A stretch of 64,000 nucleotides of DNA, taken from NCBI RefSeq assembly GCF_048593235.1, contig NC_133620.1, forward strand, positions 302,327,765 through 302,391,764, given 5' to 3'. This DNA comes from Sminthopsis crassicaudata (taxonomy: Eukaryota). The translations under genes were made by a program, and so were the position numbers. Each line of letters starts with the position of its first letter. Within the stretch, counting starts at the first letter, position 1. The notes under the pieces were generated by a model. It did no database searches and was not told the origin of the DNA. It was given only the letters and a program-made list of their open reading frames with translations. This document shows positions 1-64,000 of the stretch, one piece after another.

Positions 1-195
1 CCCTTCCAACCTTCATCATTATCTTTTCCTGTCATCTTAGCCAATCTGACAGGTGTGTAGTGGTATCTCAGAGTTGTCTTAATTTGCATTTCTCTGATCA
101 ATAATTATTTGGAGCACCTTTTCATATGACTAAATATAGTTTCAATTTCTTCACTTGAAAATTGTCTCTTCATATTCTTTGACCATTTATCAATT
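1..195 (-). mobile_element. L1 ORF2 3' fragment
   Basis: Same sequence as the ORF2 C-terminal part of the other L1 copies here (CTGTCATCTTAGCCAATCTGACAGGTGTGTAGTGGTATCTCAGAG). Confidence 0.85.
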
Positions 196-3100
196 TCCCT
201 CTCCATTTTAAAGATTCTTTTACATCTCTTCATGTGAAATAATTTACCTCATTCTACCTCTCATTTCCTTCTGTACCATTTCATTCCTTAGTTATTTTTA
301 TGTGATTTCTTTAACTTCATCTTATTCTTGTGCCCTCTGTGCATGTAGGTCATAGAAAATAAATAGAACTTACAGAAAATAATCCTTAGCTGTTAACCTT
401 CCCAGAGGCCTTTTTATCCTTATCCACTTATAGTAGTTTGGTAAGCTCTCAGCAAGTGCTTTCTTTAGTGTGGTTCTCCAGTGTGTGTCTTCTACTAAAG
501 TTCTTGGGTTTTTTTTCCTCACTGGTGTTCTCCATGTTTATTCTGGCCATCTTCATAGTATATATATATATGTTTCATTGCTTTGTCTATATTTCTCAGT
601 AGATTACAATAGATGATTGAGGATAGAGCAGGACTGTTGCTACTTGTTGTCCCTCCTTTACTGTCCTGTGACACATTATTCCTCCTGATGTTTTCTAGCA
701 GATAGGTTAGTTTCTTTCCCCAGCTGTTAATTATTGGGCATTTTAGTAATCAGTCAATCTGAATTGTTTGTAAGGATATTGCAATTCCTTATCTGAGAAC
801 ACTTGGCCAGCCTGCTTCCACATTTCTTCCTTTGAGCATTGCAATTCTGACCATCTCTGATCTCATGGAAACATGGTCAGGAATCCATCAAGTGCTTCTC
901 TATTCTCAGTACTTAAGTTTCAGTGACTAAAGTCTCGTATTTCACACAAATTTTATTTTCTGCCAACATTAGTCCTCATCTACAAGAATAGTCCAGTCCC
1001 TGATTTCTACCATTAATTATCCTTTCAGGTACTGAGTTACTCTGTAATTAATTGGTTTCTTGGGGAGATGGAATGAAAAGGAAGCAAGCAGCTGAAGAAG
1101 AAAAAACAAGTTGCCACTACATATTCTTCCCATTAACAAATCTCAGTATTATGAGGGCTATCCTTATTTTTGTATAAAAACTCCTGTTTTTATAAGTTTT
1201 CAAAACCTGCCCTTCCCTGTCCTCACATTTATTATCATGAACATAAAAATTCTCCTATTCATTCAAGATAACACCTGTCATCTTTTTGATGGAACTAGAC
1301 TCGTAATTTCTGCATTGTTATATGCAGAATGCTAGTTGTAATGAAATTCATAGTCTTAAAGTGTTTTGGGAATCAAGAAGATCAATGATTTCCCCATGAT
1401 CACGTAGCCAATGTTTATTGGCATCAGGACTTGAAACCAGTCACTTTAACGTTAAAATCCCACTCTATGCTTAATCTCCCTAATTTGTAGTTTTTCTAAG
1501 ATTAATCTCTTTCCTCTATCATCATTTAATATGTCACAGCTTAAATATTTGCTGTGTGTCAGGCTTCCGTTGCAATGAAAAAAAAATACATAAATTACTA
1601 GGTACATAAAAAATATATGTAGAGCAGATGGAGACAATCTGAAAGGAATGGCACTAGTAGCTGAAGTGACTAGGCAATTCCAGGTCACAAATCCAGAATA
1701 GATTGATGTTTCAGGGTAAAGGATGGTCATGGATCCTGGAACAAATGTCAGAGCAAATAGTGGTTGGGTAACTCTAACTGATCCTGAAAATGAGTTTGAA
1801 AACCATAAAAGAATTACCAGGGCAGAAATCCCAGACTAAAGGTGATCCTGAAGTTTTGCCGATCTAAACCAATAGAGTTTTCTAACTGTCTGGGAGTGGT
1901 TGATTCAGTACTAATTTATACTGGAACTTTTAATCAGTGATAAACCAAAAGAATTGTTGTATATACTCAAACTCAGATCAAGAACTTGAAGGGCTCAGAT
2001 CAGCAGGGCAATGATCAGACTTTACATTGAATCACACCACTAGGCAGGCATGGAAAGTTTGCTGGTTTTAAACCTGAGTTGGCCCTGATATACTGGAATA
2101 ACACAGGGCTTAAATATCTCAAGAGAGGCAAAAAGACACAAGAAGATACAATCTCAAGTCAGGACTTCCCCAAGAAATGCCCATTCCTAAAATAAAATCT
2201 AAAATCAAGAATAAGACTAGAAAAGTGAGCAAACAAAAAAGACTACTATATAAAGCTATTTTGGTGACAGGGAAGCTCAAAATACAAACCTAGAAAAAGA
2301 GAATACTGTTAAACATGTATAGGCAAAACTGCAACAGGATCACACATGTATACACACACATGAACACACACATGTATGTAAACAGACAATGAACATACAT
2401 TCAATCAGTGTTCCTTGATGAGTGTCAAAAAGAGCTTTAAAAGGATTTTACAAATAAAATGAAAATGATAGAGGAAAAATGGAGAAAGAACTGAAAGCTA
2501 TGAAAGAAAGATGTGAGAGTTAACAGTTTTGGAGATGTATAAAAACTTACTAATAAAATCACTCTCTAAAAATTAGAATTAACCAAATATGAGACAATAA
2601 GACATTTTAAAATGAAGTCAAAATACTGACAAAAAGTACTCGCCTGAAAAACATATTGAGGAGGAAGAATTGGAGAATCATTGAATAACCTGAGAGTTAT
2701 AACCAAAAAAAAAAAAAAAAAAAAGTTTAAGTATATTTCAATAACTGATAAAAGAAAACTGTGCAGATCTCTTGGAATTAGAAGATAAAATTGAAATGGA
2801 ATAGTGACTTCTCGGAAGAAATACCAAAATAAAAATTCCCAAGAATATTATATTCCAAACCTAGAACTTTTAGTTTAAAGATAAAATACAATCAGAAAGA
2901 AAGAATTCTATTAGAGAAGAGCCACAGGCAGGATTCCATGTGATTTAGCAGCCAACACCATAGAATAACAATGAGCTTGTGGTATGATATTCTAGAAGGC
3001 AAAAGACAGACAACAAAAGATAACCTACTCAGGAAAAATGAGTATAAAACCATGATGAGGAAAAGGGGAAAAAATGAATCTTGAATGATACAGAGAGCTT

Positions 3101-3436
3101 TCAAGCTTTCAATAATCATAGAAACAATAATGAGACAATATGCCAGTATTTTGGGGAATGAAGTCAAAGTAGTCTTTAGAAGAAAATATATACCTTAAAA
3201 CACTTTCACCAATTGTAATGCCCAATAATTGCGAGCAGGGACTTCTGTTAATTTCTTAGTAGAGATTTATTAATGTTAGATGACCAATGGGACCTATAGT
3301 CCAAAGCATTCAGTCCAGAGAAATTTAGGCACAGAGTAATAGTATTGTAACTAGTAAAGCAAGCAGATAAAGCAAAGAATGCATTTAGGCAGCTATTTAT
3401 CATTTATCATTAGGCAGCTATTATACAAGAAAAATA

Positions 3437-3522
3437 GGGGGGCAGTTAGATGGCAGGTAGGTGGCACAGTGGATAGAGCACCAGTTCTGAAGTCAGAAGA
3501 ATCTGAGTTCAAATCTGGCTCA
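3437..3522 (+). mobile_element. tRNA-derived marsupial SINE head (WSINE1/MAR1-like)
   Basis: GGGCAG..AGGTGGCACAGTGGATAGAGCA..GAGTTCAAATC with A- and B-box-like motifs. Confidence 0.7.
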
Positions 3523-3889
3523 GAATTACTAAAGGAAAAAACCCTGGACCAGATGGTTCTTACAAGTGAATTCTATCAAATGTTTACAATTAATTAACAA
3601 GGTCATTTAATTCCAATATTACATAAATCGTTTTACAAAATAGGTAAAGAAAGGGTCCTACCAAATTCTTTCTTTGAGAAAATATTGATATTTAAACCAG
3701 GAACAGTACAAAATGAGAAAGAGCATAGATCAATATCCCTAATGGATATTGATATATACAAAACTTTATGATATTAGTAAGGAGACTATAGCAACATATC
3801 ACAAAAATCATACACTATGAGAAGGTTGGATTTATACCAGGAGTAGTCCAATATTAAAAAAAAAAATCTATAAAAATGACCATATTAGT

Positions 3890-4403
3890 TGTAATGCCAG
3901 AGAAACAGAGGCAAGATAGAGATTAAAGATTTTTCAATATTTTATTTGGATTTCTGAGATTGTGCTGGGGACATGATGCCCCCAAGGCTGCTATCTAAAG
4001 CATCCGACTGAGAATGTGAGTTCTCAGTGACATTTTATATATATAAAATCACACAGTTCCAAGCTGAGGTAGCTAAACAACGGGAAAGGGGCGAGAGGAG
4101 GGTAGAGTCCAAACTCTGGTAAGTGGGACTCTGCAGGCAGGGACCATTGATCTGGTTCTGACAGGTTGGGAGTAGGACCATAAATTCTTATAAATTGAGA
4201 GGATTTAGGTGTCCAAATAGAGCCAGGAAGTCTGAAACTTGGAAATATAGACAATGCCAATTAAGTATCTGAGATAGGACATCTGGAGTCTTATCTTTTG
4301 GAATGCCAGATCTCCATAGCCCTAATTATCTCATGAGCAGAAAAGGGAGGGTTGCAACCAGAGAAACTGAGGCAGAACAATTCAGGGAAACTGCGGCAGA
4401 ACA
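3890..4403 (-). mobile_element. Solo LTR, class I (ERV1-like) family
   Basis: TG...CA ends, AATAAA on the minus strand near the left end, GAAACTGAGGCAGAACA repeats shared with other copies in the window; no clean TSD seen. Confidence 0.8.
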
Positions 4404-4995
4404 TTGATAACAATAACAACAAAAAAATTAAGTATAGCAATAAAGCACAGAGAAGGCTTTTGAAAAGATTGAAATTTGAAATCTCATTTGAAATTTAATA
4501 AAAGGACAAAGAGGTAAATCTCAGAGTAAGACATTGTGAAGAGCATGTTATTGTTTTTCTTTTGAAGACAATCATGATAGGAGTCAGGGAGGAAGGAGGC
4601 AGGGCTGGGAGAAAGGAAAGGAAGGAAGAGAAGAAGGGAGGAAGCAACTGCCTTGTTCAATTAGAATTGGGCAATTGGGTTCCCAATGAGACAGGCACTA
4701 CTACTCACAGGTTGCCTTTTGTTCTCAAAAAAAAAAAAAAACATTGATATCTGGAAGCAGATGACATGACTTGTATTGAATTGGATTTAAGTTAGGGGCA
4801 TATGACCTAATAATTAATAGCCCTGCATCTAGTCAAGTGAATTAAGAATATAGTCCATTTTTTTCTAAGTGTAGAAGAACAAAATAGAAAGCATTTAACT
4901 GGCTAGCATCACAAAGATGAAAAATCGCTATTGGCTGCATCAAATAAATTGTATATAGACCCCACATACTTTGAGAATTACCACTCACTATTTCT

Positions 4996-5954
4996 TTTTC
5001 TTTTTTTTTTTTAATTTTTAAGGTATATATATTTTTTTTACTTAATAATTTTTTATTATATATATTTTTAAATAATATTATCCCTTGTATTCATTTTTCC
5101 AAATTATCCCCCCCTCCCTCTATTCCCTCCCCCCGACGACAGGCAATCCCATACATTTTACATGTGTTACAATATAGTCTAGGTACAATACATGTGTGCG
5201 AATATCATTTTCTTGTTGCACAATAAACTTTAGATTCCGAAGGTACATGTAACCTGGGCAGACAGATATTAGTGCTAACAATTTACATTCACTTCCCAGT
5301 GTTTCTTCTCTGGGTGTAGCTACCTCTGTCCATCATTGATCAACTGGAAGTGAGTTGGCTTTTCTTTATGTTGAAGATTTCCACTTCCATCAGAATACAT
5401 CTTCATACAGCATTATTGTTGAAGTGTATAGTGATCTTCTGGTTCTGCTCATTTCACTCAGCATCAGTTGACCTAAGTCTCTCCAGGCCTCTCTGTATTC
5501 CTCCTGCTGGTCATTTCTTACAGAGCAATAATATTCCATAACCTTCATATACCACAATTTACCCAACCATTCTCCAACTGATGGACATCCATTCATCTTC
5601 CAGTTTCTAGCTACAACAAAAAGAGCTGCCACAAACATTTTGGCACATATATGTCTCTTTCCGCTCTTTAGTATTTCTTTGGGATATAATCCCAGTAGTA
5701 GCGCTGCTGGGTCAAAGGGTATGCACAGTTTGATAACTTTTTGGGCATATTTCCAGATTGCTCTCCAGAATGGCTGGATTCTTTCGCAACTCCACCAGCA
5801 ATGTATTAGTGTCCCAGTTTCCCCACAGCCCCTCCAACATTCATCATTATTTGTTCCTGTCATCTTAGCCAATCTGACAGGTGTGTAATGATATCTCAGA
5901 GTGGTCTTAATTTGCATTTCTCTGATCAATAGTGATTTGGAACACTCTTTCATG
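4996..5954 (-). mobile_element. 5'-truncated young L1 (ORF2 C-terminus, 3' UTR, A-rich tail)
   Basis: ORF 5390-5959 is the L1 ORF2 C-terminal cysteine-rich region; perfect 16-bp TSD ACCACTCACTATTTCT at 4980-4995 and 5955-5970. Confidence 0.95.
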
Positions 5955-6859
5955 ACCACTCACTATTTCTAAGGAAGGTCTTTATAAATTACAGGCTGTA
6001 ACAACCCCTCTCTGAGGTCCCTACAGACTTACTGGAGACTGGGGAATTCAATAAGACCACTTTAATTGGTTAAAAAATAGGAGGTTAAATTATCCTAGCC
6101 AGTTTGCCCTATCTTCTTCAGGCAAGCCCCACAAACTTTGTAAGTGATACCAAAGCAATATTTTATGGGCGTATTGGGAACAGAATTTATCACCCTTATA
6201 TTTTTGGGATCTAAAGTTAGAAAGAAGGGAGGTTTGGACTTCAGCATACTTAAGTTGTCCGCCTAAACCTTACAGGAAAGGTTTCGTATTTAAAAGAATT
6301 GTTATAGCACAAAGTAAATTATAAAATTCAAAATAAAAACCAATTTACTCAGTATAATGAAAAATTCCTATTAAAACATTGAAAAAATAGATTTTAAAAA
6401 ATAAATTATATCCATCTTAAAACCTAGTCAGCAATATCTATAATGCAATGATCCCATTTTGGATAAAACAAAGTCCAATAACTAGAAGCCTTTTCAATAA
6501 GATCGAGGGTAAAGTCTAGAAAAATCATCATGGCAATTCAATGGAGCAAAACTTAAATTGCGGTTCAAAATCTCATATGTAATCATGTAAGGATTTGAGT
6601 CATATCAGCAAAGTGATTTTCCTACCTTACATAACCATATACTCGGTCTAGTAGTCCACTGTGGAAGATATTGCTGACTAGGTTTTAGGATGGATATAAT
6701 TTATTTTTTAAAATCTATTAGTTGCATCAAGAGATTATGTATGTAGCATAACATGTTTTTGGACGTGTTAGCTTTTTATTAAGTAACCAACCAGTTTTAA
6801 GATCCACTTGTTTGCCTAAGACTGCGAATGTAACAGCTACTTTTAAAGAAACCGTAGGT

Positions 6860-6875
6860 GGCTCTAAGAAGAGCC
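6860..6875 (-). terminator. Histone 3' stem-loop of H3 (loop variant UCUU)
   Basis: Minus strand CCAAA-GGCTCT-TCTT-AGAGCC-ACCTA, followed by HDE-like AAAAGTAGCTGT. Confidence 0.92.
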
Positions 6876-6903
6876 TTTGGAAGTTGATGTCAATAAACTA
6901 AGT

Positions 6904-7362
<459 letters not shown>

Positions 7363-7445
7363 CTATTTATAGGAGCCAGACTTACTGAGTTGTTACATGA
7401 TTGGTTTAAGGGAATCTTCGAAATCCCGCGCTATGACGTGATTGG
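7363..7445 (-). promoter_or_regulatory. H3 promoter
   Basis: TATAAATAG (minus) at 7363-7371; CCAAT boxes at 7399-7404 and 7440-7445; TGACGT at 7434-7439. Confidence 0.85.
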
Positions 7446-8054
7446 TCCGCTTTTCATCCCCTTGTTTCTTTGATTTTTAAAGTGCCTCTTTTTTTAGATC
7501 CTCTAACTCAGTTCTTGTTTTGGTTCTTTTGCGCGTTCTTTGCTCCCTCCCCATATGTCATTGTAATGTGTTCACCTTAAATAAAAAGAGAAAACATTTG
7601 TCCTTGATATTGAGATTGCGTGCAATTTGTAAATAAAAATTTCATTGACTTTCTACAAACTTGAATTAGAAACAATTGGTAGTATGTGTGCGTTTCTTCC
7701 TTTGGGGTTCCATTTTCAATGACTAATTCCAATTATGGAATGTGTCTAGTCTTTTTATTAAATCAGCCCACAATATTAATTATATACCTAGTTTGTGCCA
7801 GGCACTTTATTAAGTACTTAGGGACATAAAAGTAAGACAGTTTACATTCTAAAAACAATCCAAGAAGACAACATGCAAACTATTAGGTGCAAATCCTACA
7901 TAGAGGATGAATTATAGATAATTCAAATTTGGAAGAGACTAGGACTAAAAGCTTTTCTGATGAAATGCTCTCTATAGAAGGATTTAAGGTGGAATTTGAA
8001 GAAAGTCAAACAGTATTAAAGAGTAAAAGATCATGGATTGTCAAAATTGGAAAG

Positions 8055-8235
8055 TACAGCAATGTATAGTAGAAAGATTTGAGAATCAAAAGATTTAGAT
8101 TTGGATAACTGCAGGCAATCACCCTACAAGGTGATATAATCATGGGCAAATTTTAAACTATTTGAATCTGTTTCCTCATTTGTCAAATAGGAATAATGTT
8201 TGTGGTATTTTCTTCACAAGTTGTGTTGAAAGACA
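8055..8235 (+). mobile_element. MIR/CORE-SINE relic
   Basis: Core-like CTGTTTCCTCATTTGTCAAATAGGAATAAT motif. Confidence 0.55.
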
Positions 8236-9725
8236 AAGTGGCACACAAATGTGATCTTTTGTAACAAAATCAGTCTCATTGTTGAAAAAGAATTCCAAGG
8301 CAAGAATTCCCTGTAAAGCTTACCAGAAATGCTGTCATTTTAACTTATGTTAAGGACCACCCCATTACCTCCAGAAAAATCCCAGCTCATCTTTAGATAA
8401 TTATTATTTGGTCTATCAAGTCTAAAGCTGCCCATTTGCAACTGAAGTTCATATATCTATAGTTTTAGAATGTAAGGGAGTTCAGTTTCATTTAGATGAG
8501 GTTCAGAGAGTTGAACTGTATGAACTGCCAAAAGTTAAATATTAAAGAGGCCAAGCTAATCCTCTGAACCCAAATTTTGTATTTTCTATGCTCCTTTGGG
8601 CCAAGGAAGAGCAAAAGTGCAAGTCATTTAACCTCTTAACAGATCTAATTTTACTATAGATGAGACACATCCCATTAGAATGTAAGCTCCTTGTCTCCTG
8701 CCCTTAGCAGAATGTCTGAAACATTAGTAAAGATTAATAACGTCTTTTGACTTAATGATTAAAAATTGGAGAGTTTCTACTACATAGGCATTCTTGAGAG
8801 TTCTTTCCGTTTTAAATTTGTGATCCTATTTATAGTCTAAATCTATTTCTTCCCTTTCCTACACCATAGCCCTTAAAAAATTTGAAAATACCTATCATAC
8901 CTACCCTGTTCCCATTCTTCACCCTTGTTCTCCAGGCTAAGCTTTTCAATTTCCCTCACCCTTCTGATTTGTCTCCAATTTACCAATTTCTCTTCTTGAC
9001 ATAATATTCCAATTTCTCCATCAGATGTTTAGGATTAAATTACAGAGTTGCCTATCTGTATCTATGGAAGGAAAACTAACATATTATGAGTTCCTCCACA
9101 TTTGGTGCTTGAAAGATGTCTTTGAGGCCATTGGTTAAAAATAAAAATTTTATGGGTCATATATGCACATATGTACACATGCATATCTTTATATGTCTCT
9201 GTCTATATGTATCCCCCAGTTACTGATATGGAAGTTAATTTAAAAGGAGCCAAACTACTAAATTTCACAGGTATTTAGAAAGCAAGATAAATTCTTTAAA
9301 AGAAAGTCACCTGTATGAATGAGAAGTAGGAATATTAGTGAGGCAATATAGTCACACTGATACTTGTAGAGAAGTGGTAATCAATAAAGAACTTGCTTTA
9401 GCTGATTTACTTTTTCATTGAAGCACTCAGAATTGAAAATCTGACAAAGATGGACACTAGTTACATGCCTCTTATCAAATTATTTGTTGAACTTTTCTTT
9501 GTGGTTAAATTTACAGGATCATAAATGATAGAAAGAACAAGAGAAATCTAGAAGTACTTTTATTTTTACAGATAAGGAAAAGGGATTCAAAGAAGCTCAT
9601 GTGATTTATCCAAAGTCACACAGTAAATTATGGAATGGGATTAGAATCCAGGATCTCTGGTTGTAAATTCTTTCAATCCCAAAGTTTAAAAATGACTTCT
9701 AGCAATCAAATAACATTTTCAAGAG

Positions 9726-11550
9726 GACTATGAAAAGATGTTTTGGATTATAGGACTCGATTTGCACGACTTCCAGGGTACTGGAGCTCTTGCTGATTTT
9801 CACTTTTCTTAGGTGATCAAGCAGACTGGATACCAAACAGGACACTACTCTGTGCTAATGTCTTCGCTTAAAGATTTGTTGAATTCATGGCAGAAACTAG
9901 GCATGGACCCACATTTAACACCACATACTAAGATAAAATCAAAATGGGTCCAAGCTTTAGGCATAAAGAATGAGATAATAAATAAATTAGAGGAACATAG
10001 GATAGTTCACTTCTCAGACTGGTGGAGGACGAAGGAATTTGTGTCCAAAGAAGAATTAGAGATCATTATTGATCACAAAATAGAAAATTTTGATTACATC
10101 AAATTAAAAATTTTTTTTCACAAACAAAACTAATGCAAACAAGATTAGAAGGGAAGCAACAAACTGGGAAAACATTTTTACAGTTAAAGGTTCTGATAAA
10201 GGCCTAATCTCCAAAATATACAGAGAATTGACTTTAATTTATAAGAAATCAAGCCATTCTCCTATTGATAAATGGTCAAAGGATAGGAACAGACAATTTT
10301 CAGATGATGAAATTAAAACTATTTCCACTCATATGAAAGAGTGTTCCAAATCACTATTGATCAGAGAAATGCAAATTAAGACAACTTTGAGATACCACTA
10401 TACACCTGTCAGATTGGCTAAGATGACAGGAACAAATAATGATGAATGTTGGAGGGGCTGTGGGAAAACTGGGACACTGATACATTGTTGGTGGAGTTGT
10501 GAAAGAATCCAACCATTCTGGAGAGCAATCTGGAATTATGCCCCAAAAGTTATCAAAATGTGCATACCCTTTGACCCAGCAGTGCTACTACTGGGTTTAT
10601 ATCCCAAGGAAATATTAAAGAAGGAAAAGGGACCTGTGTGTGCCATAATGTTTGTGGCAGCCCTTTTTGTAGTGGCTAGAAACTGGAAGATGAATGGATG
10701 CCCATCAATTGGAGAATGGTTGGGTAAATTATGGTATATGAAGGTTATGGAATATTATTGTTCTATAAGAAATGACCAACAGGAGGAATACAGAGAGGCT
10801 TGGAGAGACTTACATCAACTGATGCTGAGTGAAACGAGCAGAACCAGAAGATCATTATACACTTCAACAATGATACTGTATGAGGATGTATGCTGATGGA
10901 AGTGGATATCTTCAACATAGAAAAGAGCTAATCCAATTCCAATTGATCAATGATGGACAGAATCAGCTACATCCAGAAAAGGAACACTGGGAAATGAGTG
11001 TAAACTGTGAACATTGTTTTTTCTTACCAGATTATTTTTACCTTCCGAATACAATTCTTCCTTTGCAACAACAACAACAAAATTTGGTTCTGCACATATG
11101 TATTGTACCTAGGATATACTATATTTAATATGTATGGGAATGCCTGCCATCTAGAGGAGGGGATGGAGGGAAGAAGGGGAAAAATTTGGAACAGAAGGGA
11201 GTACAAGGGATAATGTTGTAAAAAATTACCTATGCATATATACTGTCAAAAAATGTTATAATTATAAAATTTTTAAAAATTGTTGAATTCTTATCTCTTG
11301 CATATATAACCAGCCGCAAGTGGCAGTGAAGGATGCGAATTATTTTTGTTGTCCGGCTGTATTGCCAGCTAATTCTAAGATTCTAGCTGTTAAGGGTTCA
11401 AGAGTGCTTTCAATGGTCCAGGCGCCACCTCGTTCTGCACAAGTGACTTGGCAGAGCTCACGAGAAACTGCATTCCTGCTACAGAAGATCGAGAAATCGG
11501 AGACAGAAAACACACACAAAAAGGAATCTATTTCTTGCCTTTTCAATGGA
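9726..11550 (-). pseudogene. H2A: Degraded H2A pseudogene split by an L1 insertion
   Basis: Right part (about 11281-11550) reads RSSVAGMQFLVS, AERGGA, LEPLTARILELAGN, RILHCHLRLVI, EFN with frameshifts; left part (about 9790-9886) reads VLFGIQSA*SPKKSEN, matching [16 protein letters not shown]; decayed stem-loop CCAAA-ACATCTTTTCATAGTC at 9726-9741. Confidence 0.85.
9887..11279 (+). mobile_element. 5'-truncated young L1 inserted in the H2A pseudogene
   Basis: ORF2 C-terminal ORFs 9813-10133 and 10228-10896, then 3' UTR; TSD TTGTTGAATTC at 9876-9886 and 11280-11290. Confidence 0.93.
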
Positions 11551-11680
11551 TGGGAGAAACTATAGAACTGAAAATAAAGTTTAAAAGAAGAAAACAGATT
11601 ATACAAACAAAAAAAGACAGTTCAATCGCTGAAAACGATTCACATTAGGGAACTCTGACTGGTTGATAGTAGTTTGATTC

Positions 11681-11737
11681 ATTGGCCAATAAGAAACAAA
11701 ATCCAGAATCTCTTAATTTGCATACGCCCCTTTAAAA
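11681..11737. promoter_or_regulatory. Relic H2A/H2B divergent promoter
   Basis: ATTGGCCAAT (two CCAAT boxes) at 11681-11690, perfect octamer ATTTGCAT at 11716-11723, TTTAAAA at 11731-11737, upstream of the H2A pseudogene. Confidence 0.6.
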
Positions 11738-12197
11738 CTACCGAGCTTAACGTAAAGTATTAAAACGTTGATCGTTTTTTGTGTATGACGGCAATCTCCT
11801 AGACAAAGCTTTTGCGTTTTAGTTTTGTGATTCCATGGTTTTTAAATTAAACACTTAGCCAGGCGAAGTGTGCCGTAAATCGCTGGGTCCCAAGTCAGGA
11901 AAACTCCTTTAAGTTCAAACTTTAACTCGGGCTCTTTCAGGCTTGTGGGAAATTACCCCATTTGATTCAACTACTTTTAATAAGCAACTAAAGGTTTACG
12001 TCTCGCTAGATAACGACGGACTACGTAGCTAAAAATTAAACAAAACTTAGTTCCGGGAACAGTGTGTGAATTAGTTGGATAAAATTACAAATGAGATTAT
12101 GAAGTTTTTACTTACAGTAGCGAACAAGGCATTCAAAGCCCAGGTAGTTGAAAATTGATTTTGTAAGATTACAGCCATTTTGAATGAAAATGCAGGT

Positions 12198-12213
12198 GGC
12201 TCTGAAAAGAGCC
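12198..12213 (-). terminator. Histone 3' stem-loop of H3
   Basis: Canonical GGCTCTTTTCAGAGCC followed by ACCTG. Confidence 0.95.
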
Positions 12214-12249
12214 TTTTGGTTTGCCTATTTCAAAATGTAACTGTAAATC

Positions 12250-12681
<432 letters not shown>

Positions 12682-12720
12682 TTAACATATAACTGAGTAA
12701 GAGCAGGCGCTTGCTGCCCC

Positions 12721-12790
12721 TTTTATAGAGTCAGGATTGTATTGATTGGACTGAAGTCATATTCGAAGACCTGTGCTTCAACCCTATTGG
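12721..12790 (-). promoter_or_regulatory. H3 promoter
   Basis: TATAAAA (minus) at 12721-12727; CCAAT boxes at 12744-12749 and 12786-12790. Confidence 0.8.
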
Positions 12791-13630
12791 CTCATAAGTC
12801 AATCCTCTCAGTGGATGAACTCAGAAATTGCATGTCTAAATGGAGCCTCACCTCTAGCTTATTTACAGCCCTTTACTCTCTTATTCTCTCATCTTTGGGA
12901 ATTCCTTTTTTTTTTTTTTTTTTTAAACCAATATCTATTCTATATGTTAGTTTTCGCATAATTTGCTTATTTTCGATACTATTTTACCTTTTTAAATTTT
13001 AGTTTGTTCTTCAAAATAAACTAAAAGTTTGGCTTGCAACGGAAATTTTTTATATTTGAAAAAACAAAAAAACAAAAAACACTCGGCCGTTCCAGGATGG
13101 TCACTGTTTATAACTATTTCTTTCTCTTCTCTCAATTTATTTCATTCTCTACCACCTCTTTTCCATGCTTTCATCACAAGCCCCCAGCCTATTATCCTTC
13201 ATGAGTTGTGGCAACTTTATGATACAGATTTTTGCTTTCCTCTGATAACGGATTCCTCGTGTGAAAAATTCTACTCTTAATTGACTGGAATGTCTAAGAA
13301 ATTGTATGATTTCCTGATAGTCAGGTAGTTAGAATCTATCAGAGGCCAGATAAATCCCAGTGTTTTAGAATCCAAAACCTTTATCTCCCGCCCTTCGCCT
13401 CACTTCCTTCACAATGCTACCTCTCAATTTGTGGTTATTATTTATTTTAAAAAGAAATAAAGAAAGAAAATTCAAGGTCTGTTTTTTTTTTTTTTAATCA
13501 ACACTTTATTCATGCCACTCTAACAAATCAACCAGTAAGCATTGATTAAGATATTTGTGCTGGTGATACAAGTATAAAAATGATTATATTTTACCCATTG
13601 AAGACACGTTGGTACAAGATGATAACTGGG

Positions 13631-15490
13631 GGGGAAACCAGGCATTACATGAGCAAGATTATAAAACACTTTCCATACAAAGTCAGATTTAAATAATTGG
13701 AAAACTATTAAATGCTCTTGGATAGGCTGAGCGAATATAATAAAGATGACAGTACTCCCCAAACTAATCTATTTATTTAGTGCTATACCAATCAGACTCC
13801 CAAGAAACTATTTTAATGACCTAGAAAAAAAATAACAAAATTCATATGGAAGAATAAAAGGTCGAGAATTTCAAGGGAATTAATGAAAAAAAAAATCAAA
13901 TTGCCTAGCTGTATCTGATCTAGAACTATAGTATAAAGCAGCAGTCACCAAAACCATTTGTTATTGGCTAAGAAATAGACTAGTTGATCAGTGGAATAGG
14001 TTAAGTTCACAAGACAAAATAGTGAACAACTATAGCAATCTAGTGTTTGACAAACCCAAAGATCCCAACTTTTGGGATAAGAATTCATTATTTGACAAAA
14101 ACTGCTGGGAAAACTGGAAATTAGTATGGCAGAAACTAGGCATGGACCCACATTTAACACCTTACAAAAAGATGAGATCAAAATGGGTTCATGATTTAGG
14201 CATAAAGAAGGAGATCATAAATAAATTAGAGGAACATAGGATGGTTTACCTCTCAGACTTGTGGAGGAGGAAGGAATTTTGTGACCAAAGAAGAACTAGA
14301 GATCATTGTTGATCACAAAATAGAAAATTTTGATTACCTCAAATTAAAAAGCCTTTGTACAAACAAAACTAATACAAACAAAATTAGAAGGGAAGCAATA
14401 AACTGGGAAAACATTTTTACTGTTAAAGGTTCTGATAAAAGTCTCATTTCCAAAATATGTAGAAAATTGACCCTAATTTATAAGAAATCAAGCCATTCTC
14501 CAATTGAAAAATGGTCAAAGGATATGAACAGACAATTTTCAGATGATGAAATTGAAACTATTTCCACTTATATGAATGTTCCAAATCACTATTGATCAGA
14601 GAAATGCAAATTAAGACAACTCTGAGATACCACTACACACCTGTCAGATTGGCTAAGATGACAGGAAAAGATAATGATGAATGTTGGAAGGGATGTGAAA
14701 AAACTGGGACACTGATACATTGTTGGTGGAACTGTTAACTGATCCAACCATTCTGGAGAGCAATCTGGAATTATGCCCCAAAAGTTAACAAACTGTGCTA
14801 CCCTTTGACCCAGCAGTGCTACTACTGGGCTTATATACCAAAGAAATACTAAAGAAAGGAGAGGGATCTGTATGTGCCAAAATCATTGGCCAGAAACTGG
14901 AAAATGAATGGATGTCCATCAATTGGAGAATGGTTGGCTAAATTGTGGTATATGAATATTATGGAATATTATTGTTCTGTAAGAAATGACCAGCAGGATG
15001 AATACAGAGAGGTTTGTAGAGACATCAACTGATGCTGAGTGAAATGAGAAGAACGGGGAGATCATTATATATTTCAACAATGACACTATTTGAGGATGTA
15101 TTCTGATGGAAATGGATATCTTTGACATCTAATTCAGTTCCAATTGATCAAAGATGGACAGAATCAGCCACACCCAGAAAAGGAACACTGGGAAATGAGT
15201 GTAAACTGTTTGCATTTTTGTTTTTTTCCCCTGGTTATCCACTTCTTCCTGTGCAACAAGAGAACTGTTCAGTTCTGCACACATATATTGTATCTAGGAT
15301 ATACTATAACATATTTAACATGTACAAGACTTGCTTGGAGGGGGTGAAGGGAGGGAAGGGAAAAGTCGGAACAGAAGTGAGTGTAAAGGATAATGTAAAA
15401 AATTACCTAGGCATATGTTCTGTTAATAAAAAATAAATATTATAACAGAAAAAAATGTAAATAAATTTAATCTTAAAAAAATAATAATAA
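13631..15490 (+). mobile_element. 5'-truncated L1 (3' half of ORF2, 3' UTR, A-rich tail)
   Basis: Fragmented ORF2 ORFs (14022-14312, 14281-14595); possible decayed TSD AAGATGATAACTGGG / AAGCTGATACCAGGG. Confidence 0.92.
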
Positions 15491-16757
15491 AAAGCTGATA
15501 CCAGGGGATGGTGGGGGAGGAGGAGACACTAGGAAATAGTGGGAAAAGAAAAGGACTCCTGAAGAAAGCAGTGCAAGATGCAGAAGTGAGGAGAGAAAAT
15601 GTTTTAAGGTTGGGTGACAAGTATTGCAATGCAAAGGAAGCAGGTGGTAGAAGATGGAGTGTTTCGTGTGAGGAAGAGTTAAGAGTAGTTTGGTTGGAGT
15701 GTAGAGTGCATGTAGTGGAATAATTTGTGTAAGAAACTTGGTAAGATTGTTGAGATCAGTTTCTGGAAGGCTTTAAAATTTAAAGGGAAATTTGTACTTC
15801 ATCCTGGAGACCCAGGTCCTACAGGTGATAAAGTTGAAAATGTGAGTTTTGGTAACAAGTACTTAGAGTCTAAATTCAGTGCTCTTTGTAACAAGCATTT
15901 ATTAAGCAGCTACTATTTGTAAGGCATTATTATATTAATAGAGACAAGGAAAAGTTATCACTGCCTTCAAATTTAATAGGTTGAATTCAAACACATAATT
16001 GTATTTATTAAAAATTTGAATCACTATTCTGTGAAAGATCATTATATATTGTGATACACTTTCTATTTCAAAAGCAATATATATTCTGGATTCTAGAATT
16101 TCTGGGTTGACTTTTTCCTTTCTGTTTTTAATAAATTATTCTTTCTATTAAAAAAAACAAGCAGTGGAAGGTAGAACACTCAACTAACATATATAATGTT
16201 GTTTTGAGTGAACCCCTACCCCAACTAGGGCATGTTTCCTATGAAAGAAATACTAAATACAGACTTATATATATGCACACTGATAATAAAATAAACATAA
16301 GAATATCAGAATTTATAACTAGTCATACTATCAAGAAGTTGACACTTAAAATCCTTAATATATAAAGTCGTTTTAGGAACTGCTAAATAGGACTGTCCTT
16401 AATTTAACATTTCATCTCAGCTCTATACTGAGATTCTCTAGGTTCATATTTTCTGACTAGTCAGCTCCCCTGTCATCCTCAATAATGCTGAAATTCCCTT
16501 TTTTTGCTGGTTAACTCTGACCAAAGAATCAAGGAGCTTTAATCTCTCAAACTAAAGCTGCTATGTGATTATGGTTTGATATTTCATCTGGAATGGGAGT
16601 ATTAATAAACGGCTCCTCCACAAACCCTCTGGAAAAAAGAGAAAACTACTTGTTAAAAGCACCAAACAGAAGAGATAACTGAATGCTGGCTCTCCTTTTT
16701 AAAGTGATGTAACCATTATTCTTGTTACAATTAAAAGTTTAAAAGACTAGTGGGCTG

Positions 16758-16913
16758 TTTCTTTCTTTCTTTCTTTTTCCCAGAGGCTGGGGTTAAGTGA
16801 CTTGCCCAAGGTCACACAGCTAGGAAGTGTTAAGTGTCTGAGACCAGATTTGAACTGGGGTACTCCTGAATTCAGGGCTGGTGCTCTATCCCCTGTGCTA
16901 TGAAGCTGCCCCC
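16758..16913 (-). mobile_element. WSINE1-like SINE with (AAAG)n tail
   Basis: GGTTAAGTGACTTGCCCAAGGTCACACAGCTAGGAAGTGTTAAGTGTCTGAG...GCTGCCCC on the plus strand. Confidence 0.88.
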
Positions 16914-17237
16914 AGTTTCTTTCTTGAAAAGCATTTGAGTTCATCCGTGTCTAAAATTTAGAACTTTAATTATTTTCTTCAACAGTGGTTGCTCAATGTT
17001 TGAAGGTTGACTGTTGGATAGGTTAATATAAAGCCATGCCCATAGGAAGTACTGGGTTTTTATTTCATCTTCAAAGATAAAGTCATAAGTGAAACTATTT
17101 GGTATGTAATTCTTTTCAACAGCTCACAAATGGATCATCTGATACACCTCTCTATTTGAACAAAATCCTTCTCCTTTTCAAATTTATCAAGTCTGGGAAG
17201 ATCTATTAGAGTATGAGAAGTCTTCTCTCTCTAACTG

Positions 17238-17450
17238 GGATGGCAGCTAGACACTTGAATAGAGAGTTAAACTTAGTGTGAAGGCATGATTTCAAATTTT
17301 ATCTAGACAAATTATTAAATTTCTTAGTCAGCCTCAGTTTCCTAATCTGTAAAATGGTGACAATAACACCTATTTCAGGGTTGTTATGAAGATTAAATAT
17401 AAGATCATATGTAAAGTGCTTTATAAACCTTAAGAAACTCCATATATGTT
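17238..17450 (+). mobile_element. MIR/CORE-SINE relic
   Basis: GCCTCAGTTTCCTAATCTGTAAAATGG core and GTAAAGTGCTTT tail. Confidence 0.6.
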
Positions 17451-18764
17451 AATTATGATTATTGTTATTATTATTATTTTCTTCCACGGATCAACCTGTA
17501 AGGGCCTAGAGTCCAATCAGCATCCTCATGAACTACTAGGAACATAAGCAGAGAGAATTCTTTCTAGTTCACTCTCTAGAATATCAGGCCTACAATAGAA
17601 TAGTATCTGTTATATCCTTGTTCCCTCACTTTACTAAAGTCCAAAGAATTCCCAGTCCATCTTGTTTAACTTGAGTAAGTCATCTTGTCCCAAATCTTAC
17701 AAAAAGTACTAGGAATCCCCAGGAGTACATTAAATCACAGGATATTGAGAGGGAAGTGAAATGGAAAAAACAAAACATAGGAGGGGAAAGGCTCTGAAAT
17801 GTTTTTCCAAGTAACTACTGCTGCCCTAGCATCATCTGTTATACCACAGTCTCCTTGAATTGTTTCCCTGCATTAGTTTCCCTGAATTATATCTCCATTA
17901 CCCTGAGTCAGCATGCAAACCCTCCTCAACCCCCCCACCCCCGACTTTTTTCCTGTGCATTAGGGCTGCACTACCCCTTCTAAACATTCCAAATGATAAG
18001 ACTATCTGAGATACCTAATTGACATCTTTACTTCTGGTTATTCAGACATCGTGACGCTGGCTTCCTAGTAAGAATTTATAGTTTGCCCCCCATCCTGTAG
18101 AACCAAATTTATGGTCCTGAGACTTCACACTCTTTTCTTCCTGCCTTTGTTTATCTTCTTACTAGAGTTCTATAAAGAAAACCTGGGATTCTCACATTCA
18201 CCACTAGATATTTTGAAACAAGAGTCCTGTACAGTCAATCAATTAAACTCTCTAACAAGTAAAATATTAAAAACTCTCTAATCACTATTTTGCCTCAGTT
18301 TCTTCAGTATTATAAATCTTCAACATCTCAGAGATATGGCAAAAATGGTTTATTATATGTTCAGAGTATATCCAAAGGCTTTTAGAAATTCATTCATAAT
18401 TTTATTTTTCTAGGTTAAACACATCCTGATATAAAAATAAAATAAGAATTTATAAAAATATTGACATTTTGGACTTTATATATAATCACAAACCAGAAGG
18501 TATTTTTTAACCACAAAAATTTTATCATATCATTCAAATCAAAAGAAAAGCTAATTTCCAACAAGGAATTACTATAAATTGCATATCAGGTATTTATTAG
18601 TGAGAAATAGTAAAACCCATAAATTTGAATTTAAACAAAGACATGTCTTTGCTGACTCTGAGATATGTGTTTTCAACATATGGGATGGATAAGGGCTAGA
18701 TCAGTTCTCTACATTCCCAAAATTGTTCTGTTCACCCATATCCTGGGAATTGCTTGTCAGGAAG

Positions 18765-18880
18765 TATAATGTTGGAGAAACTGAGGCAAGATAGAGATTA
18801 AAGGTTTTACAATATTTTATTAGAGGGAGAGTTTGGACTAGGGGCAAAACAGGATCCATGTTGACCCCAGCCTGCTGAAT
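18765..18880 (-). mobile_element. Partial ERV1-like LTR terminus
   Basis: TATAATGTTGGAGAAACTGAGGCAAGATAGAGATT, the same terminus as the other copies; right boundary uncertain. Confidence 0.65.
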
Positions 18881-19478
18881 CAGTTTCTTCTCTCAACCTG
18901 CTTTATTTCTAAGACCCTGCCATTCCCAGCTGAGGATTTCAATAGAATTCAATTGAAAAGTCAACTGGACATCTTTTCCCATTTGATTCCTTTGGCCACT
19001 TGGTGTTTCATGGTTCAGCTTCTTGAGGAGTGAGATACCTAACAGCATTTGGGGATCTCCAGGTGGGTGTCTCAGATTTTGTGAAAGAATTCACACTCCC
19101 TCAAGTCATTCTCTAATTGATAAATAGTATATGATATGATATATGATAAATGATATATTATATATAATATATATGATATATGACATATAAATGATATGTG
19201 ATAAATGGTATATAAATGATATGAACATACAATTCTCAGATGAAGAAATTGAAACTATGTTTAGCCATATGAAAAGATGCTCCAAGTCATTATTAATCAG
19301 AAAAATGTAAATTAAGACAACTCTGAGATAGCCACTATACACCTGTCAGATTGGGTAGAATGACAAAGACAATGCAGAATGTTGTGTTGTGCCACAGTTC
19401 TCTTTTAAAGTCCTGACCCAGTTTCCCTAATTGTTCCTATTCAGTTACTCTGCCCTCAGGTTATAACCATTCCCTCTT

Positions 19479-22023
19479 TTTTTTTTTTTTTTTTTTTTTT
19501 TAGAGAGTATTCAATACAGAATTTATTAAATGGAGAGATCCATGGTTGGTCCCAGGGCTGAACAAGACTATAATCTCAAAGAATCCAGCACTGAATATCA
19601 GATACAGGAATTTTTATAGGTTGACAAGAACAATGATTTAATGGGGGAGGTACCTGGATGGGGGTGACCTAATGGGGGGAGGCACCTAGGATTACATGAT
19701 GGATGGAGAGGCTCCTAATATTCTAATGATGTCTAAAATAGATAAAGACCTTTATTCCATCAAACATTAAGAAGGAATAAGTATAGCCTAAGGTCTTTAT
19801 CCTAACATTAAGAGGGAATGATTATAATTGAAGCAGAGTAACTGAATAGGACAATTAGGGAATTAGGGAAAAATTAGGGTCAGGACATTAAAAGAGAACT
19901 GTGGTACAACATTCCACACACTCTCTCTTCTAACTATTCAAATCTTTGAATTACCTTCCTCTAGAAGGTCTTAAAACCATAATTTTGACCAACCCTATGT
20001 GAAATAAATAGACCAAATAAAAACCAAAATAAAGCTAGAAAAATGCATGTATTTATGACAAGGACAAGTCTCTCCCTGATAAGCCCAGAGTTAATCAGCA
20101 ATACACAAAGCTCCTTATTGCAATCATGTCAAGTCCTCTGCAGTTGGGGAGCATATGGACAATTCACTGTGAGTTAGGTCTGTGGTCATTTGTGCAGCCT
20201 CTGCTTATAGAGCAGCAGGGCTCAAGACAGTTGTGCTGCCCCTTCAGAAGGGCAACTCTCTCCAGGGAAGAAGGGTAAGGCTCCACCTTGTCCCTGCCCA
20301 GAGGAACAGACAGGACAACAGAAAGGATCAGATTTCTGAGCAGATTATGCAGTTAGACCAAGGCAGGCAAACCCCAAACTTTTAGAAGGCTGACATCAAA
20401 ACTGTAAAGTCCTTTTAAGTATGCTGAAATACTAATTAAGGACCTGGGGTAACAGGAGTGGAGAAACAGATCAGAGAGACTGCCATTCCCTGGACAGGTA
20501 TCTGATTTCTGGTTGTTTTGTAATGCTGGAGAAACTGAGGCAAGATAGAGATTAGAGAGTTTTTAATGTTTTATTAATTGGAAAGTTTAATTGACTAGAT
20601 AGGACTCTCGTCTCAAAGTATCCAGTAATGAATGGGGGAATTACAAACCTTTTATAGCTTTCAGACAAAGAAAAAAGAATAGCAGGAAAAGTTCTTACAG
20701 GGCCAGTTTGGTTCTGTCAGGATGGGGAAAGCAATAAACTCTTACTGAAAACCAGAGTCAGGAAACAGAAGTAAGAATACAAATTGAAGTATCCAGGATG
20801 ATCTTATCTCTTAGAGGGACAGTTAAAAATTCTTTGAAGGCAGAGGGAGCTAGGAGACAGGATGTATGATTTGCTCCTCATCTCCCACTGATAATTTATA
20901 ACCTTAGAGCAAATGATCCTCAGTCTTAATGAACCAGGGGGGGTTTACAACTTAAGGGGACTGAGGCAGAACAGTTAAGGAAATTGAGTTAGATCAATTC
21001 AGGGAGACTCAGGACAATAAGGGAAACTAGTGCAGGGAAACTGACGCAGAACAGCTCAAGGAGACTGTGGAATAACAGTTTCTAAAAAAATAATCCCAAA
21101 AAACTGAGTCTGCCAGGGTAATTCCAACAGAATAAGGGATTTCAAAGTTAAAGCATAACCAGCAAATCACTCCAGTAAATTTAAGCAAGAAGTAATAGAG
21201 GCAGGGTAGAAGTGCCTAAGAAAACACAAAATTTCCCCAATTTCCTGTGTCTTCCTCCCTTTTTTTCTTATGGAAATGAATTATCAAATAACCATTCCAC
21301 ATATAAATCCCAAGAGCTAATCAAAATTCCTATACATATGCATAACAGACAAAAAATCCCTCAAACATAACAGCAATAGTTACACAAGTTTAACAATTTC
21401 CATCCCAAGTCTTAAACACAGTAATAGTTTTAACAATTCAGCCACTTTCCCACTCCCTCATATCAGTCCAAATTACATCAGGAGCAGAGGGGATGGTTTT
21501 CTCAAAAACTGCTTTCTGCTGAAGATGGGAGGAGATTCTCAGTCCAGGGAGGGGGATGGGTGTAATGTGGTCTGCAGACAATCAAAACTCAATCTAGGTC
21601 CTAGAAGTAAGTCAGTTTGTGTAATGTGACCAATCTAGAAACAAAAATAAATTCTCCTGTAGCCGAAAATGGGGGGTGTCTACCATTGTGCTGTTGTAGC
21701 TGGAAACTGTTCTCTTTCCTGGAGGCTCTGGAAAAAAAAAAAAATCCAGGTGGCCTGGCCTCTGGAGGCCAAGAATTCAGATCCAAAGCCATTCAGGCCC
21801 AGGGCAGAGGCCTTTTAAGTTTTTTATCTCTAATCCTGCTCAGTTTCTAATATCTTACTGGGGAGCTCCAAAATGTAATGCCAAAGAAACTGAGCAAATC
21901 AGAGATTAGAGAGTATTCAATACAAAATGTATTAAATGGAAAGATTTACTGGGACCAATGGATCCATGGTTGTTCCCTGGGCTGAAAGGAGACTATTGTC
22001 TCAAAGAATCCAACACAGAATAA
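19479..22023 (-). mobile_element. Retroposed (processed) ERV transcript: R-U5, PBS, internal region, PPT, U3-R, poly(A)
   Basis: R-U5 22023-21874; PBS-like TGGAGCTCCCCAGTAAGA 21870-21853; PPT-like AGAAGAGAGAGTGTGTGGAA 19931-19912; U3-R 19911-19501; AATAAA at 19522-19527; T run 19477-19501; no 5' U3 and no 3' U5; CTCTT duplicated at both ends. Confidence 0.8.
20519..21077 (-). mobile_element. Solo ERV1-like LTR nested in the retroposed ERV copy
   Basis: TG...CA ends; perfect 4-bp TSD GTTT at 20515-20518 and 21078-21081. Confidence 0.9.
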
Positions 22024-22263
22024 CTCTTAATGTTAGGATAAAGGTCTTATTTCTTAGACTTAGGCTATAGTCATTCCTGCTTAATGTTTGATGGGATAAA
22101 GATCTTTATCCATTTTAGACATCATTAGAATATCAAGAGCCTCTCCATTATCTCTCTCCATTATGCCAGCCTCTATTATGTTATTCTCATCCTGGGTTCC
22201 TGTCCCCATTCGGTCATCCCTATCCAAGTACTTCCCCATTATGTTATTGTTCTTGTTGCCCTA

Positions 22264-22447
22264 TAGGGGTTCTCAAACTACAGCCTCAGGCCAGATGCAG
22301 CTGCTGAGGACATTTATGTGGCCATTCGGTTATGGCAAATGGGCTGAGGGGGCGGAGACAGTGTGACTTTTGTTTTTACCCAACAGCCCTCCCACAGTCT
22401 GAGGTACAGTGAACTGGCCCCCTATTTAAAAAGTTTGAGCACCACTG
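22264..22447. mobile_element. hAT/Charlie-type MITE
   Basis: Imperfect TIRs TAGGGGTTCTCAAACT / AGTTTGAGCACCACTG (13 of 16 match), inserted at the CCTATA/CTTATAAA site of the host LTR. Confidence 0.75.
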
Positions 22448-23103
22448 CTTATAAAAGAATGCTATATCCGATATTCAGGGCTGGATTCTTTGAGAGGATA
22501 GTTTTCTTCCACAGATCCATTTGGTCCCAGTAAATCTCTCCATTTAATAAATTCTGTATTGAATACTCTCTAATCTCTATCTTGCTCAGTTTCTCCGGCA
22601 TTACAGTTGGAGGGGATGTGGGAAAATTGGGACACTGATATAGTGTTGGTGGAATTGTGGACACATCCAGCCATTCTGGAAAGCAATTTGGAACTATACT
22701 CAAAAAGTTATCAAACTGTGCATACCCTTTGATCTAGCAATGTAACTACTGGGCTTATATGCCAAAGAGATCTTAAAGAAAGGAAAGAGACCTGTATGTG
22801 CAAGAATGTTTGTGGCAGCCCTCTTTGTAGTGGCCAGAAATGGAAACTAAGTGGATGCCCTTCAATTGGAGAATGGCTGAATAAATTGAGGTATATGCAT
22901 ATTATAATATTATTGGTCTGTAAGAAATGACAAGCAGGATGATCTCAGAAAAGCTTGGAGTGACTTACATGAACCGATGTTGAGTGAAATGAGCAGGACC
23001 ATATTAATTATTATATAATCATTGACCATAATCATTACATAATTCAATAATAATATTATAAATGATCAATTCTGATGGATGTGGCCCTCTTCAACAATGA
23101 GAT

Positions 23104-23568
23104 TGATGAGGAGTAAACTGAGGGTCTAAACCGAGATGGGTCAGTTCTTTCAGGAGGTCTAATAATCTCTTTCTCCTTCCCAAAATCCCAACAGGTGGGT
23201 CCTTAGCGAATGAATTTCGCTACTCAAGGCTGTGTAGAAACAAAGTCTTTATTGATTAGAATAGAAACACCTGAGAGTCAGTGGGCAAAATGGCTGCAAG
23301 GTACAAGGCCAATTTGCAAAGAGAAGATTTTTGAGTTCTCTCTTTTATGCAGTGATGTAAATAAGATAAGGATTCTCTTATCTTTTGGGGACAGACAGAA
23401 GTCTCTTCCCCTGCTGTGACATTTGGTCTGTTTGAGCAGATTAGAATGGGGGGCTGTAAAACTCCAACCAGCTCAGATAGCCCAAACTGGTTTGACCACA
23501 TCAAAGTCCAAGTCCCAAATGGAGTTGGAGATCAAACAAGGAATATCAAGGGGCTACCACCCTCAACA
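23104..23568 (-). mobile_element. Solo LTR in the L1 3' UTR
   Basis: TG...CA ends; near-TSD AGAT/AAAT; AATAAA on the minus strand near 23247. Confidence 0.75.
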
Positions 23569-23653
23569 AAATGAACCAAATCAGTTCCAATAGAGCAGTA
23601 ATGAATTGAATCAGTTACACCCAGTGAAAGAACTCTGGGAAATGACTATGAAC

Positions 23654-24001
23654 TGTTAGGATTACAAGGTGAGAACTCAGGTTGTCTGGGCAATTCTCTA
23701 GCTCAGAATTCACACCTTTAGTTCTGGTCTTTTAGGGGTAGTTTGCACCTTTGAACTTCTGAAAAGGAGTTTACACAACCTTTGGGAGGAGCAAATTCAT
23801 TGGTTGAAGTAATTTTCTCACAAGCCCCATTGAGTTCTGACTACAATCTCTTAGAGGATAAATGAGGGCAGCATAGGGTCTGGAGAGTAGTTGAGTCTGG
23901 GACAGAGTTGGGACGGCTGTCTCCAAGGAGAGAGTCTGGCTGGGAGATGGAGTTGAGACGGCAGTCTGGAAGGATAACTTACAGACAACCGGACCTTTAC
24001 A
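23654..24001. mobile_element. Solo LTR with 6-bp TSD (class II/ERVK-like)
   Basis: TGTTAGG...TTTACA; perfect TSD ATGAAC at 23648-23653 and 24002-24007. Confidence 0.85.
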
Positions 24002-25044
24002 ATGAACCACTACATAGAATTCCCAAACCCTCTATTTTTGTCCTTCTGCACTTTTGATTTCCTTCATAGGCTAATTGTACATTATTTCAAAGTCGGATTT
24101 TTTTGTACAGCAAAATAACTGTATGAACATGTATACATATATTGTACTTAACTTATACTTTTAACATATTTAACAAGTATTGGTTAACCTGCCATCTGGG
24201 GGACGGGGTGGAAGGAAGGGAAAAGTTGAAACAAAAGGTTTGCAACTGTCAGAGCTGAAAAATTATTCATGCATATATCTTGTAAATAAAAAGCTATTAA
24301 AGAAAAAAAAAAAAGAAGAAGAAGAAGAATTCACAGCCCCAAGTCTCCAAAGTGAGGTTTGGCAAAAATGGGTTTATTTTCACAGAGAAGCTCTTTGTCT
24401 CAGTGGAAGTTAATAAAGATTGGGGGTATAGAATTTTGATTTTATTTAGCTTTCTATGGCCTGGGGCTAGGGAACCATTTGAGGAACTAATTTCCAGATC
24501 AATGAAGGTGGTGATTGTTTCCTGGGTCATACTAATTTCCAGATCAGTTGAAAGTGGGAGTTTCTTGAAACCAAGTGGGAGGGTGGAGAGAAGTTGATTC
24601 AGGTGAGGATCATTTTAGGAATTTTCCTTGAGGCCAGGAGATGTTGAGATTCAGGGTTTTTCTAACCCACAAAGAACAGGGGGACACAGAGTCCTATTAT
24701 ACCAATTATATAGCCTTGAATCTCTTAATAATGCAAATAAGAACAGCAAAGATGTTGAAGTTTAAAATTTTAAAAGAACATGCCTCTAGTCACCAGCCCC
24801 CAAACTCTAATTGTGCTGTATTTTAAGGGAAGGAGAGGAGTTTGATTTAAGAATACCTCTTTTTTATATAAAGATCAATTCTGATGGACATGACTATTTC
24901 CAACAATGAGATGATTGATGTCAGTTTCAATGATCTTGTGATGAAGAGAGCCATCTACACCCAGAGAGAGGACTGTGGGAACTGAGTGTAGATAACAACA
25001 TATCATTCTCAAGCTTTTTGTGGTTGTTTGCTTGCATTTTGTTT

Positions 25045-25318
25045 TGTTATGCCATAGTCTCCTAGAAGTCCTCCTACCTCTGTTACTTTGCCCCAAAATC
25101 CCAGGCTATGATCATTCCCCCTTAATGTTTGATGGGATAAAGGTCTTATATCTTAGATAGTCATTCCCTCTGAATGTTTGATAGGATAAAGGTCTTTATC
25201 CATCATTAGAATATCGGGAGCTTCTCCAGTACCTCCCTCCATCATGTTATCCTAGGTGCCTCCCCCCCATTTGGTCGTCCCCATACAGATACCTCCCCCA
25301 TTAGGTCATTGTTCTTAA
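25045..25318 (+). mobile_element. 5' (U3) part of an ERV1-like LTR inserted after an old L1 3' UTR fragment
   Basis: TGTTATGCCATAG start and AATGTTTGATGGGATAAAGG block shared with the LTR at 19385-22605. Confidence 0.65.
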
Positions 25319-27081
25319 ATTAATAACACAGACAAACAAATCACTCAGAACGCAGAACACACACAGACTGGGAAGTCAAAACATTTAAAACCGACCAGGG
25401 ACTATCTAGGAACAATAGCCCTGAGGGAAGTTGTCCTCTTTGCAAAGTTTGTATATATTTTTTTAAAATAAAATTTAATTATTTAAAAAAATTAACTTTG
25501 GTTAGTTATGAGATTAATAGACCCCAGCAAAACATGTCATTGCTAGGAACCTAGTATCTAAATGGGCCCCAGTGAAGAGCAAGCTAACCCTGTGGAATTA
25601 TTTTGTTTGGATACAGCTATCCTGTACTGACAGCCAATTACTATACAATTTGGAGATTAAGCAATAGATGTCTATCTTGTATAAACTGGACAGCCAGGAA
25701 CATCATTTGACTTATTGATGCACACAATTAGCAATAGTTAGCATGGTAGGGTATAGCTTCTAGGAGAAATATAGCAATAATTTTAAAGTCCCCTATACTT
25801 TAAAGTGGTATTGTTCTAACAATCTATCCATCAATGATTGTAAAAATCTTTTGGCCTAGGAATATAATATTTCTTTCCTTAGAATTTAGGGAAAATAAAT
25901 CAGGGATCCTAAGGTCCTCTATCCTTTGAGTGCTATAGTTCTAAGAATTCATCTGTCAATGATTCTGAAATCTTTTGGCCTTAGAAAAAAGTCCTACAAA
26001 TATTGCTGATTGTCAAATATATAATCTGCTGGTCAGTGATGACCAAATTCTTGAGAATACTCCTCAGTTCAACCTGTGGGCCATAAAATTAGCATGAAGA
26101 ACTGGATAAATTTGACTCCTTGCTCCTGGTTCTTTGCTAAATTCTTTTGGAACTTAGCTGGTTTGACTTGGATATGGATTCAAGCCTGCAAATTTATTTG
26201 AGACATCTCATGATACCAGTCTGTGACCCCAACCTTTTGGGGTCCCGTCTGAACTTCAATAAGCACACTCACATAGCTAGATACTCTAGGTCCTTTCCCA
26301 TAAAATGTTCCAGCTTCTTCCTTTTTAGTTGCAACTTCCTTAGAAATTTTTTCCGCTTGATAAACTTTGCCACTTGACCTAGAGATGGTTTGAATCTATG
26401 AATTCATTCTAGATGAGTCTACTATTGTGACTTGTTCTACTTCATCATGACTTGTTGCACTTCATCAGTAAAGCTTTAAGTTTTTATTTTATTTTATTTT
26501 TTATGAAAAAGATAATTGGACAGTTATTTCCATTTATAGTTGATTTTCTGCTCATAAAGAGATCTTCATTTTAAGGGTCTTAACAATTTTGCCTTTTCTT
26601 TTCCGAATGAGAGTCCATTCCCAAGAGCCATGATCTTTTGGAATACAAGAAAAATAGTTCTTTATGACTGAATATTAAATAAATAATAACAGTCCTCTCA
26701 TCATAGCACTTGCATAGAATTTAAGGTACAATATATATATATATTACCTCATTTAACTAATAATCTTGGGAAGGTAGTGTTACTAGTTCAAAGAATGTAG
26801 CAGAGAGTAACATATAAGAAGGTTAGAAAAGGAAGAATGGCCCAGATTATGAAGAAAATTGAATGCCAAGCATAGTATTTTGTATTTATTCCTGGAGACA
26901 GGGTGGTAAAGTGACATTGTCAGACGTATATTTTAGAAAAACCTCTTTGGTAATTGAATGGAGGATGAACTGGAATGAGGAGAGACTTGTGGCAAGCAGA
27001 CCCACCAGCAGGCTGCCTCATTGTAATAGCCTAGGATGAGGTGATAAGGGCTGTACTAGAATAATGGTAATCAGGATGTTG

Positions 27082-27640
27082 TGTAATGCTGGAGAAACTG
27101 AGGCAAGATAGAGATTAGAAAGTTTTAAATATTTTATTTGGATTTCTGAGAGGGAGAGATTGTGTTGGGGGCATGATGCCCCCAGGGCTGATGTCCAAAG
27201 CATCCAGCAGCAAATGTGAGTTCTCAGTGACATATATATATATATATATTCACACCTAGCTTCAGGCTCTGGTAGCTAAACAAAGGGGAGGAGGGTGAAG
27301 TCCAAACTTTGGTAAGCAGGAATCTCCAGGCAGGGACAATCAACCCAGTTCTGACAGGTTGGGGGAGGACCATAAATTCTAACAAATTGGGAGGATTTAG
27401 GAGGTCTGAAACTTAGAGATATAAACAATGCCAATTAGGTATTTGAGATACCTAATATGGAGTCTTATCTTTTGGAATGCCAGATCTCCACAGCCCTAAT
27501 TATCTCAGTTCTAAAAAGAGAAGGGGAGATTGCAACTAGGGGGGTTGAGGCAGAACAATTCAAGGAAACTGAAGCAAAATAATTGGGGAAACTGAGGCAG
27601 AACAACTTAAGGAAACAGGCAGGACAATTTAGAGAAACTT
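27082..27640 (-). mobile_element. Solo ERV1-like LTR; right end approximate
   Basis: TGTAATGCTGGAGAAACTGAGGCAAG terminus and GAAACTGAGGCAGAACA repeats. Confidence 0.8.
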
Positions 27641-27852
27641 ACCTGATGACAAAAATTCATAGGCTAAACTTTCCAGTACTTTCTCTTTGGGCAGAGCACT
27701 TACAGGTAAAGGTATGGTACCCTATATGAACAGAGGGCAGGGAAGGGAGGGAAAGAAGAAAGAAAAGAAAGAAGAAAGAGCTGTGTTGCCCAAGTGGCTA
27801 TTTCTATTCGGGTTCCCAATAGAAGGACTAACTTCTACTTATGCTAACAGAG

Positions 27853-28017
27853 GTTGTTGCTTGTCCTTCATTCTTGAAGAGAACCATGATATCAGAGAGT
27901 TGATGACATGACAAGCATGTGAATTGTATTTAAGTGAGGGAGGGCTGTGTGAGGTCACTTTCTCTGAAGCCATCTGGATCCCATTGGCCAAGGTATAAAT
28001 CAATATGACTGGAGATG
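27853..28017 (+). mobile_element. Marsupial RTE-related SINE/5' fragment; a related piece lies near 4705-4810
   Basis: TTGTCCTTCATTCTTGAAGAGAACCATGA...GAATTGTATTTAAGTGAGGGAGGGCTGTG motif recalled from marsupial RTE-associated repeats; family not verified. Confidence 0.45.
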
Positions 28018-29714
28018 GGGTTAGTAAAAAACAACAAAATACCAAAACATCAGTAGGAGTTTGTGAGGAGATCTTGACTCATACCTACAATTTGCTTCAA
28101 ACTTGTAGTAACTTAGAAAGGAGGGGAAGGAGGCACAAGTGAAGTGTTGTACTAAGGTTGCATATCATTATCATTTTCATGGACTTCCATAATAAATAAT
28201 AATAAATATGGTGAATCTTTCACACTTCAGATGGGCAGAAATGGATATATGTATATTATACCTACAAAGACCATTATCCTCATTTCAAATCCTCGGAACC
28301 TAATTTACATAATTAAAAATAAGAACTCATAGTATAACAACTTTTTTCTTTTGATAATATTTTTACTTTCACAAATAAAGAGGAAACATGATTCAACTAT
28401 ATGGATTTAAAAAAATAAATTATATCTTTTTGTTTTTAAAGATTAATCAGGCAGCATTGTAAAAGTGATGGAAATAAGGAGTGAGAGGAAAATAATGTAG
28501 AAATTACTTCTTTAGGAAGATAAAAAAATTAGGTTTTGATCTGATGGAAAAGAAAGAATGTATGCTAGAGATATTCTTGTGGCAGGACTTGGGAGTTGGT
28601 GAAATTTATCTCTTTTCTGCTAATCTATTACCTTTACAAAGGTAAATCAGATTTTTTAGTATAGGTGATTGGTAGTAACAGGGAAGTTAGGAAGAAGGGA
28701 GGATTTAAGGGAAAGATAACTTTGATTTTGAATATGATGAATTTAAGATGTCTATGAGAAATCTAGTTCAATAGACAATGGGATATTTAAATTTGGAAAT
28801 AAAAAGAGAAGTTAGGGTTGTACAAACAGATCTGAAAATCATCTGCATAAAGAAAACTGATTCATTGGGAGAGGAGATCATCAAGCAAAATAGCATATGG
28901 GGGTATGAAAGGACAGTCTAGGACAGAGTTACACGTGTGATTATGAGGTGTGACCTGGATAAAGATACAGCAAAGCAGATTGAGAAGGAGCTGACAGTTT
29001 GTAGAAGAAAGAGCAGTGTCAAAAAACCTGGAGAAGAAAGTTTTAAAGGAAAGCACTGTGATTAATAGTACAAGGTACTAACTATTGTTAGTTAGTTAGT
29101 TAGTTAGAATTGATGAGATGGTGGTTATCTAGTTTAGCATGGTGCTTAATAGTTTTCTAACTTCAGTATGATTGATTTAATCTTACAACAAATAATGGTT
29201 TCTTAGTGATATGATTGGTTTATACTCAGTGTAGAGCATATAAGCTGGGAACCTCAGCTAGGCTCATTCAGAGGCGGAGAAGACAAAGGACATTGGGTGG
29301 TAGCTCAAGTTCTCAGAACCAAGAAGAGAGATTTCAATTCGATCTTCAGTCAGGTTCCAGGACTGAGAGGTTCAGAGAGAGCGAGCTTGAGAAGACAAGT
29401 AGACTGGAGGCTGAAGCACAAGCCCTTGAACTTAGATTCATTCATCCCATCTCACACTACTTTGGTGGCAGACTCTCCTCCTTAGTTTCTCCACAGAAAC
29501 CCAGACCAGAAGGCCTCTAAGAAAGCTAGTTGAAGCCCCAGGCAAAAAGACAATATTTTGAATGAGACAATAAAGGTTTTGGACTTTAACCCCTGGCTAC
29601 TCTCCTGGTGATTACTAACTAAAACAAAGGCTGCTTTCAAAGACCCCAAGAAAATTGAACACTACTTTTTAGCATCCAGACATGGGATCCAGAAATTAGG
29701 GTGAGTACAAGAAG

Positions 29715-29722
<8 letters not shown>

Positions 29723-29746
<24 letters not shown>

Positions 29747-29874
29747 GAGGCTGGAGTTAAGTGACTTGCCCAGGGTCACACAGCTAGGAAGTGTTAAGTG
29801 TCTGAGGTCAGATTTGAACTCCAGTCCTCCTGAATACAAGGCTGGTGTTCTATCCACTGCACCACCTAGCTGCC
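29723..29874 (-). mobile_element. Young WSINE1-like SINE in the ERV leader
   Basis: Long pure poly(A) tail and perfect 16-bp TSD ACAAGAAGGAAACTTT at 29707-29722 and 29875-29890. Confidence 0.93.
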
Positions 29875-29920
29875 ACAAGAAGGAAACTTTGTAAAGGGCT
29901 AAACTAGTGCTTCAGCAAAA

Positions 29921-31705
29921 ATGGGACAGATGTTTAAAAAAACAGCCTTCTTCTCCAATTCAAGGAAACTGTGTGGAAAGCTTGGTTAAACTTATAAAAA
30001 AACAAGGTTTGATTGTAACTTGGGAGAAGATCATTTAACTTTTAGAAATAGTACAGTATACATCTCCTTGGTTTTCTAAGGAAAAAGAATTAGATCCAGA
30101 CAAGTAGAAATTAGTAGGAGAGCAATAATTTGAATACTACAATGATAGTGGATCTGACTCAATTTTTAAAGAAACACTTTATACATATAACTTAATACAA
30201 CTGGCTTTAAGGAACTATATAAGTATTAGAATAAGGAAAAAGAAGAAAGAACAGGGAGGGGAGGATACTAACAAACTAGTTGAAAAGCTTGAAGAATCAG
30301 ATAAGAATGCAGTTATGTGCAATTCTGATGAAATTAAGGAGTATGGTGCTTCACAGCAGGAGCCATTAAGGCATTCCTCAACTCCTGACCTACCTCTCTC
30401 AATTAACCATGGGTAGAAGGAGGAGGAGGGGGAGGAGCAGTGACACAATTAGCACACCTTTGAAGCAGCATATGACAAGATTACANNNNNNNNNNNNNNN
30501 NNNNNNNNNNNNNNNNNNNNNNNNNNNNNNNNNNNNNNNNNNNNNNNNNNNNNNNNNNNNNNNNNNNNNNNNNNNNNNNNNNNNNNNNNNNNNNNNNNNN
30601 NNNNNNNNNNNNNNNNNNNNNNNNNNNNNNNNNNNNNNNNNNNNNNNNNNNNNNNNNNNNNNNNNNNNNNNNNNNNNNNNNNNNNNNNNNNNNNNNNNNN
30701 NNNNNNNNNNNNNNNNNNNNNNNNNNNNNNNNNNNNNNNNNNNNNNNNNNNNNNNNNNNNNNNACTCTGTTATTGAAGAATTTGATTCTTCAGGTCAAGC
30801 CAGGAGAAGATACATTCCTTTTGATCTAGAAAAAATCAAGGATTTGAAAAAGGGTTGAACTCTTTATGGGCCTACATCGTCTTATAAATTAAGATGATAT
30901 TAGAGAATTTGGCTTACGAAATTTTAACCCCTAGTGATTGGAAATCCATAGCAAAGACATGTTTAGAACTTGGACAAAACTTGTTGTGGCTTTCTGAATA
31001 TAGTAAACTATGCAGGATACAAGCCCAATGAAATAGGCAAACTGGAGTTAATATACAAATCACCTTTGACCAACTAGAAGGTAAAGGTCAGTATGCAGAC
31101 ACTTCAGCACAGGTTAATTACCCCATAGCAGCATATGAGCAAATTGCTACTGCTACAATCAAAGCATGGTACTACCTCCCAGGAAAAGATGGAGGGGAAG
31201 CCTTCACAAAAGTAGAGCAAGGTTCCAATGAATCCTTTGCTAATTTTGTGGGACGTCTGCAGACAGCTGTCACAAGAACCACTGGAGAAAATGCAGCTAC
31301 AAGAATTATGATAAGACAACTGGCTAAGAAAATTGCTAATGAGGTTTGTAGAAGAATTATTCTGGGACTACACAAAAATGCTCCTTTAGATCATAAGACT
31401 CTGTGCCACAATGGGCACAAATGCTTTTTTATACCCAGGCTTTGACACAAAATATGGGAAGACAAGGTCCCTCTTGGCAAGGGACTTCCAGAGAAACTTG
31501 ATGCTTTCAATGTGGAAAAATAGGGCATCTTGAAAGCTCAATGTAGGCATAGAGATAGAGTGAGAGGACAGGGTAAGAGAATAAGACCTAACACCCTATG
31601 TCCAAAATATAACCGAGGCTTCCATTGGGCCTCAGAATGTAGATTGACTCAGGCAAATGAGAGGCAAGGTCCAGCTCCAAAACCTCAAACAAAAAACAGG
31701 TGAGG
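29921..31705 (+). pseudogene. gag: ERV gag relic spanning an N gap
   Basis: ATGGGACAG start; MHR-like KVEQGSNESFANFVGRLQ; two zinc-knuckle relics (CFQCGK..HLKAQC and CPK..RGFHWASEC); stops and frameshifts. Confidence 0.8.
30486..30763. other. Assembly gap (278 N)
   Basis: Run of N. Confidence 1.
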
Positions 31706-31799
31706 CATGATGGCAGCTGAGTTTACACTCAGAGAATCTTTAGAAGCTCAATATTCTGATGATCAATCAGCAGAGAAGCAATCAGAGGGGAAAAAGGGA

Positions 31800-32470
31800 T
31801 TGCAATTAGGGAAAATAGAATTGTACGCAGTAGGGACTACTGAGCTATCCCTTGGAGAGGTGAAATCTGTTTCTGTCTGACCTATAGATACTTTGCCTCC
31901 AGGCACAGTAGGTTTGACCATTTCACCTCCTGAGAATGCTTACAAAACAGTGTTTCTCCATACACTGATGTGGAAAACTGGAGAATGTGTAGCTAATATC
32001 CCAGTCACTAACACAGGTAGACAATGTGTAATTTATCAACCAGGAGAAGTAGTAGCATCAGGTGTATTATTATATATCTTTAATAGGCAATCTGATGATA
32101 GTTGCCCAGATTCTGATTCCAAGCAGCAGAATCCAGCATATTCCGGACTTCAGCAGTTACAGCTGACCAACCTATGCTCACTATTTATGCAAATGGCATA
32201 TCATTAGAAGGATTGGTAGACATAGGTGCAGATCGTACAGTCATTAGAAGTGCCAAATGGCTCAGTCACTGGCCAAAGACTAAGGCAGACAAACCTATAT
32301 GTCTGGTGTAGGAGGATCAATAGTAGCACGTTAGTGCTGCCCCTATGAGATGGACATTTCAAAATGAAACAGGGGTTTTTATTCCTTTTGTAGTTGAAAA
32401 GTTCCCCATCAATCTGCGGGGAAGAGACATTTTATAGCAATTAAGATTACAATTGAGTACTTCAGCTTTT
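31800..32470 (+). pseudogene. pro: ERV pro relic (dUTPase-like region plus protease)
   Basis: GLVDIGADRTVI active-site relic near 32210-32245. Confidence 0.7.
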
Positions 32471-32499
32471 TAGGTAGGGCTGCTGTTGAAGGCCTGCCT

Positions 32500-33620
32500 G
32501 CACTCTCACCAGTTCCTATTCAGTGGAAAAATGATACATCAGTGTGGGTAGAACAGTGGCCCTTAACAAGTGATAAAACTCAGGCCTTAGTAGATATAGT
32601 GCAAGAACAACTTGACCAAGGACACTTACAACCTTCTCTAAGTCCTTGGAATTCCCCTATATTTGTTGTGAGAAAGAAATCTAGAAAATGGAGGATATTG
32701 ACTGATTTAAAAAGTGTAAATGAGCAGATGGAAACTATGGGAACTCTTCAGCCTGGACTTCCATCTCCTATTTAATTGCCTAGAGAATGGCCTCTGTGGG
32801 TTATAGACATTGAGGATTGTTTATATTCTATCCTTCTAGATAAGGAGGATACAAAAAGAGTTGCCTTTTCAGTGCCCAGCGTTAATTTAGCTGAGCCTTA
32901 TAAAAGATATGAATGGACAGTTTTGCCACAAAGAATGAAAAACAGCCCTACTATGTGTCAAATGTATGTTGCTGCTGCTCTTACTCCAGTAAGAAAAGCA
33001 TTTCTAAAAGTAATATTATTACATTATATGGATGATATCTTGGGGTGTGCACTTGAGGAACAAATGTTAGAAAACATGTTTCAAAAAGACCATAGAAACA
33101 CTAAGGAACTACAAATTGCATATAGCTCCAGAAAAAATTCAAAGTATCCTAAGGTGCTTACAGAAAAAAAAAAAAAAAAAAAAAAAACTTTCTTTAACAG
33201 AGAAGTTGAACATCTTAAATGGTTTTCAAAAATTAATAGGAGATATCCAGTGGATGTGTCCAGTGTTAGGCTTAACTAACAATCAATTGCAGCTTCTATA
33301 TAACATTTTAAGGGGAGATAGTGCTTTCAACTCACCATGCCAGCTTAACAAAAGAAGCTCAAGAGGCTTTGAGAGAACTTGAACTGGTTTTATCCAATGT
33401 GGTTGAAAAAGTTGCTCAAAAACCCTTGGAAATATCAGGTTTTATAACCCACTGGAAGGGCAGTGTCCAGTGCAACCAACTCTGTTATCTTTAGATAATC
33501 ACCAGGTGATGTGGAGAGATCCAGAAAATGATGAATGGAAGGGACAAGATAAGTTAATTGTTTGGGGGAGAGAATTTGCTTGTGTCTTTACAGATGGAGA
33601 AGGAATCAATGAGCTGTATT
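32500..33620 (+). pseudogene. pol: ERV pol relic: RT joined to the integrase C-terminus, with RNase H and most of IN deleted
   Basis: [33 protein letters not shown]; then WRDPENDEWKGQDKLIVWGREFACV. Confidence 0.88.
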
Positions 33621-33930
33621 TGCCTTGTCTATTGGAGAGAGACAGAAGAGAAAAACCTCAAAATAAAAACCTAAGAAACATCTGACACTGAAAGAGCATG
33701 GCTGATAATGAGACTGTTACAGAACTTCAGAAGCAGCATGAATCATTGGATTTCCTAAGATAAAAAAATTGTTAAAACTGTTGCAGAACTTAAAAAAAAA
33801 AACACACAAAAAAAAAATCATTGGATTCTCTAACTCATGATGAGACTATTTTAGGACTTCAAAACTTGCAGGAATTATTGGATTCCTGACACATGAATGG
33901 ACAATAGATTCCTGTGGAACTATTTCTAGG

Positions 33931-34322
33931 TGCTAAGGGGTGAAACTTTGAGTAGGTGTACTTGAATCAGACAATAGAGCACTTAAGGCTAATTACCTAT
34001 TCAATATGAGACTATGACTCTATTAGCATATGTTTGGATAAATGGCTCTTCTCACAGTTGATGCTGGCTCAATGTTTGAGATTAAAATAATCATAGGCAA
34101 GGATTAGAGGGTGGGGTGAGAGAGGTCAGACTTACTTTGTGGCAGAATGAGAAGCAGAGAAGTTGGTGACTTTGGACTAAAGAACTAAGGATACATCTTT
34201 GGCAAGCCTCGTGGCAGTTTGCCTGCTTCTTTCTCTTATTCCCCCTAAAAACCAAGGACTTTTACTTATTCTGACTCTGTCTGACCTGGAGTGCTCTTCA
34301 GGGAGCTAATCTGGAGTTAGCA
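33931..34322 (+). mobile_element. Solo LTR nested in the env relic of provirus 1, related to the LTR of provirus 2
   Basis: TGCTAA...TTAGCA ends; shares blocks such as GAGCACTTAA, TATTAGCATAT and GGCAG.TTGCCTGCTTC with the LTR at 56615-58548. Confidence 0.75.
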
Positions 34323-35514
34323 TTTAGCACTTATGGACATGTATAATTCCTCATGTTGATTCATATTATTTGTCACATCACTACTAGCCTGTGTTACTAT
34401 GTACTTATGTAATTTTTGTAATCATGTGTAAAACTTGCTATGTTGATATTTTGTATTCCTGTTTCAAGTGAGACCTTTCAGAAACTTGATGATCTGGTTT
34501 GATTTCCCATTTCCCTTTGGTATTTTCATCTCCCTTCCTGAGATGTCAGGGAAGGCCTGATCACCTCCTTTTATGTTTTTTTCACCCCTTTTTTGAGGAA
34601 TCAGGGAAGGCATGATCACCTCCTTTTTTGGGGGCTCTCCCCTCCTTGAGAAGTCAGAAAGAGTGAACCTTATGTTCTAAAACAAAAGAAAGTGGGAGAT
34701 GTTCTGGGTCAGAATTCTGAACTTGAAACATGGATTCTTACAAGGTACTAAGTGGAATTGATGAGTCAGTGGTTATCTAGTTTAACATGGGTGCTTAATA
34801 GTTTTCTAAGTTCAGTATGAGTGATTTAATCTTACAAAAAATAATGGTTTCTTAGTGATATACTGATTAGTTTATACTCAGTGTAGAGCATATAAGCTGG
34901 GAATGCCCTTGGACTCAGATTCATTCATCCTATATCAAACCACCTTGGTGGCAGGCTCTTCTCCTTAGTTTCTCCACAGAAACCAAGACTCCAGAAGGCC
35001 TCTAAGAAAGTTAGCTGAAGCCCCAGGCGAGGAGACAATAAACTCCTGGCTACTCTCCTAGTGGTTACTAACTGAAACAAAGGCTGTTCCCAAAGACCCC
35101 AAGATAATAGAACTAAGAACATTACAGAAGTAGCAGCAACAGCAGCAGCAAAAGTAATAATAGTAGTTCTACTACTACTAGTAATAGAAGTTATCATTTC
35201 TATACTATTATGATCATTAAATGCCATGAGGAAGATTTCAAATCTTTGTTTCCTTTGATTCCAGGTACAGTATTATACCCAATAAATAACAAATGTTATT
35301 TCTTCTTGAAAATATAGAGGATAATTCTTTCATGAAATCCTACTACATGTAAAATATGTAATTTTAAAAAAGACACATGAATGAGAAAATCTTTAGAGGA
35401 TCTTTATAAAAAACATTTAGGGACAAAGTTTCTTGGTACCGAGTCCCTCTTTCCTGTATATCCTGTATAATAGTACGTTGAGTAAATTGGAACTGGTCCT
35501 CATCAATGTTCATG

Positions 35515-36373
35515 AGTTGTGCCAAAGTTTTCTTTTACTATCCTGCCTCAGTTCCTTTGAATTGTTCTGCCTCAATCCTCCTGGTTGCACCCTCCCCTTC
35601 CCATGAGGACTGACATATCTTAGGTCTGGCTACTCTAAGGTAAATGTGTACTGTAAATGTGTAATCTCAAAATAAGGGGGAGTTCTCCTAAGTTCTCCTA
35701 AGTTGTCAAGAATTTATGGTCCTTACCCTCATCCTGTCAGAATCAGATTGATGGTCTGCTTCTGGAAATTCTCAGTGTTTGGATACCACCCCTTTCCTCC
35801 TGATCTTGGAGCCACATATATAGAAACCATTGCAATCTCACATTCTGTAGAGAGCCAGAACTTTGGAGAAATATACTTGAAACAAGGATAGTTACAAGGA
35901 CTTAACTCAGTGGAATTAATGAGATGATAGTTTTCTAGTATTATATATATACTTAGTACTTAGCATGGTGATGTAATGGATCTCTAGTAAACACATAATC
36001 AATATGCTGTAATGATGTAATTGTAATAGGGTATTTAAGAAACATTCTATCTTTGACTATCCTTCTCTCTCCTGGCTCCTGCACTCCTCCACTGAGATCA
36101 AGACTAGGCCAAAATAAAGACTCTAGACTCTATTCCTGGCTATTCTCATGGTGTCTATCCTGCTGGAGACCAAGGCCCATTTGAAGGACCTCCAGAAAGC
36201 TAGCCTGAACATTACAATATTTGCTGCTACTGCTGCTGCTGAATGTTTTGAGACATCAGCCTTAGGACCAAAATGGATCCTTTGGTCCCAGAAAATCTCT
36301 CCCTCTCAGAAATCCAAATAAAATATTAAAAACTTTCTGATCTCTATCTTGCCTCAGTTTATCCATCATTACA
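35515..36373 (+). mobile_element. ERV1-like LTR (plus strand) containing a nested class II solo LTR at 35846-36216
   Basis: Outer ends GTTGTGCCAAAG...CATCATTACA; inner TGTAGAG...GAACATTACA resembles the provirus 1 LTR, with decayed 6-bp TSD ACATTC/ATATTT. Confidence 0.75.
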
Positions 36374-37133
36374 GAATCAAAGATGTTTTCCAAGTCTGGA
36401 CATATCAAAACCAAAGTGTCTACTTCCCATGTACACTGAGAGCAAATTTCTGACACTCTCTGATGTAGCCCATGTATCCATAATAAATATTCATTAAGCA
36501 ACTACAATGTAAAGAATACTATTTTTAGATCTAGTCTTCTAAGTATAAAATATTTGCCCCCTGGCAAAAATACTCAAATTCTACTTTTCTGTTTATGTAG
36601 CACATGATGCAAAATTTAGGTCAACAGGGCATTGTAGAATGATTTAGATATAGATATAAGGCTGAAATGTACATTAGTTTCCTTATAATAAACTGGTGGT
36701 ATTGAACAAGAAAGTTACCCAAAGTGATATAATTTATTATTGGTAGAATTAGGACACAAAACATTACTTTTGCAGAGGCTGAAATAGACATCTTTTCATC
36801 CTATATTATACTATATTCCCACTTTCTTCCTCCTCAACTATGTTTTTCTCAAACAAATACACCTGATAAGTGTTTTAATGGCTTTCAAGTATGGTGATTT
36901 TTCTGAATCAGGATTGGGAACATTGGAATATTGTTTTACAGACTTTTGAATGGGAATTTTTCAAGACAGAAAACTCCAGTATTATGATCCTTGTTTTTGT
37001 GTTACATAGAAGAGACATTATCTTTGGCTAGAGAATTGATCTCTGAGCCCAGATTTAGGTTCACGACATCTGTACTCCTGAGTGGCCATGTGAGGCTGAA
37101 CAAAAGATCTGTACTATTAAGAATACAAATTTT

Positions 37134-37240
37134 GGAGCAGCTAAGTGGTGTAGTGGATAGAGCAGCAGCTCTTAAGTCAGGAGGATCTGAGTTCAAATAT
37201 GCCCTCAGGCCTACCTGTGTGATGCTGAGCAAATAATAAA
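37134..37240 (+). mobile_element. Marsupial tRNA-derived SINE
   Basis: GGAGCAGCTAAGTGGTGTAGTGGATAGAGCA...GAGTTCAAAT. Confidence 0.7.
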
Positions 37241-37429
37241 TTTCAGAAAAGTTGACATGCATTGGTAAAGGGAATTTTCCTCAGCTGGCAGTTACACAAC
37301 TTGATGTCCAATTCCCATACTTTGCTGAATTTTTCTCCATGTATCCAAAGCAACAAGATTTTTTGTTTTCTCTGCATGACTTTGGAATGTTTCGATAGAA
37401 TCTGAACTTTCAACTTTTCCTCTCAACTT

Positions 37430-38440
37430 TTTTAAAATAGTTTTTATTTACCAGATAAATGCATGGGTAATTTTACAACACTGAGAATTGCCAAACCTTT
37501 TGTTCCAATTTTTTCCCTCCTTCCCTCCCCTCCCCACCATAGCAGGTTGTTAAATATGTTAAAAATATATGTTTAAATAAAGTATATGTTAAAAGTATAA
37601 ATTAAATACAATATACGTACACATGTCCAAACAGTGTTTTGCTGTACAAAAAGAATTGAACTTTGAAATAGTGTACAATTAGCCTGTTAAGGAAATCCAA
37701 AATGCAGGTGGACAAAAATAGAGGGATTGGGAATTTTGTGTAGTGGTTCATAGTCATCTTCTAGAGTTCTTTCACTGGGTGTAGCTGGTTCAGTTTATTA
37801 CTGCTCTATTGGAACTGATTTGGTTCATCTCATTGTTGAAGAGGGCCTTGTTCATCAGAATTGATCATTATATAGTATTGTTGTTGAAGTATATAAAGAT
37901 CTTCTGGTCCTGCTCATTTCACTCCTGCTGGACATTTCTTACAGAACAATAATATTCCATAATATTCATGTATCACAATTTACTCAGCCATTTTTCAATT
38001 GATGGGCATCCACTCAGTTTCCAGTTTCTGGCTACTACAAAGAGGGCTGCCACAAACATTCTTGCACATACAGGTCCCTTTCCCTTCTTTAAGCTTTCTT
38101 GGGATATAAGCCCAGTAGTAGCACTATTGGATCAAAGGGTATGCACAGTTTGATAACTTTTTGAGCATAGTTCCAAATTGCTCTCCAGAATGGCTGGATC
38201 CATTCACAATTCCACCAACAATGTATCAGTGTCCCTGTTTTCCCACATTCCCTCCAACATTGCACATTATCTTTCCCTGTCATTCTAGCCAATCTGACAG
38301 GTGTGTAGTGGTTATCTCAGTTGACAATTTGCATTTCTGATTAATAATGACTTGGAGCATATTTTCATATGGCTAGAAATCGTTTCAATTTCTTCATCTG
38401 AGAATTTTGTCTGTTCATATCCTTTGATCATTTATCAATT
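37430..38440 (-). mobile_element. 5'-truncated L1 3' fragment with an internal deletion
   Basis: ORF2 C-terminal relic (ORF 38089-38292) and 3' UTR matching the copy at 22606-24320. Confidence 0.88.
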
Positions 38441-39330
38441 TCGTCCCAACATTTTTAAAAAAAGGTTTGTATCAAAGGATCAATTTTAGAGATGCAAATG
38501 TTTAGAGGAGAAATGACTTAACAAGGCAGCTTCTGGTAGGACTGTACAAGTAAAGAGGTGAATTGTTGCTGAGAGATAAGGGTATCACTGACCAAAGCTC
38601 CAGTGACAGAGCGGTTGAGGCAAAATTCTTCCAAAGCCGAACTTCCACCTCAGGCAGAGAGACGTGGGGCTACTGGCAACAATTACCTACAAGTTAGTGT
38701 AACTGCGAACTGAGGGTCACCTTTCCAACTCTGCTCAGCTACGTCATTAGGTCTGATATGCTCTAAGAGCACAGGAGCTTTGGTCACATAGTCCTAGCAA
38801 ATGAAAGATCTGGAAATCGGGAAACTTGGGCTACGAAACTTGCTGTTTCCTTTTTAAGATGGTGCTGTGAATGTCAAAAGGGCGCTCGAATATATATTTG
38901 CCTACTTCCGAATTTGTGACCTTCTAAAGCAACTCGCAGCAAACTGGGTTAAGAAGTCCCTTCATATTAAACATCCTTCCGAAGCCCAGGTAAGGTGGTG
39001 AAGCAGCCAAAGTGCGGCGCCTTAAAAATCATTAAGATATCTTTTTGAATTCAAATCTCCGTTCCGAATCAAGTAAAGAAGCAAATAACCACTACATTTT
39101 CACAAGAAAATTCCCGTAGCAGGATCAGACACGAGCAAGCCTGTATAACTAAACATCCTGTCCGGTTCCATTGTCTATGCTACTTTTAGGGTGGGACATC
39201 AGGCAGGAGGATGTGTAATCGTTATAAAGTTTTCCCGTAGCCCCTTCCAATCCGACTAGGGGTTGCACAATTATCCTTACGATATCGCTCTAAGCTGAAA
39301 TGTACACAGGCTCTCTTTGTCCAGGTGAGG

Positions 39331-39346
39331 GGCTCTGAAAAGAGCC
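39331..39346 (-). terminator. Histone 3' stem-loop of H2A
   Basis: GGCTCTTTTCAGAGCC followed by CCTCA and HDE-like AAAGAGAGCCTGT. Confidence 0.93.
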
Positions 39347-39389
39347 TTTGGGTTCAAAATGGTGAGTTCTACGGATCTCTACAGCAGTC

Positions 39390-39809
<420 letters not shown>

Positions 39810-39859
39810 CTAAAAAGTTCGAAAACGATAAACGTCCGCTTTGTAACTGCAAAACAGAA

Positions 39860-40100
39860 TTTTCGATAGCCATGGCGTAGCCACTTATACCTTCAAGAGG
39901 TAGAGAAAATAATGCTGTTTGATTGGTTGCAAACATCTTTTGATGAACAAACCAATTGAAAAGTAGAGCTAGAATCTAGTCATTTACATAGTCCCTCCTA
40001 CTTGGGTAGTTTTTTTTTTTTAATCCAATTAAACATTAGACTTTCACAAACCCTTATTTGAATAGAACAGAACCAATGAATGAGTCTAATTTTTAAAGTA
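39860..40100. promoter_or_regulatory. H2A/H2B-type divergent promoter, H2B side orphaned
   Basis: Several CCAAT boxes, ATTTACAT at 39982-39989, CCTTATTTGAAT with ATTTGAAT at 40056-40063; same layout as the intact promoter at 53931-54283. Confidence 0.75.
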
Positions 40101-41177
40101 GAGGGCGGGAAGAAGGCTGTCTAGAAGAAGGCCCCTAGAAAAGAAATCCCTAAATGAATATTTTTAAAAATTTTCGTAACGAAGCTGATGCAGCCATTGT
40201 CTTAGTTAACGAAATTGACTATTAACTCGAACGCTTTGCAGAAGATCCTACTTTGGCCCTATTACAAACCTTTCCTTCGGGTCAGAGAAAAAACAAATGT
40301 TATGTCTGTTTGGGGATCCAAAATTGTCACACACACACACAAACAAAACATCCCATTGAAAAACAGTTCTCAGCAAACTTCTAATAATCGTTCACACAGT
40401 GAAAGCTATCCTAATTTTCAAAGAACTTGTTTAATCTCTTAAAACAACAATAAAAGTTGGTGATCGGTGTATTTATGGGCAAGAAAACTTTTCCAAATCT
40501 AGTTATTATTTGCATTGATTGTTTTATTGTTTTTTAATAAAAATGGAATTGTGTGGTGGGATGATCAAGGCTTTTGAATGCATTTATTCTTTGTTTCCTG
40601 TTGTCATCCAGCACAACTCCCTTAATTTTGGACCTCAATTTCACATGTAAAATGAAGGGGTTTTACCCAGAGAGCACTCAAGCTTCCATAATAGTCTAGG
40701 AAGCCTTTTAATGCGCTTCCTTCCATCTAACGTCTTAAAGTGAAGACTAGATACTGTACTGTTAAGAGTACAAGACGTTTTTTGATGTCCTTGTGAACAT
40801 TCTGAGTTTCTGTTAGATTGGCGCTTATAGCTTATAGTTCTTTTTAGAGTCCCTCACATATTCAAAGGGAGCCTGTGCACACTTTTTATCTTTTGGCATA
40901 CCTATAAGTATGGCTGCTGTAATTGCACAGTCTAGCTAGATATGATCTAGATTAGTTCATATGTTTTTCTTAAAATTTCCTGTCTATTGGAAGGGTAATT
41001 TGATTGTCTATTTTTCTATTGTGTGGTATCCTTACAAATGGGAAATAATACTAATAACACCAATACCAAGAATGACAACTAACATTGATATATTGTGTGC
41101 CAGTAACTGTGATAAGTACTTTATAATGATCTCATTTGGTCTTCACAACCCTGGGAGGAAGATAATATTAATACCTT

Positions 41178-41700
41178 TGTAATGCCAGAGAAACTGAGGC
41201 AAGATAGAGATTAGAGAGTTTTTAATAATCTTATTTGGATTTCTGAGAGATTGTGCTGGGGTCATGTTGCCCCCAGGGCAGATGTCCAAAGCATTCACCA
41301 GCGACTGTGAGTTCTCAAAGAAATATATACACGCTCCAAGCTCAGGTTCACAAAGTGGGGTGAAATCCAAATTTTGGTGAGAGGGACTCTTCAGCAGGGA
41401 CCATCAATCCTGTTCTGCTAGGTTAGGGGGTAAGACCATAAATTCTTGATGACTTAGGAGGAATTTAGGAGCCAGGAAGTCTAGACTCTCCCTTCTCTTG
41501 AGTTTATACATTTACAATTTATAACTTTAGAGTAACTAACCCTAAATTGTATCAGTCTTAATGATCAATAGAAAGGTTGTAAACTAGGGGGATTAAAGCA
41601 GAACAATTCAGGGAAATTGAGGCAGAACAATTGGGGAAACGGAGGCAAGACAATTTAGGGAAATTGAGTCAGGACAATAAAAGGGATCTGTGACACAACA
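41178..41700 (-). mobile_element. Solo ERV1-like LTR inserted in a MIR-like SINE
   Basis: TG...CA ends; perfect 4-bp TSD CCTT at 41174-41177 and 41701-41704; MIR-like sequence on both flanks. Confidence 0.9.
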
Positions 41701-43123
41701 CCTTCATTTTATAGAGGAGGAAACTCAAGTAACTTTCTAGGGGTCACACAGCTAATAAGTAGCTGATATTACATTTGAACTCAGGTCCTTTTACTTTCAG
41801 GACCAGCTCTTGTGCAACCTAGCTGCTCTAAAATAGTTGTGCTTATTTCGTTCTTCTGTGACTGATTTCATTGTTTCCCTAAAGGCACTATCATTCCAAA
41901 GGGTTTCTTAGCATAAAGATTGAAAAGATGTCATTTTAGTTGTGTTAAAGTATTTGAATGATTGTAATATGGGAGAGGGATTCTGTTTTATTATATTCAG
42001 ACCTCATAATTTTGATTCAGTATGCCTCAAATCTGGGCTGTGGATTTTTGCTGAAAATATGTAAGTCTTATTAAGTAATCTGCAATGAAATAAACTAAGA
42101 ACCTCTATATGATGATTATTTTGATTCTAATATTAATTCCAGATGGCAGATAGTATATGCTGAACAGGGGAAGGGAGTGAAATAACTAGTGATACCTTGT
42201 GTGAATTAGGGTGAGTCATTTTGTCTCTCTTCATTTGTATATTTAGGGATGATGGTATTATGATTTTAGGAAATTATGATTAATTGGGGAACTGATAAGT
42301 CAACTGATAAGCTAGCTATTGAACACCAAAGAAATTTTTTTTAAGCATCCCTTGTCTGTATTTTTCTTTAAATTACTCATGATTAACATATTAAATATAT
42401 GATCTGCTTACAAATGCTTGATGCATTTGTACATTTTGAATCAGGACAAAAGATGTCACAGATTGTAGACTTAGTTAGAGTAGGATGCTATATATTTCAA
42501 AGTCATCCAATTAAATCTCTTTATTTTACAGATGAAACAGCTAAGGCCCAGAGAAGTGACATTGATTGAATTACAGAACTTTTTAGTTAAAGGCCATCTG
42601 ATACCACTCATATTCTCTAAAAGAATTTCCACCACAACTGCAATCATTCAAACATTACTTTGAACCTTCAATAAGACTGACAATGTACTACTTTCCAAGG
42701 AAATGGATTCCATGTTGGGTTTATTCTAATTTTTTGGAAGCTTTTCATTGTGTAATCTAAATTTGCTTATTTGAAATTTCCATTCATTGCTCCTAGTTCT
42801 TGCCTTTGGAAAAAAAAAAAAAAAGTATATTCCTAGTTCCATATGATAGCCTTTCTCATACTCAAAGATAGCTAAGTCTACCTGAGTCTTCTCTAGAATA
42901 AACATTTTCTTTTCCTATTCAGACTTATACGAACTTTTAAGTCCTTAAACTATTGATTTCTTATTTGAGTATAATCTAGTTTATCAGTGTCTTTACTAAC
43001 CTATTTTACTCAAAATTGACCAGATATAGTCTGACCAGAAGAGTACATTTGTATTATCTCTTTATTCCAGAAAGTTATGTCTCTTAATTTGACTTAAAAT
43101 TAATCAGTTTTCTTTCCTTCCTT

Positions 43124-43676
43124 CTGTGTGGGAGACACACAAAAAAGACACCCTACCAAAAAATTACTACTTAGAGTTCACTCAAAATAAAAAGCAGGAA
43201 AGATTTTTATTTATTATAGCAACTCATGAGTGGCAGGCAATCCAGGCCTTGAGGAACAAAGGAGCTCACAACAGGAGGGCAGAGGGTTAAGACATTCCGT
43301 TTTTATAGGTTCTATTACAAGAGATTACACAAATCAGAAAGCACTGAGAAGAGACCTCCTAATGGGATATTGCTTAAAAAAAAAATATGATGGTGGAAAT
43401 GGAATGTTTCAGTTTTGCCTGAAATTACCTGCTTTTTAGAAAACCTTCAATCAGAAGATAACTAAACTGACACAGTGTTTAAAATAATAGGACATTGACA
43501 GTATCAGACATTGATAAATACCACCAGTTTAGTTTAAGTAAATGTGCCTGTAAGTGATCTAGGTTTAAGTAAATAGAGATTCACACACATAAATCATAGG
43601 GAGATACAGAAGAAGTAAGATAAAAAGTATTCACACATCCCTGTAAGTTCTTCATCTCACTTCCCATTCCATACAC
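43124..43676 (-). mobile_element. Probable solo LTR related to the LTR at 63301-63835
   Basis: Shares the terminal block CCT(G/A)TAAGTTCTTCA..CCATTCCA and the left-end layout; boundaries approximate. Confidence 0.5.
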
Positions 43677-44405
43677 TTCCTTAATCGATCATGATTTTGG
43701 AGGACTGATGAAAAATATTTGACTGTTATATATTAATCCCTTCCTACATTTCCAGTCATCTCATAAGTCCATGTAATTGGTAATTAAGTGATGTTGGCTT
43801 TCTTCCTGTTTCTTGTACACATCCCAACTCTGTACATTTTCATCAAAAGTTCCCATGCCTGAAGCTCCTCAACGCTACTCTGGCATTCCTGGTTTCCTTC
43901 TATCTCACATAAAGTTTCATATTTTGAAAATCCTTTTCCAATCCTTAATCTTAAGTGTCTCCCTTCTGAAAGACCACGATATGATCTGTTTGGTTTATTT
44001 TTAGTACATCATTACCTTCATATTGTTTCTTTGAAATTGCCAGCTCCTTAAGACCAAGGACTGTTCTTAGTTGGCATATAGTAGGCAATTAACAGATACT
44101 TGTAGTCTGTAACATTAGACTCCAAAAGCAGTATGTGCTTGTAACATCTGCAATTATATTCCAATATAAAGGTTTGTCCATTATTCCCAATTGCTTTGTC
44201 ACTAGTTGAGATGAGTAGTGTTAACTGGGATTGTACTACGACTTATGCCAGTTTTAGTTAAGTTGCTGCCATTTCTGTTGTCATCTGACAATACTTCACA
44301 TCCACTATTTTGAAAAGCCCCAAAAGTAAAGGTGGGAACAGGAATGGCTATGCTAAAAAAGTTGCCGTTCTAAGTAAATTACAGCTTTCTTAAAATCAAG
44401 TAGGC

Positions 44406-44421
44406 GGCTCTGAAAAGAGCC
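44406..44421 (-). terminator. Histone 3' stem-loop of H3
   Basis: GGCTCTTTTCAGAGCC followed by GCCTA and HDE-like AAGAAAGCTGT. Confidence 0.93.
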
Positions 44422-44462
44422 TTTTAAAATTGCGAATCAGTAAACGATTTCCGAATTGCCTT

Positions 44463-44993
<531 letters not shown>

Positions 44994-46086
44994 ATAGTTC
45001 AACAACTTTGCAGGCATTAGATTGAAGTAGTTCTTCAACGTAATTGGGTACTTATTCTCTCCACCCTTTTTGAGCAGAACCTGTTAGAATTGTCTTTAAG
45101 ATTTTGTTTTTGTTTTTCTTTTCCCGCTTTCCAACCTTCTCCTGCACATACTCTTGGGTAGGGAAATCATTCGCTCTCTTTGCTTTCAGATATTGCTCCA
45201 GGACTCTTTTTCCTTTAAATGCTTCCCTATACTTTCTTTTCTTTACTGGGCAAAGCGCCCCAAAACATGAAGAAAGTATTTTTCTCCTCGCCCAATTTAA
45301 ATTAATACTCTCCTCACCTATATTAAAGTTATATATATATGTATACATGTATGTATATATGTGCATATTTTGTGTATACATTTAATATAATTTATAATAT
45401 GCTGGTTACGTAACTGCTATAATCGTGTTAAACATTAATAGACAACAATAATAATATATCTTAACGTTAAAATACTATGCAATTAGCTTATAATATGTAA
45501 TATACCTGATATATAATTTTAATCTGGATATGGAAAATTTGGTGAAAAGATTTTATTTGTGTTTTGGGGTATTTTGCAAAACAAAGGAAGATGAAACTAT
45601 AGGAAAGTGTTTAACAGAGTTCTAGAGCAACATATACAAGAAATATTTAGTAATCTTAAAAAGGTCTATTAATTTACCTAGACAATGTTTGGTGACCCAA
45701 AGAAATTCTTGATGGTAAAAAATATATAATTTAATGGAAATGGTGACCTAAAGCAAAAACTATAATGAAGAGTACTCATATATAGTTTATAGATATAGAT
45801 AATATAGGTGAAAGGAAAGAAAAATTCAGAAAGAAGTGTGTAGCATAAGGATCTAGTAGTTCACTAGAGGCAGCTTAATAATAATAACAATAAGAGCAAA
45901 CCTTCCTATAGAGCTTACCATAATTGTCCAAAGAAAATAGGCAGGTTTTGTCTTTGTGTAATTGGAGACAGATGGATCTTTAAATTTTATCATCTGATAA
46001 GATCATCATTATTGTTCTCATTATTATTATGATCCTTGGTTTTGTGATGGCTCTTACTCCTTCGAGGTAACAGAATAATCCAAATA

Positions 46087-46550
46087 TTTAATGAAGGACA
46101 AACTGAGGCAAGATAGAGATTAGAGAATTTTTAATATTTTATTTGGATATCTGAGAGGGAGAGATTGTGCTGGGGGCATGATATCCACAGGCTGATGTCC
46201 AAAGCATCCAGCAACTAATGTCCATGAAATATATACCCTTGGCTCTAAGCTTGAGTAGCTAAACAAAGGCAGGGGGTGGGGTCCAAATTCTGGAGAGCAG
46301 CAGTTCTGACAGTTTGGGGGATAGGATCATAAATTCTTACTAACTGGGAGTTAAGAAGGTGTCCAACTAGCGCCAGAAAGTCTGAAACTTAGAGATATAA
46401 ACAATGCCAATTAGGAATATGAGATAGAATATCTGGAGTCTTCTGGAATGTCAGATCTCCACAGCCCTAATTATTTTAGTTCTAATGAGTAGAAAATGGA
46501 GTTGGCACCAGGGAAACTGAGGCAGAACAATTTAGGGAAAATGTGGCACA
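46087..46550 (-). mobile_element. Solo ERV1-like LTR with decayed ends
   Basis: Same family blocks as 3890-4403 and 27082-27640; AATA duplicated at 46083-46086 and 46551-46554. Confidence 0.8.
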
Positions 46551-48501
46551 AATATTGTTATTGACCATTTGGCCTAACAGCTTATTGAACAGCTTGACAT
46601 TAGCAAATGGAGATTGGCAGGAATTTTACATTTTAGGCCTAGGTATCAGTTATTTTGAGCCCTAGTTAAAAGGTAATCTATCATTCCAAAATGGTTCATA
46701 TTTACTCTGGCCCTGATCCATCAAAGCAATTGCTCTAGGAAAACAGACCATGCACCAGGCACAAGAGGTAAATACAACTTTTCCTGAGAGGAACAGACTA
46801 CGCCTTGACAGTCCTTGCTGGCTTACTTTCCTGAGCTTTAGCATGGCAAATTGAGCAGTAGAGGTTTCTTAGGAAAAAGGAAAAGTAAGACTTAGTGGTA
46901 ATAGAACCTATTGTGCAATCTCATGAGGTGAATTTGCAGATCTGTTATATGTCTGTGTTATCTTGTCAATTAGAAAGTAAAACATCCAATTTTTACTTTT
47001 ATATTTAAAAGGATTCACCATATTTTATCCAATAGGATTTCTTAAACGTTCATGTGAAAACACGGAATGCAAATATCTTAAATGAATCCCAACAAATATA
47101 ATTTTCACCCTTTTCAGTACTGAAGGATTCCTGACTGAATAGTCTGCTATTGAGCAAAACTGTAGTTCTAATAAAGCAACTGAATGATGTCGGGCTGAGT
47201 GGAAAGGAACTTATATTCAGGACTTTCCTTGAGTGACCAAAAGATCAGAAGCAGGTGGCCAGCATTTTGTTCCAGGCAATATAAAAGATAGCCCCAGATT
47301 CCCAGAGAAATCATATCAACATCTTTTGCACTATCTTTATGGCTGTAGGCGCTTTTGAAAGTCATTCTGCTTAAGCTTGGCTTTGAGCACATCACTTATT
47401 TTCAGTGGCCCCTTATTGCTTGGAGGATAAACCCTCAGACTCAGGCTCCAGCTTCTAGTTCCAGCCTAGTAGGTCTTATGAATGTATAAGAGAGGAACAT
47501 ACATAAAAGTTAATATAATTCCTTACTCATTGCTTCAGCTTATGGATTCAGCCACTTTTAACTGGTTAAAACAAAATGAATCACTTGTTCAGTCATTAGA
47601 TGGATTTATTGTAATCATTTTTATTAGAAAAGCTAGACTGAGGGAAAAAATAGAGAAAATTAAGTTCTCTGGAAGATAGATGATAGAAATCTTTCTTAAT
47701 ACTTATTCGTTGACACAAGTCTGAGTCATATAAACCCTATTGGCAAGTTCTAGAAATCACTGGTCCTGGACCGGTTAGTACTACTTCTTTTCTAAAAATC
47801 CATAACCATCCTCTTCTAAGCATGAAGTCTTGTAACTGATAAGAAGTCTGCAACTAAATTTGATGTCCATGATAGGGAACCTCTGAAGCCATCTAGTGGA
47901 AATTCCCCGGCTAGGTACCAAAAAACAGGAACTGGCACTTGACTGTCTTAAGATCAACCATATAAAAGCAGGAAACCTAATTGTCCATCTTGTTACTGTA
48001 AAATTGGGTAGGCCAAGCCCAGTGTTAAGTCACCTTCCTGTACCTGACCGGGAGAACTATAGTTCTTCGTGTTGTTTCATCTGTTCTATTTCAAGTAGAT
48101 GTTTCATAAAATTGAGTGCCGCCTTGGGGTAGCGCACTGTTACGATGTCTGGTGTTCGGTTGCTGAAGAATGAAATGACAAACCTATTGGGGATGCAATC
48201 TGCGAATTGAGATCAGTCGACGCCAACCCCGCCTCTTCCCTGGGAATGAGAAGCCTCTCAGCAGGATTGGCTGTTATTACCTGTGCATTACGGTGTTGCG
48301 GTAGCATCTAACGCGACCAATACATCAACCGCGCTGTCCCTAGCCCACCATGAAGAGCTTCTGTCTCCGTTTTCAGAAGTGCAGAGCCTCCACAACTACG
48401 GCGGAGGACGTGCAGGGCTGACGGCTAGGTTTTAGAAAGACCCTCTTGGGTATTAGGAGTGGAAAGACCACCAAGCACAACTCTTTGGTGAAGAGATGGG
48501 C

Positions 48502-48517
48502 GGCCCTGAAAAGGGCC
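48502..48517 (-). terminator. Histone 3' stem-loop of H4
   Basis: GGCCCTTTTCAGGGCC followed by GCCCA and HDE AAAGAGTTGT. Confidence 0.95.
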
Positions 48518-48562
48518 TTTTGTGTGTAGGCGTGCAGGTGCAGGAAGCCGGACGGGAGTGCC

Positions 48563-48895
<333 letters not shown>

Positions 48896-48927
48896 CTAAC
48901 TCAATACCTAACCGCCGGCAGCCGCGG

Positions 48928-48980
48928 TATATATAGAGAACGGCCCATTCCGCCACCGGACCTCTTTGAGAACAGGAACG
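48928..48980 (-). promoter_or_regulatory. H4 promoter (TATA and H4-specific site II-like element)
   Basis: CTATATATA at 48928-48936; GGTCCG at 48957-48962 within TGTTCTCAAAGAGGTCCG, resembling the HiNF-P element. Confidence 0.75.
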
Positions 48981-50015
48981 AGGCCAGGAGGAGGGGCAGA
49001 GAGGCCGTAGGAGAGAGCGGGAGAGAAAAAAGGCAGTAAGCTCCTCCCTAAGAGGGCTGATTTGCGGCTTGTTCCTTGCTGAGAGGAGGGGAAGAGGAAC
49101 CTTATGTCGCCTGACTCTCCCGGTTTTTAAATGTTCCTTGTTTGATTCAAGGAGGCCGTGGCACTTCAGTTCCATTCAGTTCTGAAGTGATAGTACTCTC
49201 TTTGAGCTTCTGTTTTGCACGCTTTGCATTGCTGCTTTTGAGAGATGCAGTGGGAGTTTATGACTGATTTTTTGACTTCTGGTATTTTTGCCGTAAGAAA
49301 GTTGTCGAATAAAAGCCCTTGCCATCCCTTGGCCTATTGTCATTTAATTACACCACCTAGGAATTGCTCATACAAATTGCTCAACATGACTATAGGAACA
49401 AAGGCAATATTGCGATGGATGGATCCAAATGGATCTCTGAAATCCCAAGATTGTCATCAGTGCCCTCCTCCCTTCCCCTTCTCGCCTTTTGCATACAATC
49501 GTTGCTTTCACTTTTTAAAAGATGGGTTTAAAAATTGGGTTGGGGTAGGGAGCGGCCCAAGGGAGTTCAGAGATGGTGGAGGGGTAGCCCTTTGACTCTT
49601 TGACCCTTTCTCCCCCCCCCCCCCCTCAGATGCCTCCTCCCACCATCTAGCTTATCTATTATTGTGACAGAGTGCTGGGGTTCAGTTCCTCTGACCAAAA
49701 TCAGAGCAACCAATAATCTCTCGATTTCCTTTAATGGTTATTTGACTCTTGAAAAGGTGATGGAAGCCACAAGGGCAAATGCTTTTTCTCCCTCCAAGAA
49801 GTTGCTGTGGTTGCTGTGGAGATTGGGGTCAGGGAAGGGAAGAGGAATAATGGTCACCTTCGTGGGGATACTACTGGGACCCCAAGAACTGGTGATAGTA
49901 AGGGAGAGGAAAGTCAGGCACAGTCTTATGTGAGTCTTGGATTTCTTGAGAGAAAAGATTGCAAAAGGAATGAGCAGCCCTCAAGGTTGAAGTTCCTGAA
50001 GATACTCCCTGAAGA

Positions 50016-50220
50016 NNNNNNNNNNNNNNNNNNNNNNNNNNNNNNNNNNNNNNNNNNNNNNNNNNNNNNNNNNNNNNNNNNNNNNNNNNNNNNNNNNNNN
50101 NNNNNNNNNNNNNNNNNNNNNNNNNNNNNNNNNNNNNNNNNNNNNNNNNNNNNNNNNNNNNNNNNNNNNNNNNNNNNNNNNNNNNNNNNNNNNNNNNNNN
50201 NNNNNNNNNNNNNNNNNNNN
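50016..50220. other. Assembly gap (205 N)
   Basis: Run of N. Confidence 1.
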
Positions 50221-50499
50221 CAGAAAAGAGCAGTATTCGCCCATAGGGAACTTAATGAGGAGCTTAGGATAACAATCATTTTGTTTTTTAAGTACAGAAG
50301 ATGGAATCCAGCAGAGAATGGCAAATGAATTCAAAAGAATGCTAGAGTTGTATGAGAACAACATCAGGAATGCTGAAGTTCAAGAATGAATTGTGTCTGG
50401 GAATGAAACTTAAGGACCCCAGAATAGGGGTTATTTTGAGCAACGGTCCAGAAAGAGAAGATGATCCAAGACACTGATGCTGTAAGCACAGATTCAAGG

Positions 50500-50880
50500 A
50501 AGCCAAGGTTTTCAGATGAGGGAAAGCTATTTAGCTAATGTGTTGGGTGGCAGCATCAGAATCCAAAAAGCCTGGGACAGCCAAGAGCAGCAGTGTGAAA
50601 CGAATAAGGTGCTCTTCAGTAGAGGAAAATAACAATTCTCCTACACTTGGACCCCCAAACCAATTTTACAAATTGGTAATGGAAGCCTTGGCTGGACATC
50701 AGTTCCTGTGAAAAGGATCTGGGGGCTTGAGAGGACCGTAGTAAGCTCAAGAGGCTTTACCGTGAGATATGGAAGCCAGAAAAGCTAAGGAGGTCTATCT
50801 AGACCACTTCTGGAGTCGTGTGCTCAGTTCTGGGTGACAGTTTTAGATGGGTTGAAGCTGAAAATCGTCAAGGAGGTGCC
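50500..50880 (+). mobile_element. Ancient CR1/L3 RT 3' relic
   Basis: Decayed motifs resembling IQKDLD, VLHLG, EKDLGV and PHLEYCVQFW (ACCACTTCTGGAGTCGTGTGCTCAGTTCTGGG). Confidence 0.6.
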
Positions 50881-50915
50881 TGGACCAACTAAAGTAGCTT
50901 AGTTTCAAGACGTAC

Positions 50916-50923
50916 GTGTGTGT

Positions 50924-50978
<55 letters not shown>
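50916..50978. repeat. (TG)n microsatellite of about 31 units with one interruption
   Basis: Directly visible dinucleotide run. Confidence 0.98.
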
Positions 50979-50980
<2 letters not shown>

Positions 50981-51992
50981 AAAGTAGGACAGGTGGGAAG
51001 CATCCAGGGAGATGGGACAGGGCAGTGACACGGTATAGCTAGCTGCCTACATCCTCCTTTGACCTCAGAGGGTGGTTTGGAGGAGTAAATTACATTTGCT
51101 CGGTTGCAGAGAGGCAGATGATGGCTTTTGTGGGGAGGGAAATCTTCTTAACCATTTAGAGCTATCCTTAGTTGCAAAGGGATGCTTCTGTGGGTCCTAA
51201 GAAGAGGGGTTCCCTGGCTCCCCTGCCCCTAGCAAATGGCCACTTATTGGTCACTGAGCAGTGAGAATTACTGCCCTGGTACAGTTTGTGTTGGGTGGTT
51301 TTTGGGTTCCGTCCCAACTCCCAGATTCAGTGATTTTTCTTTTTCTTTTTCTTGAGTTGAATCAAAGGGAAATAAGGAAGCAGCTCAATTACGGGCTTTT
51401 CTCCTGCCCTCCCCCCAACCCCAGCATCCTCTCCCCTTCCCCATGAACATCTAGGCCTTTCTCTGGTCTCAAGCGGCTTGAACCTGAAAAGGTGAAAGTT
51501 TACTAGGTGAAATTAGCGGTCCAAGGACCTTCCCAAGCCCCTTGTGTCTTGAAGGGAACTGCCTGCCTTGGATGCAAAATCCTCCTTGCTGCTGCATCTC
51601 TTTCCCATGAATCCCTATGCCGAAATCGCGGAAGAGCCTGTGCTATTTCCTTCAGCGAGAAACGCGATTTCGATGTAAATGTGAAAGGAATGTTTATCGT
51701 TTTTGAATAAAAGAGAAGTCCAGCGTGTGCTTAAGTATACTGTGGAGGAAAGGCCATCGGGAGTAAAAGGGCAACTCTCGAATTTCCAGGAAACACAGGG
51801 AGTTGTCGCCACCTGAGCTGAGTTTTGTGGAGAGTTAGGGAGATCGGGAAAAGCTCCGAGTGCAATATTTAAGGCTTCAGAAAGAAGCTGAGCGGCAGAC
51901 GAACCCAGAATCTCGTCGCTTCAGATTCGGAGAGAAATAGCTGGATGGCGTGCCGGGAATTGTTGTATTTTCCCCTTTTTTTCCGGGCTAAG

Positions 51993-52090
51993 AAACACAA
52001 CCATGAAGGAGAGTCGAGTGGCTGTAAGAGACAGAGAAGGCGGGTTGCACAGCGCACCAATCACAGCACGGCTCCCTTGTCTATATATAG
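51993..52090 (+). promoter_or_regulatory. H1 promoter
   Basis: H1/AC box AAACACA at 51993-51999, GC box AGGCGGG at 52038-52044, GCACCAATCACAGC with CCAAT at 52057-52061, CTATATATAG at 52081-52090. Confidence 0.9.
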
Positions 52091-52178
52091 TCCCAGGCCC
52101 AGCAGTCTCAGCTACAGAGACCGTGGTGGTCTGTCTTCCTTTGCTTGTCTGTTTTGGAGGCAGTCAGAGCAGAAAGCC

Positions 52179-52838
52179 ATGTCCGAGACAGCCCCCGCTG
52201 CCCCGGCCGCTCCGGCTCCCGCGCCAGCTGAGAAGACCCCGGTGAAGAAGAAGGCTAAGAGGGCTGCGGGGTCCGGCGGAGCCCGGCGTAAGGCCGCCGG
52301 CCCCCCAGTGTCCGAGCTGATCACTAAGGCGGTGGAAGCCTCCAAAGAGCGCAGCGGCGTGTCTCTGGCCGCCCTGAAAAAGGCGCTGGCAGCCGCCGGT
52401 TACGACGTGGAGAAGAACAACAGCCGCATCAAGCTGGGGCTCAAGAGCTTGGTGAGCAAAGGCACTTTGGTGCAGACCAAAGGCACCGGTGCTTCCGGTT
52501 CTTTCAAGCTCAACAAGAAGGCTTCTGCCGGCGACGGGAAAGCCAAGGCCAAGAAAACTGCTGCGGCCAAGGCCAAGAAGCCCGCTAGCGCTGCGGCCAA
52601 GAAGACCAAGAAGGCGGCCGGGGCGGCAGGTGCCAAGAAGAATGTGAAGAAGACTCCCAAGAAACTAAAGAAACCGGCTGCGGTGGGAGCCAAGAAGGCG
52701 ACCAAGAGTCCCAAGAAGACCAAGGCCGCGAAGACGAAGAAAGTGGCCAAGAGCCCTGCTAAGGCCAAACTCGTGAAGCCCAAGGGGGCTAAGCCGAAGG
52801 CCGCTAAGCCCAAGAAGGCAGCGCCAAAGAAAAAATGA
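52179..52838 (+). CDS. H1: Replication-dependent somatic linker histone H1 (H1.4-like N-terminus)
   Basis: 219 aa: [25 protein letters not shown], winged-helix globular domain, lysine-rich tail with S/TPKK motifs; stem-loop downstream. Confidence 0.97.
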
Positions 52839-52881
52839 ACTAAAGGCGCTTCGGAAAATCTCCGCTTTTAGAAGCCTCAAA

Positions 52882-52897
52882 GGCTCTTTTCAGAGCC
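52882..52897 (+). terminator. Histone 3' stem-loop of H1
   Basis: CAAA-GGCTCTTTTCAGAGCC-ACCCC, then GAGAAAGGGCT. Confidence 0.95.
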
Positions 52898-53489
52898 ACC
52901 CCACAGTCTCGGAGAAAGGGCTTATGAGCACACGCACCAACACCGCCCTTGGGTCTTGCTTGCTCTTTGGGGCCCGGTACTGAATGAAGCAAAGGGCGTG
53001 CTTGGGTGGGGTGGGATGGGGTGTCCGGATAGGTCGCAGGTCAGCGTGGGGTTAACGTGGTACATGGTACCCCTGGTAAGTGTCCTCGTGTGCTGCCTAG
53101 GCGTTGGCAGGGTTTTCTGGAGCCGCGAATCGGGCTTCAGGTTTTGCAGTAAAGCCAGTCCGCCTATAGGGTTCTTGGGGCAGCTTCTTGCACCTCGAAG
53201 AGAGGAAGAGCGCAGCAGTGCTGGCTCGACGACTTGTATTGTGAGAACTTGGGTCCCTAATTCAATTCTTGAGCGTTTGTCGCTTATTCAAGTTCCCTGC
53301 GTACGAAAACTTCCCCCCCCCCCCCCAAGTCCAACCCAAGGCCTCACGGGGCCCTTCCTCTCGTAATTTTTTTTTTTTCTTACATACATTTTGCCCACTA
53401 CATCCTAAGCTCCTCGGAAACCTTTCTTTGAGGAAAACTGCCACCAGCCGCGTTGCGTTAACAGCTTTTTTTCCTTGAGATAATTGGGT

Positions 53490-53505
53490 GGCTCTGAAAA
53501 GAGCC
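53490..53505 (-). terminator. Histone 3' stem-loop of H2A
   Basis: GGCTCTTTTCAGAGCC-ACCCA, then HDE-like AAAAAAAGCTGT. Confidence 0.95.
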
Positions 53506-53537
53506 TTTACTCGGGGTGGCTGCTCAGGTGATCCTTT

Positions 53538-54664
<1,127 letters not shown>

Positions 54665-54702
54665 TCTACTTGGCAGCCAACATCCTAATTTACAACCCCA
54701 AG

Positions 54703-54718
54703 GGCTCTTTTCAGAGCC
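54703..54718 (+). terminator. Histone 3' stem-loop of H2B
   Basis: GGCTCTTTTCAGAGCC-ACCTA, then AAATAAGAGCT. Confidence 0.95.
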
Positions 54719-55374
54719 ACCTACTCTCTCAAAATAAGAGCTTTAACTACATGTCACGTTACACGGGGCAGCCTCTCCTCTCTGCTTGCTTTCGGGACTG
54801 TCCATCTCGATTGGGTGGCCTCCTATAAAAAGCAATAGGATTCTAAGCCCTCACCCCCCGCCCCGAGTGCCAGTTCGATTTGGTAGTAACTGTTAAACCA
54901 CGCAACACTACTCTACCTCGCCCGAGACCAGCTTTGCTCCAGATTCTCGCTGGGGGGCGACTACCCCCACCGCATTTCAATCTGGCTAGCTTTACAGAAG
55001 GCTCAAAACTGCACAGAGAGCAGATAAAACTCGCTGAGAGGGCGAACTGCTGGCAAAGCTGGAAAGCAGGGGAGACAAATTAGGTGCACACTCAAGGAAA
55101 TTCCAAATGTTTCCGTCACTTTAAAACGAATTAGAATTCGGAAAAATTGACCTCAGGTCTAGACGGGAATCCCTGCGACCCGGCTGCTGAGGAGCCGCAC
55201 AAGGTAAGAAGGACCTTTTTGATTACTGAAAGTAGAAAAGGGGGTCTAACCAAAAAAAAATAAATAAATAAATAAAAAATAATGTTACTAGGATTAGAAC
55301 GAATGGCCGGGGGTGGGGGTGGGGGTGGGGGCGAGCGAAGGGGGAGTCTCTAAACGAGTTTCATTTATTATTAT

Positions 55375-55470
55375 TTTGCTGAGGCATTCACACAGCTAGG
55401 AAGTGTTAATATGTCTGAGACCAGATTTAAATTCGCGTCCTCATGACTTCAGGGCTGGTGCTCTATCCAC
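55375..55470 (-). mobile_element. Partial WSINE1-like SINE
   Basis: CACACAGCTAGGAAGTGTTAA...GGGCTGGTGCTCTATCCAC. Confidence 0.75.
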
Positions 55471-55974
55471 GTTTAGTTATAAAAACTACTTGTGATTTTA
55501 AAAGGCCACAAGCCACAGAAAAATGGCCAAAAGACTTGAGCTGGGTAGTTTCAATGGAAGGAACAACCGGGGAGTGGAGAGGGAAAGGGCGGGGAACTGC
55601 TAGAAATATGCAAATTTAAAGCAACTACAACCATCCATCAGATGGGCAAAGATTACAAAAGAGGTAAATGAGAAATCTTGGAGGGATAGGCACATTGTTG
55701 TACTGCTGAGGCAAAGGGGCATAAATAAATCTTCTCCAAACTGATATGCTGTGTAGCTGGGACCCTTTCAGATAAGTAGATCTATTTCTTCCCACAGTCC
55801 ACCTCCTCTATTCCCTTTTGCTTGCCATACCTCCCTACCTCCTTTAATGAAATTCCCATTTGGCAGGGGATTATCCTCCATTTAATTTTTCGTCTATCTT
55901 TTCCCGACCCTTTATTACATGTTTTGTCTGTAAAAGAATATTTATAGGTCTTTTTTGTGGTGGTAAATTATTAA

Positions 55975-56460
55975 ACTTAGGGGATGTCCATCAATTGGGG
56001 AATGACTGAATAAGTTACCATATATTATATGAATGCAACGGAATACTGTTGTGCAATAGGAAATTATCCACAGGCAAATTTCAGAACAATATGGAAAGAC
56101 TTGTATGAAATGATGCAACATGAGATGTGATCAACTATGAATGACTCAACTCTTCTCAGAAACAAAATGATATGGCAAGTTCAAACGACTCAGGAAGGAA
56201 GATGCTATCCACATCAAGATAAAGAAATATCTATGCAGATAAAAGCACTTTTTCTACTTATTATTCTTTTTTCATTTTCATCTTTTCTTTTAGAGTTGTG
56301 GTAAGTATTGAAATATGTTTTACTTGATAGCTTATTGTTTATTATTTTAGGAATTGGGGAGGGAGAAAATTTGGGAAGTCAAAATCTTGTAGAAATGAAT
56401 GCTTAAAATTATCTTGAGGTATTTGGTAAAAATATTAAAATTAAAAAATCTTATAATCAA
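55975..56460 (+). mobile_element. Old L1 3' end relic
   Basis: GGATGTCCATCAATTGGGGAATGACTGAATAAG and a G-rich 3' UTR tract; boundaries approximate. Confidence 0.6.
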
Positions 56461-56673
56461 GCTAAAATTATCAATAATCACAATTTCACATAAGTTTGTT
56501 ATAAGAGAGATGAATATGCATGTAGAACCCAAAGTATCCATACAGAAGTTAGCATTTTTTATAACAAGGACAAAAGAGATACCAGAAAAATTTAAGTAAC
56601 AGGGCATAGCATAGTGTAGATTACCGGTTAGGTCTCTGGAGGGCTTCAGGGTCAGCTAGAGTCCTTAGTCTTT

Positions 56674-58271
56674 TTTTTTTTTTTTTTTTTTTAATCATAG
56701 CCTTTTATTTTCAAATTGTATACATGGATAATATTTTACATTCACCCATTCAAAACCCTGTAGTCTCATGTTTTTCCTTTCCTTCCTCCTTGTTCCCCTA
56801 TCAGCAAGTGATCCAATATATGTTTTTTAATATTTTTTTTTATTAATTTTTATAATTATAACATTTTCTTTGACAGTACATATGCATAGGTAATTTTTTT
56901 TTTTTTTTTTACATTATCCCTTGTACTCCCTTCTGTTCTGAGTTTTTCCCCTCCTTCCCTCTACCCCCTCCCCTAGATGGCAGGCATTCCCATACATATT
57001 AAATATCTTACCTAGGTACAATATATATGTGCAGAACTGAATTTTGTTGTTGTTGCACAGGAAGGATTGTATTCGTAAGGTAAAAATAATCTGGGAAGAG
57101 AAACAAAACAAAACAAAACAAAAAACAATGCTCACAGTTTACACTCATTTCCCAGTGTTCCTTTTCTGGATGTAGCTGATTCTGTCCATCATTGATCAAT
57201 TGGAATTGGATTAGATCTTTTCTTTGTTGAAGATATCCACTTCCATCAGAATACATCCTCATACAGTATCATTGTTGAAGTGTATAATGATCTCCTAGTT
57301 CTGCTCGTTTCACTCAGCATCAGTTGATATAAGTCTCTCCAAGCCTCTCTGTATTCCTCCTTTTGGTCATTTCTTACAGAACAATAATATTCCATAACAT
57401 TCATATACCATAATTTACCAAACCATTCTCCAATTGATGGACATCCATTCATTTTCCAGTTTCTAGCCACTACAAAAAGGGCTGCCACAAACATTTTGGC
57501 ACATACAGGTCCCTTTCCCTTTTTTAGTATTTCCTTGGGATATAAACCCAGTAGTAGCACTGCTGGGTCAAAGGGTATGCACATTTTGATAACTTTTGGG
57601 GCATAATTCCAGATTGCTCTCCAGAATGGTTGGATTCTTTCACAACTCCACCACCAATGCATCAGTGTCCCAGTTTTCCCACATCCCCTCCAACATTCAT
57701 GGTTATTTGTTCCTGTCATCTTAGCCAATCTGACAGGAGTGTAGTGGTATCTCAGAGTTGTCTTAATTTGCAATTCTCTGATCAATAGTGATTTGGAACA
57801 CTCTTTCATATGAGTGGTAATAGTTTTAATTTCATCATCTGAAAATTGTCTGTTCATATCTTTTGACCATTTATCAGTTGGAGAATGGCTTGATTTTTTA
57901 TAAATTAAAGTCAATTCTCTGTATATTTTGGAAATGAGGCCTTTATCAGAACCTTTAACTGTAAAAATGTTTTCCCAATTTGTTACTTCCCTTCTAATCT
58001 TGTTTGCATTAGTTTTGTTTGTGCAGAAACTTTTTAATTTGGTGTAATCAAAATTTTCTATTTTAATAATAGTCTCAAGTTCTCCCTTGGACACAAACTC
58101 CTTCCTCCTCCACAAGTCCGAGAGGTAAACCATCCCATGTTCCTCCAATTTATTTATGATTTCGTTCTTTATGCCTAAATCTTGGACCCATTTTGACCTT
58201 ATCTTAGTATGTGGTGTTAAATGTGGGTCCATGCCTAGTTTCTGCCATACTAATTTCCAGTTTCCCCAGCA
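56674..58271 (-). mobile_element. Young 5'-truncated L1 plus an extra 3' segment, inserted in the provirus 2 LTR
   Basis: Open 328-aa ORF2 C-terminus (57246-58232); TSD TCCTTAGTCTTT at 56662-56673 and 58272-58283; poly(T) at 56671-56692. Confidence 0.93.
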
Positions 58272-58883
58272 TCCTTAGTCTTTAGAGGTAGAAGTGAAGG
58301 AAGCAGGCAAGCTGCCATGAGGTTTGTCAAAGATCTCTCCTAGATTCCTGCTTCTCTCCTCATCCTGCTGCCAAGTCCTTCTGACTCTCCCTCCTCCCTC
58401 CAATCTCTGCCTATCATTTTTTCACTACCAAACATTCAGCAAGCACCAATGGTGTGAAGAGCCAAATATATGCTAATACAGCCATTGTCTCACATCAAAT
58501 ATAGTTTTAAGTGCTCTTTTCTCTGATTCAGAGTTTCAGCCCTCTACATCTCCTGCTTTCTTTTGTTTTAGAATACAGGTGGTCATACCCTCCCTGACTT
58601 CTAAGGAAGGGAGATGAAAAACACCAAAGGGAAGTGGGGAGTCAAGCCAGATATTGTTAGCAGGTTTCTGGGCTGAAGGTATACTAGAAACAGGTATACA
58701 CAAATCCATCAGCATGGGAGGTATTACACAAGCACATAGCAATAAAGCAGAGACTAGTAGTGATGACTTTCCCCACAGCCAGTACAGGCTCAATGTCGTG
58801 TAACAAACATGAATTGTACATGCAAGTAGTAATAGAAGAAATAATATGAATCACCATGGTATTGTAAAAGATTCCCAGAAGTC

Positions 58884-59270
58884 CTAGAAGGAGGGTTTGT
58901 AAATAACAATCACACATATGCCTCCTTCAGCAACCAAGAGATAGTCCAAAATCAATCTATTGTCCATTACTTCATGTGTCAGAGAATTCAATGATTCCTG
59001 CAAGTTTTTGAAGTCCTGCAACAGACTTACTATGTGTCAGGGAATCCAATGATTCCTGGAGATTTTGAAGTTCTGCAAGAGTCTCATCATGTCTCAGGGA
59101 ATCCAATGATTCCTGACACTTTTCAAGTCCTACAACAATCTTATCATGTTTTAGGGAATCCAATGATTCCTTAGGTTTTTAAAGTCCTATAATAATATTT
59201 TCACATCTCAGGAATTCCAATGATTCCTGAGGGTTCTGAAGTCCTGCATCAGTCTCATTAACAATTTTTG
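58884..59270 (-). pseudogene. env: env TM relic with five 57-bp repeats followed by the immunosuppressive domain
   Basis: AATGATTCCT recurs at 58990, 59048, 59105, 59162 and 59219; MDNRLILDYLLVAEGGIC from 58967 to 58914. Confidence 0.75.
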
Positions 59271-60750
59271 ATGTCCATGAAGCAAATGCCATGCTCTTTC
59301 AATGATGGGCACAATCAGCAATGGAACCACCCAATGTTTCTTGGGTCTTCTTTGTTTCATTTCTCTCCTATGGACAAGGTGAATATGGCTCATTGGCACC
59401 CATCTGATTCCTTCTCCATCTGTAGAGATACAAGCAAACCCTCTCCCCCAAGCAGTTAACCTATCTGGTCCCTTCTATTCACCACTTTATGGATCTCTCC
59501 AACATCACGTGGCAATTATCTAAAGACAGTGGAGCTGCTCCTACTGGACATTGCCCTTCTGGTGTGTTATACAACCTGTCTGCTGGAGCTAATGCATCTT
59601 TATCAAAAATTTTAAAATTAATGGTATAGAGAGCTAAATTTAGAAGTTCTCTAGGGTTTCCTGTGGCTCCCCCATTCTTTTGTTTTTGGAGGAGTGTCTT
59701 GATGACTCTGTTTCTATTGCCTGTCCTTGAGGATTAAAAAGGTGTGGTGTGTAAAATCTGATACTGGGCACAAAAATGTGCAAAATGTTTAGAAGTGTAT
59801 GCACGTCCATTTTCTGTTTTTATTGTTTGTGGCACACCCATGATTGCAAAAGCTTACATAAGGAATTTAGTGACCACTCAGGCTGTTTCTTTGACTGCTG
59901 GTATTGCAAAAATAAATCCTGAAAAGGTGTCTACTATAACATGGATAAAAGACAGACGACCAAAAGCTTTATAATGACTTACATCCATTTGCCAGATTTC
60001 ATTGGATCTCAAACTACAAGGGTTCTTCCCTGGAGGGAAAGTAGAAGCATGGAAAGGAAGGTAAGCTGTACAGTTTTTTACTATGCTCCTAGTTTCCTCT
60101 TTTGTTATCCCGAATTGTAAACATAAAGCTCGAGCAGCCTTTTGATATTTAGAAGATTCTTGGGCTTCCTGAAATAAAGGAGTATTGGCCAACATAATTA
60201 AAAGGCTATCTGCCTTTGAATTACCATCAAAAATAGGACCTGGAAGTCCACTATGAGAGTGGACATGCAAGATATAAAACTTACCTGGATGCTTTCTCAT
60301 TCGCTCTTGACATTCTTTGAAGAGCTGATATATATCAGAAGCTACAAATTTTATTGGGCTGTGGCAATTCTTTGTACCACACCTATTGAATAGGCTGAGT
60401 CAGATATTATATTTATATCTCCTGGATAATAAGTAAGAGCTAGCATGATTGAATACAATTCATTCTGCTGAGTGGATTGAAAAGGAGTTCTGACTACTCT
60501 TTTTATAGTTAAGTCATGAGAGTTTACAGCACAAATGTTATGTTTGGATGCATCTGTAAAGATAATTGGTCCTTTAAGAGGAACTTTAGAAATCTTTTCT
60601 TCAAGAATCCATTGCCAATAATGAAATAATCAGGTTATCTTTAATGGAGACCCATGTGTAAAATTTGGAGCCATGGCCAATAAAATTTGCCACTCTGGGA
60701 CGGTTCCACAGCATATATTAATTTGTTCATTGGTATAAAAGGTGTAGATC

Positions 60751-61853
60751 TTTTTTTTTCCCAATTGTTTTTTTTTTTTTTTTTTTATTTTATAATTATA
60801 ACATTTTTTTGACAGTACATATGTATGGGTAATTTTTTACAACATTATCCCTTATACTCACTTCTGTTCCAATTTTTTCCTTCCCTCACTCCACCCCCTC
60901 CCATAGATGGCAGGCAGTCTTATACATGTTAAATATGTTATAGTATATCCAACATACAATATATGTGTGCAGAACCGAATTTCTTGTTGCACAGGAAGAA
61001 TTGGATTCAGAAGGTACAAATAACCTGGGGGGGGAATGCAAACAGTTTACACTCATTTCCCAGTGTTCCTTCTCTGGGTATACCTGATTCTGTCCATCAT
61101 TGATCAACTGAAACTGAATTACATCTTCTCTTTGTCAAAGATATCCACTTCCATCAGAATGCATTCTCATACTGTATTGTTGTTGAAGTGTACAATGATC
61201 TCCTGGTTCTGCTCATTTCACTCAGCATCAGTTCATGTAAATCTCTCCAAGTCTTTCTATATTCAGACTGCTGGTCATTTCTCACAAAACAATAATATTC
61301 CATAATATTCATATACCACACTTTACCCAACCAATCTCCAATTGATGGGCATCCATTCAGTTTCCAGTTTCTAGCCACTACAAAAAGGGCTACCACAAAC
61401 ATTTTGGTACTACAGGTCCCTTTCCCTTCTTTAGTATATCTCTGGGATATAAGCCCAGTAGTATCACTGCTGGAACAAAGGGTATGCAGTTTGATAACAT
61501 TTTGGGGATAATTCCAGATTGTTCTCCAGATGGTTGGATTCTTTCACAACTCCACCAACAATGCATCAGTGTCCCAGTTTTGCCACATCCCCTCCAACAT
61601 TAATCATTATCCTTTACTGTCATATTAGCCAATCTGACAGGTATATAGTGGTATCTCAGAGTTGTCTTAATTTGCATTTCTCTGATCAATAGTGATTTGG
61701 AACACTCTTTCATATGAGTGGAAATAGTTTCAATTTCATCATCTGAAAATTGTCTGTTCATATCCTTTGACCATTTATCAATTGGAGAATTCTTGATTTC
61801 TTATAAATTAGAATCAATTCTCTATATATTTTGGAAATGAACCTAATCAGAAC
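60751..61853 (-). mobile_element. 5'-truncated L1 inserted in pol of provirus 2
   Basis: ORF2 C-terminal relic, 3' UTR and T runs at 60751-60786; pol reading continues across the insert (..RIRPDK|IYTFYTNEQ..). Confidence 0.9.
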
Positions 61854-63183
61854 AAAACATATATGTCTTGTCAGGTCTTATCCTAGATAATTGTACTGCT
61901 TGTTTAATGGCCTTTAATAAAATTCTAGCCACAAGCACTGGGTAAGGAATAAGGCTTTGTTCTGGTTATACTGGGAGGTTCACCACCCTATCATGTCTCC
62001 TTGATGAAGGACTGCTGTGGATGCCTCTTTTGTAGCAAAAACTAATATTTCCAAGGGTTTTTGAGTGACTCAACCACATTGGATAAAGCCATTTCAACTA
62101 CTCTTAAAGCCTCTTGAGCTTCTTTTATAAGCTGGCATGGTGAGTTTAAAGCACTGTCTCCCCTTAAAATGTTATATAATGGTTTCAATTGATAGGGAGT
62201 CAACCCTAACACTGGACACATCCATTGGATATCCTATCAATTTCTTAAAGTCATTTAAGGTGTTTAGCTTCTCTGTTCTTAACGAAAGCTTTTGTGCTGT
62301 AAGCACCTTAGGGCATACTTCATATCCTAAATATTGAAAAGGAGCATATCTTTGAATTTTTTCTGGAGCTATATGCAACTTATACTTCCTTAGTGTTTCT
62401 ATGGTCTTTTATAGACATGTTTCTAACATTTGCTCCTCAGGTGCACATCCCAATATATCATCCATGTAATATAACAACATTACTTTTGGAAATGCTTTTC
62501 TTACTTGAGTAAGAGCAGCAGCTACATACACTTGACACATAATAAGGCTGCTTTTCATTCTTTGTTGCAAAACTGTCCATTCATATCTTTTATAAGACTT
62601 AGCTAAGTTAACACTAGGCACTGAAAAGGCAAATCTTTTCATATCCTTCTTATCTAGAGGGATAGAATAGAAACAATCCTTAATGTCTATAACCCAAAGA
62701 GGCCATTCTCTAAGCAATTGAGTAGGAGATGGTAGTCCAGGCTGGAGTTTTCATAGTTTCCATCTGCTCATTTACTCTTTTTAAATCAGTCAACATCCTC
62801 CATTTTCCAGATTTCTTTCTTACAACAAATACAGGGGAATTCCAAGGACTTAAAGAAGGTTGTAAGTGTCCTTGGTCAAGTTGGTCCTGTACGTTATCTA
62901 ATAAGGACTGAATTTTATCATTCCTAAAGGCCACTATTCTATCCACACTGGTGTATCAGTTTTCCATTGAATAGGATCAGGTGAGAATGTTGGCAGGCCT
63001 TCAACAGCATCCCTGCCTAAAAAACTGAAGTACACATTTGTAATCCTAATTGTTGTAAAATGCCTCTTCCCCACACATTGATGGGGATTTTTTCAACTAC
63101 AAAAGGAGAAAAAACTCCTGTTTCACCTTCAAATGTCCATATCAAAGGGATAGCACTAACTTCAGCTGCTATTGATCTTCCTA

Positions 63184-63300
63184 TACCAGAAGGTAAAAAT
63201 AACCTGGGAAGAAAACCAAAAATGTAAACAGTTCACACTCATTTCCTAGTGTTCCTTCTCTGGGTGTAGGTGATTCTCTCCATCATTGATCAATTGGAAT
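63184..63300 (-). mobile_element. Short L1 3' UTR fragment
   Basis: GAAGGTAAAAATAACCTGGGAAG...CATCATTGATCAATTGGAAT. Confidence 0.75.
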
Positions 63301-64000
63301 TGTGAGAAGACCCTTCCCCAAAATGATTACTCAGAGATCATTCAGCAGAAAGCAGAAAAGTTGTTTATTAAAACCTCTGGAGAATGAGCCTTCTCATCAT
63401 GAGATAAGAAAGAGAAAGCTCGTGGTAGGAAGGCTAAAGAATTAGTAAAGATGCACAGCTTTTATAAGTTATGATATAAAGGATTACATCACAAGTTGGG
63501 GAGCATTGAGAAATAGGTGCTCTTTCCTCTCATTGAATGTTAAAATAAACATTGGTGCCAAAGGCAGATTAGAGTGTAGTGCTTTGTTTCCCTGGTTCCC
63601 AAAGGGATCATCAATCAGACCTTTAAACTTCAGATTACTGAGCTGACATCATTTAAACTAATAGTCTAAATATTGATAACATTGAAAAAAAGGATAATAT
63701 ATCCAAAGTTTTAAATAAATATTGGCTTGCACCCATCATACTTATGTAGGTCACAGAGAAATAGAAATAATAAAAAATACAGAAAAAGAATGTAAATATT
63801 CCTATAAGTTCTTCACCTTAGCTCTCCATTCCACAGAACTCCCCCCTTATAATATGTAAATGATTTTTATCACATTTCTATAAAGAACTTACAACACCCA
63901 TTCAAGTTAACATATCTACACATTGTTTATCAAGTTCACCATCAAGATCATCCTTCTCTAATACATTCCAGACTTTTCTCTGAAAAATCATCATTTTAAT
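63301..64000 (-). mobile_element. 3' LTR (63835 to 63301) and adjoining internal sequence of a further ERV running off the window
   Basis: TGTGG...CTCACA ends on the minus strand, preceded by PPT-like AAGGGGGGAGTTC; AATAAA (TTTATT) near 63364. Confidence 0.6.

Follow-up and report, generated by a model that had tools for sequence, protein, structure and literature searches.

Spliced, polyadenylated RNAs of a non-coding LTR element family copied into the genome of Sminthopsis crassicaudata, probably by L1

We propose that a 2.5-kb insert at positions 19479-22023 of the window (the whole 64,000-nt stretch of DNA analysed here), minus strand, arose from a spliced, polyadenylated transcript of a non-coding LTR element family that was copied into DNA, likely by L1 ORF2p through target-primed reverse transcription, at a TCTT/AA site within a solo LTR of the same family on the opposite strand; we put the probability of this reading at roughly 0.92. 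The insert has ends of the RNA type, a GT-AG intron removed to the base, a non-templated A tail and a duplicated target, and similar structures recur at 20 or more sister loci. It has neither of the features of a provirus made by integrase, namely two complete LTRs and a fixed 4-bp duplication. That L1, through ORF2p, was the copying machinery is suggested by hallmarks left in the DNA. Taken singly the locus is ordinary; the spliced set across the family is the part that merits a short study. The features of the locus are as follows, in window coordinates.

19381..19384, plus strand: left 4-bp duplication (GTTG) of the host solo LTR, within an L1 3' region
19385..19478, plus strand: host solo LTR, first part (5' U3), of the insert's own family and on the opposite strand to the insert
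19474..19478, plus strand: left copy of the 5-bp target duplication CTCTT (target TCTT/AA)
19479..19499, minus strand: non-templated poly(A), 21 nt; intact LTRs read on into U5 at the same point
19500..19911, minus strand: 3' U3-R without U5; TATA at 19618, AATAAA at 19522-19527
19912..19931, minus strand: polypurine tract, also in proviral copies
19932..20514, minus strand: exon 2, distal part, non-coding internal sequence
20519..21077, minus strand: solo LTR nested in the insert, from a related yet distinct family, with AAAC duplicated on either side (20515-20518, 21078-21081)
21082..21652, minus strand: exon 2, proximal part, starting at the upstream one of two acceptors
21652..21653, minus strand: splice joint, at the place where proviral copies contain a GT-AG intron of 1.6-1.9 kb
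21653..21851, minus strand: exon 1 leader, from primer-binding site to splice donor
21852..21870, minus strand: primer-binding site, degenerate, of tRNA-Thr(TGT) type
21874..22023, minus strand: 5' R-U5 without U3; position 22014 is the equivalent of the usual family start
22024..22028, plus strand: right copy of the target duplication CTCTT
22024..22605, plus strand: host solo LTR, second part (remaining U3, R, U5), broken by an element of approximately 180 bp at about 22265-22447
22606..22609, plus strand: right 4-bp duplication (GTTG) of the host solo LTR

Read along the minus strand, the insert runs from R-U5 through a tRNA-Thr primer-binding site, internal sequence and polypurine tract to U3-R and poly(A), and all the parts listed in a first-pass annotation of the window, which had also remarked on the lack of a 5' U3 and a 3' U5, are present. 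At the 3' end, AATAAA is followed after 20 nt by the tail, with no U5 beyond it. This is the spacing first reported; the length of the tail, given there as about 22 non-genomic A, changes slightly, since the run of T from 19477 to 19501 comprises 25 bases, two of them from the left duplication and two templated, which leaves 21 non-templated A. At the 5' end the absence of U3 stands, with one correction: the insert begins 9 nt upstream of the family's usual start (LTR position 335), which lies 28-31 nt after TATA in 50 LTRs. The nine extra bases (22015-22023) are U3-like, with at most seven of the nine alike in intact U3 sequences, and a minor start site followed by two later changes is the simplest explanation. 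Their motif is present at only two loci, the insert and L083, a U3-deleted provirus whose 5' LTR resembles them; L083 falls in another subfamily on our tree, and its candidacy as the source is not supported. The search for a close source provirus found none, the best other copies being 88% identical to the insert, and the two R copies of the insert differ at 10 of 90 bases.

The best evidence for an RNA origin is the splice joint, which is absent from the first-pass annotation. In proviral copies the internal region is interrupted after base 220 by additional sequence that opens with GTAAGT (the donor reads GA/GTAAGT in unspliced copies) and closes with a pyrimidine tract and AG preceded by a branch-point motif; in five proviral copies this intron measures 1592, 1644, 1692, 1903 and 2887 nt. 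In the insert the intron is gone and the exons are joined to the base at 21653/21652. Ten spliced copies, the insert and nine sisters, use two acceptors 18 nt apart, the upstream one four times (the insert and three sisters) and the AG 18 nt further on six times (six sisters). When we searched for the pattern of the joint, allowing one mismatch, the 42 matches consisted of seven spliced family copies, two unspliced family copies that keep GT, and 33 chance occurrences; U3 is absent from all seven of the spliced copies. Exact matches to the unspliced donor numbered 58, of which 45 have a family U3, one is a retrocopy and 12 are unclassifiable. U3 is missing from 7/7 copies found with the joint pattern versus 1/46 classifiable copies with the exact unspliced donor (p = 5e-8).

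The genome (3.24 Gb searched, in 8 contigs) holds at least 20 sister retrocopies, which are spliced, unspliced, 5'-truncated or R-only and most of which share one poly(A) site. Among the 20 sisters examined, 14 are near-full-length (nine spliced, three unspliced, and two with other internal deletions), one is truncated in the internal region and five consist of LTR only; counting the insert, 10 of 15 near-full-length retrocopies are spliced, a proportion drawn from searches that partly favoured spliced copies. The exact poly(A) junction has six matches in the genome versus 257 exact continuations into U5, and 13 matches genome-wide if two mismatches are allowed, with no control matches at either stringency, which sets the junction apart from chance. 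The 5' ends of 18 sisters align at LTR positions 335-342, and a cap-derived extra G is clear at the 5' end of one sister and ambiguous in all the others. Duplications of 11-17 bp flank 14 of the 18 sisters with a mapped 3' end, and none was found for the other four; among 182 mismatched flank pairs only one reached such a score, although the 14 were selected for having a duplication. As the first-pass annotation had anticipated, then, the family has other members polyadenylated at the same base, and others that start at R without a 5' U3 and have duplications of variable length.

The retrocopies do not trace to one parent. In a tree of 53 copies, from which two were dropped as too short and for which the bootstrap is not settled, they require 13 label changes, compared with a mean of 13.4 for shuffled labels; they are scattered as shuffled labels would be, and therefore come from many sources, with no single master copy. 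They account for 5 of 39 other best internal matches, for 4 of 61 when exact motifs are required and for 6 of 263 LTR ends, and are a minority of the family, roughly 2-13% depending on the measure. The earlier suggestion that the family has spread partly by L1 holds as a process, for that minority of copies only.

The description of the insert as an L1-type processed copy of an LTR-element RNA, also made at first pass, is supported by the ends of the sisters and by their long duplications of variable length. Most of these duplications start with a run of A after a T, and most sisters have T/AAAA-like targets. It is improbable, in our view, that another LINE, such as a marsupial RTE, copied the RNA: the CAA-containing tails of two sisters and the short duplication at the insert could be taken to favour such an element, but the pure A tails, T/AAAA-type targets and 11-17 bp duplications that prevail across the family are the hallmarks of L1 as given for HERV-W, and three LTR pieces directly follow an L1 3' end. 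CAA repeats, moreover, are a common decay product of poly(A).

At the insert itself, CTCTT is found on both sides, in agreement with the first-pass annotation, and the 5-mer is single in uninterrupted LTRs (CTCTT in 24 of 53, CTTTT in 22 of 53). We rely on this comparison with intact LTRs because a duplication of five bases is by itself at chance level; indeed, an automatic duplication search did not pick CTCTT out, and the duplication is shorter than all 14 found in sister retrocopies. Its shortness would be explained if L1 made the copy at a site set by homology, with the U3 of the RNA pairing with the host LTR and exposing the T-rich strand for nicking. Landing in an LTR of its own family is unusual; the target does lie in U3, a region that the RNA carries, and with 2504 candidates of about 470 bp the family makes up far less than 1% of the genome. 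Nonetheless, a same-family LTR was present in the fetched flanks of 0 of 20 sisters, and the window is LTR-rich and was selected for looking odd. We consider homology-guided targeting about as unlikely as copying by another LINE.

Less probable again is a rearrangement at the DNA level, by inversion, deletion or gene conversion between neighbouring LTR elements, that mimics an RNA copy. The insert does lie inside a same-family LTR in opposite orientation, and inverted family pairs occur elsewhere (L026, L044, L064), but such events can neither excise a GT-AG intron to the exact base nor add a tail of 21 A, and they cannot give identical ends at numerous unlinked loci; moreover, the host LTR is whole, has a 4-bp duplication of its own and is separated from the insert's LTR by many changes and gaps. 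The L1 flanks on its two sides are contiguous on another L1 of the window. An assembly artefact is scarcely credible: the locus is all repeats, and no listed independent contig spans the poly(A) or the 5' junction, but contigs from run X1, possibly the source sample, cover the splice joint without difference (178 nt) and the leader and U5 with one difference (226 nt), and the splice and poly(A) positions are canonical and common to other loci. A search for the empty orthologous site and for the end junctions in four public runs returned short contigs dominated by paralogues.

A first look across the genome gave 2504 candidates for the LTR and 1479-1808 for internal parts of the element. Five complete proviruses have 1.7-3.0 kb between LTRs, and the two LTRs of a pair differ by 6-12%. 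An exact 4-bp duplication flanks 13 of 23 complete LTRs, with three of four bases matching in six more; the host LTR, the nested LTR and solo LTRs of the family carry such duplications, and the insert does not. In a well-kept copy, the primer-binding site complements the 3' end of the tRNA-Thr(TGT) genes of this genome (five of six pattern matches are such genes), which confirms the annotated resemblance to tRNA-Thr. Pfam matched nothing in 12 frames of two proviruses and the insert, 58 further loci contained no long family reading frame, and neither a coding remnant (gag, pol, env) nor a long helper provirus was found in the loci examined; the family looks non-autonomous. It shares TG...CA LTRs, a tRNA primer-binding site, a polypurine tract, 4-bp duplications and many solo LTRs with class I (ERV1-like) non-autonomous LTR elements. 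Of the earlier label 'gamma-like' ERV, the 4-bp duplications stand, and their length is the one basis on which the family would be placed in class I, there being no pol match.

If L1 copied a spliced RNA, as we propose, a provirus would have been transcribed from its 5' LTR in the germ line, and the transcript would have been spliced and then cleaved 20 nt after the 3' AATAAA. An L1 protein would have bound the tail, and after a nick at TCTT/AA the tail would have primed copying by ORF2p; the whole RNA would have been copied, with a second nick 5 nt away, and a second solo LTR would have landed in the insert later. An insert without U3 would have no promoter of its own, and the locus itself is probably inert. 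The 5' R of the insert has AATACA in place of the polyadenylation signal, and we considered loss of the 5' AATAAA as a route to read-through; we reject it, as nearly all long sisters keep AATAAA, so the signal was suppressed by something. U1 binding at the donor is, by analogy, a candidate suppressor (PMC3694450). The R-only copies indicate that the signal in the 5' R was also used.

In retroviruses, the packaging signal is lost along with the intron on splicing. By analogy, splicing here would remove the packaging region behind the donor, which might leave L1 as the only machinery able to copy spliced RNA. The absence of spliced copies with two full LTRs fits such a loss.

The process is already known from HERV-W, HERV-K rec and LTR fragments of the Tasmanian devil, and what we describe is a further family, probably a marsupial one; comparisons with these systems draw on the parts of the cited papers that were accessible. 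HERV-W processed pseudogenes have R-U5 and U3-R ends, poly(A), a TT/AAAA-type site and a 5-15 bp duplication, and 135 of 213 HERV-W loci are processed (PMC5537654, PMC5016936); a minority of copies lack the pre-gag intron (PMC6995185). The insert likewise has a reduced 5' LTR (R-U5), a reduced 3' LTR (U3-R) with poly(A), and a TT/AAAA-type target (TCTT/AA); its 5-bp duplication is at the lower limit of the HERV-W range, with those of the sisters at 11-17 bp, and its intron is removed at donor and acceptor, as in spliced HERV-W members. By contrast, HERV-W is a coding primate family with two thirds of its loci processed and a minority spliced, whereas the family described here has no coding remnant and its processed copies are a minority. 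A spliced ERV RNA copied by L1 has been reported for the HERV-K(HML-2) rec mRNA, with retrocopies ERVK-30 and ERVK-31 (PMC4351823). These share with our copies the boundaries at donor and acceptor, the poly(A) and the duplication, and differ in being two loci of a coding, beta-like family, compared with at least 10 spliced loci here.

The first-pass annotation knew of no marsupial report of this process, which needs revision: in the Tasmanian devil, Gallus et al. (2015) reported five LTR fragments with poly(A), from another ERV1, whose mobilisation they attributed to L1 (PMC4408412). That element is also a dasyurid LTR family with 4-nt duplications, and two of its poly(A) copies are seen with 6-7 nt duplications; compared by eye, its LTR (589-711 nt) differs in termini and body. 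The devil fragments are only 188-335 nt long, which was explained by priming on an internal A stretch, and the accessible part of the report does not describe R-U5-internal-U3-R or spliced copies (PMC4408412). In the literature searchable outside subscription papers and Repbase, we found no report of whole or spliced marsupial ERV retrocopies, and the word 'pseudogene' is absent from the main text, as far as accessible, of two papers on dasyurid ERVs (PMC11334065, PMC13641905).

We lean, with only slightly better than even confidence, towards a broader reading, in which this is the first marsupial family with whole, mostly spliced ERV RNAs copied repeatedly by L1 from many proviruses. The copies would then preserve, as fossils, the transcript map of a non-coding element now extinct, recording its start site, two acceptors, poly(A) site, and short R-only and read-through RNAs, and RNAs would have been sorted, unspliced RNA going to a retroviral helper and spliced RNA to L1 only. 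Reviews single out HERV-W as the only human ERV group that L1 has mobilised, and they do not settle which properties turn an ERV RNA into an L1 substrate (PMC5537654). If our reading is true, HERV-W is less exceptional than has been said; a second family, unrelated and non-coding, whose many retrocopies stem from many sources, suggests that an ERV RNA need only be abundant and polyadenylated in the germ line to qualify. Spliced retrocopies versus unspliced proviruses offer a countable test of whether splicing steers RNA to packaging or to L1, and the retrocopies also record past L1 activity in the lineage and exact LTR boundaries.

Several family copies depart from the common structure. At L158, L159 and L160 (C1:310.88 Mb, C4:296.09 Mb and C2:33.96 Mb), an L1 3' end is followed by a stretch of the family LTR that starts in the TATA region (position 309) and stops at the poly(A) site, and then by an A-rich tail; these are likely 3' transductions from an L1 inside the LTR that used the LTR's poly(A) signal. 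L138, L141, L148 and probably L144 are R-only retrocopies of approximately 110 nt running from the start site to the poly(A) site, three of them with 14-17 bp duplications; we read them as SINE-sized RNAs from solo or 5' LTRs. The retrocopy at L157 (C2:643.34 Mb) passes through U5 to an A-rich tail further on, with a 16-bp duplication, and we read it as read-through polyadenylation. In L152, L079 and L100 the 5' and 3' R of one retrocopy differ by 12-18%, and some are of different LTR subtypes, hinting at recombinant source proviruses. Family copies at L044 (C3:370.16 Mb), L026 and L064 are in inverted pairs or back-to-back. At L164 (C1:406.598 Mb), in a family copy lacking any 5' LTR match, tRNA-Thr 3'-end sequence lies approximately 190 nt from the splice donor and runs into the T-loop motif; this is possibly primer tRNA copied into DNA.

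None of the 63 other copies that retain both flanks has the nested solo LTR. Since its sequence includes an AATAAA in sense orientation, it probably arrived after retroposition; its relative age by identity (88-92% versus 88%) is not decisive. Close relatives of part of it (window 20668-21009) are far commoner in run X1 than in those from three other organisms, which hints at a lineage-specific expansion. The element of approximately 180 bp that interrupts the TATA region of the host LTR has inverted ends and the look of a hAT MITE; a similar piece also breaks the LTR of L051. Broken retroviral frames that look RT-like and integrase-like by eye lie at 32776-33279 and 59878-60399 and are unrelated to the insert. 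The insert locus lies in a replication-dependent histone gene cluster (6835-7362, 12173-12218, 44463-44966, 48530-49039 and 51873-54743), which comprises H3, H1 and H2A, antisense frames that suggest H4 and H2B, and five histone stem-loops.
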